A stretch of 64,000 nucleotides of DNA from Promethearchaeia archaeon (GTDB lineage: Archaea > Asgardarchaeota > Lokiarchaeia > Sigyniarchaeales > SOKP01), in contig JAHQWL010000002.1 in the NCBI GenBank assembly GCA_029856155.1, positions 1 to 64,000 on the forward strand, in the 5' to 3' direction. The notes below the pieces were generated by a model, which had not been told where the DNA came from, ran no database searches, and was given only the letters and a program-made list of their open reading frames with translations. A program made the position numbers and the translations under genes. This document shows positions 1-64,000 of the stretch, in pieces (the stretch's first letter is position 1; every line of letters begins with the position of its first letter).

Positions 1-267
1 CTGTTGTATAGCATGGATTTCCTAACCATATATTTACTTCCCAAATATACCAGCTAAATAAAAGGTCAATTACCGCTAAGATTATGCGTTTTTGAGTATT
101 TGATATCAAAAGTTTTCACAACGATAAATGATATTAAGAAACCTATTTATTGAATTACTATAAGATAGAATTGGTATAGAAATAAAAATATTAATTAAAT
201 AGAAAAAATTTATGAAATTTCTTTTTGGAGCTTGTCTATTTTTTAAAATTATGTGTTATATTGATTG

Positions 268-597
268 TTATTTTTTAGCTTTATCTGGAGGACATCCAAA
301 ATCATCTCTTACTTTGCAATCTCGTTTGCTAGAACTCCCCGGACATGGATTGCATTTTGCTTTTCGCAAAAGGGCTTCAACTTCATTTACCTCATAACCA
401 AAAGATTCTTCTTCTGTCTCATCTACCAGCATATCGTCTTCTATTTTACTCAGATCATAGTCTATATCCTCTTCTAGGTTATCTTTCCAATCTTCCAATT
501 CTAAAATCTCATCTCCATCCTCATCTACCTTTCCTGATGGAACTTCTAAATCTTCATCTTCAACAGGAGCACTCTTTTTTTTAGCCATGTTAATCAC
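268..597 (-). CDS. Hypothetical acidic protein with C-terminal Cys cluster
   Basis: 109-aa ORF with a very D/E-rich body and a C-terminal CNPC...C...C motif. More protein-like than the three overlapping + strand ORFs. True start is probably the second Met (MAKKK). Confidence 0.7.
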   Translation of the reverse strand: MINMAKKKSAPVEDEDLEVPSGKVDEDGDEILELEDWKDNLEEDIDYDLSKIEDDMLVDETEEESFGYEVNEVEALLRKAKCNPCPGSSSKRDCKVRDDFGCPPDKAKK

Positions 598-744
598 TTA
601 TATTAAACATACATTCTTACATTTGAATTTTTTTAATATATAATATTTACTAAAATTTAATTTTATTACATTTAAAGTAAATAGTATCAAAAATCATCTG
701 TATTGTCTAATCTTAAATATTAAAAAACTAATGATAAGATTCCA

Positions 745-2835
745 TTAGGATAAATCTTCATTTAGGATCTGATCAATTTGATCCAAGAGAAGTTTATTTT
801 CGTGTATTATATTGAAAAAATTCTCAATGTCATTTAAAGTAGTCTTCAATTCTTCTATTGAATAAGTTTTATATTTATTTATCTGATATCGAGGCAGGAG
901 ATATTTAAATTGAATACGAACCAAATCTACTTTTAAGTATAAGAATTCTCTTATACTATTGAAATTCTTATTGGATTCTAAATAAAACTCATCTAAATAA
1001 AGTAGGTTTACTAAAGCATTACTTAAATTTAAAAAAAATCGCAAAAATTTTTCAATTTCTATTTGATAGTTCTTTTTTAAATACTCTAGCTCTGAGTTTT
1101 TATAGATAAAGTCAGAATTTAGATCATAATACAATTGAGACAAAATTTGTATAATTTTTCCACATTTTGATATAGTAGGAGGAAATTTTTGTGGTACTGG
1201 CAATCTTTTTACAAAACTACCGTTAAATCTTAAGTAACCCCCCGCCATGTGCAGAGAACTAAATAATGTTTTAAAGACGGTATCTAATAATTTAGAGTTT
1301 AATAATGTTAAGAGACAATATAGTTTCTCAGTATCAATCGAAGGAATTCTCACGAGATATAAGCCAGTTATATTAGTAAAGATTCCTGGATCATAGACAC
1401 ATGTTAGATCTTTAGCAATTTCTCTAAAAATTATTTTTTCATTTTTAAAATCTTGCCAAATGAGTTTAAAAGTAGGATTATAATTAAAATATGCGATTTT
1501 AAGATCTCTCTTAGCAATCTTTATTCTTTTATTAAATTTTACATAATATTTTTCTACGTTTCCCGTTCCAATTAATAACAAATCATTATCAGATCGCCGT
1601 TCATCACTGACATTATCAAAATGTTTGCTATATTTTAAAAAACCAAACGGTCGATATATAATTTTTAAATCTTTAAATGATTCAGCTAAGGTTTTAAAGT
1701 TTCTAAATAAATATGTTATTAATTCAATATTTCCTGAGATTGGTATTACTTTAGAAGGTAATTTTTTAATTAATTTTTGATGAAATTTTATAGTCTTAAT
1801 TCTATTATTTTCAATTAAATCATTCATATTATTGAAAATTTTAATTTTTACCTCTTGTTCCTCACTATACTTAGCTTTTTTTAGTGATAAAATAATAGGA
1901 TATGTAGCTGTATTTTGAAATATAGGTAGAGACGATATATTTACAATTTCTTTAATTTCTGATTCATTTAATAATAATAATCTTACTTTGATACCATAAT
2001 CAGCAGATAAGAATTTATTAGGTAATATAAATGAGATATAACCGTCATCTGCCAATAATTCTAAAGATCTTTCAATAAAAATTATAGAAAGATCAAATAA
2101 ACGATAAGCTGATTTAAATCTCTTGGTTAATTTTTTCTTAAATTCAACATCCTTTATCTTTTTATTTTCCACATAAGGTGGATTACCAATTATTATATCG
2201 AATTTATCAGAGCTAAATTCTAAAAGAAAATCTAGGTTAAATAAATTGAAATGTAAATCTAATTTCTCAACGATTTGGTCAATATTTTTGAGATTTATAC
2301 TCTTTAAGTTAGATTTGTTAAATACAACCTTGTTTTCATTAAAAGATAGAAACCATTTAATTAACCTCAGTTTTGAGATAATAATAGCAGAGTGTTCAAT
2401 TTCAATACCATAAAGATTTCTTTCAATTATTACTTTTTTTATATCAAAATCAGAGAGATTTGGCTCTAATATTCTGTATAATTGATATAGTTTTTCAGCT
2501 ACTGATATTAAAAATCTCCCAGAGCCACAAGACGGATCTAGTATCCTTAAATTTTTAATTATTTTAATTAAATTCTGTTTAGTCTTCTGATTTTTAATTG
2601 CTGATAAAAAAATTTCTTTTACATTTGGTTCATCTTTAGTTTCTTTATTAAAAGATATATATCTTTCAAAATAGATTCTAAAGATATTAGATACTATGTA
2701 ATCTACAACTTGGTTTGGAGTATAGATTATTCCAAGATTCCGACTCTTATTTTTTTCAAGAAATTTTTCATTTTCAAAACTCTCAATGTATCTCTCAATA
2801 TAATTTACTAACTTTTGAATTAATGAATCTTCCAT
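745..2835 (-). CDS. N6-adenine DNA methyltransferase (gamma class, Eco57I/TaqI-like) with C-terminal target recognition domain
   Basis: Motif X (IYTP), motif I (LDPSCGSGRF) and motif IV (IIGNPPY), followed by a TaqI_C-like region (KIIFREI...LLNSKL). Confidence 0.9.
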   Translation of the reverse strand: MEDSLIQKLVNYIERYIESFENEKFLEKNKSRNLGIIYTPNQVVDYIVSNIFRIYFERYISFNKETKDEPNVKEIFLSAIKNQKTKQNLIKIIKNLRILDPSCGSGRFLISVAEKLYQLYRILEPNLSDFDIKKVIIERNLYGIEIEHSAIIISKLRLIKWFLSFNENKVVFNKSNLKSINLKNIDQIVEKLDLHFNLFNLDFLLEFSSDKFDIIIGNPPYVENKKIKDVEFKKKLTKRFKSAYRLFDLSIIFIERSLELLADDGYISFILPNKFLSADYGIKVRLLLLNESEIKEIVNISSLPIFQNTATYPIILSLKKAKYSEEQEVKIKIFNNMNDLIENNRIKTIKFHQKLIKKLPSKVIPISGNIELITYLFRNFKTLAESFKDLKIIYRPFGFLKYSKHFDNVSDERRSDNDLLLIGTGNVEKYYVKFNKRIKIAKRDLKIAYFNYNPTFKLIWQDFKNEKIIFREIAKDLTCVYDPGIFTNITGLYLVRIPSIDTEKLYCLLTLLNSKLLDTVFKTLFSSLHMAGGYLRFNGSFVKRLPVPQKFPPTISKCGKIIQILSQLYYDLNSDFIYKNSELEYLKKNYQIEIEKFLRFFLNLSNALVNLLYLDEFYLESNKNFNSIREFLYLKVDLVRIQFKYLLPRYQINKYKTYSIEELKTTLNDIENFFNIIHENKLLLDQIDQILNEDLS

Positions 2836-2946
2836 TGAAATTTAACTATATATTTTAAATTCCTTTATTTATAAAAATAAAAGAAACTATAATAAAAATA
2901 ATAGAGTTATTAAAAAGATAATTAAAGGAAAACAATTAGATCAATT

Positions 2947-3852
2947 TTGAATTTAATTGAAAATTCAGTTTTATATGATTTAATAAGCCACCCGCAGAAA
3001 ATCTCTACTCTAAAATTTGAGATTATTTCAAATATCTTAAAAACAGTTAAAAATATTTTAGAACAAGAAAATTTACTCTTAGAGTTTAGTTCTAAAGAAA
3101 TTGCTGAAGATGTTTATGTAATAGGGGATATTCATGGAAATTTGGAGACATTAACGAGATTAATTGAAATAATTAATCATAATAACCCGAAAAAAGTCAT
3201 TTTTTTAGGAGATATTGTCGATCGTGGACCCAAGCAATTTGAATGTTTATTAATCGTTTTAGCGTTGAAGATTCTTTACCCATCAAAATATTATTTATTA
3301 AGAGGAAATCATGAAACTTTAGAAATAAATGAATCCTATGGTTTCTTTCAAGATTTCATTTCAAGATTCGATGATCACAGCAAATTTAGTGAAATTTTAA
3401 GTATTTATAATGTATTACCAATATGTGCATTAATTAATAGAGAAATCTTATGTTTACATGGAGGGATTCCTGAAGATGATGGTATTTTAAAGAAACTAAA
3501 AGGTCAAAAATGCAAGAATTTTAGGAAAATATACAATTCAAATGGACAAGGGATTTATCAAATTATGTGGAATGATCCTAAATCTGGATTAGAAGGTTTT
3601 TCCGACAGCTTTAGAGGTCCAGGGATTAAATTTTTTGGAGATGATGTTTTTGAGAATTTTATGAAATATAACGATCTTAAATTCATAATTAGAGCACATG
3701 AATGCTTTCCTGAGGGATATCGATGGTTCTTTAATAATAGATTGTTATCTATATTTTCATCAGCAAATTATCGAGGATCTTATGCTCCAAATCCAGCATC
3801 CTATGCAATAGTAAGAAATAATGATGTAATTCCTAAATTATTGAGTTTATAA
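2947..3852 (+). CDS. PPP-family Ser/Thr protein phosphatase
   Basis: GDIHG, GDIVDRG, RGNHE, HGG, RAHE and IFSSANY motifs. TTG start. Confidence 0.93.
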   Translation: MNLIENSVLYDLISHPQKISTLKFEIISNILKTVKNILEQENLLLEFSSKEIAEDVYVIGDIHGNLETLTRLIEIINHNNPKKVIFLGDIVDRGPKQFECLLIVLALKILYPSKYYLLRGNHETLEINESYGFFQDFISRFDDHSKFSEILSIYNVLPICALINREILCLHGGIPEDDGILKKLKGQKCKNFRKIYNSNGQGIYQIMWNDPKSGLEGFSDSFRGPGIKFFGDDVFENFMKYNDLKFIIRAHECFPEGYRWFFNNRLLSIFSSANYRGSYAPNPASYAIVRNNDVIPKLLSL

Positions 3853-3935
3853 AGCAATTCTAGATCACAAATTCACTAGTTTAGGAAATCTAATGTGAAA
3901 TATAAGGGGTAGCTAACAAAATTTTCCTATAATCT

Positions 3936-4199
3936 CTATGTAATTTGAGAAGCGTCTGGTTTAATAAATAAGAGATTATTACCGCGTATAAATATCTCGT
4001 TATATTTAGCCACAGGCGTCCCTTCTAAAAGTTCGGTTGCGTCTTCTAAAATCATGTTCATATATGCGTCAATTTCCTTTAATAGTCCCCTATATTCAGT
4101 TCCATCTTTTAATCTGAGCAAAATTATAGAACCTTGACTATTTTGTAATATTTGTAAAGGATTTTTAGATCTCTGTTGATTATTATTTTTACTTGACAT
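3936..4199 (-). CDS. Sm-like (LSm/SmAP) RNA-binding protein
   Basis: Sm1 motif (LKDGTEYRGLLKEIDAYMNMIL) and Sm2 motif (IFIRGNN). Confidence 0.95.
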   Translation of the reverse strand: MSSKNNNQQRSKNPLQILQNSQGSIILLRLKDGTEYRGLLKEIDAYMNMILEDATELLEGTPVAKYNEIFIRGNNLLFIKPDASQIT

Positions 4200-4311
4200 T
4201 TTTAGTCCTTATATCAAAACAATTATTATAATATTTATTAAAAAGATAATTTAAAGATAGAATTTTTTGAATTAAAACCTTACGACATTAAAAACAAGCG
4301 CTAAAATTTAA

Positions 4312-4926
4312 TTGGTTATCATTGTGGAAGAACACTCTAAAAATCAAAATAAAAAGAAAAGCATAATCGAAAAATACAATTCATCATCACGTTTTTATGA
4401 CAAAAGATATAAGGCAATACAAGAAGAAAAATATGGAATTGTATTAAAAAACTTCAGAGCAAATGATAAAATTATTTTAGATCTGGGGTGTGGTACTGGT
4501 TTATTTTTTGAATATATTACAAAATCAATAAAGGAGCAAGGAGAAAGAAAGTGTAATTACGTAGCATTAGATATCTCTTGGAATATGTTATTAAGATTCA
4601 AAGCTAAGGTTATTAATTATAATCATAATAAAAATATTTTAAATTTGATACTTTCAGATATGGAATATTTACCGTTCAGAGAGAATATCTTCTATTCAAT
4701 TTTTTCAATTACATCTTTCCAAAATTTGCCTCATATTCAAATTGGAATCACAGAATCATTTAGGGTAAGTAAAAATAATGCTGATTATAAATTTTCAATA
4801 TTAAAGAAAAAATTAGATTTAGAATGGTTATTAAAAATATTAAAACCTAAGATTGAAGAAATAGAAGTAATAGAAAAAGAAAATCTAGAAGATATTATAA
4901 TTCAAGGAAATGTATTAAAAAATTAG
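4312..4926 (+). CDS. Class I SAM-dependent methyltransferase
   Basis: ILDLGCGTG motif I, acidic ALDIS motif II and LPF segment. Start uncertain. Confidence 0.85.
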   Translation: MVIIVEEHSKNQNKKKSIIEKYNSSSRFYDKRYKAIQEEKYGIVLKNFRANDKIILDLGCGTGLFFEYITKSIKEQGERKCNYVALDISWNMLLRFKAKVINYNHNKNILNLILSDMEYLPFRENIFYSIFSITSFQNLPHIQIGITESFRVSKNNADYKFSILKKKLDLEWLLKILKPKIEEIEVIEKENLEDIIIQGNVLKN

Positions 4927-4937
4927 TTAAATTGAAT

Positions 4938-5816
4938 TCATTTTTTATAAAAAGAACTAATAATCTCGTTTAAATTGCTTTCGATGCTAAATTTTTTTTG
5001 AAAATAGTTACATATATTTTCGATATCCCTTTTTAACAGTGAATTAGCATTTGGATGATCTGTTGACACCCACTGCAACCAATCAATTATTAGAATGTTT
5101 CCTTCTTCATCCAAAACAATATTAAATTCCCCTAAATCTCCATGTATCATTTTTGCTTTTTTATAGATTATTTTAAGTTGTTTTATAATTCTTTTGAAAA
5201 TTTTCAAAGGATTTTGAATATTTTTTATATAAATTAATTCTTTTCCTCTCAAATATGACATTATAATTATATGTCTGTTATATCCTATTGGCTTTGGAGT
5301 ATTCAATTTGAGTTCATATATTCTCTCAAGAGCTTCATACTCTTTTTTGGCAGCAAGTCTATTTACATAAAGCCAAGAGAGGTGTCCTCTTTCTCCAATA
5401 ATATCCCTTAATTGTTTGATATTTTTAAAGCTGGTTCTCCCCATACGATAAAATTTAGCAGCATAAACGTTTTCATTGTCATCCATGCACCCATATACAT
5501 CTGATTCTTTACCTTTACCTATTAGAGGTCCCAATTGACTAATTATATTTTTTTCAACTAAGGCATGTAAAGCAAGTAAATCATATGCCTTAGAATTAAG
5601 TTTGTAAGCAATTTCATGCCTGGAGGAATCTCTAATTATTAAACCCAGTTTATGAACCTTTTTCAGCCGAAAAAGAGTCTCTTCTATCTTATATCTTGAA
5701 TAGAATTTAATATTATTTACTGTTACATAATCTGATCTCTTCATTCCAATTTCAATTGCCATAAGTATTCTGAGATCTTCCTTATCCATTTTAGTAAGAA
5801 GCTTTGCTACTTCCAC
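4938..5816 (-). CDS. rio2: RIO2-type atypical Ser/Thr kinase
   Basis: N-terminal winged helix, GKGKES P-loop, IHGDLGEFNI catalytic loop and IIDW metal-binding loop. Confidence 0.92.
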   Translation of the reverse strand: MEVAKLLTKMDKEDLRILMAIEIGMKRSDYVTVNNIKFYSRYKIEETLFRLKKVHKLGLIIRDSSRHEIAYKLNSKAYDLLALHALVEKNIISQLGPLIGKGKESDVYGCMDDNENVYAAKFYRMGRTSFKNIKQLRDIIGERGHLSWLYVNRLAAKKEYEALERIYELKLNTPKPIGYNRHIIIMSYLRGKELIYIKNIQNPLKIFKRIIKQLKIIYKKAKMIHGDLGEFNIVLDEEGNILIIDWLQWVSTDHPNANSLLKRDIENICNYFQKKFSIESNLNEIISSFYKK

Positions 5817-5827
5817 ACTTTTTTCAG

Positions 5828-6610
5828 CTAAAAAATGAATTTTCTATAGGTTTTGAAAAAAGATATTAGTTTATATATGTTTGGAATTTCAAAAATCAGT
5901 ATTGCACTCAAATTTAGTAGTAAGAAGATAATAAGATCTTTTTGTGATATTATAAAATTAGTTAAGGTTGATCCTGCTTGAAATAAAAATAAAAAAATCC
6001 CTTGGTTTAAATATAATATTAATCCAGCAGAAATAATTACACCAATTAAAGAAAATATAATAACTTGACTTTCATTCTCAACTATTCCTAATACTATATT
6101 AATAGAAAAGAAAATGAGTGAAATAGTTGTTAAAATTTTCGAATTGTTAATCCAACTATTATATATAGTATTAGTTACGTGATAATTTTCATTAGATACT
6201 GTCCAAAATAAAGATGTAATTAAATTTAAAAAAGATAAAATTGGCAAAATTATGATAGCAATTATTGAAATGCTGTAAATACGTATTGTTGTAAATCTAC
6301 TAAATTTAAGATTTTGATCCTTTCCCGTTTTTATAGATTCTATTACTAATTCAAGTTTATTTTGTATTTCAACCGGAAAATTCTTTTTTGTCATAATAAA
6401 CTGGATGTTTAAATCGGGAAAAGTGGATACCAATTCTTTAATTTGACTAAAACCTTTCCGAAATTTTGCTTTATTACTTTTTGGACCACTCCAAAAATAA
6501 ATGATTTCTTTTTCTTCATCCAAAATTGCACAGATGTCATATGATAATATGCGATGTTCTTCTTCAATCCATTTAGATTTAAACTCATTATATATGAATG
6601 TTCTTAGCAT
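5828..6610 (-). CDS. Membrane protein with N-terminal gelsolin-like domain and about 4 TM helices
   Basis: ILSYDICAILDEEKEIIYFWSGPKS fits the gelsolin-repeat pattern (D..ILD....IY.W.G..S). Four hydrophobic segments follow residue ~110. Confidence 0.65.
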   Translation of the reverse strand: MLRTFIYNEFKSKWIEEEHRILSYDICAILDEEKEIIYFWSGPKSNKAKFRKGFSQIKELVSTFPDLNIQFIMTKKNFPVEIQNKLELVIESIKTGKDQNLKFSRFTTIRIYSISIIAIIILPILSFLNLITSLFWTVSNENYHVTNTIYNSWINNSKILTTISLIFFSINIVLGIVENESQVIIFSLIGVIISAGLILYLNQGIFLFLFQAGSTLTNFIISQKDLIIFLLLNLSAILIFEIPNIYKLISFFKTYRKFIF

Positions 6611-6715
6611 TAATTATCTTATTATCATATCTAAAATAAGTTTTTATTTTTTCTAAAAATAGTTTAAACAAGAACTCAGAAAAATATAGAATTAGTTATG
6701 AGGCTTTTTTTAGGT

Positions 6716-7615
6716 TTAAGTGGTTTCAAGTCTTTTTTGTATTTCTTTCCACATATTAGAAATATATGTTTCATATATTTTTACCGTTTTTTCATCAATA
6801 GATTTAAACCTTTTTTGGACTTTCAAATATTCCGAGATTGGTTTCCGCTTTGATGAGTCTAGAAATCTTTTACTTGATTTTGATAATTCAAATGTTCCAT
6901 TTACAACTTCATAAAGAGGCCAAAATCCAGTTTCATTTGCTAATCGACCAACTATAATTGTATCTTTTGGTTCATATCCCCAACCAGGAGGACAGGGTGA
7001 TAAAATATGAATATATTTTGGACCTTTTATATCTTTTGCCTTTTTGAATTTTTCAAATAAATCAAGAGGGTATGAAGCATTACCTGTTGCCACATAGGGA
7101 ATTCCATGAGCTTCTAAAATTTTTGGCATATTTTTTTTATGACCTAATTTTCCTTCGGGAGTCGTTGTTGTTCGAACCCCTAATGGTGTTGATCCACTTC
7201 TTTGGACCCCTGTGTTCATATAGGCTTCATTATCATAACACGCATAAATAAAATTGGTACCTCTTTCTGCTGCACCACTTAGAGCTTGTATTCCTATGTC
7301 GGTTGTCCCTCCATCTCCAGCAAAAGCAAGAACAGTAATTTCATCTGCCAAACCTTTATCTTCTAATGAAGCTAAGATTCCAGATGCAGAAGCGCCTGTT
7401 GTAGCAAAAGGTGTATGATACACAGATATTTTCGTTGAACAAAAACCTTGCATCCCATGTAATACCGTTAAGCAAGATGCAGGTACAGTTGTAATTGTTT
7501 TAGATCCTAAAGCTTTAAGCGCCATTCTATATATCAATGCCATCCCACATCCCGCGCAAGCGCGAGTGCCTGGATAAATAAATTCCTCTTCCGGGAGATC
7601 CATAACATTTACCAT
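6716..7615 (-). CDS. porB: Pyruvate/2-oxoacid:ferredoxin oxidoreductase beta subunit
   Basis: ACAGCG, TPP-binding GDGG...DNEAYMNTG and SPCP motifs. Confidence 0.93.
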   Translation of the reverse strand: MVNVMDLPEEEFIYPGTRACAGCGMALIYRMALKALGSKTITTVPASCLTVLHGMQGFCSTKISVYHTPFATTGASASGILASLEDKGLADEITVLAFAGDGGTTDIGIQALSGAAERGTNFIYACYDNEAYMNTGVQRSGSTPLGVRTTTTPEGKLGHKKNMPKILEAHGIPYVATGNASYPLDLFEKFKKAKDIKGPKYIHILSPCPPGWGYEPKDTIIVGRLANETGFWPLYEVVNGTFELSKSSKRFLDSSKRKPISEYLKVQKRFKSIDEKTVKIYETYISNMWKEIQKRLETT

Positions 7616-7621
7616 ATCATC

Positions 7622-8914
7622 TCAACCTCCTCTAAAGTATGTCGATTCGTCATAATCTTTTAATTCTTCTAATCTTAATCCTAAAAATTCGGTTTTATTA
7701 GTAAAGACTCCTTTCTTAAATTGATCCAATGCTTTATGGATCCCAGAAATGATATGTTCTGTTGTTACATCTCTACCACCTAAGCCTACAATGAATCCCT
7801 TGATTCTTGGAGGCTTTTTTATACCATATAGCGCAGATTTTAATTCATAAGATAAAACACCCTCATATCCATACCCAATATCTCTATCAAAAACAACAAT
7901 ATTTTCTTTATCTTTGAAAAATTCCCTCAATTCCTCCCATGGATATGGTCTAAATAGTTTAAGACTTACTAATCCAATCTTTATTCCCTCAGACCTCAGT
8001 TTTTTTATAGCAACACGAGCTTGAGATGCAACAGATCCCATTGCAAAAATAATTGTATCAGCATCTTCAGTTTGTACTGTTTTATAAATTCCATTCCCAT
8101 AAGATCTCCCAAATATTTTAGCAAATTCATCATGAACTTCTATAATGATATCGATTGAATTTTCTAATGATTTTTGAAGAGCATATCTATATTCATAATA
8201 ACCTGGGGCTGTTCCTTCTGCTCTCTTAACAATATGAGGGGTAGTTACTGGATCGATTCCCTTTACTTGTGATATGTCTGACAGGTTAATATGATGTTTA
8301 AGAGGTGGTAAAAATCCATCAATTAACTCTTGGTTTTCTAATTTAACTGGCATCATTGTATGACTTAGTATATATCCATCATAGGCAACTATTGTAGGTA
8401 GAAATACACGAGGATCCTCAGCAATTTTAAATGCTTGAAGATTCGTATCATAGATTTCTTGATTATTTTCACACATAAATTGAATCCAACCAACATCTCT
8501 GATTGTTATGAAATCAGAATGGTCTGTCCATACTGACCATGGAGCCCCAAGTGATCTAGTTGCGAGATTAATTATTATTGGTAATCTATTTCCTGCTGCC
8601 CAAGGTAACATCTCATACATTAATTCTAGCCCATGAGATGATGTTGCTGTGCCTACTCTTGAACCCGTAACAGAAGCAGCACAACACACTGCCAATGCTG
8701 AATGTTCTGATTCGACTTTTACAAAATTCGCTTTTAGTTTTCCTTCATATATAAATTCAGCAATTTTTTCAACTACAGGACTTTGAGGTGTTATTGGATA
8801 TGCTGAAATAACACCAACTCGAGCTTGTCTAAAAGCATGTGCTGCAGCATGATTTCCAGTTAAAATTTCTATATTATCATTAATATGATTCTTTTTTTCA
8901 TCAATCACGGTCAT
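7622..8914 (-). CDS. porA: Pyruvate/2-oxoacid:ferredoxin oxidoreductase alpha subunit
   Basis: AYPITPQS, ESEHSA, TATSSHG and GLGGRD motifs. Confidence 0.93.
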   Translation of the reverse strand: MTVIDEKKNHINDNIEILTGNHAAAHAFRQARVGVISAYPITPQSPVVEKIAEFIYEGKLKANFVKVESEHSALAVCCAASVTGSRVGTATSSHGLELMYEMLPWAAGNRLPIIINLATRSLGAPWSVWTDHSDFITIRDVGWIQFMCENNQEIYDTNLQAFKIAEDPRVFLPTIVAYDGYILSHTMMPVKLENQELIDGFLPPLKHHINLSDISQVKGIDPVTTPHIVKRAEGTAPGYYEYRYALQKSLENSIDIIIEVHDEFAKIFGRSYGNGIYKTVQTEDADTIIFAMGSVASQARVAIKKLRSEGIKIGLVSLKLFRPYPWEELREFFKDKENIVVFDRDIGYGYEGVLSYELKSALYGIKKPPRIKGFIVGLGGRDVTTEHIISGIHKALDQFKKGVFTNKTEFLGLRLEELKDYDESTYFRGG

Positions 8915-9210
8915 TCAGATTTAACCTCCTCCATTGTAATAGCTTTAACTGGGCATTCTTCCATACATATTCCACAACCCTTACAATATACTAAATCAAT
9001 ACGAGGGGGAATGGTTCTCGTTACAACAGCCTCTGGGCAATAAAGCCAACAATTAAAGCAGCTAGGTTTTCCAGATTTAGCTGGAATGCATTTAGTTAAA
9101 TCGATTATAGGCTTTTTTGAACTCCAAGTTCCAGTTTCACCAGCTTCCCCAATTACCGGTTTTTGAACTGAACCTAATATTTTTTGATAATCTTTTTTTG
9201 AGTCAGTCAT
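8911..9210 (-). CDS. porD: 2-oxoacid:ferredoxin oxidoreductase delta subunit (2x 4Fe-4S)
   Basis: TGTW, C...CFNCWLYCP and YCKGCGICMEECP. Overlaps porA by 4 nt. Confidence 0.92.
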   Translation of the reverse strand: MTDSKKDYQKILGSVQKPVIGEAGETGTWSSKKPIIDLTKCIPAKSGKPSCFNCWLYCPEAVVTRTIPPRIDLVYCKGCGICMEECPVKAITMEEVKSE

Positions 9211-9517
9211 TTATACATCAAAAACAGTAATAAATCAGATTCTGTATGAAATCAAACGCATATAAGTTTTTAATTCTTATTATTTATAAAAATAAAAGTT
9301 ACAGGCAAATTTCACCTAATCTATTACCAATCGTATTATTAACATCAAGTTAATTAACGAATATTAAATAAAAGATAATATTTGCTTTTAAATAAAAAAT
9401 AAATACCTAATGTTTCATTAATCTCATAAAAAAAAATTAAATTCTAAGATTTTTAAAACATCTTCTGAAAAGTAGTATTTTTTAAGAATTTTAAAGAACT
9501 AGCGGGTTAAGAAAAAA

Positions 9518-12500
9518 GTGGAGTTTTCTAAAAATAAATTTGTTCAAGTAATTGGGAGCATTAAGGAATGCTATTTTGCTGTTGATTTAAAAGGAAATTT
9601 ATTGTATTTTAACGAATCATTATGCAAAATTACTGGATATTCGAGGGAAGAATTATTAGGATTAAATTATAAATTTATTACGGATGAAAAAAATAGAAAA
9701 AAAGTGTTTGATGGTTTTAATACTGTGTACAAAACGGGTGAACCTTTAACTGATTTTCAGTATCAATTTATGAATAAAACAGGAGAAAGTATTATTGGTG
9801 AAACTTCTGTATATTTAAAATATGATTCTAAAGGAAATAAAGTCGGATTTTATGGGATATTTCGCGACATCACTAAAAGAAAAGAAGAGGAAGAAAAATT
9901 TAGACACGAATTAGGAAAACTAGTAGATCTAAGGACTCAGGAATTAAGAGAGTCTGAAGAGAAGTATCGTTTTATATCTGAAAATGCTATGGATTTAATT
10001 GCGATCATTAATATGAATATGAATTTTGAATATGTCAACGAAAAAGTGCATCATAAAATAATGGGATATAAAAAGGAAGAACTTTTAGGAAAAAATGCTA
10101 TCAATTTTATTCATCCAGATGATCGTGAAAAAGTACTTCAAACATTTAAAGAGGCTACAGAAAAGGGTGAATCTTTTGCCGAGGTGAGAATTAGACATAA
10201 AGATGGGAGTTATAAATGGACAGGAAATAATGGATCAATTTATAAAGATAAAGATGGAAAACCAAAATTTTTAATTATAGCAAGAGATATAACAAAACGT
10301 AAAAAAGCGGAAAAAAAATTAATGGAATCTAAAGAAAAGTATAGTGTCCTCTTCCATTATTTGAATGATGCAATTTTTCTTCATGATTTAGAGGGAAATA
10401 TCATTGATGTTAATCATAGAGCTTTAGAACAATTTGGGTATACAAGATCAGAGATATTAAAATTAAAAATTCCTGAACTTCATCCAATAGGTGAACTCGA
10501 AAAGTCAAAAAAAGCTTTTGAAGAAATTTCAAAAAAAGGAGTTATAAGATTTGAAATTAGTTTTAAAAAGAAAAATGGGAAAATATTTCTGGCTGAAGTA
10601 TCATCAAGTTTAATTGACGTGGGTGGGAAACAATTGATTCAAGGTATTGTTCGTGATATTACTGTTCGTGTTTTGACAGATAAAATGTTAAAAGAATCAG
10701 AACAAAAATATCATCAATTATTTAATAAAGCTCCTTACCCTATTGGATTATTCGATCTAGAAGGTAATCTATTAGATTGCAATAGTGCTACGAGTAATTT
10801 ACTTTCAACCCATACATTAGAAGATTATATTGGTAAAAATTATAAAGAATTTTGGTCTTATCATGAGAAAGATAAACCTCTAATTACTTTATTTAACCAA
10901 AAATTTACTGAAATTATTAGCACTGGAAACACTTTAAATTTTGAATTTCCAATTCATCGAACAATAGGTAAGATAATATGGTGTTATGCTACAGCTTCAA
11001 AGATTAGAATTGGCAAAAATGAGTTTATACAACTTATATTAATGGATATATCAGCACAAGAAGAAGCGCAGCAGAGATTAAAAAAATCTGAAGAAAAGTA
11101 TAGGAATTTTGTGGAGAATGCTCAAGAAGGTGTGTGGGCTGTGGATGATAATGATCTTACAATTTTCGTTAATCCAAAAATATGTGAAATGCTTGGTTAT
11201 ACTAGAGACGAGATAATGAGAAAAAGTTTATATTTATTTTTAGAAGATTCAGGGATAGAATTGATTAAAAGTTATCGAGAACGTAGGGAAAAGGGTCTTA
11301 CAGATACTTATGAAGTTGACTTTGTAAAAAAAGATGGTACTTTGGTAAGCACAAGTATAAATGCTGCTCCAATTTTGAATCAAAATGGAGAATTTAAGGG
11401 TTCATTTGCATTTATTAATGATATTACTAATAGAAAAATAGCAGAGAGAAAATTAAAAGAATCTGAAGAAAGATATCGGAATTTAATTGAATCTGTACCA
11501 TTTTCAATTGTCTTAATAGACCAAAATGGAAAACTTATTTATTGTAATCCCGCACTTGAGAAGTTAATTGATTATAGTAGAGACGATTTAATTGGCATTG
11601 AATTTAAAAATTTGCCTGCGATTAATCCAGAATATGTGCCAATATTGCTTAAACGATTCCAAAAAGTGTTAAAAGGTGAAATTTTATCGCCATTAGAGAT
11701 GGAGTTATATAAGAAAGATGGAAGTTCGATATGGATTGAATATCAATCTACTTTAGTAAAATTAGGCGATAATATCTTACTGCAAACAATTATAAATGAT
11801 ATTAGTGAGCAGAGAAAGGCAGATCTTCTTATAGAAGAAGAAATGGTAAAATTAAAAGATTTAGATCAGATCAGAAAGGATCTAATATCAAGAGTTTCGC
11901 ATGAACTTAAAACCCCCCTAGTCTCTGTTTGTGGTGGTGCTGAACTTCTTTTAGATTTATATGGAGAAGAATTTAAGGGTGATTCAAAAGAGCTTCTTGA
12001 AATGATCGAAAAAGGAGGGAAAAGATTAAAACACTTAGTTGAGAATTTGGTTGATATTACAAGAATAGAATACAAAAAATTCGAATTAAATAAAGATATA
12101 AGTGACTTCAGCCAAGTGATAAGAGATTGCACGAAAGAGTTGATGTACCTCATAAAAAAGAGAAAATTAAATTTAGAACTTGATCTTATGGATAATCTAT
12201 TTTTAGAATTTGATAAAATAAGAATTGAACAAGTAATAATAAATCTTTTGTCAAATGCAATAAAAAATACACCCCCTAACGGAAAAATTACTGTCAAGAC
12301 CCTAAGAAGAGATGATTCTGTAGAATTATTAATAAGTGATTCTGGAATTGGTCTAACTATAGAAGAAATGGAGAAATTATTTACTAGATTTGGTAAGATA
12401 GAGAGGTATGGAAATGGTCAAGAATATATTGATATTCAGGGAACTGGACTTGGACTATACATTTCAAAGGAAATAATAGATCTTCACGAAGGCCAGATTT

Positions 12501-12565
12501 GGGCAAAATCTGCTGGGAGGGATAAAGGTAGTACATTTACAATAAAATTGCCAATAAAAATATAA
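9518..12565 (+). CDS. Cytoplasmic multi-PAS sensor histidine kinase
   Basis: About 6 PAS/PAC repeats ending in DIT-type motifs, H-box SHELKTP, N-box NLLSNAIK, G-boxes DSGIG and GTGLGL. No TM segment or receiver domain. Confidence 0.95.
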   Translation: MEFSKNKFVQVIGSIKECYFAVDLKGNLLYFNESLCKITGYSREELLGLNYKFITDEKNRKKVFDGFNTVYKTGEPLTDFQYQFMNKTGESIIGETSVYLKYDSKGNKVGFYGIFRDITKRKEEEEKFRHELGKLVDLRTQELRESEEKYRFISENAMDLIAIINMNMNFEYVNEKVHHKIMGYKKEELLGKNAINFIHPDDREKVLQTFKEATEKGESFAEVRIRHKDGSYKWTGNNGSIYKDKDGKPKFLIIARDITKRKKAEKKLMESKEKYSVLFHYLNDAIFLHDLEGNIIDVNHRALEQFGYTRSEILKLKIPELHPIGELEKSKKAFEEISKKGVIRFEISFKKKNGKIFLAEVSSSLIDVGGKQLIQGIVRDITVRVLTDKMLKESEQKYHQLFNKAPYPIGLFDLEGNLLDCNSATSNLLSTHTLEDYIGKNYKEFWSYHEKDKPLITLFNQKFTEIISTGNTLNFEFPIHRTIGKIIWCYATASKIRIGKNEFIQLILMDISAQEEAQQRLKKSEEKYRNFVENAQEGVWAVDDNDLTIFVNPKICEMLGYTRDEIMRKSLYLFLEDSGIELIKSYRERREKGLTDTYEVDFVKKDGTLVSTSINAAPILNQNGEFKGSFAFINDITNRKIAERKLKESEERYRNLIESVPFSIVLIDQNGKLIYCNPALEKLIDYSRDDLIGIEFKNLPAINPEYVPILLKRFQKVLKGEILSPLEMELYKKDGSSIWIEYQSTLVKLGDNILLQTIINDISEQRKADLLIEEEMVKLKDLDQIRKDLISRVSHELKTPLVSVCGGAELLLDLYGEEFKGDSKELLEMIEKGGKRLKHLVENLVDITRIEYKKFELNKDISDFSQVIRDCTKELMYLIKKRKLNLELDLMDNLFLEFDKIRIEQVIINLLSNAIKNTPPNGKITVKTLRRDDSVELLISDSGIGLTIEEMEKLFTRFGKIERYGNGQEYIDIQGTGLGLYISKEIIDLHEGQIWAKSAGRDKGSTFTIKLPIKI

Positions 12566-12594
12566 AAAAAATATAAATAAAAGTAGAGTCTTAA

Positions 12595-15222
12595 ATGACG
12601 TATAATAGGGATGAGATACAAGGAACCTATAAGGATTTGTTTCAACATTCTTTAGATCTAATTTATGTGAATGATTTAAATGGGAATTTTTTGGATGCTA
12701 ATGATCTTACATTATTAACTCTAGGTTATGAACGAGAAGATATACCAAATGTTAAATTTTTAGAGATTCTTGAAGAAAATGATATAAAAAAAGCAAATAG
12801 AGTTTTGAAAGAATTAATAAAAACAGGAAGACAATCAAAACGCGAGGAATATAAAGTAAAAGTAAAAAATGGTAATTTTGTATATATTGAAACTTATAGT
12901 ATTCCATTAAAAAGAAATGGTATAATTTATGCGATTTTGGGAATTGGTAAAAATATTACTGAACGGAAGAAAGCAGAATTAAAACTAAGAGATTCAGAAG
13001 AATTATTTAGAGCAGTCTATAATGAGGGCCCAATTGCTACTTACATATGGAAAAAAATAGAGAATGATTTTGTGTTCATTGATTTTAATAAAACTGCTGA
13101 AATATTTACTAATGGTAATGTTGTGAGTGTCCTTGGTTATAAAGCTTCTGAGCGGTATAAAGACAGACCGGATATTCTAAATGACTTAAACAAATGCTTT
13201 GATCATAAAACGAGGATCATGAGAGAGATGAATTATCGATTTGAATTTACCAACATGGAAAAATATCTTTTAGTAAACTATGGCTATGTTAAACCAGATT
13301 TAGTTATTGTTCAAACCGAAGATGTTACTGATAGAAAAGTATTTGAAGAAAAATTAAAAGAATCTGAGTTAAAATATCGTAATCTAATTGATAATCTAGA
13401 TATAGGATTTTATCAAGTTACTATAGATGGTCAAATGCTTAATCATAATCAAGCACATAATATAATTATGGGATATGATCCATTAGAAGATTTGAGAGGG
13501 AAAAACGTTAGAGAATTTTGGGAAGATCCAACACAACGGGATGTTTATTTAAAACATATCCTTAAAAATGATATTGCGAAAAATTATGTATGTCATGCCA
13601 TAACTAAAGATGGAAGAAAAATTGTAGTTGAATTAAACTCTCATTTAATTCGAGATAAAAAGGGAAATCCAATTAGAATTGATGGTACTTTTATTGATGT
13701 TACTGAAAAATTCATTTTAGAACGTGAGTTAAAAGAGTCTGAAGAAAAATTCAGAAATATTGCTGAACAATCACTGTGTGGCATTGCAATTTTACAAGAT
13801 GGAAAGTTTAAATATGTTAATAATAGATTTGCTGCTATTGGAGGGAGATCTGTTGAAGAACTAAGAGATTGGGGTCCGGGAGAATTTATTAACACAGTAC
13901 ATCCAGAAGATAGACAACTGATTGCTGATCAGGCAAGAAAAAAACAACTTGGAGAGAAAGAAGTTTTAAACCGATATCAGTTTAGAGCCTATAAAAAATC
14001 AGGAGATTTAATTTATGGAGAAATTTTTTCCAAAACTATTAAATATCAAGGAAGAACCGCGGATTTTATTACTTTACTTGATATTTCTGATCAAATAGAG
14101 GCAGAAAGGAAATTTTTAGAATCTGAAAAGAAATATCGTTATCTATATGAAAACACACCTTTTTCTATTATTCTTATAAACTCTAAAGGGAAAATTGTGG
14201 AATGTAATCCACGAACAGAAACCTTATTTGGGTATACAATGGCAGATTTAGAGGGTAAAAAATTTCACAAGATTTCAGTAATCCACCCAGATTATTTACC
14301 GACTATTATGACACTTTTTAATAAATTCATAAAAGGAGAAAGAGTACATCGAATTGATCTGCAAATTTATAAAAAAGATAGAAGTTTAATCTGGGTAAAT
14401 TTACAAGCATCTTTAATTCGCGTAAAAAATGAATATTTTGTTCAAGCATTATTCACTGATATCACAAAACGAAAGCAAGCAGAATTCCTAATTAATGAAG
14501 AAATTACTAAATTAAAGGAGCTTGACCAGATTAGAAAGAATTTAATATCTAGAGTTGCTCATGAATTAAAAACCCCCCTTGCGACTGTTTGTGGGGGGGC
14601 AGAACTCTTCTCAGCCCTATATCAAGATAAACTAAAAAATGAGCAGTCAGAAATACTCAGATTAATCGAGAAAGGAGGAGAGAGATTAAAATATCTAGTA
14701 GATAATTTAATTGATATTTCGAGGATAGAATATAATAAATTCAAATTACAAAAACAAAAGTCAAATTTATCTGAACTACTTAAAGAATCTTCTAAGGAAA
14801 TGGAATATTTTGGAAAAGAGAAGAAAATTGCCCTTAAATTAAATATTCTAGATAATTTTATCCTAAATATCGATAAAATTAGAATTGAGCAAGTAATAAT
14901 GAATTTATTATCAAATGCTATAAAAAATACCCCTCCTAAGGGAAAGATCAAGGTTAATTTGGAAAAAAGAGATAATTGGGCAATTATAAATATAATAGAT
15001 ACAGGTGTTGGATTAACCAGAGACGAAATGGAGATCCTTTTTACTAGATTTGGTAAAATTGAAAGGTATGGAAATGAATTAGAATATCTTGATATTCGAG
15101 GTTCTGGACTTGGATTATTCATATCAAAAGAAATAGTAGATTTACATGGAGGGAATATTAGAGCAGAATCAGAAGGCAGAAATAGGGGTAGTACCTTTAC
15201 TGTAAAATTACCAATTACTTAA
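12595..15222 (+). CDS. Cytoplasmic multi-PAS sensor histidine kinase (paralog of upstream gene)
   Basis: About 5 PAS/PAC repeats, AHELKTP, NLLSNAIK, DTGVG and GSGLGL. Confidence 0.95.
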   Translation: MTYNRDEIQGTYKDLFQHSLDLIYVNDLNGNFLDANDLTLLTLGYEREDIPNVKFLEILEENDIKKANRVLKELIKTGRQSKREEYKVKVKNGNFVYIETYSIPLKRNGIIYAILGIGKNITERKKAELKLRDSEELFRAVYNEGPIATYIWKKIENDFVFIDFNKTAEIFTNGNVVSVLGYKASERYKDRPDILNDLNKCFDHKTRIMREMNYRFEFTNMEKYLLVNYGYVKPDLVIVQTEDVTDRKVFEEKLKESELKYRNLIDNLDIGFYQVTIDGQMLNHNQAHNIIMGYDPLEDLRGKNVREFWEDPTQRDVYLKHILKNDIAKNYVCHAITKDGRKIVVELNSHLIRDKKGNPIRIDGTFIDVTEKFILERELKESEEKFRNIAEQSLCGIAILQDGKFKYVNNRFAAIGGRSVEELRDWGPGEFINTVHPEDRQLIADQARKKQLGEKEVLNRYQFRAYKKSGDLIYGEIFSKTIKYQGRTADFITLLDISDQIEAERKFLESEKKYRYLYENTPFSIILINSKGKIVECNPRTETLFGYTMADLEGKKFHKISVIHPDYLPTIMTLFNKFIKGERVHRIDLQIYKKDRSLIWVNLQASLIRVKNEYFVQALFTDITKRKQAEFLINEEITKLKELDQIRKNLISRVAHELKTPLATVCGGAELFSALYQDKLKNEQSEILRLIEKGGERLKYLVDNLIDISRIEYNKFKLQKQKSNLSELLKESSKEMEYFGKEKKIALKLNILDNFILNIDKIRIEQVIMNLLSNAIKNTPPKGKIKVNLEKRDNWAIINIIDTGVGLTRDEMEILFTRFGKIERYGNELEYLDIRGSGLGLFISKEIVDLHGGNIRAESEGRNRGSTFTVKLPIT

Positions 15223-15242
15223 TAATATACTAATTAAATAAA

Positions 15243-15830
15243 TCACAAAATTTTAGCTAAATTATAGCCTTGTTCAATTAATTCAAAGTTAAGGTTTCCC
15301 AATTTTTCTCCCATACGTTTAACAACAACAGTTTTTAGATTGCCTAATTTTAGATCAGGTATCGCTTTTGAAAGTAAACCAAGGATAGGAGTATTTATTA
15401 CCGGATTTCCATCAATCGTGAGATTTTTTTCTATCGCTAGTTTACTAATATCCGCGGCAACTATTTTAATATCACCTCTTAAGCCAAACTCCTTCACAAA
15501 AAATTCAGGATCCTTTTCAGAATTAATAATAAAAAATCCATCCTCCCTAAGAGAGGCCGCAATTTCATGATTTAACACTGTCTCGTCAAATATTATTAAC
15601 ACATTTGGGTTCTCTATTTGAGCTCTATCCCATATAGTACCCGTTTTAGAGAGTTTAGCATAGGCTTGAACGGGAGCGCCTCTTCTTTCAGCTCCAAATG
15701 AAGGATATGCATGTACATCAATATAATTACCACTTAAATAAGCAGCTTCTGCAATTATTTCGCACGCGGTCACAGCACCCTGTCCTCCTCGCCCATGGAT
15801 AATGATTTCAATATTTTCTGTTTCACTCAA
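15243..15830 (-). CDS. porG: 2-oxoacid:ferredoxin oxidoreductase gamma subunit
   Basis: HGRGGQGAVT and FGAERRGAPV motifs. TTG start. Confidence 0.93.
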   Translation of the reverse strand: MSETENIEIIIHGRGGQGAVTACEIIAEAAYLSGNYIDVHAYPSFGAERRGAPVQAYAKLSKTGTIWDRAQIENPNVLIIFDETVLNHEIAASLREDGFFIINSEKDPEFFVKEFGLRGDIKIVAADISKLAIEKNLTIDGNPVINTPILGLLSKAIPDLKLGNLKTVVVKRMGEKLGNLNFELIEQGYNLAKIL

Positions 15831-16040
15831 AATATAAAACCCAAGAAATTTGAATAGATATTATTTATTATGAAGTTTACCCAATAGTATAAAAATTTTT
15901 TTAAATTTGTATTATGAGCATTACTTTTAAATGGAAATTTAATTATCAATTCATTAAAGCAATAATATTAAGAAGATATGGATATTATAAATTATCATTA
16001 ACCCAAAAAATACTCATTTTAACGTCTAAGTGATATAAAT

Positions 16041-16886
16041 ATGAAAAATGAAACAGGATATTTTGAAGGAAGGGAATTGAAGAAATTATTCTATCAATAT
16101 TGGTTACCCGATTCTGAAGATATTAAAGCTTATATCATAGCAATCCATGGATGGGGAACTCATTCTGATAGATTAAAAATTCTGGCAGAATATTTCACAG
16201 ATAAGGGATATGCTATTTATGCATTTGATTTACGAGGGCATTGGAGAAATGCAGGAGATAATCCCGGAGATATGGATAGTATGGATCACATCCAAAAGGA
16301 TACACTTCTTTTTATGGATATGATCGGTGAAATTAGTACAGATAAAAAAATATTTTTAATGGGACATTCTTTTGGGGGTTTAGTTAGTTTAATATTTGCA
16401 ATCAATCATCCTGCATTAGCAGGAGTATTAATTTCCTCACCATTATTAGGAATGTTTTTAAAATTATCAATGGGTAAAAAAGTAATAAAATCACTATCTA
16501 AAACTCTCGTTAAATTGGCTCCTAATAAAATACTAGATAATATTATTGATCAGAATCAATTGACAAGCGATTTAAAGATTTTACGACAACATATCGCAGA
16601 TAAGCACAAAATTGAAGTAATTACAGCCAAATCGGCTATAGAAATTGATAAATCTTCAAAATGGGCAATGGATAATGCATCAAATTTATTATGTCCCGTA
16701 TTAATAATGCAAGCCGGTGAAGATAAAATTATAGATAAACAAAAAACAAAAGAGTACTTCGTACAAGTCAGAAGTAAAGATAAAACTTATCGAGAATATG
16801 ATGGGTTTCTACATGAATTATGGAATGAAAAGGGTAGAGCTCAAGTTTATCAAGATATGTTTGTATGGCTTGAAAAACATTTATAA
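16041..16886 (+). CDS. Alpha/beta hydrolase (lysophospholipase/monoacylglycerol lipase family)
   Basis: HG oxyanion motif, DLRGH, GHSFGG nucleophile elbow, and Asp (EDKII) and His (HE) triad residues. Confidence 0.9.
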   Translation: MKNETGYFEGRELKKLFYQYWLPDSEDIKAYIIAIHGWGTHSDRLKILAEYFTDKGYAIYAFDLRGHWRNAGDNPGDMDSMDHIQKDTLLFMDMIGEISTDKKIFLMGHSFGGLVSLIFAINHPALAGVLISSPLLGMFLKLSMGKKVIKSLSKTLVKLAPNKILDNIIDQNQLTSDLKILRQHIADKHKIEVITAKSAIEIDKSSKWAMDNASNLLCPVLIMQAGEDKIIDKQKTKEYFVQVRSKDKTYREYDGFLHELWNEKGRAQVYQDMFVWLEKHL

Positions 16887-16950
16887 TACATTAACAAAAA
16901 ATGTTATTTAGAACTATTTATTATTAATTGCTAACTTAAATTAATTTTAC

Positions 16951-19728
16951 ATGATAGTTATGTCAAAATCTAACAGAAAAATCTCAAAAATATTAGTAAT
17001 AAGTTTGGTAGTATTAGTGGCTAGCAATATTCTCGTATTCTTTTTAATAAAACCTTCTTTCGGACAAGCTAGTAATGTAAAAAACATATTACTAGTTAGT
17101 AAAGGAAACGATGATTTGTTTGTGCAAAGCTTGGGAATTGATCAAGATAATTTTAATATATCCCAAGTTTCTGACAGTGAACCTTTATTATCTATTGGTG
17201 CTTGGATTGATATTGTTATTTTATTTGATTCGCAGTTAAATAGTGTAGAACAACAAATTGTTTCAAATTTTACTGATGTTGGAGGAGGAGTTATTATTTT
17301 TATGGGCCAAAATTTACACAACAACGCTAGTTTGTTAGAAGAATTAGAATTGATTGATAACACAATATTTGAATCAGACAAGTCATTAAACCCAGAGATA
17401 ATGCTTTCTATTGTTAATAACGCCAGTCATCTAATTTCCAAGAATATAGACTGGAACTCTGCTCCCGAGATGAAGACTGAAAATATGACAATTTTTCCAA
17501 TAGCAAGTTTAAATCCCTCAATTGAAAGAATAGTGGATGTTTATCCTGCATCGAAAAATTTGCAGATTAACTTATATCGACAACCTTTGATATTAGAAAG
17601 GGTAAAAGGAAGTGGAAAAATCATCTTATTTACGGGATGGTTGGAAAAAGGTGCAAATCTAGATTTTAAAGTATGGCCTTATTTCAATTATCTCTTATAT
17701 GGATTATTATTTGGGTGTCTAAATTTATCTTTTCACTCATATCCCACTTGGCCTTATTCGCCAGTTCCTCATTTTTTAGATCAAATTATTATTGGGATAA
17801 TTATACTTATACTCGTTATTTTAGCTATTGCTCTATTTATTGTTGTTAAAAGAAAATCTAGAGGTGCTATGGACCAACAAGCAATTGAAGTTTTAAAAAT
17901 TAGAGCTGAAGAGGAAGAAAGAAAAAAATTAGAGGAAGCGAAGGCTTTAGAGAAAAAAATAGAAGATCAAGTAGATTTAAAAGATGAGTGGGAGGTTATT
18001 GGAGTTCATAGGCAACTAGGAGGCTTTCTGTTTACACTTTTCCTTGGATTGATTTTAGTTCTACCACAATTATTGGTCTCTAATTTTATAATGCCTCAGT
18101 TCATACAACCTTATCCACAGGCTGCGGGGTGGTATAATTACGCTTATAATTTCTTTCAAATCATATGGATTTTATTTGATTTCGGAACTAGCTTTGCATT
18201 AGCTAAATATTTCTCCCAATATAGAGTTAAAAATCCGGGAAAGGCTATTCATTATATTCAAATTTATGTTTGGTGGCAAATTTTTACGGGAATTATTCAA
18301 ATATCGATAATAGGATTTATTGGTTCATTTATTTTCCCCTATACTAATCTCGCTCACATGAGCTGGATTTTTATTGTCTACTCTTTTATTCAATATCCAG
18401 GAGTGTTTTTAGTATTTATGTATGCTTTTCAAGGAATGCAACGCTCAGATTATTATTTAATTCTGTATATTGCATGGGAAATCGTATTTTTACTGATAGG
18501 GCAAGTTGTTTTCTGTTATATTGGTCGTATATGGGGGGCTGCTAATCCGATTTTCGGGGAAGCCTTAGGAGCAGGAATTGGATACGCTATTGCTCGATGT
18601 TTTGATTTTTGGATGACATTTTTTATTTCCATTTTTGCCTTTAAGAAACAAGGATTTTCACCAAAAACATGTTTTAGAATTGATTTTTCAAAAGATGAGA
18701 TAAAAGAATCATTACGTTATGGTTCAAAGTTAGGTATTGGAGAAGGTTTTGTACAATTAGGCTGGTTTCTACAAGTTATAATAACATCGATTTTTGTAGC
18801 CAACTATTCCAATAACTTGGGTTGGTTCAATTTAGTATGGACTTTGGGGATGGTTATTCAAATTGTATCTCTCTATTCAAATACGCTATTAGGGGCATAT
18901 AGTGAATCAAGTTCTCATAATAAAAAAACATTAACAAAACTATATATATATCAAGCATTTAGATGGGGTAATTATTTTGCTTTCTTCTTAATATCCGTTC
19001 TTTTTGCTACAGGAGCTAAATTTTTGATAGGAGCTGCTGGTGAAGAATATGGTGCTCCCGCGGTCAAATTCTTAATACCATTATTATTTTTTCATATTGG
19101 GGGTATTTATTCTTGGTTGGTTGATCCTGTATTCCAAGGTACGGGGCATACTGGTTATGCGATGTTAACATGGATTATTGAACAAGTAATTCGGGCATTA
19201 CTTATGTATGTATTTATAATAATTTTCAGAGATATGGTTTATGTAATTTTAGCTTATATTCCCGCTGTATTTATGAAGGATATCATTGCATGGTTGATCG
19301 TTCGGAAAAAAATTATTAAATTTAAAATATATCCATTTAAAACATTCATTACCCCTGCTATTTCAGCAATTTTAAATTATATTGTCTTATTTTTAGTAAG
19401 TGAACTAATCTGGTCAATACCTTTGGGAGATAAAATTATTAATACTGCGATAATCTTTTTAATAGGGATTTTTATATTTATATTCTTCTATGCTTTCTTA
19501 GATGGCTTTTTAGGCGGTTATGACGATAATACTTTGCAAGAATTTCAAAGAGCAACATCAATGGTAACTACTCGAGGAATTAGGATCTTTCCAAAAACAA
19601 TGTGTAAAGCTGCAGAACTAGGGAGCAAGATAAGTCCATTCCATAATAAGTTCAAAATAGATATATATGAAGAAGCCATGAAAGAGGCATATGATTTAAC
19701 ATTAGAAAAGCGGATTCTAAAGATTTAA
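16951..19728 (+). CDS. Large membrane protein: N-terminal extracytoplasmic domain fused to an MOP/Wzx-like flippase domain
   Basis: Signal/TM segment, ~230-aa soluble domain, TM, charged coiled coil, then about 12-14 hydrophobic helices with DFGTS..LAKY in a flippase-like position. Confidence 0.6.
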   Translation: MIVMSKSNRKISKILVISLVVLVASNILVFFLIKPSFGQASNVKNILLVSKGNDDLFVQSLGIDQDNFNISQVSDSEPLLSIGAWIDIVILFDSQLNSVEQQIVSNFTDVGGGVIIFMGQNLHNNASLLEELELIDNTIFESDKSLNPEIMLSIVNNASHLISKNIDWNSAPEMKTENMTIFPIASLNPSIERIVDVYPASKNLQINLYRQPLILERVKGSGKIILFTGWLEKGANLDFKVWPYFNYLLYGLLFGCLNLSFHSYPTWPYSPVPHFLDQIIIGIIILILVILAIALFIVVKRKSRGAMDQQAIEVLKIRAEEEERKKLEEAKALEKKIEDQVDLKDEWEVIGVHRQLGGFLFTLFLGLILVLPQLLVSNFIMPQFIQPYPQAAGWYNYAYNFFQIIWILFDFGTSFALAKYFSQYRVKNPGKAIHYIQIYVWWQIFTGIIQISIIGFIGSFIFPYTNLAHMSWIFIVYSFIQYPGVFLVFMYAFQGMQRSDYYLILYIAWEIVFLLIGQVVFCYIGRIWGAANPIFGEALGAGIGYAIARCFDFWMTFFISIFAFKKQGFSPKTCFRIDFSKDEIKESLRYGSKLGIGEGFVQLGWFLQVIITSIFVANYSNNLGWFNLVWTLGMVIQIVSLYSNTLLGAYSESSSHNKKTLTKLYIYQAFRWGNYFAFFLISVLFATGAKFLIGAAGEEYGAPAVKFLIPLLFFHIGGIYSWLVDPVFQGTGHTGYAMLTWIIEQVIRALLMYVFIIIFRDMVYVILAYIPAVFMKDIIAWLIVRKKIIKFKIYPFKTFITPAISAILNYIVLFLVSELIWSIPLGDKIINTAIIFLIGIFIFIFFYAFLDGFLGGYDDNTLQEFQRATSMVTTRGIRIFPKTMCKAAELGSKISPFHNKFKIDIYEEAMKEAYDLTLEKRILKI

Positions 19729-19994
19729 ATTCCTTTTTTTTTATTTTAACCAATCTATCCGTTTAAAGAAATGAATAAATATACTCTCGTAAAATTCATT
19801 GAGACAGCGATATTAAAAAATTGGCTCTACTTATTAGTTTCTTAGTATTTTGGAAGTCTCTTAAAAATAATAAAAAACCCAACTAACTTCTATATAATTG
19901 TTATTAAAAAATTAACAAATGCAATTAATATTAAATTACTGTTATAATAGATTATACTGACTATTAATTTTATTTAACTTTCTGTGAGTGGATT

Positions 19995-22850
19995 ATGGAG
20001 GAAATAGACCCAAAGAAACTGACTCCTATGTTGAAACATTGGTATTCTATTCGTAAAAGGTTTCCTCCAGAGAATCTCATTGCATATCGAATGGGTGATT
20101 TCTATGAATTCTTCTATAATGACGCAGAAAGAATTTCAAAACTTTTAGGAATAACTCTTACGAAAAGAGGAGAGGTTCCTTTAGCAGGAATTCCACACCA
20201 TTCGGGTCATAATTATTTTAACAATCTTATGAATCTTGGTGAAACTTTAGTAATAGTCGATCAATTAGAAGATCCTGCTACGGTTAAAGGAAGAATTGTA
20301 AAACGAGGAATAACTCGAATAATTTCACCGGGTACAATAATGGACCCAAATTTATTAAAATCGAATAAGAATAACTATATTGCTTCTATCGTAAAGGAAA
20401 GAGATGGATTTGGTGTTGCGTTCGCAGATATATCTACTGGAGAATTCGTAACAACTGAATTTTCATACAAAGAACAAGATCCACAGGAACAATTATTAAG
20501 TTTATTTTCTCAATATGATCCCGTAGAATTAATAATCCCCCCTGAATTGAAAAAAGATGATAGACTTTTTATAATTTTGACAGATCTAACAAAAGCAATC
20601 ATTAAATCTTATGAAGAGCATGCTTTTTTATATGATGAGGCTTATACCTTAATTTCTCGTCATTTTAAAATTACAAATTTAAAAAGTTTTAATCTTGAAG
20701 ATAAAGAAATGGCGGTTCAGGCGTCGGGGGGACTTTTAGCATTTTTGAAAGAGACTCAAAGGGATACAATTCCAAACATTTATAAAATTAATCTTATCTT
20801 GGAAAAAAATGTACTCCATTTGGATTATATAACTCAGAGAAATTTAGAGTTAATTAATTCTTTATGGGAGAGAGGAAAAGATGTTACATTATATTCCATT
20901 TTTAACCATACTCATACTCCCATGGGTGCGCGGTTATTAAAAAAATTTATTCTCCAACCTTTAACCGACGTTGAAGAAATAAATCAAAGACATAATATTG
21001 TTCAGAAATTTAAGGATGATATTTTTCTAAGATCGGATTTAAGGGAGAATTTGAGAGTTATCGGTGATCTTGAAAGATTTATTAATAGAATTAATTATAG
21101 TGGGCGTGCAAATGCTCGAGATCTAATAAATATCAAGGTTTCATTAGAGAAAATTCCAAAAATCAAAGAATTGTTAGAAAAAGCAGAGATTCCCGAAATT
21201 TCCAAATTTGTTACAAATATTCGAGCTTTTAATAATGTAAAAAACTTGATTGATGTCTCAATAAAAGATAATCCCCCAACGACAATTAGAGAGGGGAATA
21301 TTATCAGAGATGGGTTTAATATTGAAGTAGATGAGCTTAGGGACATAATTCATAATGGGAAGAAATATGTTTTAGAATATGAAAAAGAACAGAAGAAAAG
21401 GTGGAATTTAACAACAGGATTAAAAGTTGGATATAATAATATCCTTGGGTATTATATTGAAATAACTTTAAGAACTCTTAATAATATTAAAACAATTCCT
21501 GAAGATTATATAGAAAGAGCAACTCTCAAAAATGCAAAAAGATATACAACTAAAAGACTAAAAGAACTTGAAGAAAAAATAGTCAATGCTGAAGAAAAAA
21601 TCAATGACTTAGAATATGAAATTTTTAATTCTATTCGAGAAGATGTTGAAAAAGAAACTAAAAATATCCTAAAAACTGCACAAAATATTGCTGTCATTGA
21701 TGTTTTAGCATGTTTTGCCGAAATTTCAGAACATTATAATTATAGTCGTCCTAAGGTAAATAAAGAAGATAAAATTGTAATTAAAGCTGGCAGGCACCCT
21801 GTAGTAGAACAAATTAACTTGGATGAACAATTTATAGCTAATGATTGTTATTTAGATAATGGAAATGACCAATTATTAATTATTACTGGTCCTAATATGG
21901 CAGGTAAAAGCACGTATCTTAGACAAGTTGCATTAATATGTATAATCGCACAGATGGGATGTTTTGTTCCAGCTACATCTGCCACAATAGGAATTATTGA
22001 TCAAATATTCACACGTATTGGAGCTTCAGATGATCTTGCGAGAAAATTAAGCACTTTTATGATTGAAATGACAGAAACTGCTAAAATATTAAATTATGCT
22101 ACACCAAAAAGCCTTATAATAATAGATGAATTAGGAAGAGGAACAAGCACTAGTGATGGTCAAAGTATCGCAATGGCAACTCTTGAAAAACTCCATAAAT
22201 TAAAAATAAAGACTTTATTTAGTACCCATTATCATCAATTAACTGAGATTAATTTACCCGGGGTGAAAAATTATCATTTAGATATTATTGAAAATGATGA
22301 TGGGAGTATAAATTTTGTAAGAACATTGAAACCGGGAAGTACAGATAAATCCTATGGTATTCATGTAGCTAAATTAGCAGGGATTCCAGATGATGTGATA
22401 ATAAGAGCATTTGAAATTCTTGAGAAAATAGAAGAAAAGGATCCATTTAGGACAGCAATAAGAGAAAATGGAGATGTAGCATCATCAGATAAATATTATA
22501 ATAAAGTCATTAATGGAAAAACAGTTAAACTTGAAAAATTAAACTCTGAATTAATAAATCTTAAAAATTTATTAAGAGAATGCAATGATGATCTAATTAG
22601 AACAGAAAAAGATCTTGAAAAAAGAAAGAGAGTACTTGAAGAATTGGAATTGAATATTGAATCTAAAAAAGGTAAAATTCCGAAAAAGAAAAAATATGTA
22701 CAAACAAGTTTATTTGAACCTCTTACTAATAAAGATAAAATTACAGATTTACTCAATTTTATTAATAAAATAGAATTGAAATCAGATGTTCCAGAAAAAG
22801 TAAAAGCCCAATTAACTGAACTTAAAAATAAAATAGAAAAACTTAACTAA
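19995..22850 (+). CDS. mutS: DNA mismatch repair protein MutS (MutS1)
   Basis: TPML, mismatch-binding GDFYE, Walker A TGPNMAGKST, STFMIEM, DELGRGTS, STHY and SYGIHVA. Confidence 0.97.
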   Translation: MEEIDPKKLTPMLKHWYSIRKRFPPENLIAYRMGDFYEFFYNDAERISKLLGITLTKRGEVPLAGIPHHSGHNYFNNLMNLGETLVIVDQLEDPATVKGRIVKRGITRIISPGTIMDPNLLKSNKNNYIASIVKERDGFGVAFADISTGEFVTTEFSYKEQDPQEQLLSLFSQYDPVELIIPPELKKDDRLFIILTDLTKAIIKSYEEHAFLYDEAYTLISRHFKITNLKSFNLEDKEMAVQASGGLLAFLKETQRDTIPNIYKINLILEKNVLHLDYITQRNLELINSLWERGKDVTLYSIFNHTHTPMGARLLKKFILQPLTDVEEINQRHNIVQKFKDDIFLRSDLRENLRVIGDLERFINRINYSGRANARDLINIKVSLEKIPKIKELLEKAEIPEISKFVTNIRAFNNVKNLIDVSIKDNPPTTIREGNIIRDGFNIEVDELRDIIHNGKKYVLEYEKEQKKRWNLTTGLKVGYNNILGYYIEITLRTLNNIKTIPEDYIERATLKNAKRYTTKRLKELEEKIVNAEEKINDLEYEIFNSIREDVEKETKNILKTAQNIAVIDVLACFAEISEHYNYSRPKVNKEDKIVIKAGRHPVVEQINLDEQFIANDCYLDNGNDQLLIITGPNMAGKSTYLRQVALICIIAQMGCFVPATSATIGIIDQIFTRIGASDDLARKLSTFMIEMTETAKILNYATPKSLIIIDELGRGTSTSDGQSIAMATLEKLHKLKIKTLFSTHYHQLTEINLPGVKNYHLDIIENDDGSINFVRTLKPGSTDKSYGIHVAKLAGIPDDVIIRAFEILEKIEEKDPFRTAIRENGDVASSDKYYNKVINGKTVKLEKLNSELINLKNLLRECNDDLIRTEKDLEKRKRVLEELELNIESKKGKIPKKKKYVQTSLFEPLTNKDKITDLLNFINKIELKSDVPEKVKAQLTELKNKIEKLN

Positions 22851-23776
22851 CGAAGAACTACTGGAATAATAAAAACTATCGTTGTTAGGTAAATATAATA
22901 AATAGATATTATTGAAACAATAATAATTCTGTACAAATTTTTTCGATCCTCATTCTTAAGATTCTCTAAAAATATAAGCAATAATAAGCCGATAAACATT
23001 AAATGTGAGGGCTGTAAAGCTTTCCAAATAATTGAATCCAGGATTAAGAGCCCCTGTATTTCTTCATCACTATGAAACCAATTGTGAAACATTTGTAAGA
23101 AATAATTAGGGAATATTATATAAGGAATACAAATAATAAAAAAAGGGACTAAGTAGTAGAGAAGATCCTTCCATTTTATTTTTCTAGCTATAAGTAAAAC
23201 GGGAAGGAATAATAGTGCTGTAACTTTAAACGTAGCAAGGGTAAATAATATCCCGGCAACCCATTTTTTATCTCTTTCGAAATACACATATGAATAAAAT
23301 AATAAGAATAATATTAAAAAATTAACATTATTATAATAACCATCGATGCTGAAGCCGATAATGCACATTAAATAAAAAATAAGCAAATCTTTTTTATTCT
23401 TAAATATTTTTGGTGATTCTTTTACGACTATAATCGTTAAAACCAATCTAAAAACATCCCAAATATAAATCCCTATTATTGTATTGTAAGGTATTATATA
23501 TATTGGATAAAATATGAAATACCAAAAATAGAGATAATATGGAGGCCAATGTGTAATTCCAATAGTATTATAGAAATCAACCAAACCATTATCCATACCT
23601 TCTATAAGTATGTAAAAATCAATATCTTTTGTGTCTTGAATCCACTCAGAAATTACAAAGAAATGTAAGAATATTCTTAATATAATAAGAGTAATTGTGA
23701 TAATAGTGAACAAACCTATAAAATACAAATGAAGTGGATATTTTTCCTCCTCGTTCACTGTATCTTGATTGCTCAT
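22847..23776 (-). CDS. Polytopic membrane protein, GT-C glycosyltransferase family 87 (DUF2029)-like
   Basis: DIDF acidic loop after TM1, WPPYYLY, NNVN and GILFTLATFK patterns with multiple TM helices. Confidence 0.6.
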   Translation of the reverse strand: MSNQDTVNEEEKYPLHLYFIGLFTIITITLIILRIFLHFFVISEWIQDTKDIDFYILIEGMDNGLVDFYNTIGITHWPPYYLYFWYFIFYPIYIIPYNTIIGIYIWDVFRLVLTIIVVKESPKIFKNKKDLLIFYLMCIIGFSIDGYYNNVNFLILFLLFYSYVYFERDKKWVAGILFTLATFKVTALLFLPVLLIARKIKWKDLLYYLVPFFIICIPYIIFPNYFLQMFHNWFHSDEEIQGLLILDSIIWKALQPSHLMFIGLLLLIFLENLKNEDRKNLYRIIIVSIISIYYIYLTTIVFIIPVVLR

Positions 23777-23986
23777 AATTTAGACTCGATAGAATTATAA
23801 TAAAGTATTAAAAGAAATTTAAAAGACTTACCTTCAATTTAATGGTAATATTAAAAACACTCTTAGATCTAAATTTTATTTAAACTTTAATAGTGTTCTA
23901 TTTTAAATTTGATTGTAATGAGAAATATATTAGCTTAATAATCTTATCATATTATTAAAAAAAATTCGGAAAACCGTTAGAAAATA

Positions 23987-25852
23987 ATGAATGTAAGTAA
24001 GATTGAAAAAATTATTGATGCAGAGAAAATTGCTGCGGGAGAAGTTGTTGATAGACCTGTTAATATCGTAAAAGAGTTTATTGAAAATAGTATCGACGCA
24101 GAAGCATCAGAAATAAGGATAATTGTGAAGAGGGCTGGAAAATCGTTAATCCAGGTCATAGATAATGGTATTGGTATCCCTTCAGAAGATATTATTATGG
24201 CTTTTGAAAGACATACAAGTAGTAAAATTAGATGTATAGAGGATTTGCAGAACCTTTCTACTTTAGGTTTTAGAGGAGAAGCACTTGCTAGTATCTCAGC
24301 TGTAAGCAAAGTCGATATAATTTCTAGAGTTGAGTATGAAGAGAAAGGTGTAGAGTTACATATTGAAGGAGGTAAAATCATAGATAATAAAAAAGTCTCT
24401 TGTCCTATTGGAACAAATATTCAGGTAAAAAATTTATTTTATAATCTGCCCGCAAGACAAAAGTTTCTTAAAACAGATGCTACAGAATTGAGTCATATTA
24501 CAGATATTGTACAGAGATATTCTTTAGCATACCCAAAACTTCGCATAATATATCGCCATAATGATTTAGACATCCTCAACTGTCCTGCTTTAAATGATTT
24601 AAAAACAACTGTATTTCATATCTATGGTAAAAAAATTGCAAAATATATGGAACAATTTGATTACTCAGAGCATGATATAAAATTTCGGGTTTATGGTTTA
24701 TTAGGTCATCCCCAAATTGCTAAAAAGAACAGGTCCTATTCCAGTGTATTTATTAACAACCGCTATATTATTAGTGACGTACTTTTTAGGGCTATCAACG
24801 AAGCTTATGAAGGAACACTAATGGTAAGTAAATATCCTTTCTTTATTATATTTCTTGAGCTTGATCCTTCTGTGATTGATTTCAATGTTCACCCAAAGAA
24901 GCTTCATGTAAGATTTGAAAGAGAGGAATCTATATATAATAAAATTTATAACGTCATTCATAGTATTGTAGAAGACAAATTTATAACCAAGGAGGCAAAA
25001 TATATATCTACAGAATTAAAAGATTATATTCCCAAAGAAGAGAAAGAATCAATCGATATCTCAAAAGAATTAAGTGAAGCACGAGAGAAAATAAGTAAAA
25101 ATGAAGAAGTATTTCTAAAAGAACATAAAATACCCGAAGAAAGCGTCCAATTAATTTTAAGTGAACAGATAATCGATGAGGACACTCAAAAAAAAATACA
25201 ACCTGAAACATATCTACGAGGAAAATATATAATTTCCAAGAATTTTCCAAAATTACGCTTAATCTCTCAAACAGGTCAGCTTAATAATAAAATATATGTT
25301 GTTTTAGAAGGAATTAACGAAAATAATGAAGAAGGATTATTTATTTTAGATCAACATGCCGCTTCAGAAAGGATAAATAAGGAAAAATTCTTAGAAGCCT
25401 ATGAAACTTCAAAAATGAGTAAACAAAGATTAATCTCAGCTCTAAAAATTGATGTTTCTCCTAGTGAGAAGATATTCTTGGAAGCCAATCTACCTGAAAT
25501 TAGGAAGTTAGGATTCAATTTTGATCATTTTGGAGGAAACACGTTTATTCTAAGAGAAATACCAACTATCATGGGAAAGGTTCCAAATATTGATATCGTT
25601 AAAGATATAATCAGCGATATCACGAAAATTGGAAAAGAAAAAAGTTTTACCGAAGTTAAAGAAGATATTATCAATTATTTATCTTGTCATAAAAGTATTA
25701 GAGGGGGTGATGATCTCTCCTTAAAAGATATAAGAAATCTGTTGATTGAATTAGCAAATTGTAAAGATTCTTATCATTGTGCTCATGGAAGACCAACTTT
25801 AAGATTTTTCTCTTACAAAGAATTAGATAAATTATTTAAAAGGATAGTATAA
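23987..25852 (+). CDS. mutL: DNA mismatch repair endonuclease MutL
   Basis: IAAGEV, KEFIENSIDA, DNGIG, GFRGEAL and DFNVHP, plus endonuclease motifs DQHAASERINKE and CAHGRP. Confidence 0.97.
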   Translation: MNVSKIEKIIDAEKIAAGEVVDRPVNIVKEFIENSIDAEASEIRIIVKRAGKSLIQVIDNGIGIPSEDIIMAFERHTSSKIRCIEDLQNLSTLGFRGEALASISAVSKVDIISRVEYEEKGVELHIEGGKIIDNKKVSCPIGTNIQVKNLFYNLPARQKFLKTDATELSHITDIVQRYSLAYPKLRIIYRHNDLDILNCPALNDLKTTVFHIYGKKIAKYMEQFDYSEHDIKFRVYGLLGHPQIAKKNRSYSSVFINNRYIISDVLFRAINEAYEGTLMVSKYPFFIIFLELDPSVIDFNVHPKKLHVRFEREESIYNKIYNVIHSIVEDKFITKEAKYISTELKDYIPKEEKESIDISKELSEAREKISKNEEVFLKEHKIPEESVQLILSEQIIDEDTQKKIQPETYLRGKYIISKNFPKLRLISQTGQLNNKIYVVLEGINENNEEGLFILDQHAASERINKEKFLEAYETSKMSKQRLISALKIDVSPSEKIFLEANLPEIRKLGFNFDHFGGNTFILREIPTIMGKVPNIDIVKDIISDITKIGKEKSFTEVKEDIINYLSCHKSIRGGDDLSLKDIRNLLIELANCKDSYHCAHGRPTLRFFSYKELDKLFKRIV

Positions 25853-25874
25853 TAAATATTAGAAATAGTCATTC

Positions 25875-26141
25875 CTATGCTTTTGAAAATGCGATACCTT
25901 CAATACCTTGTATACCGTCGACTTGTTTAAATAAATCTTCAAGTTTATCTGTTCCACCCCATTCTTCGGGGTATCTTACTCGTACTCTAGCTTTTTTCAA
26001 ACCAAAAGCTACAGGCATAACCTCATAATTTTCTATAACACATGTGTCAGGCAGAACATCTTTTAATTTATTAACAAATACCTCGAAGTTTATATCGACA
26101 TCTTCTGGAATAACATCAATTAATGCAACGAATTCCCCCAT
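25875..26141 (-). CDS. ef1b: Archaeal translation elongation factor 1-beta
   Basis: 88 aa with the PVAFGLK signature and GGTD. Confidence 0.92.
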   Translation of the reverse strand: MGEFVALIDVIPEDVDINFEVFVNKLKDVLPDTCVIENYEVMPVAFGLKKARVRVRYPEEWGGTDKLEDLFKQVDGIQGIEGIAFSKA

Positions 26142-26167
26142 TTTAACCTAACCGTTTAATAATTATT

Positions 26168-26344
26168 TTAAGGTCCTAAAAAGTCACATTTCAAACAACG
26201 ATATTCCTTCCCCATCTCTCTACACCGTTCACATCGCCAGATTGTTACATCTCCACACGAAGGACAAGGAAAATGAACCGCAGCTTCATATGGTGCGATT
26301 GGTCTCCCGCATCCAAAGCAAATGTTTTTTTTAAATGTGCTCAT
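26168..26344 (-). CDS. Small zinc-ribbon protein (HVO_2753/DUF1610 family), not in the ORF track
   Basis: Hand translation: MSTFKKNICFGCGRPIAPYEAAVHFPCPSCGDVTIWRCERCREMGKEYRCLKCDFLGP* (58 aa, four CxxC, terminal GP). Lies directly upstream of EF-1beta, the usual archaeal gene order. Confidence 0.92.
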   Translation of the reverse strand: MSTFKKNICFGCGRPIAPYEAAVHFPCPSCGDVTIWRCERCREMGKEYRCLKCDFLGP

Positions 26345-26596
26345 CGATATATCATAACTACATTATTAGAATTTAAACTTAGATTTTAAAAGATATTATA
26401 ACTTTAATTATTTTTGCTTTTCAGTATTAAACTAAATAGAAATAAATTAAGCAGTTTTGAATGGTTAACTGGTTGATTTAAATTGATTTATTCATTATAG
26501 AAAAAACAAGGAAATTAAATTTTAAATTAAAAAACATCTTAATTTGTATATAATATAATTTAATAAATTAGTAAATCAACTTTAAATGGAACTACA

Positions 26597-27127
26597 ATGC
26601 CAGAAAATAAAGTGAGGAAATACTTTTCATTAATAGAAGCATGGGCTTGGTGTGATATATGTGACGATATGGTAGCACTCAATATCGACAAGCAAGAGAT
26701 TATCAATGGGTTAAAGATGAGTATCTATACTAAGGAGTATAAACATTCTAATCCTCATCCGGACGTTGAAGATCCAGATGATTTGTCCGGACAAGAGCAT
26801 ACTATCTATATTTATATAAATGAGGATTATGACATTACTGGAGTAAAAGCTTTTTTTGGTGAATCACCAACTACCGAAGAAATTGGTGCTAAAACCATTG
26901 AAGCAGGAGGAGAGGTAAGAATTCCAATAGTAGTAAAAGAAATTCCACCTATGGCAGTACAATTTGGGATGCTTAATAAAGATCAATTTAAAGTTTTAAA
27001 GATATGCGATGGTATGAATACCATTGAACAAGTAGCTAGTATTGCCGAAATGAGTATAAAAGCAATTGAAAAAATGATGGACCAACTTAGGAAAAAAGGA
27101 TTAGTAAAAGTTATTAGAAGGACATAA
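26597..27127 (+). CDS. Hypothetical protein with N-terminal CxxC..H..H motif and C-terminal winged HTH
   Basis: WCDIC plus two later His residues. C-terminus CDGMNTIEQVASIAEMS...LRKKGLV is HTH-like. Confidence 0.65.
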   Translation: MPENKVRKYFSLIEAWAWCDICDDMVALNIDKQEIINGLKMSIYTKEYKHSNPHPDVEDPDDLSGQEHTIYIYINEDYDITGVKAFFGESPTTEEIGAKTIEAGGEVRIPIVVKEIPPMAVQFGMLNKDQFKVLKICDGMNTIEQVASIAEMSIKAIEKMMDQLRKKGLVKVIRRT

Positions 27128-27140
27128 ACAAGTCTTAATT

Positions 27141-27680
27141 CTAATCTGTATTTCCTAATATTATTTTTGCTATATGATCGAAAATTTCCTCAACATTATT
27201 ACCTGTTTTAGCAGAACACTCAAAATACCCTTGTAGATTTAATTTTTTCGATAATTCCAATGCATCTTCAGATTCGATTGATCTTTTATCCTCAAGATCT
27301 GATTTTCCACCAACCATTAGAATGGGTATTTTCATTTTTGTTTCGGATACAAAATATTCAAAAATTGAGAGCCAATCATTAATTTCTTTTATAGATGAGT
27401 ATCTAGTAATATCAAACATGAAGATACCTCCGTCTGCTCCTTTAGCAAAGCTTGGTAAAAGTACTCTAAAGCGCTCTTCACCAGCAAAATCCCATATACG
27501 CAGTGTCACTTGCTTTCCTTCTATTTCTACGTTTTTTACACTAAAATCCGCTCCAATCGTCATCTTAATATCATCTTCAAATATTTTAGTAAGAAATCTT
27601 CTTATCAAAGTTGTTTTACCGACTCCTCCAGCACCAAAGATACAAACCTTAAAGGCAAGCTTCTGCACTATTTTTAACAC
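27141..27680 (-). CDS. Rab-like small GTPase
   Basis: G1 GAGGVGKT, G2 TIGADF, G3 WDFAGE, G4 GKSD and G5 CSAK. GTG start uncertain. Confidence 0.93.
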   Translation of the reverse strand: MLKIVQKLAFKVCIFGAGGVGKTTLIRRFLTKIFEDDIKMTIGADFSVKNVEIEGKQVTLRIWDFAGEERFRVLLPSFAKGADGGIFMFDITRYSSIKEINDWLSIFEYFVSETKMKIPILMVGGKSDLEDKRSIESEDALELSKKLNLQGYFECSAKTGNNVEEIFDHIAKIILGNTD

Positions 27681-28158
27681 CTGAAACGAAATCGAATAAT
27701 TTTTCTTTTTCTAAATAATCTATTTAATCTTTAAAAATATTTTTATATAAGGTAATTTATGTTTTATTGCTAATCTTATATATTTTTTGTGTTCCTTAGG
27801 ATGATTTAATCAGTTATTCTGGATAAATGTCAAAAGCAAGTAAGAATTATTTATTTTAATAATCCATAGATTTCATTTACTAATTCATTTTTATTGAGAA
27901 GTTTATTTAATAATACAAAGTGTTTTAAAAGAATAATAAACAGAGTTATCTATTTTTCTAATGTAATGATTAAGACTAATTATTGGATATTTGACAACCA
28001 AATGATCGAAATTAGTATTTAAATGATCTAATTTTAAAAAAAGATTAATATTTTAAATATTTTTATACCATAGAATAATTGTAAATTAAAATTATTGTCA
28101 AATTTTATAGTTTTAAATTTAATTTGAAAAACAAAATACAATTATTATTGATGATAAA

Positions 28159-29640
28159 ATGAGTGAAAATCAATATGATTTAGCGATTATTGGTGGAGGG
28201 CCGGGGGGTTATCATGCAGCTATTAGAGCTGCCCAATATGGCGCAAAAGTCGCACTAATTGAAAAAGATAAATTGGGGGGTACTTGTCTTAACTGGGGTT
28301 GTATCCCTACCAAAGCTTTATATGCTTCTGCTCATTTAGTAGAAAAAATTAAAGATGCTCATGAATTTGGAATAGAAATACCTGAGTACAATTTAGATTT
28401 TGCTAAAGCTGTAGACCGAAAAAATCAAGTAGTAGAAGAATTAGTTGGGGGAATTGAGCAATTAGAGAAGGCTTGGAAAAATGATGTGTATAAAGGTCAC
28501 GGCAAAATTATAGGGGGGGATATTAATAATGGATTTGAGGTCTCGGTTGAAGGCGAAAATAATGCAATAATTAAAGCAAAAAGAGTAATTATAGCAACTG
28601 GCTCCTCACCCGCTCTAATTCCTGCATTTAACATTGATCATGAACGGATTTTAACAAGTGATGATATTTTACATCCTGATTTTAAAACAGTACCTAAGAG
28701 ACTTTTAATAATTGGTGCAGGTGTTATTGGTTGTGAATTCGCAAATATTTTTACGAGATTTGGTAGTAGAGTAATTATCCTTGAATATCTTCCCTCCGCA
28801 ATTGCTACAGAAGAACCTATGATTGTGAAGGTGTTAATGAAAAAATTTGAAGAATTGGGTATTGAACTATACACTTCTCAAAATGTATTATCTGTAGAAA
28901 ATACGGGTTTTGGAGTAAAAGCGACAACCTGTGATGCATCCATTCCACGAGATCAAACAGATTCTGCTGAAAAATCTATCTATGAAGCTGATTTATGTCT
29001 AGTATCCATTGGACGCGCAAAAATATCAAAACATCTTGGATTAGAAACTCTCGGTATAGAAACTGACCGTGGTGCTATAAAAGTCAATAAAGATACATTA
29101 GAGACTTCTGTGAAAGGGATCTATGCAATCGGAGATGTCACAGGAGGACTTATGCTGGCTCATGTAGCAAGTTATGAAGGTGATATCGCAGTTTCAAATT
29201 CTTTAGCCGGTATCGGAGGCTTTCCTGTTAATAATATGAAACCTGATTATACTGTAGTTCCAGCAACAATTTTTACATCCCCAAATATAGGTTCTGTAGG
29301 CTATAGAAGAAAAGTTGCTAAAGATATGGGAATTGATGTTTTGATGGGTCAATTTCCTTATCAATCGCTAGGTAAAGCTAAATGTATGGGTGAAGAAGAA
29401 GGTTTTATTATGGTGCTTGCCGATAAAAAGACATATAAAATCATTGGTGCTTCTTGTATTGGAGCTGAAGCACCTGAATTAATATCTGAAATTGCCCTAG
29501 CAATGCAGCATGGATTAACAATCCATGATGTCGCAGAGACAATCCATAGCCATCCAACAATATCTGAAATGGTTTTGGAAGGTTCTGAGTCTGTCATAGG
29601 TAAAGCAATCCATAAAAAAGGACGCCCTATTCATCATTAA
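28159..29640 (+). CDS. lpdA: Dihydrolipoyl dehydrogenase (E3/L protein)
   Basis: GGGPGG FAD site, GGTCLNWGCIP redox disulfide, GAGVIG NAD site and HPTISE. Confidence 0.95.
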   Translation: MSENQYDLAIIGGGPGGYHAAIRAAQYGAKVALIEKDKLGGTCLNWGCIPTKALYASAHLVEKIKDAHEFGIEIPEYNLDFAKAVDRKNQVVEELVGGIEQLEKAWKNDVYKGHGKIIGGDINNGFEVSVEGENNAIIKAKRVIIATGSSPALIPAFNIDHERILTSDDILHPDFKTVPKRLLIIGAGVIGCEFANIFTRFGSRVIILEYLPSAIATEEPMIVKVLMKKFEELGIELYTSQNVLSVENTGFGVKATTCDASIPRDQTDSAEKSIYEADLCLVSIGRAKISKHLGLETLGIETDRGAIKVNKDTLETSVKGIYAIGDVTGGLMLAHVASYEGDIAVSNSLAGIGGFPVNNMKPDYTVVPATIFTSPNIGSVGYRRKVAKDMGIDVLMGQFPYQSLGKAKCMGEEEGFIMVLADKKTYKIIGASCIGAEAPELISEIALAMQHGLTIHDVAETIHSHPTISEMVLEGSESVIGKAIHKKGRPIHH

Positions 29641-29719
29641 CTATCTTTTTTATTTTTATTTTGTTCACAAGATAATATATAGTTCTTATCAATAATTAGA
29701 GAAAGACCAATGTTTAAGG

Positions 29720-32266
29720 TTATAAGTAAATAAAATAGTAATATATAGGAAATTGTGGTACTCCAATTAAACATAAAATAAACTGTGCTGCTATACTTGG
29801 TAAAATACTATTTGCTTTAAAACTCAAATATGTAAATAAATAACAAGGAAAAGAAAAAAGTAATATTATAAGAATTATATAAAAATAAGAAAATAGATTT
29901 AAGGGAAAACCTGCAAAATCTAAAAATACTATATAATAGATTAACAGTAACAATGTATCTAAAAATATTGCTTTTCTTTTATTTAAATTCTCTAATAGAA
30001 TTGTTAAAATAATACCATGAAAGAAAACTTCTTGCCAGATTATATTAGAAAAAAATAAACTTAAGGTGAAAATATCCCAAATTTCAAAGTAGAATACTTC
30101 ATCAATTATTAAACATATCGAAGAAATAAGAAATAATAGAAAAATTAATATTGAGACACCCCAAATAAAATATTTAGTTAATTTTTTAGACCACCTAGTT
30201 TTAATGCTGACTAAATATTGACTGATTGGTTGTTTTCCATATGGTAAATTGAGAACTTTTGGAATTATGATGATGAATAATACCATAGAACTTAAATTAT
30301 AAAAAATAAGTATTAATAATTTTTTAATCACAATTTCAATTTGATATGATGGGTTATAAAAATAGTAATAATGAATAGGAGGTATTGATTGATTTATATA
30401 AAATAATAGATAAATAGTCCCAAAAAACAATATCATTAGTAAAAATATAGAAATCCATGGATGCCTTAATAAATATGTATTTTTTGTTCCTTTCATAGAT
30501 TTGGGTTCTGTTTTAAGAAATGGTTTTGATTCTGGAATAATTGGCAGAATTTTATTGAAGAGAAGAATTGCACAGAGAAGACCTATAATGGATATTGATA
30601 GTAAAAAAATTACTAAATTAAGGAATTCGGTGTAGGTGTAAAAAAGTCTCAAAAAAAATATTATTCCTAAGGAGATACTATACTGTATCCCTATGATTAA
30701 AATCCATTTTAAAAAGCGGTTGCCTTGGTTAATTTCTTCTATAACATAATGATGTTTAAATTTACCAAAAAAAATGATTCTTAAGTCAAATATCAAAATA
30801 ATAAACATCCAACAAAAAAATAAAGAAGTTATTTCAGCTAAGAGTAAAATTATGAATTTAGGTGTAAAAATGTATAATAAAATTGGGAAAAAAACAGCAA
30901 GAGTCTGTAGAAAAATTAGTAAAATTAATTTTGCTTTTGCTTGATCACGATGGTTGATAGGTAATGAGGCAAGAACAGATTCTCCAGAAATTTCTACGTT
31001 TAATATACCATATACTAGCATACTTGAGATAACAGGGTTAAAAATTAATATACTTATTAAATTTAAAAGAAGATCTCTCTCTATTACGGTTTTTTCACCC
31101 ATATTAATAAGACCAAATGAAAATGTAAAAATACATGAAAATATTATTGGGATTATCATACTCAAGAGCATTTTGAGATCTCTTGTAGCAATTGATAAAT
31201 CTTTATGTAAATATGCTAAAATTGGTGAAAGTGTTTTAATATTTATTTGGATCTCATTTTTAAGCGAATTGATTCTATTTCCTTCCTTAATTTCTTTAAG
31301 ATTAGAGTAAGTAATTCTTTGAAGTGATTTTGATGCTTTTAAATGGATCAACCATGTTAAAGATACAAATACTCCTAATCCAATAAAAATACTTATCAAT
31401 AAGAATAAGGGTATTCCTTTATTCACAATAATAAATGATATGAAATAACTTGGATTAAATGGATATGGTAATATACTTAGAATTGTATTTATTATTGAAA
31501 TATCTTTAATTATAATAATTAATTGAATAACATTATCAAATGAAAATAAAATCCACTGGACCATATAAATTCCTCCAAGAATTACAATAATATAACTAAG
31601 ATTATGAAACAATTGAATTGCCAATCCTTTTTTTGAAGTAATTTTATTGAAAGCTAAGATTCGACTTAGTCTTTCTCCAAATAAAATAATAATATCAAAA
31701 CATAGTATGAAATTCAAGAATGAAATACCTAAAGATACAAAAAAAATAATCATATTTTGCGTTAAAACGATCATTGTAATTGGAAATGCTAATATTAGTA
31801 CTACTATTGGAATATCAAAAGTCCTAAAAATAGTTAAAGCAACTAACTTATGTAACTTATCTCTTGAAATTGGTAATGTTTCAAACCATCGAAAAACACT
31901 TCCTGATAGGATCATACTAAATTCTAATAACCCCATTAGAAAGAAATTTAAAAATTGTAAACTAAAATATAAGGTTAAGATAATACCTCCAATCAAAATT
32001 ACACTTTCCACAGAAATATTAAGATCTAATAAGTTATCAATAATATTTAAATAAACTAATGAAGGTATTATAGGTAGAAAGCCAAAAATTAAAGCATAAA
32101 TGATTTTGGAAATTAAGATCTTTATTTTGAGAATTCTCTGTTTTTTTTTGTATCTTTCTAAAATTTTTAACTGATAAATTCCCTTAGTTTGAAGTAAGGA
32201 TTCAAGATAAAGCTCTTTATTCACTTTTTTTGCTATTGAAAACAAACTCAATTTTTTTTCAGACAT
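29720..32266 (-). CDS. Large polytopic membrane protein (ABC-exporter permease-like, with degenerate CPBP-like C-terminal domain)
   Basis: About 20 hydrophobic segments. Two LPI-containing permease-like halves (ETLPISR, ASLPINH). C-terminal WQEVFFHGII resembles the CPBP EExxxRG motif. Confidence 0.55.
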   Translation of the reverse strand: MSEKKLSLFSIAKKVNKELYLESLLQTKGIYQLKILERYKKKQRILKIKILISKIIYALIFGFLPIIPSLVYLNIIDNLLDLNISVESVILIGGIILTLYFSLQFLNFFLMGLLEFSMILSGSVFRWFETLPISRDKLHKLVALTIFRTFDIPIVVLILAFPITMIVLTQNMIIFFVSLGISFLNFILCFDIIILFGERLSRILAFNKITSKKGLAIQLFHNLSYIIVILGGIYMVQWILFSFDNVIQLIIIIKDISIINTILSILPYPFNPSYFISFIIVNKGIPLFLLISIFIGLGVFVSLTWLIHLKASKSLQRITYSNLKEIKEGNRINSLKNEIQINIKTLSPILAYLHKDLSIATRDLKMLLSMIIPIIFSCIFTFSFGLINMGEKTVIERDLLLNLISILIFNPVISSMLVYGILNVEISGESVLASLPINHRDQAKAKLILLIFLQTLAVFFPILLYIFTPKFIILLLAEITSLFFCWMFIILIFDLRIIFFGKFKHHYVIEEINQGNRFLKWILIIGIQYSISLGIIFFLRLFYTYTEFLNLVIFLLSISIIGLLCAILLFNKILPIIPESKPFLKTEPKSMKGTKNTYLLRHPWISIFLLMILFFGTIYLLFYINQSIPPIHYYYFYNPSYQIEIVIKKLLILIFYNLSSMVLFIIIIPKVLNLPYGKQPISQYLVSIKTRWSKKLTKYFIWGVSILIFLLFLISSICLIIDEVFYFEIWDIFTLSLFFSNIIWQEVFFHGIILTILLENLNKRKAIFLDTLLLLIYYIVFLDFAGFPLNLFSYFYIILIILLFSFPCYLFTYLSFKANSILPSIAAQFILCLIGVPQFPIYYYFIYL

Positions 32267-32728
32267 ACTCTATTTTGTTAAATTTTCTTTTCTAAGAGCT
32301 TTATTAAAATATTAAACTTATATTTTTAATAATTACAAATTTGTCATCTGGAATACAATATATAATCTCTTATTTAAATAATTTTGAAGAGTAATATACA
32401 CTTTTTTGATATCATATAACATATTAAATTAGAATCTGTTATCTATGGAAGAAGACCTTTTCATGCGAAACAATAAATATCATAAAAAGAGGCTCTCTAT
32501 TCTTCATTTGATTTGTTTTTTATTTTTATTTTTGATCAAAAATTATTATTAGTTGAATGATTTCGCAACTTTCTACCGCTTTTCGTTATTAATATTAGTG
32601 AGATTTAACATATTATTCTGTGATTTATCCATATGTGACTACTTTCAAAAATTATTAATGGTTATTATCGGCGTAGAATGATCGATCCCATTATGAGGGT
32701 AAATATTATGCGACAAACAAATTGTTCA

Positions 32729-32756
32729 AAATGATCACATTTATATATGATCATTT
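32729..32756 (+). promoter_or_regulatory. Inverted repeat (AAATGATCA-N10-TGATCATTT) bracketing a TATA box
   Basis: Perfect 9-bp arms at 32729-32737 and 32748-32756 around TTTATATA (32740-32747), about 40 bp upstream of ATG 32787. SD GAGGTGA at 32770-32776. Confidence 0.6.
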
Positions 32757-32786
32757 ACATATACTATTTGAGGTGAGTAAGTTAAA

Positions 32787-33065
32787 ATGCACATTTCAAA
32801 ATATGAAATTAGATCGAAAGAAAAAGCCGAGAAAAATCTCGAAAATATAAAGGATGCCATAAAAGGCTTATATGAGATCTTGGATCTTACTCTTAGTAAG
32901 GATGATTTTTATTATGAAGCTGGTAAAGATAATATTACGGCAATTTATAAGAATCTGATTGAGTTATTATTGAATGATTATGGGCTCAGACATCTCTTAA
33001 AGAAAATCCAGAACTCAGAAGTAGATTTAAATATTGTGTTAAATGAATATTTAGCTAACGCATAG
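32787..33065 (+). CDS. Hypothetical helical protein (92 aa)
   Basis: ATG start with strong SD (GAGGTGA) and an upstream TATA box. No recognisable motif. Confidence 0.8.
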   Translation: MHISKYEIRSKEKAEKNLENIKDAIKGLYEILDLTLSKDDFYYEAGKDNITAIYKNLIELLLNDYGLRHLLKKIQNSEVDLNIVLNEYLANA

Positions 33066-33120
33066 ATTTTTCTTCTATTTTGATAAATTTTTTATATTAA
33101 TTAACGCTTAATTAATTTTC

Positions 33121-33197
33121 CAGTTCCCTGATCTCGTCCATGAATACTCACCTCAATCAGTGTTCAACCCTTCTTCAAGGAGATATCAGGGAACTGA
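33121..33197. repeat. Structured direct repeat, copy 1 (hairpin)
   Basis: CAGTTCCCTGAT (33121-33132) pairs perfectly with ATCAGGGAACTG (33185-33196). 33143-33197 matches 34764-34818 at 51/55 nt. Confidence 0.9.
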
Positions 33198-33381
33198 TCC
33201 TTATCCTATTATTTTTCTTCTTGAGTGATTGATACATCATATTTATTTAAATTAAAATATTTGAATATTTTGTATAACGACATTTTTGTCATTATTGTGT
33301 ATGAGATTTTTTGAAATGTTCAATATAATCATGGTTTCAGATTTCATGATTGTATGAATCAATTGGTGATTAATAGATACT

Positions 33382-34635
33382 ATGTGGGAGATTGTTAAGG
33401 ATGGTCAATATTCACTCATTAGGGAAATAGTTACCAAAAATCCGGAAATAATTCATAGAAGAAACCGTTTCGGATCTACGCTTTTGCATGCAGCTGCATA
33501 CTATGGAAATATTGAAATAGCTAAATTTTTGGTCGCTTCAGGTGCGGATATTTTCGCAAAGGACAAAAATGGATATACCCCTTTGCTAGTTGCTGGTGGA
33601 ATGAAGAAAAAGAATTTGGTTCAATATCTCCTTAATCTGGAACTCAATTATTCTATTAATAAAAATTCACAAAAAATAATTTCAGGGATTTCTGGTAAAA
33701 AATACGACTTTTTTATCAGTTATAAAAGCCAGAATGTTTATATCGCTAGACAGATCGTTGATCAATTAATATCAAGTGGTTATAACATCTGGTTTGCTGA
33801 ATATAGGATTTTATTGAAAGATCGCGGTCAATTTCAGACCGTTATCGACGAAGGACTGGCTAATTCCGAACAAGCTATATTATTTACCAATAAAATTTAC
33901 GCAGAATCTCCTTATTGCTCTGATGAAGCTGAAAAGTTGCTTCAAAATTATGGACAAGATAAAATCATCGAAATCAAAATTCCAGCAGAACCAGAAGTTC
34001 ACCAAAAATTTCCTGCCCTTGCAGGATGTAAATCGGTAGAGACATTCGATGTAAATGAGATGATCAACTTTTTAAAAAAGACTGTGGCACCAGCGGTTTG
34101 TACAATCGAAATAATACCATCAAAACCTGAATTTAAATTCGAAGGAGTCTGCAAAGGAGCTCCTTTTACCCTCTATGCATCAGGATGGAAGATTACACAA
34201 AAAGGAACCTCTTATCTGGGAGATATCGGAAATGGTCTCGAAATTAGATATAAAAAGGTCAAACAGAAGTTTTATATGAATATACACTTCAGCATCGATG
34301 AATCCGAGCTGGCTAAATTCAAATCGATGGATATTGTTTCCGCAGATGATAGAAAATTATATGATGCTCTCTTAGAATATTCAAAAAAACATGTTTCACG
34401 ACTAGATGCTGAAGTGTTGGGAGCTCACTTGGTTTTTCACGGTGGGGCTAGTCAACTAGCTCTTACATATTGGATGGGATACTGGACAAGAAAGTATAGC
34501 ATCACTCTTATACATCCAACATTGAAAAAGCCTGTAGAATTTTTGTTTACATTCGGTTTCCAGGGTACATTTCAAGAATACTGCCGATATGTACATATTA
34601 TGGATTCTGTTATAAAGTCTTTGGAATGGAAATAA
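33382..34635 (+). CDS. Ankyrin repeat + TIR domain protein with unknown C-terminal domain
   Basis: ANK motifs GSTLLHAAAYYGNIEIAKFLVASGAD and GYTPL. TIR box YDFFISY and SPYCSDE (putative catalytic Glu182). Confidence 0.85.
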   Translation: MWEIVKDGQYSLIREIVTKNPEIIHRRNRFGSTLLHAAAYYGNIEIAKFLVASGADIFAKDKNGYTPLLVAGGMKKKNLVQYLLNLELNYSINKNSQKIISGISGKKYDFFISYKSQNVYIARQIVDQLISSGYNIWFAEYRILLKDRGQFQTVIDEGLANSEQAILFTNKIYAESPYCSDEAEKLLQNYGQDKIIEIKIPAEPEVHQKFPALAGCKSVETFDVNEMINFLKKTVAPAVCTIEIIPSKPEFKFEGVCKGAPFTLYASGWKITQKGTSYLGDIGNGLEIRYKKVKQKFYMNIHFSIDESELAKFKSMDIVSADDRKLYDALLEYSKKHVSRLDAEVLGAHLVFHGGASQLALTYWMGYWTRKYSITLIHPTLKKPVEFLFTFGFQGTFQEYCRYVHIMDSVIKSLEWK

Positions 34636-34750
34636 TAGATTTAAACTTTATTAAGTTTTGATTTTACTTTTTATTTTAATAAAATGATTCTCTTGAATTT
34701 TATAATAAATATTTCCCAATTAGATAAAAAATTCTTGTTGAGAAAGTGGG

Positions 34751-34820
34751 AGCCAGCCCCTAAAATCCTCACCACAATCACTGTTCAACCCTTCTTCAAG
34801 GAGATATCAGGGAGCTGACC
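34751..34820. repeat. Structured direct repeat, copy 2 (hairpin followed by T-tract)
   Basis: 32-nt core TGTTCAACCCTTCTTCAAGGAGATATCAGGGA (34782-34813) is identical to 33161-33192. Outer stem CAGCCCCT/AGGG(A)GCTG. Confidence 0.9.
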
Positions 34821-34892
34821 TTTTTTGTTTTTTTATTTTTCTCAGTATGCCAGGATTTCACTATAAAATAAACTGAATGAAATAAAAAATTT

Positions 34893-35162
34893 TTACTCAG
34901 AACCAAATTGTCTATCTAAGTCAATCACTAAAGGAACTTCTTTTTCATCCTTCATAACAACAACTTTCAAAACACCATTCTCGATTGTAGCGCTCACAGG
35001 CTCAATCTTGGACACTTTTCCCCTTGTCCTCGAATTTAAACAAGTATGGGCCTCATCATAAAGATAGCATTTAGTACAGCAGAATCCAACTGGCATATAG
35101 CCGACAATGGAACATTGGTCATATGCATCGCAATTACAATTATTACACATTTTTTTCATCAC
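34893..35162 (-). CDS. Small Cys-rich protein with Hsp20-like C-terminal strand motif
   Basis: Eight Cys in the first 41 aa. SATIENGVLKV resembles the alpha-crystallin AxxxNGVL motif. Confidence 0.7.
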   Translation of the reverse strand: MMKKMCNNCNCDAYDQCSIVGYMPVGFCCTKCYLYDEAHTCLNSRTRGKVSKIEPVSATIENGVLKVVVMKDEKEVPLVIDLDRQFGSE

Positions 35163-35308
35163 TTCTTATAAACAATCTATTAATTTTTTATAAAATTTCT
35201 TGTTTTAATATTTATAATTTATAATTATAATAATATTATCACTTATCATATTTAAGTATTACCGTTTTTCGACATTTTCTGTTTTATTAATGATAGTTTC
35301 GCAAAGAT

Positions 35309-35504
35309 TTGATCATGCAGTGCTGTTTTCAACACATTGATGCAGATTTTGATCATGTGATTAGGAGAATCATTAACATTTTCGGAAAGTGTACACAAAA
35401 ATTGGCGATCCCGATCAAAGTGATTATTATAATAGAACGTAAAAAATTTGTTCTAAAGATAGAGAATTTTAGGGTGGTTTTTGATCAGTCTTGATCATTA
35501 GATC
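35309..35504. promoter_or_regulatory. TTGATCA/GATC motif cluster upstream of the hdr operon
   Basis: TTGATCA at 35309, 35349, 35481 and 35491. Further GATC at 35407, 35413 and 35501. Confidence 0.45.
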
Positions 35505-35729
35505 TATAAAACTTTTATTTTTCCGATAATATATTAAGGATTAATTTACTGAGATTAAAAGAAATACACGAGGAGCGTATTATTATGATTGTATTTGCAC
35601 TATTAAAGTGTGATTTTGATAATGTAAAACAAATTTAAAGCATTTGGTTATTGAAATTTTCTAAAAAATTTATTAAATCTCTATTATTTTTCTAACCATC
35701 TAGTAGATTGATAAAAAAAACTTTTCGAC

Positions 35730-36227
35730 ATGTCTGTAATAAATTTTGAGTTTCGAAATGAGGTATTGAAACATAATGCTTCTTTAAGCTACTGCTATCA
35801 GTGTAGTACGTGTAGTGGTGGTTGCCCCGTAGCTCTGATAACTCAAGGTGGTTATAATCCTAGAAAGATTATAGAAGAAGCGATCTTAGGGTTGCAAGAT
35901 AAATTGATAGAAAAGCAAGATCCTAATCCTTGGCTTTGTTCAACCTGTCAAACATGCGTTGAGCTATGTCCTCAAAAGGTTGAGCTTACTGAAATTTTTA
36001 CATTAATAAAAAATAAGTGTTTCAAGACTGGCAATGTTCCTGAAGCATTTATTTCACAGGGGAGAGCTGTTTTAGAAAATGGAGTTGCACTCCCATATTC
36101 AAAAGCTATAATTACCAGACGGGAGAAATTGGGACTTCCTTCGATAAAAACAGCACCGGTTGATGAAATAAAGAAAATATTAAAAGAGACAGAATTTGAA
36201 AATAACATTCCAAAGGAGGGGGCATAA
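35730..36227 (+). CDS. hdrC: Heterodisulfide reductase subunit C-like
   Basis: CYQCSTCSGGCP and WLCSTCQTCVELCP. Confidence 0.92.
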   Translation: MSVINFEFRNEVLKHNASLSYCYQCSTCSGGCPVALITQGGYNPRKIIEEAILGLQDKLIEKQDPNPWLCSTCQTCVELCPQKVELTEIFTLIKNKCFKTGNVPEAFISQGRAVLENGVALPYSKAIITRREKLGLPSIKTAPVDEIKKILKETEFENNIPKEGA

Positions 36228-36230
36228 AGT

Positions 36231-37094
36231 ATGTCTTATGATTTATTTTTAGGTTGTGTAATTCCAGCAAGGCTTCCATTCTTAGAAGCATCTTCAAGAA
36301 AAGTATTTGAAAAGCTTGGAATTAAATTAAATGATGTAGATGGATTTAGTTGTTGTCCTGATCCTACAGGTATAGAGCTTATAGATCATAAAACGTGGTT
36401 AGCTTTAGGAGCGAGAAATTTAAGTTTATCGAAAGATAATGGAGGAATAATCTCCTTTTGTTCAGGGTGTGTTGAGACTCTTAAAGGAGTCAATTATTAC
36501 ATCAATAAAGATACTGAAGTAAAGAATGACGTAAATAAAATTTTAAAGAGCGTTGGCAAAAAATATGAGGGTAAGACTAAAGTAAAACATTTTGCTGAGG
36601 TTCTTTATGAAAATCTTGATAAAGTAAGGGAGAATGTAGAACATCCTTTAACTGGATTTAGAGTGGCAGTTCATTATGGATGTCATTATCTAAGACCTTC
36701 AGAGATTATTAATTGGGATGATCCTTTTGAACCGACCACAATAGATGAGATTATTAGAGCATTAGGAGCGGATTCAATAGATTATGAATTGAAAATGGAA
36801 TGTTGTGGAAATCCACTTGAAAAATCAGATAAAGAGTTATCTTTACAGATGATAGATAACAAATTTGAATCAATTCAAAAATCGGGTGCTAATTGTGTTA
36901 CGTTAGTCTGTCCTGCGTGCTTTCAGCAATTTGATTTTAATCAACGAGAATTAAGTAAAGAAAGAGAGACTGCTTATAATTTTCCTGTTTTTTATCTTTC
37001 AGAATTAGTAGCACTCGCATTTGGGTTCAAACCTGAAGAATTAGGATTTAATTTTCATCGAGTTCGTCCTAAAGAATTATTAGAAGGATTTTAG
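36231..37094 (+). CDS. hdrB: Heterodisulfide reductase subunit B-like
   Basis: Two CCG domains (LGC...SCCP...CSGC and HYGCH...CCG...CPAC). Confidence 0.93.
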   Translation: MSYDLFLGCVIPARLPFLEASSRKVFEKLGIKLNDVDGFSCCPDPTGIELIDHKTWLALGARNLSLSKDNGGIISFCSGCVETLKGVNYYINKDTEVKNDVNKILKSVGKKYEGKTKVKHFAEVLYENLDKVRENVEHPLTGFRVAVHYGCHYLRPSEIINWDDPFEPTTIDEIIRALGADSIDYELKMECCGNPLEKSDKELSLQMIDNKFESIQKSGANCVTLVCPACFQQFDFNQRELSKERETAYNFPVFYLSELVALAFGFKPEELGFNFHRVRPKELLEGF

Positions 37095-37151
37095 TATTTA
37101 AAAAAAGTATAAATTAAATTTATAAACTTAAAAATAAGAATTGGTAAAACC

Positions 37152-38246
37152 ATGGGATTAGCAGAAATAAAAACATTCGAAAATTTGAAAGATGATGTGA
37201 TCTCAGTTGATAGATGTTGTGCTTGTGGTGCTTGCATAGCATATTGTGAGAATCAAGCGTTTAATGTTATTGAGATGGATAATTATACTCCAAAGTTCAA
37301 AACAGATAAAAGTGTTGAAAATTGTAAAGAATGTGGATACTGTTATTATATTTGTCCGCAAACGGAACCTTTATTAGAGAAATTAAAAGAAATGCACCTA
37401 GTTAAAGATGAACTGGGGCACATAATTGATATTTTTGCCGCTAAAACCACTAATGAGCAGATTAAAAAAGTTGGACAGGATGGTGGAATTGTATCAACCA
37501 TTTTAACCTATTTATTTGATACGAATAATATTGATGCTGCGGTTGTATCAGAATATGATGAAAATTTTAAACCTATACCAAAAATAATATACCATAAAGA
37601 TGATTTGATGAAATCAGCGGGTACTCGGTATTCGATTTCATCTAACATTTTACCTTTAAAAGATTTAAATCAAGTCGCAGAAGATATTATTTCTCAAAAG
37701 AAACGTATTTATGATCGCGATCAATTACGACTTGCTTTTATTGGAACACCATGCCAATGTAGAGCTATTAGTAAGATGAAGCTTTTGAATATTAAGCCGG
37801 CACATGTTATCAGTATAGTAATTAGTCTTTTTTGCTTTGAAAATTTTGATTATGATAAATTGATGGATACATTAAAGTCAAAAACGGAAATTAATCCTTC
37901 AGATATTAAAAAAACAAATATTAAGAAGAACTTCTTTGTCACCTCGAAAGATGATAATGTTAAGGAAGTAAATATTAAAGATCTTGATGGTGCTGTAAGG
38001 AGTCATTGTCATGAATGTGATGAATTTGTAGGAAGTTATTCAGATCTTAGTATTGGATCCTCTGGAGCTCCTACTGGTTATTCAATGATTCTTACTCGAA
38101 CTGAAAAGGGACATAATTTAATAGATTCATTACTTGCCACAGGATATATCGAACGATATATTATTCCGGCAGATCAGATTTCAGAATGGCAACCTAAAAA
38201 AATCAATTGGTTAAAAAAAATGACTTCACTAAAGGTGAAGAAATAA
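37152..38246 (+). CDS. FrhB/FdhB-family F420-binding subunit with N-terminal ferredoxin
   Basis: CCACGAC, CKECGYCYYICP, QDGG, GTRY, GTPCQ, LFC and C..C..F....DLSIG. Confidence 0.88.
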   Translation: MGLAEIKTFENLKDDVISVDRCCACGACIAYCENQAFNVIEMDNYTPKFKTDKSVENCKECGYCYYICPQTEPLLEKLKEMHLVKDELGHIIDIFAAKTTNEQIKKVGQDGGIVSTILTYLFDTNNIDAAVVSEYDENFKPIPKIIYHKDDLMKSAGTRYSISSNILPLKDLNQVAEDIISQKKRIYDRDQLRLAFIGTPCQCRAISKMKLLNIKPAHVISIVISLFCFENFDYDKLMDTLKSKTEINPSDIKKTNIKKNFFVTSKDDNVKEVNIKDLDGAVRSHCHECDEFVGSYSDLSIGSSGAPTGYSMILTRTEKGHNLIDSLLATGYIERYIIPADQISEWQPKKINWLKKMTSLKVKK

Positions 38247-38252
38247 TAAAAG

Positions 38253-39566
38253 GTGAGATTATTGGCTAAAAATTCTAAAAGTGCTCTAATTATAGGAGCG
38301 GGTATCGCAGGTATTCAAGCAGCTTTAGATTTAGGAGATATGGGAATAAAAGTGTATTTAATTGAAAAAAATCCTGTGATTGGAGGAAAAATGGCACAAT
38401 TGGACAAAACATTTCCTACTTTGGACTGCTCAATTTGTATTTTAGCACCCAAATTATCAGAATGTTATAGGCACCCTAATATTACTTTATATACACTTTC
38501 AGAAGTAAGGAATGTTGAAGGCACCAGTGGGAATTTTACCGTAGATATCTTTAAACGAGCACGTTATGTAAAGGAAGATGCGTGTACGAATTGTGGGGAT
38601 TGTGCTACAATTTGCCCAGTAAGAGGTGTACCAAATTATTTTGATGCTAATTTAAAAAATATGGCAGCAGCATATATTCCGTTTCCTTCAGCAGTTCCTC
38701 CAGTGTATATAATTGATAAAAATACATGTGTTTACTTAAATTATGGCATTTGTGGATTATGCGCTAAAAATTGTGGAGCTGAAGCAATAGATTTCTCACA
38801 AAAAGACGAAACTATAAAGATTGATAATGTTGGTTGTATAATTGTTGCTCCCGGATATGGTTTATTGGAAGATGTCTCTCCGCTTACGAGATATGGCTAT
38901 GGAAAATATAGAAATGTAGTAACCGCCTTAGAATTTGAGCGATTAATTTGTGCGTCTGGTCCATTGGAAGGGCATTTAAAAAGGCTATCTGATGGGAAAG
39001 ACCCTAAAAGACTTGCTTTTCTGCAATGTATAGGATCACGTTCAGATAGAGATAAGAAGTATTGTTCTTCTATATGTTGTATGTATACTACCAAAGCCGC
39101 AATGATTGCGTATGAACACAATAATGATTTAGAATCGTACGTGTTTTACATTGATATGAGAGCAGGAGGAAAGGGGTTTCAAACTTTTCTACGTAGAGGA
39201 GCAAATGATTATGATATTAAATATATTAAAAGTAAAATATCTCATATTGAGGTTGACGAGGATGATAGTCCTATTATAACATATGAAGATTATGATACAT
39301 CTAAAATAAAGCAGATGAAAGTAGATTTAGCGATATTAGCAACATGTATTATCCCGTCCCCTGGGATTGAAAAGTTGGCAGATGTATTAGGAATTGAATT
39401 AAATGATTATAAATTTATAAAAACAGATCCATTTTTACCGGTAGAAACGAGTGTGGAAGGTATCTTCACATGTGGTTGTGCTCGTGAACCGATGGATATT
39501 CCTCGTTCTGTTGCTGAGGCTAGTGGAGCAGCAGCACGAGCAGCGGAAGTAATTAAAGGAGGATAA
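38253..39566 (+). CDS. hdrA: HdrA-like flavoprotein (FAD/ferredoxin half of a split HdrA)
   Basis: GAGIAG, LDKTFPTLDCS, inserted ferredoxin, QCIGSR...YCSSICC and PMDIP. Confidence 0.9.
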   Translation: MRLLAKNSKSALIIGAGIAGIQAALDLGDMGIKVYLIEKNPVIGGKMAQLDKTFPTLDCSICILAPKLSECYRHPNITLYTLSEVRNVEGTSGNFTVDIFKRARYVKEDACTNCGDCATICPVRGVPNYFDANLKNMAAAYIPFPSAVPPVYIIDKNTCVYLNYGICGLCAKNCGAEAIDFSQKDETIKIDNVGCIIVAPGYGLLEDVSPLTRYGYGKYRNVVTALEFERLICASGPLEGHLKRLSDGKDPKRLAFLQCIGSRSDRDKKYCSSICCMYTTKAAMIAYEHNNDLESYVFYIDMRAGGKGFQTFLRRGANDYDIKYIKSKISHIEVDEDDSPIITYEDYDTSKIKQMKVDLAILATCIIPSPGIEKLADVLGIELNDYKFIKTDPFLPVETSVEGIFTCGCAREPMDIPRSVAEASGAAARAAEVIKGG

Positions 39567-39573
39567 AGTGAAA

Positions 39574-41256
39574 ATGAGTGAAAAAGAAGAGGAAGAGGTT
39601 CGAATTGGGGTTTTCGTTTGTAGTTGTGGTACAAATATAGGAGGCTTAATAGACGTTAAAAATGTAGCAGAATATGCTAAAACCTTACCTAATGTTGTAT
39701 TTACTGAAGATAATTTATATACTTGTTCAGAAACAGGATTAGCCCAAATTAAAAAGGGAGTAACAGAACATAACTTAAACCGGGTAGTTGTTGCTTCATG
39801 CACTCCAAGAACTCATGAACCTCTCTTTCGTAATTGTATCAAAGATGTGGGTCTTAACGAGTATCTTTTTCAATTTGTAAATATTCGTGATCAATGTACC
39901 TGGGTTCATATGAAATATCCTGATGAGGCTCTTGAAAAAGCTAAAGAAGTTATTCGAATGGGGGTAGCAAAAGCAGCTAGACTGGAAGCTCTTGAAAATA
40001 TTGTGGTTGATGCAACTCCTACCGCTGTGGTGATTGGAGGGGGTGTTTCAGGAATAACAGCTGCTCTTAGTCTAGCCAATCAAGGATTTGAGACCCATTT
40101 AGTAGAAAAAGATAATCAATTAGGGGGAAAATTGAATGTCCTTAATAAATTATTCCCTACAGGTCAAGATGCCTCTGAACTTTTAGAAAGCTTAAAAAAA
40201 AGGGTTAAAAATAACTCGAATTTAACTGTTTATACTTCAGCAAGAGTAACCAATATTGAAGGATTTGTAGGAAATTTTGAAGTAGAAGTTCAACAAAATA
40301 GTAAAAGTATTGATTTAAAAATAGGGGTTATCATTGTTGCTGTTGGAGCCTCTTTATTTACCCCTACCGGAAAATTTAGTTATGATGGTAATAAAAGAAT
40401 CACCCAGTATGAATTAGAAGAGAAACTTAAGAATAATGAAGTTAATGCTAAAAATATCGTAATGATACAATGTGTAGGAGCTCGTAATGATGAAAGAAAG
40501 TACTGTTCAAACGTTTGTTGTATGAGCGCTTTAAAAAATGCCTTATTAATTAAAGAAAAAAATCCTGATGCGAATATAACAATTTTATTTAGAGATTTAT
40601 ATACTCCGGGAACTTATTATGAAGAATATTATAGAAGAGCAAGGGAAGCGGGAGTTATTTTTCTAAGTTATAAGCTCGAAAAGGAACCTGTTGTAGAGGA
40701 AAATACTATAAAAGTATATAATGAATATATTGGAGAAGAAATAAGAGTACCTTATGATTTATTGGTATTATCTACCCCATTGATTGCTAATGATGATAAT
40801 AAAGAGCTTGCTCAAATGCTTAAGGTACCATTAGAAGAAAATAAATTCTTTTTGGAAGCTCATGTAAAATTAAGACCTATGGACTTTGCAACTGATGGAG
40901 TTTTTATATGTGGTGCAGCAAAATGGCCAGTTGATATTACAGAATCTATAACTCAAGGGTATGCTGCTGCAGGAAGAGCGAGTACAATTATATCCCATGA
41001 TACTATCGAAGTAGAGGGCGCAACATCCTTCCTTCCTGAATATAATAAGGACTTATGTACCGGATGCGAAGTGTGTATCAGTGTGTGTCCCTATAAAGCG
41101 ATAAGTAAGAATGAAGACGATGAGATTGAAATAACTCAAGTTCTTTGTAAAGGTTGCGGGGTTTGCGGAGCTACATGTACCAATCACGCTATAGTCATAA
41201 GGCATTTTACGGATGAACAAATTTTATCTGAAATATATGCGTTTGGAGGTAGTTAA
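39574..41256 (+). CDS. hdrA: HdrA-like flavoprotein (second half of a split HdrA)
   Basis: RIGVFVCSCG, ASCTPRTHE, NIRDQC, GGGVSG, QCVGAR...CSNVCC and C-terminal ferredoxin. Start taken at ATG 39574. Confidence 0.9.
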   Translation: MSEKEEEEVRIGVFVCSCGTNIGGLIDVKNVAEYAKTLPNVVFTEDNLYTCSETGLAQIKKGVTEHNLNRVVVASCTPRTHEPLFRNCIKDVGLNEYLFQFVNIRDQCTWVHMKYPDEALEKAKEVIRMGVAKAARLEALENIVVDATPTAVVIGGGVSGITAALSLANQGFETHLVEKDNQLGGKLNVLNKLFPTGQDASELLESLKKRVKNNSNLTVYTSARVTNIEGFVGNFEVEVQQNSKSIDLKIGVIIVAVGASLFTPTGKFSYDGNKRITQYELEEKLKNNEVNAKNIVMIQCVGARNDERKYCSNVCCMSALKNALLIKEKNPDANITILFRDLYTPGTYYEEYYRRAREAGVIFLSYKLEKEPVVEENTIKVYNEYIGEEIRVPYDLLVLSTPLIANDDNKELAQMLKVPLEENKFFLEAHVKLRPMDFATDGVFICGAAKWPVDITESITQGYAAAGRASTIISHDTIEVEGATSFLPEYNKDLCTGCEVCISVCPYKAISKNEDDEIEITQVLCKGCGVCGATCTNHAIVIRHFTDEQILSEIYAFGGS

Positions 41257-41260
41257 GATT

Positions 41261-42022
41261 ATGGATTTTGAACCGAAAATATTAGGCTTTTTATGTAATT
41301 GGTGTTCTTATGCGGGAGCAGATTTAGCGGGAGTTAGCAGAATGCAGTATCCTCCTAATATACGAGTTATAAGGGTTATGTGTAGTGGTCGAGTAGATCC
41401 CCAATTTATTTTTGAAGCATTTCGAGTTGGTGCTGATGGTGTAATCGTTTTAGGATGTCATTTAGGTGATTGTCATTATCTTGAAGGGAATTATGAAGCC
41501 GAGAAAAAATTTGATATGGTAAAACGATTCCTTAAACTTATTAATTTTGAAGAGAGAGTAAGATTGGATTGGGTATCTGCCTCTGAAGGAGCTAGATATG
41601 CTCAAGTTATTACAGAATTTACAGATCATATTAAAACACTGGGACCCTCTCCAATTGGAGGAAATAATCCCGATAAAGAAATCATTAATAAATTAAAGGC
41701 TATTGAAGAAGCCGCTGCAGGTGATCGAATGAGAGCACTTGTAGGAAGGGAAAGAAAGATTACAGAACAAGAAAATGTATATGGAGAAAAAGTCCCCTTA
41801 GATAAATTTAATACAATTTTTGATTCAGCAATTATGGAAGAATATGAACGACAAAGAATTTTACTTTCATTAGAAGAAGATACTAAGTCTATTAAAAATT
41901 TAGCAGCTGAATTAGAAATCGATCCAAGTCTTGTATTAGAACATATTGTATGTTTAAAGAGTCGAGGTCAAGTTGACTTTGGAAAATTTATGGGAATTAC
42001 TCCAATGTTTTATAAAATGTAA
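41261..42022 (+). CDS. mvhD: MvhD/FlpD [2Fe-2S] subunit with ~110-aa C-terminal extension ending in an HTH-like segment
   Basis: FLCNWCSYAGAD, VMCSGRV and GCHLGDCHY. GGAGGT SD precedes ATG 41261. Confidence 0.9.
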   Translation: MDFEPKILGFLCNWCSYAGADLAGVSRMQYPPNIRVIRVMCSGRVDPQFIFEAFRVGADGVIVLGCHLGDCHYLEGNYEAEKKFDMVKRFLKLINFEERVRLDWVSASEGARYAQVITEFTDHIKTLGPSPIGGNNPDKEIINKLKAIEEAAAGDRMRALVGRERKITEQENVYGEKVPLDKFNTIFDSAIMEEYERQRILLSLEEDTKSIKNLAAELEIDPSLVLEHIVCLKSRGQVDFGKFMGITPMFYKM

Positions 42023-42033
42023 GGAGAGGAAAA

Positions 42034-45000
42034 ATGGAAAAAGTAGGAGCTGTAATGGTTGTAGGCGCGGGTATTGGGGGATCCCAAGCAGCGCTTGATT
42101 TAGGTGATTCAGGCTATAAAGTATACTTGATTGAATCTACCACTAGTATTGGTGGTGTCATGGCCCAATTGGACAAAACTTTTCCCACAAATGACTGTGC
42201 AATGTGTATAGTCAGCCCTAAGTTAGTAGAAACGGGCAGGCACCAGAACATTGATTTGAGCATTAATTGCGAAGTTTTAGATGTTTCGGGAGAAGCAGGC
42301 AATTTCATAGTCAAAGTTAAAAAAAAATCTTTATATATAAATCCAGATATATGTACTGGATGTGGTGTTTGTGGTCGTAATTGTCCAGTTGAGGCAATTG
42401 ATTCATTTAATGAAGGATTAGCAAAATATCATGCCACTTCTGTGAAATATCCTCAAGCAGTACCGCTAGTATATGCAATCAATAAGGATTATTGTATAGG
42501 TTGTGGAATATGTGCTGGAGTGTGTAAAGCTAAAGCGGTTGAATATGATAGAGATGATCAAATTGTCGATATCAATGTGGGTGCCATAATATTAACACCT
42601 GGGTTTGATGAGTTTGTTCCCAAAGCAGCTAATAAATATGGGTATGGGACATTTAAAAATGTAGTCACTAGTATTGAGTTTGAACGTATCCTATCTGCTT
42701 CAGGGCCCTATGCCGGAAAAGTACTCAGACCTTCTGATGGTGATATACCTGAAAAAGTTGCTTTTCTTCAATGTGTAGGGTCTCGAGACTATACAGGAGA
42801 AGGACAACCTTATTGTTCTTCAGTATGCTGCATGTATACTGCAAAAGAAGCTGTAATCGCCCATGAACATCAACATGAAGTAAAACCTACCATCTTTAGC
42901 ATGGATATTAGAGCCTATGGAAAAGATTTTGATAAATATATTATTAGAGCTCAAGAAGAATATGGAATTCGTTATATTAGAAGTAGAATATCTTCGATAA
43001 CCGAAGTTCCTGAGACAAAAGATTTAAGACTTCGTTATGAGACCGAGGATGGGAAAGTGATTGAAGAAATTTATAACATGGTTGTCCTTAGTGTAGGATT
43101 AAATCCTCCAAATGATGCAAAATATCTTGCTGAGAAATTTGGAATTGAATTAAACGAATTTGGTTTCGCAAAAACAGATATTTTTAATCCAGTACAAACC
43201 TCAAAAGCAGGAATTTATGCCTGTGGTGCTTTTTCTCAGCCTAAGGATATCCCTGAAACAGTAACTCAAGCAAGTGCAGCTGCGGGATGTGTAAATCAGC
43301 TTTTATATGAAAAAAGAGGAACATTAATTACAGAAAAGAGTTTACCCCCAGAAATTTTTGTTGCTGGACAACCACCACGTATAGGTGTATTTATCTGCCA
43401 TTGCGGAATTAATATTGGAGGGTATGTAGATGTTCCAGAAGTAACGAGGTATGCAAAAACACTCCCCAATGTGGTTATGTCAGATCGCAATTTATATACA
43501 TGCTCTGCTGATACTCAAGGGATAATAAAAGAAAAAATAGAAGAATATCATCTTAATCGAGTTATAGTTGCATCATGCACACCACGAACTCATGAACCAT
43601 TATTCCAAGAAACGATTAGGGAAGCTGGATTGAATAGATATTTATTTCAAATGGCAAATATCCGCGATCAATGTAGCTGGGTTCATATGAACCAACCAAA
43701 AGAAGCTACTCAGAAAGCGAAGGACCTCGTAAGAATGGCGGTAAATAAAGCAAGGCGATTAGCTCCAATTGACAGAATAAAGCTAGCAGTAACTAAAAAA
43801 GCAATGGTGATTGGTGGGGGAATAACTGGTATGGTTGCCGCGCTTAATATTGCAAGTCAACAAATTGAAACTCACTTAGTGGAGAGAGAAGAAGAATTAG
43901 GAGGTTTTGCTAAATATATATATCACACTCTAGAAGGAGGAGATGTTCAAGCTTATTTAAAAGATCTTATTGAACAGGTTAAATCGAATAAATTCATTCA
44001 TGTTTATACTAATGCTGAATTAGAAACTATAGATGGATATATTGGAAACTTTAAATCCACATTGATTCATGGTCAGAAGAACGAAAGAGCAGAATTTGAT
44101 CATGGCGTTGTTATTGTAGCTACCGGTGCGAATGAATATAAACCAAAAGAATATCTCTATGGTCAAAATAAAAATGTAATTTTACAATCAGAGTTTGAAG
44201 AGATGCTAAACACAGATAGCATTATTAAGAATAAAAAATCAGTGGTTATGATTCAATGTGTTGGCTCAAGAAACGATGAACATCCTTATTGTAGTAAAAT
44301 GTGTTGCGCAGAAGCTATTAAAAATGCCTTATTAGTTAAGAAATTAAATCCATCGACTGAAGTCACTATTCTATTTCGAGATATTAGGACCTATGGATTT
44401 AAGGAACAATATTATAGAAAAGCAAGAGAAGAGGGTGTTATTTTTCTTCGATATGATGAATATTCTCCTCCAGAAATAATTACGGAAAATTCTTCATTAA
44501 ATATAAAAGTTAAAACTGCAAAAGCGGGAAACTTATCAATCCCCGCAGATTTATTAGTATTAAGTGCTGGAATTGTTGCATCTTACGAGGAAAATGAAGA
44601 ACTTGCTAAAATGCTAAAAGTACCTTTAAATGATGATAATTTTTATTTAGAAGCCCATGTTAAGCTTCGTCCAGTAGACTTCGCTACAGAAGGAGTCTTT
44701 GTTGCGGGATTAGCTCACTGTCCAAAAACTATTGAAGACTCAATTTCACAAGCTAATGCTGCTGTTTCAAGAGCATGTACAATTCTCTCTAAAGATGAAA
44801 TTGAAGCAGAAGGAAAAACTGCAGTAATTGATATAGCTCGTTGTATAGGATGCGGTATGTGTGTAGATAATTGTGCGTACAATGCAATAGAGCTACTTGA
44901 AGATAGACGTTTTGGATTAGTAGCATCAATTAATCAAGCATTATGTAAAGGATGCGGAGCTTGTAGTGGGAACTGTCGATGTAGTGCCATCGATATATTA

Positions 45001-45051
45001 GGCTTTACAGCCGAGCAAATATATGAAATGATTACAGGCCGCATAGGCTAA
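42034..45051 (+). CDS. hdrA: Large two-flavin-domain HdrA-like protein (1005 aa)
   Basis: The N-half matches 38253-39566 (LDKTFPTNDC). The C-half matches 39574-41256 (RIGVFICHCG, EAHVKLRP). Confidence 0.92.
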   Translation: MEKVGAVMVVGAGIGGSQAALDLGDSGYKVYLIESTTSIGGVMAQLDKTFPTNDCAMCIVSPKLVETGRHQNIDLSINCEVLDVSGEAGNFIVKVKKKSLYINPDICTGCGVCGRNCPVEAIDSFNEGLAKYHATSVKYPQAVPLVYAINKDYCIGCGICAGVCKAKAVEYDRDDQIVDINVGAIILTPGFDEFVPKAANKYGYGTFKNVVTSIEFERILSASGPYAGKVLRPSDGDIPEKVAFLQCVGSRDYTGEGQPYCSSVCCMYTAKEAVIAHEHQHEVKPTIFSMDIRAYGKDFDKYIIRAQEEYGIRYIRSRISSITEVPETKDLRLRYETEDGKVIEEIYNMVVLSVGLNPPNDAKYLAEKFGIELNEFGFAKTDIFNPVQTSKAGIYACGAFSQPKDIPETVTQASAAAGCVNQLLYEKRGTLITEKSLPPEIFVAGQPPRIGVFICHCGINIGGYVDVPEVTRYAKTLPNVVMSDRNLYTCSADTQGIIKEKIEEYHLNRVIVASCTPRTHEPLFQETIREAGLNRYLFQMANIRDQCSWVHMNQPKEATQKAKDLVRMAVNKARRLAPIDRIKLAVTKKAMVIGGGITGMVAALNIASQQIETHLVEREEELGGFAKYIYHTLEGGDVQAYLKDLIEQVKSNKFIHVYTNAELETIDGYIGNFKSTLIHGQKNERAEFDHGVVIVATGANEYKPKEYLYGQNKNVILQSEFEEMLNTDSIIKNKKSVVMIQCVGSRNDEHPYCSKMCCAEAIKNALLVKKLNPSTEVTILFRDIRTYGFKEQYYRKAREEGVIFLRYDEYSPPEIITENSSLNIKVKTAKAGNLSIPADLLVLSAGIVASYEENEELAKMLKVPLNDDNFYLEAHVKLRPVDFATEGVFVAGLAHCPKTIEDSISQANAAVSRACTILSKDEIEAEGKTAVIDIARCIGCGMCVDNCAYNAIELLEDRRFGLVASINQALCKGCGACSGNCRCSAIDILGFTAEQIYEMITGRIG

Positions 45052-45067
45052 AAGAGGTTTTAAAAAA

Positions 45068-45523
45068 ATGACTGAAACAGTTGTAGAAGATAAAAAAGTT
45101 GAAGAGAATTGGGAACCAAAGATCATCGCATTCTTATGTAACTGGTGTTCTTACGCGGGAGCTGATTTAGCAGGCGTAAGTAGAATTCAATATCCCCCTA
45201 ATATAAGAATTGTTAGAGTCCCATGCAGTGGTAGGGTTAACCCCTATTTCATAATAAAGAGTCTGGTTGATGGTTGGGATGGAGTTTTGATATCGGGTTG
45301 CCATCCTGGAGATTGCCATTATATCAGTGGAAATCTCGTTGCAAGGAGACGATTTGCTATACTACATGAACTTTTAGAGTTCTTTGGAATTGAACCAGGC
45401 AGGGTACAATTTATGTGGGCCTCAGCCGCAGAAGGTGAACGTTTTGCTGTGCTTGTTCGGAAAGCAACAAAGATAGTTAAAGAATTAGGTCCAAATACAA
45501 AATTCCAAAAGGAGTGGTGTTAA
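45068..45523 (+). CDS. mvhD: MvhD/FlpD [2Fe-2S] subunit
   Basis: FLCNWCSYAGAD, VPCSGRV and GCHPGDCHY. Confidence 0.93.
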   Translation: MTETVVEDKKVEENWEPKIIAFLCNWCSYAGADLAGVSRIQYPPNIRIVRVPCSGRVNPYFIIKSLVDGWDGVLISGCHPGDCHYISGNLVARRRFAILHELLEFFGIEPGRVQFMWASAAEGERFAVLVRKATKIVKELGPNTKFQKEWC

Positions 45524-45525
45524 GA

Positions 45526-46536
45526 ATGGGAATAGAAGAAGATAATAAGGAAATTATAAGTTCGATAAGAGAAAATGCTAAGAAATTACTTAGCGAGAAT
45601 CAAGTTGATGTAGTAATTGGCTATTCTGAAGGTACGGTACCTTTAAGTTCTACTCCAATTATTATTAGAAAAGCACAAGATGTAGACAAATTAACATGGA
45701 ATAATTTATGCTATATGAATTTAGCGAGATATTTAGCCCCTTTAATGCCCCAACTTTGTGATTCAGAAGGAAAATCATTGAGAATTGGAATAGTAGCTAA
45801 AGGGTGTGTAGGTAGGGCAATAAACCTTCTAGCTGTGGAGAAACAAGTTGATCTAGATAAGATAAAAATGATAGGAATTAATTGCAATGGAATTGTAAAT
45901 AGAAGTAAAATCGATATAGAAATTGGAGAAAAGGAGATTCTAGATGTTTCTATATCTGGAGATGATATTATCGTAAAAGGGATAGACTGGGAGAAAAAAT
46001 TTCCCTATAATCAATACATTAATGAACTATGTAAGGTGTGTCAAGTAAAATCTCCTTCTGCTACTGACGCAAATTGTATAGGTGAATGTCAAGAACTTGA
46101 ATCCATACATGACGAATTTTCAGATATCGCTGAATTTGAAGCTAAATCTGCTAGGGAAAAATGGGATTATATTAAAGATATTTTGCAAGTATGCACTCTA
46201 TGTTACAGTTGTCGTCAAGCATGTCCTGTATGCTACTGTAATCTTTGTTTTGTTGATCAAAATATGCCTATATGGTTTGGTAAAACCACTGAGTACCAAG
46301 ACATATTTACATTTCATTTAATTCGAGCAACACATTTAGCAGGCAGATGTGTAGCCTGTGGAGCATGCTCATCAGTATGTCCCGTTGGTATAGACTTAAA
46401 TTTTATTACAAGGAAATTGGAGAAAATCGTAAAAGAACGATTTGATTATACTTCAGGACTCGATGCTGAAACTGTTCCTCCAATGATGGATTTTGATATG
46501 AAAGATGCACAAGAATTTATGTTGGAGGAAGATTGA
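45526..46536 (+). CDS. Fe-S protein of Hdr-Flx clusters (FlxC/FdhB-like)
   Basis: KGC, CKVC, CTLCYSCRQACPVCYC and HLAGRCVACGACSSVCP. Start is 45514 (GTG) or 45526 (ATG). Confidence 0.8.
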   Translation: MGIEEDNKEIISSIRENAKKLLSENQVDVVIGYSEGTVPLSSTPIIIRKAQDVDKLTWNNLCYMNLARYLAPLMPQLCDSEGKSLRIGIVAKGCVGRAINLLAVEKQVDLDKIKMIGINCNGIVNRSKIDIEIGEKEILDVSISGDDIIVKGIDWEKKFPYNQYINELCKVCQVKSPSATDANCIGECQELESIHDEFSDIAEFEAKSAREKWDYIKDILQVCTLCYSCRQACPVCYCNLCFVDQNMPIWFGKTTEYQDIFTFHLIRATHLAGRCVACGACSSVCPVGIDLNFITRKLEKIVKERFDYTSGLDAETVPPMMDFDMKDAQEFMLEED

Positions 46537-46552
46537 AAAGGTGAAAGAAAAA

Positions 46553-47614
46553 ATGGATCAAAAAATATTAAAAAAGGATCAAATTGGAAAACTATATAAT
46601 GAATTTGTAGGAGAGTATGATTTTTATGCTCCTATTAATGAAAAGGGAAATATAGTATTTGAAAAGATTGAAAATCCAGAAGATATTGTTTTAGATTACT
46701 TAAATTCAAAGGTTCCACCAAAATCTGTTTTATTTCCTCAAGAGGAAGTGTTATTTGAATATTCTTTAGACGAAAAAGATGTTGAAATAACGGATAGGCA
46801 GAATCTAGATCAAAAGATCTTGATTTTTGGAATTCGACCTTGTGATGCTTATAGTTTTGAATTAATGGCTAATTTCTTTTCATTTCATGGAGATTGGGAA
46901 GATGAGATTTATCTGAAGAAAAAAGAAAATTCAACTCTTATCGGTATCGGTTGTAATACTCCAAGAAGTACATGTTTTTGTACCTCGGTGGGTGGAAATC
47001 CGTTTAAAAAAGAAGATATGGATATTTTCCTAACTGATTTAGGAGAAACGTATTTAGTTGAAGTAATCAGTGATAAAGGTAAAGAGATGGTTCAAAAGTT
47101 ATCATGGCTTTCTGATGCATCTAAGAATGATTTGAAAAAAGCTGAAGAATTAGCAAAAAAAGCCGAAGAATCAATAACTACAATAATAGATATTGATACT
47201 GTTGTAAAAAATTTAGAAACAAATTTTGAACACCCTGTATGGGATGAAATCAGTGAATCATGTATAGGTTGTGGTTCATGTGTTTACTTATGCCCCACCT
47301 GTACATGTTTTGACGTTATTGATGAGACCGATCACTATAATAATCGAGGAAGAAGAATTAGAATCTGGGATACTTGTCAATCTTGTCTCTATACATTAGA
47401 AACGAGTGGTCATAATCCTCGAGATACTAAGATTCAACGCTGTCGAAACCGAATTATGCATAAATTTAGTTATTATCCAACAAATTATGATTTATTAGGA
47501 TGTGTTGGCTGTGGCAGATGTGTTGCTGTTTGCCCTGCTAATAATGACCTTCGAGTAATATTAAACAAAATAAAAAATATAGAAAAAAAGGAGGATGAGA
47601 AAGTAGTTGCCTAA
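46553..47614 (+). CDS. AsrA/sulfhydrogenase-beta-like Fe-S protein (FlxB-like)
   Basis: GIRPCD, TCFC, CIGCGSCVYLCPTCTC, HKF and GCVGCGRCVAVCP. Start set at ATG 46553. Confidence 0.85.
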   Translation: MDQKILKKDQIGKLYNEFVGEYDFYAPINEKGNIVFEKIENPEDIVLDYLNSKVPPKSVLFPQEEVLFEYSLDEKDVEITDRQNLDQKILIFGIRPCDAYSFELMANFFSFHGDWEDEIYLKKKENSTLIGIGCNTPRSTCFCTSVGGNPFKKEDMDIFLTDLGETYLVEVISDKGKEMVQKLSWLSDASKNDLKKAEELAKKAEESITTIIDIDTVVKNLETNFEHPVWDEISESCIGCGSCVYLCPTCTCFDVIDETDHYNNRGRRIRIWDTCQSCLYTLETSGHNPRDTKIQRCRNRIMHKFSYYPTNYDLLGCVGCGRCVAVCPANNDLRVILNKIKNIEKKEDEKVVA

Positions 47615-48446
47615 TCCTTATATTCCTTATCTTACAAAAGTAAAATCGATAGTTTCGGAAAATAAAGTGAATGATATTAAAACTATTGAATTAGAATTTA
47701 AAAAGGAAGAAGAATACAAGAAATTTGACTATATACCAGGACAATTTGCCGAAATTAGTTTAATAGGGAGAGGGGAATGTCCAATAGGAATTGCCTCATC
47801 ACCAACAGAAGAAGGAACCCTCAAATTCACCATTAAAAAGATGGGAACGGTAACTAGTAGGTTTCATAACTGTGAAATTGGAGACGTTGTAGGAGTGAGG
47901 GGCCCTTGTGGAAATGGCTGGCCAGTTGACGATATGAAAGGCAAAAATATTGTAGTCATTGGAGGAGGATTTGCATTCTCCACTCTAAGATCATTAGTAA
48001 TTTATTTACTAGATGAGAAACATCGAAAAGATTATGGGGATATTACCGTAATTTATGGAAACCGTGACCCTGGAGAAGTATTATATCAAGATATATTAGA
48101 AGAATGGAAAAAACGAGACGATATAAAGGTAGTTTTAACTATTGACCGTGAAGCCGAAGGATGGACTGAAGAGGTAGGATTTGTTGCACCTATCGTTAAA
48201 AAGGTTGCTCCAAGTTCTGATAACGCTGTTGCGGTTATCTGTGGACCACCAATAATGATTAAAACAACGATCGCAGTTATGGAAGAACTAAGTTGGAAAG
48301 ATGAACAAATCTTAAATAGTTTAGAAATGCGAATGAAGTGCGGAATTGGTAAATGTGGAAGGTGTAATATAGGTAATAAATTTGTTTGTGTTGATGGTCC
48401 TGTCTTTTCTCTTGCTGAACTCAAAAAAATGCCCAATGAATATTAA
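47607..48446 (+). CDS. FAD/NAD(P)-binding AsrB/sulfhydrogenase-gamma-like subunit (FlxA-like)
   Basis: PGQF, RGPCGNG, GGG, CGPPIM and MKCGIGKCGRC...VCVDGP. TTG start. Confidence 0.9.
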   Translation: MPNPYIPYLTKVKSIVSENKVNDIKTIELEFKKEEEYKKFDYIPGQFAEISLIGRGECPIGIASSPTEEGTLKFTIKKMGTVTSRFHNCEIGDVVGVRGPCGNGWPVDDMKGKNIVVIGGGFAFSTLRSLVIYLLDEKHRKDYGDITVIYGNRDPGEVLYQDILEEWKKRDDIKVVLTIDREAEGWTEEVGFVAPIVKKVAPSSDNAVAVICGPPIMIKTTIAVMEELSWKDEQILNSLEMRMKCGIGKCGRCNIGNKFVCVDGPVFSLAELKKMPNEY

Positions 48447-48496
48447 ATTAACTCTTATAATAATTTTTTAACATAAATAGAAAATAGGTAAAAAAA

Positions 48497-49606
48497 ATGA
48501 CTGTTAAAGCAGTTTCAAAAACATTTGAAGATTTAATAATAGAGGTCCATGAAAAAGGATTATGTGGAGAATGTGGTGGATGTGTTAGTTTTTGTTCAGC
48601 CGGGGATATTAAAGCTATTGAAATGTCAGAATCAGGACCCCCTAAATATATAAACAAAGACAAGTGTCTTAAGTGTGGTATTTGTTATTTTATATGTCCT
48701 CAAACTCATGTCCTTAATGATCAGTTAAATAAAAAATTTAATTATGATCCTCCTATAGGAAATCAGCTAAAAATAGCTTCTTGTCATGCTTCATCTGAAG
48801 AAATTAGAAAAAGAGCAACTGATGGTGGAGTGGTCACAGCAATTTTAAACTATTTATTAGATAATAAGTTAATTGATGGAGCAGTAGTCTGTAAAAGGAA
48901 AGGTCCTTTTAATCGGGTTTCATTTTTAGCAACAAATAAAGAAGATTTAATTGAAGCTTCTGGTTCTCATTTTGACTTTTCTAGCCAAGTAGTTGGATTA
49001 GAAAAATATAACACATTCATAGCTGCTAATATAGAGCTGAAAAAAGTCAGGAGTTCTGACTTATTAAATCTAGCTGTTGTCGGCACTCCATGTCAAATTA
49101 ATTCAATTAGAAAAATGCAAGAATTAAGTATTCTACCCGCCCATATTGTTAAGTATACATTTGGTCTGTTTTGTTATCTGAACTTCTCATTCAATGATGA
49201 AGATAGGAAAAAACTCGAAGAAAAATTCAATTTTTCATTTGAAGATGTTGAAAGTATGAACGTGCGAGAAGATCTTATATTATACTTTAAAAATGGAAAT
49301 ACTTTGAAAATTCCATTTTCAGATTTACATGATATTGGAAGACCAGCTTGTTATGCATGTCCTGATTTTTCCAACATATATGCTGATATTTCTTTTGGTG
49401 GCCTTGGTTCACCAGAAAAATTAACGACTGCAATAATTAGGACAAAAATTGGTGAAAAAGTCTATAATAATGCTCTAAATAAAGGATACATAAAAGAACC
49501 TATTGAGTTAAATAGACCAAATAATAAAATGGAATTGTTGGCTAAAGTAAAGGAATGGAGCAATAAGAAACTCGAAAGAGCAGAAAAAACTTTAAAGAAT
49601 AAATAG
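48497..49606 (+). CDS. Second FrhB/FdhB-family subunit with N-terminal ferredoxin
   Basis: CGECGGC, CLKCGICYFICP, TDGG, GTPCQ, GLFC and CYACPDF...ADISFG. Confidence 0.88.
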   Translation: MTVKAVSKTFEDLIIEVHEKGLCGECGGCVSFCSAGDIKAIEMSESGPPKYINKDKCLKCGICYFICPQTHVLNDQLNKKFNYDPPIGNQLKIASCHASSEEIRKRATDGGVVTAILNYLLDNKLIDGAVVCKRKGPFNRVSFLATNKEDLIEASGSHFDFSSQVVGLEKYNTFIAANIELKKVRSSDLLNLAVVGTPCQINSIRKMQELSILPAHIVKYTFGLFCYLNFSFNDEDRKKLEEKFNFSFEDVESMNVREDLILYFKNGNTLKIPFSDLHDIGRPACYACPDFSNIYADISFGGLGSPEKLTTAIIRTKIGEKVYNNALNKGYIKEPIELNRPNNKMELLAKVKEWSNKKLERAEKTLKNK

Positions 49607-49650
49607 AACTTTAAAACTTGACTCTGTACTTGGATTAAAGCTCTCTTCTT

Positions 49651-49800
49651 TTATATCTGACTTTTTTTATATTGATTTATTATCCGATTCAGATTTAGGG
49701 TTTTCTGTTTTTCTAAATAACGTTTTTTAATAGGCGCTTGTCTATATTGTCTGAAATATTCCCACACTTCACGCTTCATTTCTAATGTTTCAGTCTTCAT
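49651..49800 (-). CDS. Possible small basic protein (49 aa), not in the ORF track
   Basis: Hand translation MKTETLEMKREVWEYFRQYRQAPIKKRYLEKQKTLNLNRIINQYKKSQI*. Fills an otherwise empty intergenic gap. Confidence 0.4.
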   Translation of the reverse strand: MKTETLEMKREVWEYFRQYRQAPIKKRYLEKQKTLNLNRIINQYKKSQI

Positions 49801-49898
49801 CTTAATAAATATTTTTAATTCTTTTCTTATTGAATAAAAAATGAAGTACCAGTTATTTATTATATTTTTAGTCCAATTTTTAAGATTGATATTTAACT

Positions 49899-50873
49899 CT
49901 ATATTTCAAAGATATTTCCAGTATTATAGATAGTACTATCCAATTCGAGAATAATTTGTCCTCCCGAAGCTATTTTGATAGCATAGTTTATACCCTCTAA
50001 GACTCTATGCATCATAAATTCATAGGCTCTAAAACAGTCATCAAGTTGCGACATACGTTTTTCAGCATAACATTGTGAGATTGCAGGAATTAATTCTGGA
50101 ATGAAATCCTGACTTATCATCATTTCTTCTACATCAATCATTGCCTCAGCTGTGGTTATAAATGGTTTATAAACATCCATTTGAGCAAACATTACTCTAC
50201 AAACAAAAATAGAAGCTTTAATCTCTTTCATAATAAACTTAATCCTATTTTTATCATCAAGATACTTTTTAAAAGTAATAGCGTTGATTATATCTTCATT
50301 TGTTATAATTTTAGATGTATCCATTAATTTACTCACTCTCTCTGACATTCTCTTTGAAGATAACATTAATTTAAGATTCATTATATTCTTCTCATAATAA
50401 TCCTCATAAAAAGAGGAAAGAAATTTATGGGCTCCCAAATGCTCTTTATCTTCAGATATTTCCAAGTTATATTTTTTCTCTTTAAATTTGTCCATAAAAT
50501 TCTTAATAATTAAGAACTTCAATTTTAAACGATGCAAAGCTAAAAATAAACATAATCTTGTTTTTGTATACGCCTCCACATTCCCCATCCTAAACCTATC
50601 GTGATGATCTCTTTCATACATAACAATTGGTTTCAGCTTACTTACAATAACATCGATAAAATATTCAATGATGTGTTCAAGTGGTTCGCAATCTATTACT
50701 CGAAATTTTTCTATTAATTTTTCGCTTGATGGTTGACTTTCTGGTAATTCCTTGATTTCATCATAATTATAATATTCCAGAAAAAGAGAAGTAAAGGCTT
50801 CCATTTCTAAGACTGTTCGACAAGGAATAAAAACCTTGTTTAAATCATATAAGATAGTTCCACTTTCGGGCAT
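49899..50873 (-). CDS. Hypothetical protein (324 aa), divergent from actin
   Basis: Long non-overlapping ORF, soluble and helical-looking. No motif recognised. Confidence 0.8.
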   Translation of the reverse strand: MPESGTILYDLNKVFIPCRTVLEMEAFTSLFLEYYNYDEIKELPESQPSSEKLIEKFRVIDCEPLEHIIEYFIDVIVSKLKPIVMYERDHHDRFRMGNVEAYTKTRLCLFLALHRLKLKFLIIKNFMDKFKEKKYNLEISEDKEHLGAHKFLSSFYEDYYEKNIMNLKLMLSSKRMSERVSKLMDTSKIITNEDIINAITFKKYLDDKNRIKFIMKEIKASIFVCRVMFAQMDVYKPFITTAEAMIDVEEMMISQDFIPELIPAISQCYAEKRMSQLDDCFRAYEFMMHRVLEGINYAIKIASGGQIILELDSTIYNTGNIFEI

Positions 50874-51339
50874 ATATAAAACTCCGTTTTAATCAAATTT
50901 ATGAATTATGAGAAAAAACCCTCATTATTATCAAGTAATATTTAGATCTTTCATCAATAATAAGTTTATTATAGAATTTTCAATAGAAAATTTACTATAT
51001 TTTCTATTTTTGTTTTCAAAATTGTTATATCAAAATAAACTAATTGAAGTTGAACATAAAATTTGTTGTCCTAAACGACTAAAAATTGACTAAATTTGTA
51101 CATATACTTAAAAGCGATTTTACATACATTTATAATGATTTTTTGTTTTGTATTCAAAAAATTTATAAAGAAGTTTCTTTATTATTATGTTAATTTTAAT
51201 CTTGAAATTTATCAATTTACCGATAAATAATAAGGAAAAAATTGACAATAAATTTTTTAAAAAAATAGTTAAAATAATATAATCGAAGAAATTAACCGAA
51301 TAAAAAAAAATAATTAAAATTAAGAGCTGAATTAGAAAA

Positions 51340-52485
51340 ATGGCAGAGGAAGAAAGCTTTTTGAACGCAAAAGCCCTGGTTGTAGACAATGGTACCGGAA
51401 TCTCCAAGAATGGATTTGCTGGTGAGGATCAACCAAGGTCGGTCTTTCCTACACTAATTGGTTATCCTAAGTATGAAAGCATCATGACTGATGTTGAACA
51501 TTATACTCGGGAATATTATATTGGTGAAGAAGCTATGCAATTAAAAGGCGTTTTAAAGTTAATGTTCCCTGTTGAACATGGTATCATTGAAGACTGGACT
51601 GCAATGGAGAAAATCTGGCACTATACCTTTTATACTGACTTGCGTATCGATCCAAGTGAACATCCAGTACTTTTGACTGAAGCACCATTAAATCCACGGC
51701 CAAACCGTGAAAAAATGGCTGAAATTATGTTTGAGACTTTTAATACACCTGCTCTTTATGTAGCAATGCAAGCAGTATTGAGTCTTTATGCTTCTGGTCG
51801 TACTACTGGATGTGTTATAGATATTGGTGATGGAGTTTCCCACGTTGTACCAATTTTCGAGGGATTCGCCTTAAGCCACGCTATCCAAAGAATCGATCTA
51901 GCAGGCCGAGATATTACAACGTATTTACAAAGACTTCTTCGACAAAAGGGATATTCTTTCACAACATCAGCAGAAAAAGAAATAGTTCGAGACATCAAGG
52001 AAAAATTATGCTATGTAGCAATCGATCCTGAAAAAGAAATGATGCTTTCTAAGAAAGTAGCCGGGATGGAAAAGAGTTATATGCTTCCTGATGGAGAAAC
52101 TATTAATGTTGGTGTCGAAAGATTCCTTGCTCCTGAATGTTTCTTTAATCCGAGCGTAATCGGTAAGGAATTAGAACCTCTTGATGATGTTATCGTAGGC
52201 GCCATTTCTGAATGTGATGTTGATTTACGCCGAGATCTCTATTCAAACATCGTTCTTTCGGGCGGAAGTACTATGTTCCCGGGAATAAAAGAAAGATTAA
52301 CTAAGGAAATAAAAGAGCAAATCCCAGAGAGCGTAGACGTCAAGATAATTGCCCCACCTGAGCGTATGTATTCTGTCTGGATTGGAGGTTCAATTTTGAG
52401 TTCATTAAAGACATTTCATAGGATGTGGGTAACTCGACGCGAATATAAGGAGATGGGACCACAAGTCATCCACCGATGCTTCTAA
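51340..52485 (+). CDS. Asgard actin (Lokiactin type)
   Basis: [68 protein letters not shown] and terminal HRCF. Confidence 0.98.
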
Positions 52486-52640
52486 AGCGTCATAGATTTT
52501 ACCAAAAGTCAAACGGGAATAAATTTTATAAGTTTTTTATTTTTCTTTTTTTATTGTATTTTTACTGATTAGATTTAAACTAGGTCTTTCATATGTTATA
52601 AATTAATAGAGTAAAAGTTTAAGATTCATTTTTATATAAA

Positions 52641-54083
52641 ATGGAGCTAAATCCAGATTTTATAAAAGAAAAGTTAGAGCAAATAGGAAGGAGAGAAGGT
52701 CTAGCTCTTTTAAGAGAATGGATTGACAGTTCAAGTGATACAGTCATACGACAGAAAGCTCTAAAAAACTATGGTTTAATTGAAGAGGGTAGAAATTTCA
52801 AATTTTTTGAACAATTATTTCTATCCGATGAAAATCTTCAAATTAGATTAATTGCGGGACAAATTTTAAAAGATAAGTATTCGAACAATAAGAAATTGAT
52901 CTCATTGTTGGAATATACGTTAAATAAAGGTGATAACGTAGAATTGCAACTTTTTACAGTAAGAACCTTAAATTCACTAAATAGTCTAAAGGCACGAAAA
53001 GTAGTAATAGATTATCTTAAGGATTTAATTAAAAATGAATTTAGCGATAAAACTAGTAAGTTTCTTCAAAAAATCTACAACTTTAATCCTAAAGACTCCA
53101 TCCCTGAAGCCTTTCTTGAAGTATGTATTAATTTAATTTTAAATGAGTTTTATACAAAAAAATGTGGATATCATGTGACTTTAAGAAAGGGAAAAATTTA
53201 TGCATTAAATTGCGAGAGCTCTAATTTAAAAAAAATCTCTGATATTCTAGGATTAAATAGCTTGGTTGATTTAGAACATCTTCAATTAGAGCGAAACAAA
53301 CTTGAAAGTAATGATGGTATCCAAATTTTAACAAAACTGCGGACTTTAGATTTATCTTATAATAAATTAGGAGAAATTGAAAATTTAGAGAGAATAAATA
53401 ATTTAGAAGAATTAAATTTAGCGAATAATAAAATTCGTAGAATAAATAACTTAGATTCTTTACATAATTTGAAAAAATTATCTCTAAATAATAATCAAAT
53501 TAAAGAAATTAACAATTTGACTAATTTAGAAAAATTAATAGAATTAAACTTCAGCCATAATTGTATTTCAGAAATTAAAAATTTAGATCGCTTAGTGGAG
53601 TTAAATAGATTAAATCTTGCTTATAATCAAATTGAGCAAATAGGGGGACTTAATAATTTAAAAAATTTAATGTGGTTATACCTTAATGATAATAGAATTA
53701 CTCAAATTAGTAATTTGTCAGCTCTTTATAAATTGAAAGGGTTGTATCTCTCAAATAATTTAATAGAAAATATAAAATCTCTTGATAACTTAGTGAACTT
53801 AAAAAAAGTAGAACTTTCTAATAATTTGATTAAAAAAATTGATGGATTAATAACATTACATAATTTACAGGAATTATATTTGGATAACAATAATATAAAA
53901 GAATTAGAAGGCCTAGATGGCTTGCAAAATCTAATTATGTTACATTTAGGCCGAAATCAAATATCACAATTTAACAATGAAAACATAGAAAGCCTGAAAA
54001 ACCTGAATTTCTTATTTTTAAACGAGAATCCTTTAGATAATAATAGTTGGGAACAATTCAAGAAGAGATTTAAGTATCCCTGA
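52641..54083 (+). CDS. Leucine-rich repeat protein (SDS22-like 22-residue LRRs) with N-terminal HEAT-like region
   Basis: About 11-12 repeats of LxxLxLxxNxIxxIxxLxxLxx from residue ~210. Confidence 0.92.
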   Translation: MELNPDFIKEKLEQIGRREGLALLREWIDSSSDTVIRQKALKNYGLIEEGRNFKFFEQLFLSDENLQIRLIAGQILKDKYSNNKKLISLLEYTLNKGDNVELQLFTVRTLNSLNSLKARKVVIDYLKDLIKNEFSDKTSKFLQKIYNFNPKDSIPEAFLEVCINLILNEFYTKKCGYHVTLRKGKIYALNCESSNLKKISDILGLNSLVDLEHLQLERNKLESNDGIQILTKLRTLDLSYNKLGEIENLERINNLEELNLANNKIRRINNLDSLHNLKKLSLNNNQIKEINNLTNLEKLIELNFSHNCISEIKNLDRLVELNRLNLAYNQIEQIGGLNNLKNLMWLYLNDNRITQISNLSALYKLKGLYLSNNLIENIKSLDNLVNLKKVELSNNLIKKIDGLITLHNLQELYLDNNNIKELEGLDGLQNLIMLHLGRNQISQFNNENIESLKNLNFLFLNENPLDNNSWEQFKKRFKYP

Positions 54084-54176
54084 GTTTAAAAGCATATTGT
54101 TATTAATAAGTTTGTATATAAGAATATCTTCTTCTCATTTAGCTATGTAAGTTTGTTAAAAATCAATCTGAACGGT

Positions 54177-54743
54177 CTATTTATTTTTTTCGAGATAGTC
54201 GTCTATCCATAATTCCATCATAACCTCGTCGATATACTCTGACTCCATAAAAAATTGTTTTTTTCTTATACCTACAACCTCAAAGCCAATCTGCGAGAAA
54301 AGATGAAGAGCTCTCTCGTTAGTTGAGAAGGTACTAAGGATTATTTTTTCTTTATTATTTAATTTCTTTGATTCTCGGATGGCAAAATCAATAAGATTCC
54401 TTCCTATGGTTAAATCTCTATACTTATCTCTTATAATGATTCCTAGAACTCCGACATGCTCAGATGCCTCCCATTCACAATTCAGTATTTCGCACTGTCC
54501 AATAATATTATAAGGTGTTTTAAGGTCGAGGTTTTCACCGACAATACAAATTTCATTTTCTTTTTTAATATTGCGATACCATGAATCTTTCTCTAATTGA
54601 GATCTCACAGGAAAAAATACGGGTAAATAAATACCCTCTTCTATTACTTCATTAAAATTATACCAAACACCATCAACATCTAATTTAGTTAAATGTTTGA
54701 TAATAATATTTTCTCCAGATTTTAATTCTAAGACCTTTTTCAT
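54177..54743 (-). CDS. GNAT-family N-acetyltransferase
   Basis: YRDLTIGRNL (degenerate motif A) and NERALHLFSQIGF (motif B). Confidence 0.85.
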   Translation of the reverse strand: MKKVLELKSGENIIIKHLTKLDVDGVWYNFNEVIEEGIYLPVFFPVRSQLEKDSWYRNIKKENEICIVGENLDLKTPYNIIGQCEILNCEWEASEHVGVLGIIIRDKYRDLTIGRNLIDFAIRESKKLNNKEKIILSTFSTNERALHLFSQIGFEVVGIRKKQFFMESEYIDEVMMELWIDDYLEKNK

Positions 54744-54770
54744 TATTTAATAAAAAATTTTTTTAATTAT

Positions 54771-55226
54771 ATGCCTTATGGTAATAATATGGAAAATAAA
54801 AATGATAAACCATCTCAAAAAGAGAGCGAAGATAAAGATAAAGTTAATGACAAATCAAAAAAAACCGTAGCAAAAGATTTAGTTACATTAAAGCACGTCG
54901 AAGTGAAAAAACAAGAAATAAGCCCAGAAGCAAGAGATCTCGCACAAACTCTAAAGGAGCGCTATCTAGAGCATGATCAATTCGAAAGACTTTCAAATGA
55001 TGAACTTACAATCCTTGAAACATTTATGGATAAAAGATTATTTTTAGAGCGAATCGCTATAATCGCCAACCAGTCAAGAATACCTTTAGGAATCCCTGGT
55101 TTTAAAAAAGCAGAATTAGAAGAAATTCTTGAGAATTTAATTTCAAAAGGCTATATAGAATCTCAAATGGTTGGCGAAAAAAGCGTTTACTTTTTAACTG
55201 AACGAGGAAAATATCGCATTCAATAA
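54771..55226 (+). CDS. Hypothetical protein with C-terminal winged-helix domain
   Basis: Charged disordered N-terminus. LENLISKGYI...YFLTERG is a wHTH wing motif. Confidence 0.7.
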   Translation: MPYGNNMENKNDKPSQKESEDKDKVNDKSKKTVAKDLVTLKHVEVKKQEISPEARDLAQTLKERYLEHDQFERLSNDELTILETFMDKRLFLERIAIIANQSRIPLGIPGFKKAELEEILENLISKGYIESQMVGEKSVYFLTERGKYRIQ

Positions 55227-55328
55227 TTTATTTAATTTTTATAGGTTTGATCTCATTAACATTTTTCTATTCATAAAAATTCTATAAAGGAAGGTCTAGG
55301 GCCGAGATATATAATACAAAAGATAAGT

Positions 55329-55637
55329 TTAGTCCTTTTTTAAAATCAGTTTATTTATGGCTATATCTTGATACTCTCCACTGGGATTTTCACGTCTGAT
55401 CGTCAATGGTAAGATTCTTGATCTTAACTCTATCTGAGCGATTTTTATAGGATCTATTAAACCTTTTGGCTTTTCAATTAATATCGGAGCCCCAAATGAA
55501 ATTTGTAGAGCCCTTGCCCCCACTATCCTTGCTTTTTCGTATCTAGTTAAAAATATCGGTCCAATCTTTACATATTTTCTGACTTTCTTATATTCTTTAC
55601 GTAATTCTCGAGACTCTAAGAAACTAGACATGACCAA
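55329..55637 (-). CDS. rpoK: DNA-directed RNA polymerase subunit Rpo6 (K)
   Basis: LTRYEKARIVGARALQIS signature and LPLTIRR. Confidence 0.96.
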   Translation of the reverse strand: MVMSSFLESRELRKEYKKVRKYVKIGPIFLTRYEKARIVGARALQISFGAPILIEKPKGLIDPIKIAQIELRSRILPLTIRRENPSGEYQDIAINKLILKKD

Positions 55638-55778
55638 AACTAAAAAAGGAGTAATTTAAAACTTTAAAATATTTGATTTCATATAACTTTTTTGTTTTTT
55701 GCCTTCTTAAGACAAATTTAGAATTTTAATCGTTATCTAATTCTTCTAAAGAGAATTCTTAAGTTCCCATGAAATAAT

Positions 55779-55902
55779 TGCGCAAGGGGGGATTTACGGA
55801 CCCATCGATTTGAATAGGCGTTTCGAACCCCCGATCTACACGGTCTACTCCTAAAATTTTATTAGTGTGAGCGTGTCGTTATAGCCGCTAAACCACTCGC
55901 GC
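55779..55902 (-). tRNA. tRNA-Val(CAC) with two introns (22 nt in anticodon loop, 29 nt in T-loop)
   Basis: Acceptor stem GCGCGAG/CTTGCGC+A, anticodon stem ACACG/CGTGT, T-stem GGGGG/CCCCC. Removing 55844-55865 and 55793-55821 leaves a 73-nt cloverleaf with loops CTCACAC and TTCGAAT. Confidence 0.9.
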
Positions 55903-56093
55903 TTGTTTGTATTTAAGAATAATGAGCGATACGAATTAAACATTACTTTCTTCTTTAACTATTTTAATTTATTAAATTATTGTTAATTCAATTTAAGAGT
56001 TTAGGTATTTTTCAATGATCTTATATGGTCTGGTAGTTTAAATATTTCAATTCAATTTTTTATTCAAAAGCTAAAATATTTCTATATTTACTG

Positions 56094-58439
56094 GTGATTT
56101 TCATAACTCCAAACGAAGAATTTATTTCTCACCCTCTTGTTAAGCAAAATTTAATATCTCGACGGAAATACCAAGAGAATATTTTTATTAATTGTCTAAA
56201 TAAGAACTGTTTAGTTGTCATTCCTACAGGTTTAGGTAAAACAGTCATAGCTTTAATGCTTACTGTACAAAGATTAACAGAATTCGAAGATTCAAAAGTA
56301 ATTCTTCTAGCGCCTACTAAACCTTTAGTAGAACAACATTATAAATCATTTTTAGAATTAACTAATCTTCCTGAAGAATCACTTATCTCTCTCACGGGGT
56401 CAATTGCTCCTGAAAAAAGAAAAAGTCTTTGGGTAAACATAAAAGTTGCTTTTATGACACCTCAGGTACTTCAAAATGACCTTATTTCAGGATTATACTC
56501 GATAAAAGATGTTTCCTTAATAATTTTTGATGAGTGTCATAGAGCAATAGGAGATTATGCGTATTGTTTTATAGCGAAAAAATACATTGATATCTCAAAG
56601 AATTCTCAAATATTAGGACTTACCGCAAGTCCAGGCTCAACTGAAGGTAAAATTAATGAGATTAAACAAAATTTATTTATCACCCATATCGAAATTAGGA
56701 CAGAGAAGGATTTAGATGTTAAGCCATATATTCATAAAGTAGATAATGAATGGATTAAACTTAAGCTCCCGTCTGAATTTTTAGAAGTTAAAAAGATACT
56801 CGAAGAGATGTTAAAATCTTTTTATAGAATCTTAAAAGAAAACGGTTTATTAGACTCTTATGATATATATAAAATCACTAGAAAGGATTTGTTAAAGCTA
56901 AATAATGTAATAAATCGAAAAATTTCTACAGCAAGAGATAATGATGAAAAATTCCGAATGTTTAATGCTAAAAAGGTAGCAGCTAACGCTATCCGACTAT
57001 CTCATATGACTGAATTAATAGAAACTCAAGGAGTAAGCGCTCTTAAAGATTATTTTGACAAGAATGAAGAGAAGATTAAAGATAATGCCGCAAACAAATC
57101 ATTAAAAGAATTATTTATTGATAGAAATTTTAAACAAGCTAAAAAATTTACAGAAGATCTCTATTCTAAAGGATTAGTCCATCCAAAAATTGAGAAGTTA
57201 AAAGAACTCTTAATTTATCAAATAAAAGAAAATCCTAATTCGAGAATTCTAGTTTTTTGTCATTTTAGGGATTCTGTTAATAATATAGTAAAGTATTTTG
57301 AAGAAGATGAGATAATCAAAATGCATAAGTTCGTAGGACAAGCAACAAGAGGAACAGATAAAGGATTGACACAAAAAGAACAAATAACGTTGCTTGATAA
57401 ATTTAAGGAGGGAATATATAATACTTTAGTAGGAACAAGTGTCGCTGAAGAAGGATTAGATATTGAAGAATGTGATTTAGTAATTTTTTATGATGTTGTC
57501 CCGAGTGCGATACGTTCTATTCAACGTCGTGGTCGAACAGGTAGAAAAAAAGAAGGTAAGGTTTTTATTTTAATGGCAGAAGGTACTCGAGATGAAGGAT
57601 ATTATTGGGCAGAAAAAACTAAAGAAAGGAATATGAAGGAAAGTTTAGAAAAAATTAAAAATTCTGAGGTAACATCCAAATCAGAACAATCTAATCTTCT
57701 AAATTTCATAACTAATGAAAAAAAAGATGAAATTCAATCAAAAGAAATAGATAGTCCAGATCAATTTTCGATAAAGAAGATTGAAGATGCTGATAATTTT
57801 GAGATCATCTGTGATAATCGTGAAACTGCTTCTTCAGTGGTAAGAACTTTATCACTAATAGGAATAAATTTAAAATTAGAGCAATTAGCAGTTGCAGATT
57901 ACGTTATTTCAGAAAGAGTCGGGGTAGAAAGAAAATCTGCTAAAGATTTTAATGATTCTATCATTGATGGAAGATTATTTACCGAATTAAGCGATCTCGG
58001 CGAACATTTTTCAAGGCCAATATTAATCTTAGAGGGCGACCCTTTTAAAGATTCAGCTATTAGTGAAAATGCTCTTTACGGAGCAATAACTGCTATAATG
58101 GTTAACTTAGGCATCTCAATCTATAGAACAGAAGATTCTATAGAGACGGCAATATTTTTATATCAATTAGCAAAAAAAGAACAATCAGTTACGAAATCAT
58201 CATTAAAGCTAAGATTTGATAAAGCGCCTATTGATACATCTCGTTTATTAGAATATATTGTAGCAGGAATACCTAGTGTAAATACTCTTCGGGCAAAAAG
58301 CTTACTGAAAGAATTAAAGACATTACAAAATATTTTCTTAGCTGATATTCCAGATTTAACGAAAATTGAGAATGTTGGTAAAAAAATTGCTCAACAAATT
58401 TATAAAATTGGCAGATATAAATATAAAAATGAGTCCTAA
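56094..58439 (+). CDS. hef: Hef/FANCM-like helicase-nuclease (SF2 helicase + ERCC4/XPF nuclease + HhH)
   Basis: PTGLGKT, DECH, TASPG, EEGLDI and QRRGRTGR. Nuclease motif ADY...VERK and C-terminal HhH. Confidence 0.95.
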   Translation: MIFITPNEEFISHPLVKQNLISRRKYQENIFINCLNKNCLVVIPTGLGKTVIALMLTVQRLTEFEDSKVILLAPTKPLVEQHYKSFLELTNLPEESLISLTGSIAPEKRKSLWVNIKVAFMTPQVLQNDLISGLYSIKDVSLIIFDECHRAIGDYAYCFIAKKYIDISKNSQILGLTASPGSTEGKINEIKQNLFITHIEIRTEKDLDVKPYIHKVDNEWIKLKLPSEFLEVKKILEEMLKSFYRILKENGLLDSYDIYKITRKDLLKLNNVINRKISTARDNDEKFRMFNAKKVAANAIRLSHMTELIETQGVSALKDYFDKNEEKIKDNAANKSLKELFIDRNFKQAKKFTEDLYSKGLVHPKIEKLKELLIYQIKENPNSRILVFCHFRDSVNNIVKYFEEDEIIKMHKFVGQATRGTDKGLTQKEQITLLDKFKEGIYNTLVGTSVAEEGLDIEECDLVIFYDVVPSAIRSIQRRGRTGRKKEGKVFILMAEGTRDEGYYWAEKTKERNMKESLEKIKNSEVTSKSEQSNLLNFITNEKKDEIQSKEIDSPDQFSIKKIEDADNFEIICDNRETASSVVRTLSLIGINLKLEQLAVADYVISERVGVERKSAKDFNDSIIDGRLFTELSDLGEHFSRPILILEGDPFKDSAISENALYGAITAIMVNLGISIYRTEDSIETAIFLYQLAKKEQSVTKSSLKLRFDKAPIDTSRLLEYIVAGIPSVNTLRAKSLLKELKTLQNIFLADIPDLTKIENVGKKIAQQIYKIGRYKYKNES

Positions 58440-58574
58440 ATTCGAATAATAATAAAATCCCTAATTTATTAAAACAATAAAAAAGATTTTTTATATTTTC
58501 AATAATAATTTATAATATTATTGAATTTTATTGAATAAGGATGCATGTTCAAAAAAAGTTGAGCGAGAGAGGAT

Positions 58575-59159
58575 ATGATAAAATTTAAGGTCGTTGTTGC
58601 TGGAGCTAAAAATGTAGGAAAAACTAGTTTGCTTCGCCGCTTTGCTACTGGTAAATTCGAAAGATCTACATTATCTACGATTGGTGTTGATTTTGAAACA
58701 AAAAAAGTAGTTGTAGATGACACTGAGATCCTGCTTAATATTTGGGACTTCGCGGGTGAAAAGAAATTTCGCCTCCTCTTTCCTTCTTATGTGTCTGGCG
58801 CTTCTGGAGCTTTAATGTTATATGATATTACAAATGAAGACTCTCTAAATGATTTGTATGATTGGATCAATGTTATTTCTTCTGTGCCTAATTCTCCTAA
58901 AACAAAAATATTAATCGAAGCGAAGAGTGATTTAAAGAGAAAAGTAAAAAGAGAAAAAGCACTACAAATTTTTGATAAGTTTAAATTTCAAGGAGAAATG
59001 TTAAGCACTTCGGCAAAAACAGGCGAAAATGTTGAAAAAGCTTTTGAAATGTTAGGGAGAGAAATTCTTAAAAATTCATTAAAGAGATGTTCTAATTGTG
59101 GAAAACATTATCCATTAGAATTAAAATTCTGCCAATATTGTGGTTCTAAGGCAAATTAA
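58575..59159 (+). CDS. Rab-like small GTPase with C-terminal zinc ribbon
   Basis: GAKNVGKT, TIGVDF, WDFAGE, AKSD and TSAK. Tail is CSNC...CQYC. Confidence 0.92.
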   Translation: MIKFKVVVAGAKNVGKTSLLRRFATGKFERSTLSTIGVDFETKKVVVDDTEILLNIWDFAGEKKFRLLFPSYVSGASGALMLYDITNEDSLNDLYDWINVISSVPNSPKTKILIEAKSDLKRKVKREKALQIFDKFKFQGEMLSTSAKTGENVEKAFEMLGREILKNSLKRCSNCGKHYPLELKFCQYCGSKAN

Positions 59160-59334
59160 ATATCTTTTCTTGTTATTTTTTCATATCTCTTTTAATTGTT
59201 TCTCTATTTAGAATCATAAAATTATTACTAGTTCCTATAACTAGATCTTTTAAAACAATTTTTAGCTTAAACAAAAATTTATTTAACACAATTAATAAGA
59301 ACAAATATATTAATACGTTCTAAGGTTGTAAAAT

Positions 59335-60405
59335 TTGAATTATGATATTAACCAAGACATTCAAGAGATAATAAAAAGACTTAGAAAAGATAATATATCT
59401 TTTGAAGGAAAAACAATTTTAGTAACTGGGGGCGCAGGTTTTCTGGGCTCTTGGGTTTGTGATGTTCTAGTTGAACAGGGGGCACATTGTATCTGTTTAG
59501 ATAATTTATCCTCTGGGAAACCTAAAAATATATTACATTTAATGGAGAAAGACAATTTTCGCTTTATTAATCATGATATATCATATCCAATATATTTTGG
59601 GATGAGTTATCACCCATTAGGCATATGTGTAGCAGATATTAAAAAAATTGATATAATTATGCATATGGCGAGTAGAGCATCTCCTTTTGAATTTCAGGAA
59701 GAACCTATATCTATACTCAGAAGTAATACTCTAGGAACATTGAATTCTTTAGGAATTGCTAAATTCCATAATGCAATTTTCTTTTATACAAGCACATCTG
59801 AAGTCTATGGAAATCCTCCAAAAGAAGCTATTCCAACACCAGAAAGTTATTTTGGAAATGTAAATCCTGTTGGCCCTAGAAGTTGTTATGATGAATCCAA
59901 ACGAGCGGGAGAAGCTTTTATTAAAGCTTATGAACTTCAACATAAAATGAGAGCAAAAATAGTAAGGATTTTTAATACTTCAGGACCTAGGATAAGACAT
60001 GGTCCGGCGTTTGGAAGAGTTGTTCCTAATTTTATACACCAAGCACTTCATGATGAAGATATAACTGTGTTTGGAGATGGTTCACAAACGAGATCTTTTA
60101 CTTATGTTGTAGATGAAATTGAAGGCATACTAAAAATGGTATATAAAGATGAAGCTATAGGGGAAGTTATTAATTTAGGTAATAATAAAGAATATACCAT
60201 ATTAGAAATTGCTCGTATTATAAAAGAATTAGCCAACTCCAATTCAAAAATAGTTTTTAAAACATTACCTATTGATGACCCTACATATAGGTGCCCTGTT
60301 ATTACAAAAGCAAAAACCATTCTCAATTGGGAACCAATAACATCACTAGAAGAAGGATTAAAGAAAACTATTGCTTGGTTTAAAGATAATGAACGAGATA
60401 ACTAA
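59335..60405 (+). CDS. NAD-dependent epimerase/dehydratase (UDP-glucuronate decarboxylase-like)
   Basis: TGGAGFLG, ASRASP, STSEVYG, RSCYDESKR, RIFNT and GDGSQTRSF. Confidence 0.9.
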   Translation: MNYDINQDIQEIIKRLRKDNISFEGKTILVTGGAGFLGSWVCDVLVEQGAHCICLDNLSSGKPKNILHLMEKDNFRFINHDISYPIYFGMSYHPLGICVADIKKIDIIMHMASRASPFEFQEEPISILRSNTLGTLNSLGIAKFHNAIFFYTSTSEVYGNPPKEAIPTPESYFGNVNPVGPRSCYDESKRAGEAFIKAYELQHKMRAKIVRIFNTSGPRIRHGPAFGRVVPNFIHQALHDEDITVFGDGSQTRSFTYVVDEIEGILKMVYKDEAIGEVINLGNNKEYTILEIARIIKELANSNSKIVFKTLPIDDPTYRCPVITKAKTILNWEPITSLEEGLKKTIAWFKDNERDN

Positions 60406-60907
60406 GAAAAATGAAAAAAAAGACCTAAATATCTCTAATAAACATTTTGAGATAGTACTTAAAATTAGTCTGATTATTGGGATCCTTATCGTTTCAGGTT
60501 TTATTGTCTATTATTTATTAACTCCCGAACCCGGTGATATTACATTTGGAATTTTAAATGAAGATAAAAGAGCAGAAAACTACCAAACTGTAGCATCTGT
60601 TAATGAGACTATTTCATTTCATTTAACTGTTGGAAATCATTTAGATAGAAATTTTACATTCGGATTTAAAATAAAGAAAGGTAATAATAATACTATATTG
60701 AGCTCATCTGGCTCAAATGGAACATTATATCTCACACTAGGAAATTTTACTTTGAAGCCTAATCAAGGGAAAATTTATGGGAATTATTCTATATCATTTG
60801 CAGAAGCAGGAGTAAATCAGAAAATTATTGCCGAATTGTGGGAAATAAAAAATAAAACTGAAGAATATTTTGATATCTTATATCTACGGCTAAATATAAC
60901 TAATTAA
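60389..60907 (+). CDS. Single-pass membrane protein, DUF1616-like
   Basis: One TM helix followed by FGIL....AENY....GNH and terminal LYLRLNIT. Start set at ATG 60389. Confidence 0.65.
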   Translation: MNEITKKNEKKDLNISNKHFEIVLKISLIIGILIVSGFIVYYLLTPEPGDITFGILNEDKRAENYQTVASVNETISFHLTVGNHLDRNFTFGFKIKKGNNNTILSSSGSNGTLYLTLGNFTLKPNQGKIYGNYSISFAEAGVNQKIIAELWEIKNKTEEYFDILYLRLNITN

Positions 60908-62277
60908 TTTGCTCCTCCAATTACGCCCACAGATTTTATTTTTACCCATGGAGCTTGAAATGCTCCATAAATCCTATATTCTTTTGAAACAGCATCAATA
61001 TTTTGGAATAAATCTATCAAATTTATTCCTATCATTGTTTCATTCAGCGATTCCTTTATCTCTCCGTCTTTTATTAGATTTCCATGAAGAATTAATCCAG
61101 AAAAGTCACCAGTTGAGATATTAGGAGAATCTCCTGTATAATTTAATATAATTCCGTTTTTTGTATCTTTAATAATTTCTTCTAAGTTTATAAGTCCTGG
61201 TTTCATAATAAAATTTGTAATCCCAATTGATGGGATTGAATTATATGAACTCCGAGAAGCATTTCCGGTACTTTCAACGTCTTCTTTTCCGGCGGTATAA
61301 CTGTTATGTAATAATCCGGTTTTTAGAAAATTTCCATTCTCAAAGATCTTTTTATTTTTACAAGGGACTCCTTCATCATCAAATATCTGAGAACCAGCTG
61401 CATCATGAATCAATCCATTATCTTCTATATTTAAAAACTCTGAACCTATTTTTTCACCCCTTTTATCTACTAAGAAGCTTCTTTTATATTGAAAAGTCTC
61501 TGCGTTAATGGCTGCAGCAACAGGTCTTAAAATTAAACTAATTGTACCTTTTGGAGTTAAAATTACTGGTACTTTCATATTTTTAATTTTCTTCCTATTA
61601 AGATTTCTTTTAGCATCTTCTAACGCCAAATTTGCGACATTTATAGCGTTCAACCTACTTAGACTTCTCTCTATTTGTCTTTCATAACCAGAAGATGTTT
61701 CTTTACTTACCTTATCCTTAACTATGATATTTGAAGATATTAAACAACTTGTATCCTTTCTGGACACATTTAAACCATTGGAATTAAAAATATATGTTTT
61801 AGAGTAACCTGAGGCAAAGTTACCAGATTGCGAAATTGCCATCTCATCATCTTTACAAATTTTAATCAAATCATTGACATAATTTATGGAATCTTCTATT
61901 TGTAAATACTTTAAATTATTATCAAATAAACCCCTCACCACGGGATAGTTTTTGAATGAACCTGGTAAATTCTTAAAATCTGGATCCGGTGTTGCAACCT
62001 TCATCATTTTGATAGCTACTCGGCATATTTTCTCTATAGTAGTTTTATCTAATTTATTTGAATATGCAAAACCTAAAGATCCATTCTTACTAATAACTCT
62101 GATTGAAAAACCATTATCCTCTCCAGTTTCACTATTTTTAATTGAATTTTCTTCGATTTCAATATTGATATAAGTATTTTTCTCAAAAAAAATATCTGAA
62201 CATTTTATCTCTGATTTCTCTTTTTCAATTAATTTCAAACAGAATTCTGCTAATGAATGAATGTCTGAATTATCCAT
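60904..62277 (-). CDS. tldE: TldE/PmbA family protein
   Basis: FDDEG, STGNA, TGDFS and terminal AP motifs. No HExxH. Adjacent to TldD. Confidence 0.9.
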   Translation of the reverse strand: MDNSDIHSLAEFCLKLIEKEKSEIKCSDIFFEKNTYINIEIEENSIKNSETGEDNGFSIRVISKNGSLGFAYSNKLDKTTIEKICRVAIKMMKVATPDPDFKNLPGSFKNYPVVRGLFDNNLKYLQIEDSINYVNDLIKICKDDEMAISQSGNFASGYSKTYIFNSNGLNVSRKDTSCLISSNIIVKDKVSKETSSGYERQIERSLSRLNAINVANLALEDAKRNLNRKKIKNMKVPVILTPKGTISLILRPVAAAINAETFQYKRSFLVDKRGEKIGSEFLNIEDNGLIHDAAGSQIFDDEGVPCKNKKIFENGNFLKTGLLHNSYTAGKEDVESTGNASRSSYNSIPSIGITNFIMKPGLINLEEIIKDTKNGIILNYTGDSPNISTGDFSGLILHGNLIKDGEIKESLNETMIGINLIDLFQNIDAVSKEYRIYGAFQAPWVKIKSVGVIGGAN

Positions 62278-63729
62278 TTAATTCAAACCCCCAACAGTTA
62301 CATCCTCTATTCGTAAATAGGGTGCTGCATCACATACTCTAACATGTTGACCACCTTTTCCACACATTCCAACTGAATAATTAAATGATTTTTCATTACC
62401 GATTGCAGAAATTTTATTTAAAGCTTCAAGAATCATGCCACTAAGAGAAACATCTCTCATGATTTCTTTTCTTTCTCCATTTTTAATCTTATATGAAATT
62501 CTGCATTTGAATTGAAAATTCCCAGTAGTTGGATCAGTATATCCATACTGAAAATCCTTACATAAAATTCCATCTTTGGTATCTTCAATTATTTCTTCTA
62601 GATTCCAATCTTTGGGTTCTATATATGTAAAGCCCATTCGTACTTGAGGTCTCTCAGAACTTACGGATGCCCTACCATGGCCATTGGGGGGTACATTCAT
62701 TCTTGAAGAAGTCTCTAAATTATGTAAATAATTTTTGAGAATACCGTTCTCAATAATTATAGTTTTTTGTGAAGGAATTCCCTCGTCATCTACAAAGTAA
62801 CAACCAAATAATTCATAGGGTAAATTAAATTGTTTACCTTGACCCATCGAGGGATTATCTATTACTGTTACTTTTTCTGAAGCAACTTTTTTACCTATCA
62901 TCCCCGCTAATATACTTTCATTGTTAAGCACTAAATCTGCTTCACAACTATGACCAAATGCTTCATGAATAATAGTTCCGGTCAATTTAGAATCTGCGAT
63001 AACCGTTAATTTGCCTCCAACTGGAGATTTAGCATTCAATAATTCTACTGCTTCTTTAGCTGTTTTTTTGCTTAAATTCATGGCTTTTTCAGTTTCAGCA
63101 ATTTCATAACCTCCAATACCCGCAACTGAGTTTACAGAACTCTGTGTAGCTCCATTTTTATTAGTAAAAACCATACAAAATAATCTTAAAAATGATAAAT
63201 CTTGAATAATATTGCTTCCAAAGGAATTTAAAAATAAGGATTGAGAGTGTCCATCCATATATAGAGTATGGGTATTTTTTACATAGGATGAATAAGCTGA
63301 GGCAATTTTTTCATGATTTTTAACCAGATTAATTTTATATTCAATATCAATATCTTCTAAATTCTTTTTCCTATCGCTCTCATAGTTTTGAATCAACGAA
63401 TCGCTTTGAGCAATTTTAAATTTAATTTTTGTTAATGATTCAGAAAGTAGAGCTAATTTAATGGCTTTCTGTAAGCTTATTTTAATAGACTCTCTTTTTA
63501 AGTCTTTCAAAACAGAAAAACCCCAACCACCATTTTTAAATGCTCTGATGCCACAATTAATAATTTCAAAAGATGAAATTTCCTTACTTTTTTGATTGGT
63601 AAAATCTAAACTAGTTCCATTATTTACTTCAGCCCTAATATCCCAATATTCAGCTTTATCGTTAGCTATTCGATTTAATTGATTAATTAAATTTTCATCA
63701 ATTCGTTTTAATTCATCTGAAATTTCCAT
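62278..63729 (-). CDS. tldD: TldD family metalloprotease
   Basis: HEAFGH zinc motif, DDEG, NGHGRA and CGKGGQ. Confidence 0.93.
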   Translation of the reverse strand: MEISDELKRIDENLINQLNRIANDKAEYWDIRAEVNNGTSLDFTNQKSKEISSFEIINCGIRAFKNGGWGFSVLKDLKRESIKISLQKAIKLALLSESLTKIKFKIAQSDSLIQNYESDRKKNLEDIDIEYKINLVKNHEKIASAYSSYVKNTHTLYMDGHSQSLFLNSFGSNIIQDLSFLRLFCMVFTNKNGATQSSVNSVAGIGGYEIAETEKAMNLSKKTAKEAVELLNAKSPVGGKLTVIADSKLTGTIIHEAFGHSCEADLVLNNESILAGMIGKKVASEKVTVIDNPSMGQGKQFNLPYELFGCYFVDDEGIPSQKTIIIENGILKNYLHNLETSSRMNVPPNGHGRASVSSERPQVRMGFTYIEPKDWNLEEIIEDTKDGILCKDFQYGYTDPTTGNFQFKCRISYKIKNGERKEIMRDVSLSGMILEALNKISAIGNEKSFNYSVGMCGKGGQHVRVCDAAPYLRIEDVTVGGLN

Positions 63730-63878
63730 CTTTCTTATAGGAGGGTTTTAAAATGTCATAATATTAATTATAGCTGAGTGATCATCAGTCTATCATCAAA
63801 AAAAGAGAAGAATAGCTTAAATACCTTACTTTTTTATCTTAGTCTTAGAAGGAAAATCTTGTATAATTCGACTCTAAT

Positions 63879-64000
63879 TTATATCTTATCCTTTAATTTC
63901 TTAACGATTGAGATTGCATCTCTAATTGAACATATTTTTGTAAATTTAGTTGAATTTTTAAACGAAAATGAATGGTTACATTTCCAACATTTTTTTGATT
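63879..64000 (-). CDS. 3' end of a small zinc-ribbon protein (DUF1922-like), truncated by the window edge
   Basis: Hand translation ...SKKCWKCNHSFSFKNSTKFTKICSIRDAISIVKKLKDKI*. Confidence 0.5.
   Translation of the reverse strand, partial: SKKCWKCNHSFSFKNSTKFTKICSIRDAISIVKKLKDKI

Follow-up and report, generated by a model that had tools for sequence, protein, structure and literature searches.

In hok/sok, tac-fbi pairing of the mRNA ends keeps the full-length transcript inert until its 3' end is removed. Genes for structured RNAs can also play a part at the DNA level, as tRNA and tmRNA genes serve as att sites of integrative islands. Contacts between the two ends of an mRNA have been described in bacteria: the icaR mRNA of Staphylococcus aureus, on which RNase III acts, carries in its 3' region a C-rich anti-Shine-Dalgarno (anti-SD) motif that pairs with its own SD region (PMC3868564), and a 5'/3' untranslated region (UTR) interaction is known for hbs of B. 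subtilis (PMC5737220). Among haloarchaea, both UTRs of one mRNA are jointly needed for translational regulation (PMC2636863), and in Haloferax volcanii most transcripts are leaderless and most 5' UTRs are without an SD motif (PMC3986360). Integron attC sites and CALIN arrays have been reported in Asgard archaea (PMC9668308).

The locus described here lies in a 64,000-nt stretch of DNA from a Promethearchaeia archaeon (Lokiarchaeia), analysed at its full length and referred to as the window. A small gene encoding a 92-aa protein is followed by a hairpin element (EL, copy 1), the loop of which is antisense to the ribosome-binding site (RBS) of that same gene (Table 1). The locus resembles icaR and hbs in having a 3' motif complementary to the SD region of its own gene beyond the generic SD, with a predicted block to the ribosome; the complementarity amounts to 10-13 nt in 29 loci, with 5 nt outside the 7-nt core. 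It differs from them in that its host is an Asgard archaeon and not a bacterium, that a long conserved hairpin presents the motif in its loop, that the pairing would extend to what is predicted to be the very 5' terminus of the mRNA, and that EL is also duplicated as a boundary of inserted genes. With hok it shares a small-protein mRNA whose predicted 5' end is complementary to, and would pair with, the loop of a 3' hairpin. However, the product is a hydrophilic helical protein of 92 aa, not a hydrophobic membrane toxin of ~50 aa, and its gene is single-copy, chromosomal and placed in conserved synteny; no overlapping leader ORF is evident among the ORFs of the window, and no antisense RNA gene was noticed. 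The haloarchaeal UTR interplay offers an archaeal precedent for paired-UTR control, whereas the present locus specifies an explicit duplex of 10-13 nt that would cover the SD.

Table 1. Features of the locus, with positions counted along the window
Feature	Position	Strand	Basis or remark
TATA-box-like TTTATATA of the 92-aa gene	32740-32747	+	between GATC-containing repeats
RBS block TTGAGGTGAGTA	32768-32779	+	SD GGTGA at 32772-32776, 10 nt 5' of ATG (32787)
Gene for 92-aa all-helical protein (88/92 aa in relatives)	32787-33065	+	ORF; conserved in Promethearchaeota
Spacer with T5 (33067-33071), T4 (33078-33081) and T6 (33088-33093)	33066-33119	+	stop-to-hairpin interval
EL copy 1, complete hairpin	33120-33200	+	closing stem 33121-33132 with 33185-33196, then T-rich tract
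Loop motif TACTCACCTCAA, antisense to RBS block	33145-33156	+	80 nt past TAG stop (33063-33065)
ANK-TIR gene, inserted cassette between EL copies	33382-34635	+	Pfam Ank and TIR_2; absent from single-copy loci
EL copy 2, decayed partial duplicate	34750-34822	+	homology to copy 1 from 34764; motif degenerated to CCTCACCACAA
89-aa Cys-rich gene, right flank of hotspot, followed by hdrC and hdrB	34893-35162	-	synteny in at least 20 loci

The complementary block and the 92-aa gene

A preliminary description of this DNA had reported that the RBS block is the exact reverse complement of the loop motif, and a check of coordinates and letters bore this out. Across the genome (4.1 Mb in 104 contigs, or 8.2 Mb on both strands) the 12-mer has two occurrences, the RBS and its antisense in the hairpin, while its 10-mer core has three. 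Shuffling of the window, which has a GC content of 30%, leads one to expect 0.18 matches to the 12-mer with at most one mismatch, and a 12-nt match to the 40-nt 5' region was attained by 0.045% of 20,000 shuffled hairpins. When ~2,170 40-mers upstream of ATG codons in the window were compared with the hairpin, the RBS of the 92-aa gene was the sole non-self match of at least 12 nt, and the runner-up reached 10 nt. A chance origin of the 12-nt match is unlikely. Part of it is nevertheless generic: the 16S rRNA 3' tail of a same-genus genome ends GGATCACCTCCT, and TCACCTC (7 nt) is all that the loop motif has in common with this tail, so that only 7 of the 12 nt represent general SD/anti-SD complementarity and the other five bases are gene-specific. 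Given a strong SD, five extra matching bases would arise by chance in ~1 in 440 cases, as estimated from base composition. The 12-bp RBS:loop duplex has a calculated energy of -18.1 kcal/mol, compared with -11.5 kcal/mol for SD:16S pairing, and opening costs ~3-4 kcal/mol on each side. Because this duplex would form a pseudoknot with the hairpin stem, it cannot appear in nested minimum free energy (MFE) folds, and it is absent from them.

A separate likeness concerns splicing signals. The loop AAUACUCACCU (window 33143-33153) can be likened to the 5' end of U1 snRNA, which we take to be AUACUUACCU, and the RBS block GAG/GUGAGUAAGU (32770-32782) to what is presumably the 5' splice-site consensus. 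Rfam searches gave no U1 match to the loop element, and the likeness is probably a coincidence of SD-like sequences.

The TATA box of the 92-aa gene keeps a fixed 28-nt spacing to TTGAGG across 27 distinct orthologous 5' regions, and the bases between it and the conserved 14-nt block that holds the RBS vary among orthologues. Archaeal TATA boxes lie at a usual distance from the transcription start, and by this measure the start is predicted at ~32768-32772, on the complementary block itself; pairing would then connect the 3' element with the very first nucleotides of the mRNA. The TATA box is surrounded by TGATCA ... TGATCA repeats (window 32733-32756), which are kept in most orthologous promoters. 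These GATC-containing repeats may be an operator.

The 92-aa protein has 102 homologue clusters, every one of which is annotated 'hypothetical'. It contains no Pfam domain, and no significant match was obtained in Pfam, NCBIfam, a PDB profile search, Foldseek or the ESM Atlas; one NCBIfam match, to CmeU, remained below threshold (E 0.0077). Its AlphaFold model comprises three main helices (pLDDT 89.5), and by eye the sequence shows many charged residues and is without a long hydrophobic stretch. The conserved gene upstream encodes a 493-aa pyridine-nucleotide-disulphide oxidoreductase. In most relatives it is adjacent to the 88/92-aa gene, unlike in the window, where an 848-aa gene (29720-32266, minus strand) with a hydrophobic, multi-pass membrane-like sequence and no Pfam match separates the two.

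Conservation of the pair and structure of the hairpin

EL is present in 26 of the 154 genomes of the order, nearly all of them from one family, with 1-5 copies per genome that are nearly all clustered on one contig in direct orientation. A close orthologue of the 88/92-aa gene (E < 1e-35) occurs in 24 genomes of the order, and EL lies 3' of the gene in 22/22 genome loci and 7/7 metagenome loci, which together make up the 29 orthologous Promethearchaeota loci whose downstream DNA was read. RBS-loop complementarity of 10-13 nt is found in every one of the 29. On the 5' side, the UTR block TT(G/A)AGGTGAGTAAG (14 nt) is invariant over 27 distinct sequences, whereas the neighbouring genes (493-aa, hdrC, hdrB and 89-aa) have 5' conserved runs of just 4-6 columns in the same genomes. 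This block stays conserved for 2-3 nt (AAG) past the complementarity, so an additional constraint acts on it. On the 3' side, (A)AUACUCACCUCA / (A)ATACTCACCTCA is the most conserved stretch of EL in alignments of 45 and 26 copies. Fold-back was rejected as a trait of the wider protein family, since homologues of at most 70% identity show no such 3' complement, just matches of A-runs to T-runs; own-genome paralogues of the 92-aa gene (~30% identity) are without EL. One contig (L081, DATKTW010000087.1) was deposited as 'Candidatus Nanopelagicaceae bacterium' and bears this Lokiarchaeal locus; the label is probably a binning or labelling error.

Variation within the duplex is confined to a few loci. 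In L040 and L102, a C-to-T (C-to-U) change in EL opposite a G of the RBS gives a G.U pair; in L047, L048 and L100, the same EL allele is accompanied by a G-to-A change in the RBS and gives an A-U pair; and the sister locus L049 retains G-C. Losses are confined to terminal pairs (L040 and L055), and no disruptive change inside the duplex was seen in the 29 loci. The series from G-C through G.U to A-U weakly suggests a stepwise compensatory path of the kind that RNA pairing predicts. It represents one or two events, both of them GC-to-AT transitions, the commonest change in a 30%-GC genome, and a second G.U case may share ancestry with the series; conservatively rated, the significance of the covariation is p ~0.03-0.2, suggestive but short of decisive.

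The hairpin itself is well defined. Copy 1 folds with an MFE of -29.2 kcal/mol (z = -4.9), and the general layout of EL is a closing stem of 11-12 bp and an inner stem, with a loop of ~30 nt that opens with UACUCACCUCA(A). Over 26 copies, 90% of the cells in the stems are paired, compared with at most 52% when partners are slid, and one-sided changes in the stems are mostly U-A to U.G, compatible with the plus strand only. This G.U pattern points to EL acting as top-strand RNA rather than as DNA. No Rfam 15 family matched EL at gathering scores, a permissive threshold gave only chance-level matches (E 0.87-9.4), and ARAGORN detected no tRNA or tmRNA in it. A small ORF antisense to copy 1, recognised by eye (SD and ATG, 9 codons), was discarded, its ATG being missing in other EL subfamilies.

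Between the stop codon and EL, relatives have a spacer of 23-82 nt. U-tracts are archaeal terminators (PMC8716108, PMC7515710), and the T-tracts that follow the stop codon in the window may be early terminators, leaving a share of the transcripts without the hairpin. Termination at these tracts could be a regulatory switch, or else EL could be made separately. No conserved promoter in the spacer is positioned alike across EL subfamilies, and the spacer of just 23 nt in one relative leaves little room for a separate EL promoter. A T-rich box, TTTT(A/C)NTTTTTCT(C/T)A, stands after most EL copies (window 33201-33225), and the conserved unit runs ~20 nt past the stem; this box is probably a terminator.

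Secondary copies and the insertion hotspot beside the hdr operon

The frame of the locus is constant: the 493-aa oxidoreductase gene, the 88/92-aa gene, EL, from none to many variable genes that are usually closed by a further EL, a convergent 85/89-aa Cys-rich gene, hdrC and hdrB. In four genomes the insert is missing and EL is present just once, which makes a lone EL behind the small gene the simplest ancestral state. The inserts (window 33200-34750; loci L031-L050) include ANK-TIR, a 1010-aa TIR protein, SIR2-TPR, short prokaryotic Argonaute (pAgo) with partner genes, and LRR, together with DprA/SLOG (with a weak, sub-threshold PRTase-like match), GNAT and DUF401. They can comprise several genes, on both strands, and the extra EL copies sit at the ends of these defence-gene insertions. 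About 50 ORFs from the inserts yielded no Pfam match to an integrase, transposase or recombinase. Viral contigs held no copy of EL and thus supplied no candidate attP.

Copy 2, at the far side of ANK-TIR, consists of the 3' two-thirds of EL and folds no better than its shuffles; a short-word BLAST search of the own genome returned no EL beyond copies 1 and 2. Among 26 secondary copies, identity to the primary copy is 0.70 in the 5' arm, 0.90 in the motif and 0.85-0.92 on the 3' side. Secondary copies often reach back over the spacer into the 92-aa ORF and include its last 18-65 nt, and distal copies start at the motif; the boundaries of the duplications vary between a point 65 nt within the ORF and the loop. 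Retention of the motif despite decay of the 5' arm hints at a function besides cis pairing, or at a duplication boundary at the motif. Several relatives show further rearrangements of the region. In G095 (L043 4723-5096) a deletion corresponds to window 33441-34700, so that just 58 nt from the start of the ANK-TIR ORF remain; in G056 (L031 13620-14873) ANK-TIR is broken into two ORFs, Ank (123 aa) and TIR (273 aa); and in G062 (L032 17096-17171) an inverted EL bounds a 7.8-kb insertion between the 493-aa and 88-aa genes, on the opposite side of the small gene.

Two known kinds of DNA landing site invite comparison. Like attC sites and CALIN arrays, ELs are direct, imperfectly palindromic repeats that separate variable genes at one locus, here with no integrase adjacent. 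Identity with attC was nonetheless rejected: R boxes (RYYYAAC ... GTTRRRY) are absent, and the arms read CAGTTCCCTGA ... TCAGGGAACTG on both strands, so that GTTCCCT ... AGGGAAC stands in the reverse arrangement. Moreover, many inserts are opposite-strand or multi-gene blocks, and neither intI/attI nor a series of co-oriented cassettes was found; the EL boundaries are not fixed and may take in the final part of the 92-aa ORF; and the G.U pattern is that of a top-strand RNA. The resemblance to tRNA-type att sites lies in a structured-RNA locus at which direct duplicates of the 3' part flank serially accumulated foreign DNA. EL differs from these in being neither a tRNA nor an Rfam family, no integrase was found in its inserts, and its duplicated segment varies in length. 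The pattern of inserts agrees with insertion of the Campbell type or with a homology-driven exchange of cassettes at the 3' UTR.

A candidate 5'-3' UTR lock and the competing readings

With a probability of roughly one half, EL is a structured 3' element of the 88/92-aa transcript that silences its own message in cis, as a 5'-3' lock of the icaR/hok kind. From the observed sequences, fold, conservation and complementarity, we infer co-transcription, a start site, pairing in vivo and an effect on translation, along the following lines. Transcription would read through the U-tracts past the stop codon and join EL to the mRNA, whereupon the EL loop would pair over 10-13 bp with the 5' end of the same mRNA and its SD block UUGAGGUGAGUA. 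The RBS:loop duplex, predicted to be stronger than SD:16S pairing, would keep ribosomes from binding and might in addition shield the mRNA's 5' end. The long form of the transcript would thereby silence itself; translation would be open to processed forms and to shorter ones that stop at the first U-tract. EL has also been duplicated at the far end of the defence genes inserted here, either in full along with its spacer or as the 3' two-thirds alone.

Two other accounts of the conserved match are unlikely, yet each explains part of the data. EL may be a separate small RNA, produced from its own promoter or by 3'-UTR processing, that acts in trans as an anti-SD on the 92-aa mRNA, with the cassette copies adding repressor. 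This would suit the U-tracts that part the ORF from the hairpin, the TATA-like TTTTATATTA that stands ~26-30 nt ahead of the hairpin start in the window's subfamily, the T-tract with which the hairpin closes, the 90% identity of the motif in secondary copies even where the 5' arm is lost, and the inclusion of the upstream spacer in some duplicates. However, the promoter-like box is not positionally conserved across subfamilies, one locus leaves it a spacer of 23 nt, and the adjacent gene is the sole genome-wide target of at least 11 nt; other matches of 8-10 nt, considered as trans targets, were set aside as ordinary strong SDs of unrelated genes, for acyl-CoA-ligase-like and Zn-ribbon proteins (putative, named from their sequences). 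The other account, which we also consider doubtful, takes EL as an element of DNA or termination, a terminator hairpin combined with an att-like landing pad, whose match to the RBS is incidental: a C-rich, anti-SD-like loop happened to face a strong SD, and five lucky flanking bases were frozen by independent constraints. Direct copies at one locus do bracket variable defence genes in many genomes, the insert is absent from single-copy loci, the distal copies repeat only part of EL with a bias to its 3' side, much like those at att sites of the tRNA type, SD/anti-SD complementarity explains 7/12 nt, and few events stand behind the covariation. Yet the five extra bases (~1 in 440 by chance) are kept in 29/29 loci, an invariant 5' block of 14 nt stands out as exceptional among these genomes' 5' regions, and the G.U intermediates and strand-specific G.U pairs of the stem indicate RNA; the lack of integrase or transposase Pfam matches in ~50 insert ORFs and of copies on viral contigs, and duplication boundaries that vary unlike those of a precise recombination site, count against a landing pad of the att type.

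It is very improbable that the two 12-bp sequences form a DNA inverted repeat around the 92-aa ORF, as recombinase or regulator sites for an invertible segment or for DNA looping. They do make a perfect pair, 365 bp apart, that brackets the ORF, and matched changes at both sites would preserve an inverted repeat just as they would a duplex; but the orientation of the gene relative to its flanks is identical in 29/29 loci, the sites of L040 and L102 are non-identical and yet pair as G.U in RNA, one of the repeats lies within the loop of a conserved, strand-specific RNA hairpin, and no recombinase gene was found nearby. Scarcely credible, finally, is the proposal of the preliminary description that every copy adapts its variable part to the gene lying before it, with a segment tuned to the upstream RBS and copy 2 locking the ANK-TIR mRNA. 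TGGTGA (33364-33369) and TGATTGT (33347-33353) do lie ahead of the ANK-TIR start and are both contained in the complement of copy 2. As a signal, however, this match is split into 7+6 nt by a 10-nt gap and falls within the chance background: among 238 control 5' regions, 16 of them from 88/92-aa orthologues, 2.5% have a run as long as that of copy 2 and 9.7% an equal or better duplex energy. The supposed variable part turned out to be the most conserved motif of the family, degraded in copy 2, which removes the basis of the idea, and copy 2 has no significant fold. Complementarity between 14 secondary copies and the 5' regions of their co-directional upstream genes is 3-8 nt, within the control range, and G056 combines the same ANK-TIR gene and the same 5' region with a different EL variant, GCTCACCTCAATTA. 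Judged from its sequence, copy 2 is a remnant at the edge of an inserted defence gene and is predicted not to target ANK-TIR. The fold-back or anti-SD idea is thus plausible for copy 1, whose exposed loop is antisense to the RBS in 29/29 loci, and fails in its modular part.

The self-silencing lock could be extended to a dual-purpose EL, which we consider improbable. In addition to a kissing-duplex lock covering the SD, EL would then provide a portable stretch of homology, a 'landing pad' with which Lokiarchaeia would swap defence cassettes in the absence of a dedicated integrase, and the anti-RBS copies borne by the cassettes would tie 92-aa protein expression to how loaded or how active the defence island is.

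We know of no earlier sequence-defined 3' element that sequesters its own Shine-Dalgarno site in Asgard archaea or in Archaea generally, and post-transcriptional control in the Asgard lineage is, to our knowledge, essentially uncharted. If the pairing is not real, the locus comes down to a terminator hairpin of the ordinary sort that later came to serve as a recombination scar. EL also marks a recurrent insertion hotspot of TIR, SIR2, pAgo and LRR genes beside the hdr operon, a useful guide in the search for defence islands of Asgard archaea. The cis lock makes a cleanly testable prediction, with its 10-13-nt duplex, its natural G.U and A-U variants and the long versus short 3' isoforms; if it is true, EL would be the first archaeal variant known to us of the 5'-3' pairing found in icaR, hbs and hok.

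Follow-up and report, generated by a model that had tools for sequence, protein, structure and literature searches.

A conserved hairpin element beside a small gene of Lokiarchaeia, its possible role in translational control, and the defence-gene hot spot that it borders

Why is an ANK-TIR gene of a Lokiarchaeia genome bracketed by two structured direct repeats? In the window (the whole stretch of 64,000 nucleotides analysed here), the ANK-TIR gene (33382–34635, + strand) encodes a protein of 417 amino acids with Pfam matches to Ank and TIR_2. The ANK part spans residues 5–93 and the TIR_2 part residues 110–205, and the C-terminal half is unannotated. An earlier note on this DNA offered three readings of the repeats: (a) recombination sites of a gene-cassette system, with gene plus repeat as the moving unit, (b) a new ncRNA family, or (c) a tiny MITE. 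An RNA-controlled defence module was also considered there. Both repeats were found again as described. The two copies lie on the + strand with a start-to-start spacing of 1621 bp, and 33143–33221 and 34764–34842 share 84% identity over 79 nt. The 32-nt core of copy 1 (33161–33192) is identical to that of copy 2 (34782–34813), and such a match was found in no shuffle of the window. The repeated element is called EL in this study.

EL copy 1 (33120–33200, + strand) is a primary, full-length hairpin element with a covariance model score of 96.7 bits. Its closing stem is a perfect 12-bp helix (33121–33132 with 33185–33196), and its folding energy is −29.2 kcal/mol (z = −4.6 against shuffles). A T-rich run follows the element and extends to about 33220. 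EL copy 2 (34753–34821, + strand) is a distal, decayed copy scoring 40.1 bits, followed by a T-run at 34821–34842. Its homology to copy 1 starts only at element position 24 (34764), and the 5′ part differs. The stem of copy 2 joins CAGC-CCCT (34754–34761) to AGGGAGCTG (34809–34817) with one bulged A and is shorter than that of copy 1; it does contain the T-A to C-G change that had been noticed between the two closing stems. Since copy 2 folds no better than its shuffles (z = +1.3 on the + strand and −0.4 on the − strand), the longer minus-strand stem once ascribed to it is unsupported. The inner CCUU/AAGG hairpin, said to be kept in both copies, is kept in no other clades compared. These two are the only EL copies in the window's own genome (4.1 Mb, 30% GC, 97% complete).

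Is EL found elsewhere? I searched related genomes with BLAST first and then with a covariance model (R1), as the earlier note had suggested, and the family extends beyond the window. EL is present in 25 of the 54 genomes of the genus and in four of the 39 genomes of a sister genus, and none was found in the other families of the order among those searched. Fifteen metagenome contigs also have EL, and the viral and plasmid-like contigs of IMG/VR gave no match. The proteins homologous to those of the locus have source names that put these genomes in the Lokiarchaeota/Promethearchaeota. The number of copies per genome is one to five, and they are always clustered at a single locus. The internal sequence is 79% conserved. 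With Rfam 15, no part of the window matched a family at the gathering score, the best E-values under permissive settings being 0.8–9. Three other identities were considered and rejected: a C/D-box snoRNA on the minus strand (E 0.8–8), whose boxes are not conserved in other clades; a small peptide encoded in EL, whose ATG is not conserved and whose indels are not multiples of three; and a tRNA or tmRNA remnant serving as an att site, ARAGORN having found neither in the window. A full-text literature search for EL returned nothing. Judged from these sequence comparisons, EL is a new family of predicted hairpins of 80 nt, conserved in about 25 species and absent from Rfam.

The locus has a constant layout. 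On the left are CL0 (a pyridine-nucleotide oxidoreductase of 493 amino acids), the small gene CL1, a full-length EL, and a T-rich run. Every primary EL lies 55–75 nt 3′ of CL1. Then comes an island of variable genes, interspersed with further EL copies on the same strand, the last of which is often degenerate. On the right, a convergent gene, CL3, is followed by an Hdr-like operon. Species without EL have the CL3-Hdr locus without the CL0-CL1-EL block. In the window, CL3 (34893–35162, − strand) forms the right border of the island. It is a conserved, Cys-rich gene of 85–89 codons that clusters with 12 orthologues, each adjoining a distal EL. The 5′-divergent variant of EL seen in copy 2 also adjoins CL3 in three other genomes (G027, G005, and G008).

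CL1 (32787–33065, + strand) encodes a conserved protein of 92 amino acids, predicted to be a soluble three-helix protein. Its orthologues are 88–94 amino acids long, hydrophilic, and rich in lysine and glutamate. No match was found for CL1 in Pfam, NCBIfam, or PADLOC. The AlphaFold model (pLDDT 88.6) consists of helices only, and neither profile and sequence searches nor a Foldseek fold search revealed a counterpart in the PDB. CL1 orthologues of at least 73% identity occur exactly in the genomes that carry EL, a strict co-occurrence (21/21). More distant CL1 homologues of about 50% identity are followed by no EL-like hairpin that could be found, and the extended leader of CL1 is absent from them.

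That leader links EL to CL1. The EL loop TACTCACCTCAA at 33145–33156 is the exact reverse complement of TTGAGGTGAGTA at 32768–32779 (+ strand), a segment of the CL1 leader that includes the ribosome-binding site, is conserved in 30 loci, and is the proposed target of the loop. In the genome of 4.1 Mb, this 12-mer has just two occurrences, one in the CL1 leader and one, in reverse complement, in EL copy 1. Across 344 kb of related loci, the 9-mer GAGGTGAGT is confined to CL1 leaders and, in antisense, to ELs. The predicted duplex between EL copy 1 and the CL1 leader has an energy of −24.4 kcal/mol, compared with −12.4 ± 3.0 kcal/mol for shuffled leaders. EL copy 2 has lost this loop complementarity, with only 6 nt complementary to the CL1 leader (z = 0.0). 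It is proposed that copy 2 of the window is an old, non-functional remnant.

To count leader-loop pairs, the 30 loci were aligned over the region that starts with the leader and ends with EL. At the ten central positions, all 300 of 300 cells show a standard pair, and no substitution on either side breaks one. In G083 and G101, a G-C pair has become A-U, and a relative, G001, has the G-U intermediate. In G033, a U-A pair has become C-G, and there is one further G-U pair. The covariation score was reached by none of 500 shuffles and has only three changed lineages behind it. Thus, the aligned sequences give good evidence that the EL loop and the CL1 leader, as read on the + strand, are under selection to pair. 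Since the loop is antisense to the CL1 site, the ten pairs are never broken, and two of them have changed on both sides, EL most likely regulates CL1 and not ANK-TIR. Duplexes of either EL copy with the ANK-TIR leader were no better than those of shuffles. Therefore, ANK-TIR does not appear to be RNA-controlled by these repeats, and the idea of an RNA-controlled defence module was abandoned.

The internal stems of EL are less informative than its loop. They are paired in 89% of cells, and five pairs have double changes. Their covariation is weak (22 pair types versus 18.4, equalled in 8 of 500 shuffles) in an alignment that was itself fitted to the model. The count of G-U versus A-C combinations in the stems (54 versus 44) favours neither strand and was dropped as a means of strand assignment. 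RNAalifold found only a trivial helix of 3 bp in the first EL alignment, because truncated copies were misaligned.

How might EL act? The EL RNA may form the 3′ end of the CL1 mRNA, or it may be transcribed separately, as a short RNA that ends at the T-run. An A/T-rich, TATA-like box (33086–33096, + strand), about 27 nt before EL, is a possible promoter for the latter; an A/T-rich block is present at a similar distance in 13 aligned primary copies, which carries no statistical weight in intergenic DNA of 30% GC. The apical loop UACUCACCUCAA would pair with the CL1 ribosome-binding site UUGAGGUGAGUA. Sequence and covariation show the pairing itself, and I infer from it that translation of CL1 is most likely blocked or tuned.

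If EL serves CL1, why does a second copy lie behind ANK-TIR? The earlier note proposed a search for empty sites with one repeat and no ANK-TIR, and five were found. A single EL lies directly between CL1 and CL3, with no insert, in G033, G083, G101, G119, and contig L063. In an alignment to the G033 site, the window's flanks to the left of copy 1 and to the right of copy 2 are contiguous. Empty-site genomes have, beside their single EL, a flank homologous to the one downstream of copy 2. ANK-TIR homologues in other genomes are in various states. In G064, the gene is broken into two ORFs; in G005, 1260 bp are lost and the gene is mostly deleted; in G061, it is truncated at the 5′ side, with the last 204 nt left; and in contig L076, it lies behind another gene. 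Homology to the window ends at the ANK-TIR stop codon (34635) in G064, G061, and L076. As read from these alignments, the unit that moves and decays is the ANK-TIR gene, not gene plus repeat.

Cargo is diverse across the genomes, and defence genes are abundant in it. G024 has a TIR protein of 1010 amino acids and a lectin-like giant protein, and SIR2-TPR is found in G001, G008, and G024. G064 has a short pAgo (PADLOC, 5.6e-63) with two partner genes, and G003 has ShosA (3.6e-37) with a ShosT-like protein. LRR proteins are found in several genomes, and GNAT, DUF401, and many unknown proteins are further cargo. An LRR family, CL8, was considered as a hidden integrase and rejected, as it has LRR repeats only. 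Cargo is encoded on both strands, and two EL copies may be separated by several genes spanning up to 11.6 kb. The defence-gene content between CL1-EL and CL3 varies by genome, as is characteristic of a defence hot spot.

The ends of the secondary EL copies are informative about how the copies arose. Relative to the primary EL, the left ends lie at −190, −127, −122, −103, −94, −89, −80, −77, −73, −31, −27, −15, −12, −1, 1, 1, 6, 18, 18, 19, 24, 24, 25, 25, and 25. The right ends fall between +83 and +140 except for two, which are at +218 and +227. The repeats are about 60 to more than 300 nt in length. At least five secondary copies are preceded by 3′ fragments of CL1 encoding 16–34 amino acids, and the final 18 nt of CL1 are retained with the second EL of G064. 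Contig L073 is different, its duplication running rightwards into the 3′ end of CL3. In G064, a haplotype like that of the window (CL1-EL1-ANK-TIR plus 123 nt) is joined to a haplotype like that of G027, which starts 18 nt before the CL1 stop codon. The ANK-TIR cargo is found with three different right-hand contexts. Since the duplicated segment is variable and takes in fragments of CL1 or CL3, homology-driven additive recombination fits better than att or attC sites.

The copies also seem to have exchanged sequence with each other. From the loop onward, distal copies are 0.82–0.98 identical to the primary EL of their own genome in 14 of 18 genomes; the identity of the same region to the distal copies of other genomes is 0.61–0.76 on average. 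About eight distal copies have a left end near position 18–25 and a common 5′ signature, GCCCC.T.AAT, across clades. This combination of high identity within a genome and a 5′ signature common across clades points to repeated recombination or gene conversion between EL copies. The shared left end and signature could reflect a favoured site of crossover instead of common descent.

The explanation that I favour, with moderate confidence, is that EL is an RNA hairpin regulating CL1 and that its copies were duplicated by homology-driven recombination at a defence hot spot. In one clade of Lokiarchaeia, the left edge of this hot spot would be marked by the CL1-EL pair. Beside this pair, new DNA would enter with the conserved CL1-EL (or EL-CL3) segment serving as the homology anchor, either by a single crossover of a circularised fragment or by one homologous end and one illegitimate join. 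The second join would fall at a variable nearby point, and the part of the anchor between the joins would be duplicated around the cargo. CL1 would then have a full EL next to it, and other copies, partial or complete, would lie deeper in the island. Later, the EL copies may decay or recombine among themselves, and such recombination may remove the cargo and restore a single EL. ANK-TIR of the window may be one such cargo. Its bracketing is probably a by-product of gene gain and loss at the hot spot and not the work of new cassette machinery. How the first duplication arose and how donor DNA moves between cells belong to the inferred part of this scheme.

One alternative is that the EL copies are dedicated att- or attC-like sites, at which a recombinase encoded elsewhere or of a new type inserts cargo and regenerates EL. 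The cassette reading of the earlier note stands in part: the copies do bracket diverse, variable genes, and empty sites exist. Moreover, the intact copy is always beside CL1 and the truncated copies are distal, as in tRNA-gene islands, and EL is an imperfect palindrome. The best argument for dedicated sites is the set of about eight distal copies that start near position 18–25. The proposed mechanism is nevertheless probably wrong, with no recombinase in or near any insert and with a duplicated length that varies and takes in fragments of neighbouring genes. Among about 45 cargo proteins of about ten genomes, Pfam and PADLOC revealed no recombinase, many cargo ORFs being unannotated, and no annotated insert has an integrase or a transposase. 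The window's own genome has one PF00589 match, its sole tyrosine recombinase, which is on another contig (C81), and no serine recombinase (PF00239). The variable repeat length with its CL1 or CL3 fragments, the cargo on both strands, the three right-hand contexts of ANK-TIR, and the confinement of EL to this locus and its absence from the viral contigs all speak against dedicated sites, and I regard them as unlikely. A combination, in which EL would control CL1 as an antisense RNA and would also be the specific site at which a new Lokiarchaeia recombination system stacks defence cassettes, seems slightly more doubtful still. Such a system could rely on a recombinase of a new kind or on a co-opted Xer or repair enzyme that acts on the hairpin, and if it existed it would be an archaeal functional analogue of the integron platform.

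Other alternatives concern what EL itself is. CL1 and EL might form a type I-like toxin-antitoxin or addiction pair, in which CL1 is harmful if over-translated, EL is the RNA antitoxin, and the pair stabilises the defence island. EL is indeed antisense to the ribosome-binding site of the adjacent small gene, with which it covaries; the two co-occur strictly in 21 of 21 genomes, and they lie at the edge of a defence island. However, the hydrophilic three-helix protein of 92 amino acids is unlike the short membrane toxins of type I systems and matches no toxin family, and more distant CL1 homologues occur without EL, so that an addiction pair is improbable on this evidence. It is much less probable that the leader-loop complementarity is a DNA inverted repeat around CL1, such as an invertible switch or a protein-binding site, and that EL is no functional RNA. 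Inverted repeats of 10–12 bp do flank a segment of 365 bp with the whole CL1 ORF, CL1-EL is inverted relative to CL3 in G011, G029, G017, and G007, and an additional, inverted EL is present in G003. Yet the orientation of CL1 relative to its promoter and leader is the same in 30 of 30 loci, the inversions are large rearrangements ending at EL rather than flips between the 12-mers, no invertase gene is nearby, and the G-U intermediate in G001 fits RNA pairing. Least credible of all is the reading of EL as a miniature transposable element or an insertion-sequence end, for which its 12-bp terminal inverted repeats and small size would speak. The MITE reading was rejected on the ground that the copies are confined to this one locus, one to five per genome, beside CL1 or within the adjacent island; in addition, the inner part of EL shows sequence conservation and covariation with a host mRNA, the copy boundaries vary, and no transposase was found. 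A new ncRNA family is the best supported of the three readings put forward earlier, given its presence in about 25 species, its absence from Rfam, and a loop that covaries with a specific mRNA target.

With EL preferred as an RNA regulator of CL1, how does the locus compare with known systems? In type I toxin-antitoxin sRNAs such as IstR-1/tisB, and in the fold-back of the 5′ and 3′ parts of the hok mRNA, an adjacent RNA controls the ribosome-binding site. EL resembles them in lying beside a small gene, in having a loop complementary to the initiation region over 10–12 nt, and in its compensatory changes; the complementarity is unique in the genome and covaries. EL-CL1 differs from them in its archaeal host, and EL may be either a separate sRNA or an mRNA 3′ UTR. 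CL1 is also larger, and its predicted lysine- and glutamate-rich three-helix product of 88–94 amino acids is no membrane peptide, in contrast to the small, hydrophobic, toxic peptides of type I systems.

Genomic islands in tRNA, tmRNA, or sRNA genes have partial copies of the gene as flanking direct repeats. The EL locus is similar in that its direct repeats comprise an intact, RNA-like target at one end and truncated copies at the other, in that cargo has accumulated serially, and in that empty sites exist. In contrast to such islands, it has no integrase, no mobile-element genes in the cargo, and no fixed core length, the left ends varying between −190 and +25 and the right ends between +83 and +227. 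Its repeats can include fragments of neighbouring protein genes, and the same cargo, ANK-TIR, occurs with different repeats. As in integron attC arrays, hairpin-forming repeats separate the cargo in an array beside a fixed platform. Unlike integrons, the EL locus has no IntI, its neighbours being the oxidoreductase, CL1, CL3, and Hdr-like genes. The EL arms CAGTTCCCTGA and TCAGGGAACTG lack RYYYAAC/GTTRRRY boxes; the sequence of EL, not only its structure, is conserved; and the repeats are copies of the platform's own element. The cargo is multi-gene and on both strands, in contrast to co-oriented single-gene cassettes. Thus, the likeness to tRNA-gene islands and integron arrays holds in outline only. 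Core defence hot spots are a further parallel. In Pseudomonas aeruginosa, conserved genes are reported to enclose variable defence systems (PMC10250203). The EL locus is alike in that fixed core genes flank highly variable defence sets in related genomes, and it differs in being lined by a repeated, regulatory RNA-like element and in its Asgard archaeal host.

What does this locus mean for the biology of the Lokiarchaeia? The analysis defines a recurrent defence hot spot in this class, with TIR, SIR2, pAgo, Shosta, and LRR cargo. It has clear flanking markers and natural empty sites, and the locus is therefore useful for mining new archaeal defence genes. To my knowledge, few regulatory RNAs or hot spots have been described in this lineage. 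The locus also gives a caution, in that a repeat-flanked gene is not always a cassette: a short conserved element can act as a homology anchor and leave cargo bracketed by repeats without a dedicated recombinase. I know of no described regulatory RNA in Asgard archaea, and the EL-CL1 pair is a concrete candidate for RNA-based translational control in these organisms.

In several related genomes, the variable island contains recognizable defence genes between copies of the hairpin element (EL). In genome G064, a PADLOC search identified a short pAgo of 471 aa (5.6e-63) with two partner genes (L040:10439-13855), which encode unannotated proteins of 431 and 233 aa; the three genes sit within an 8.7-kb insert bounded by two EL copies. 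In G003, a Shosta-like pair placed between two EL copies (L037:8276-9965) consists of a 188-aa ShosA (3.6e-37) and a 365-aa protein resembling ShosT/PRTase. It adjoins two tandem units, each composed of an LRR gene and an EL, which look like a recent tandem duplication. As for the cargo gene of the window, ANK-TIR (33382-34635), its C-terminal half (residues about 210-417) matched no family in Pfam, NCBIfam, or PADLOC.

I also found a 73-aa ORF (the CL16 cluster) immediately on the inner side of the distal EL, adjoining the convergent border gene CL3, in several otherwise differing islands (L005:1856-2077, L037:3940-4161, L065:1177-1398, L072:497-718, and L073:1103-1324). The conserved gene CL1 belongs to a wider family (87-106 aa) that occurs without the EL in 48 of the 54 genomes of the genus. 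The window's own genome has two distant CL1 paralogues (28-32% identity) on another contig (C97:29521-29712 and C97:34161-34328). In this 97%-complete, 4.1-Mb assembly, the sole tyrosine recombinase detected is a 311-aa protein (C81:1587-2093), and no serine recombinase was found.

In G011, G029, G017, and G007 (L049, L044, L047, and L045, respectively), the CL1-EL module is flipped with respect to CL3, and housekeeping-like genes (Fer4, FAD oxidoreductase, TrmB, GDPD, and SCP2) occupy the interval. This arrangement reflects an inversion of the chromosome, one breakpoint of which lies at the EL. G003 has an additional, inverted EL adjoining the oxidoreductase gene CL0 (L038:5095-5171, equivalent to G003:C7:93094-93170), flanked by two 76-aa CL0 fragments and a degenerate CL1 3′ fragment.

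The interval between CL0 and CL1 is merely about 280 nt in many relatives, whereas that of the window has an 848-aa ORF (29720-32266, minus strand). This ORF has no match in Pfam. As a lead only, a high-scoring language-model look-up points to a protein that spans the membrane several times and has an Rce1-like CAAX protease domain. Since the same slot holds unrelated genes in G036 (1146 aa) and G024 (600 aa), the CL0-CL1 interval may be a second variable spot.
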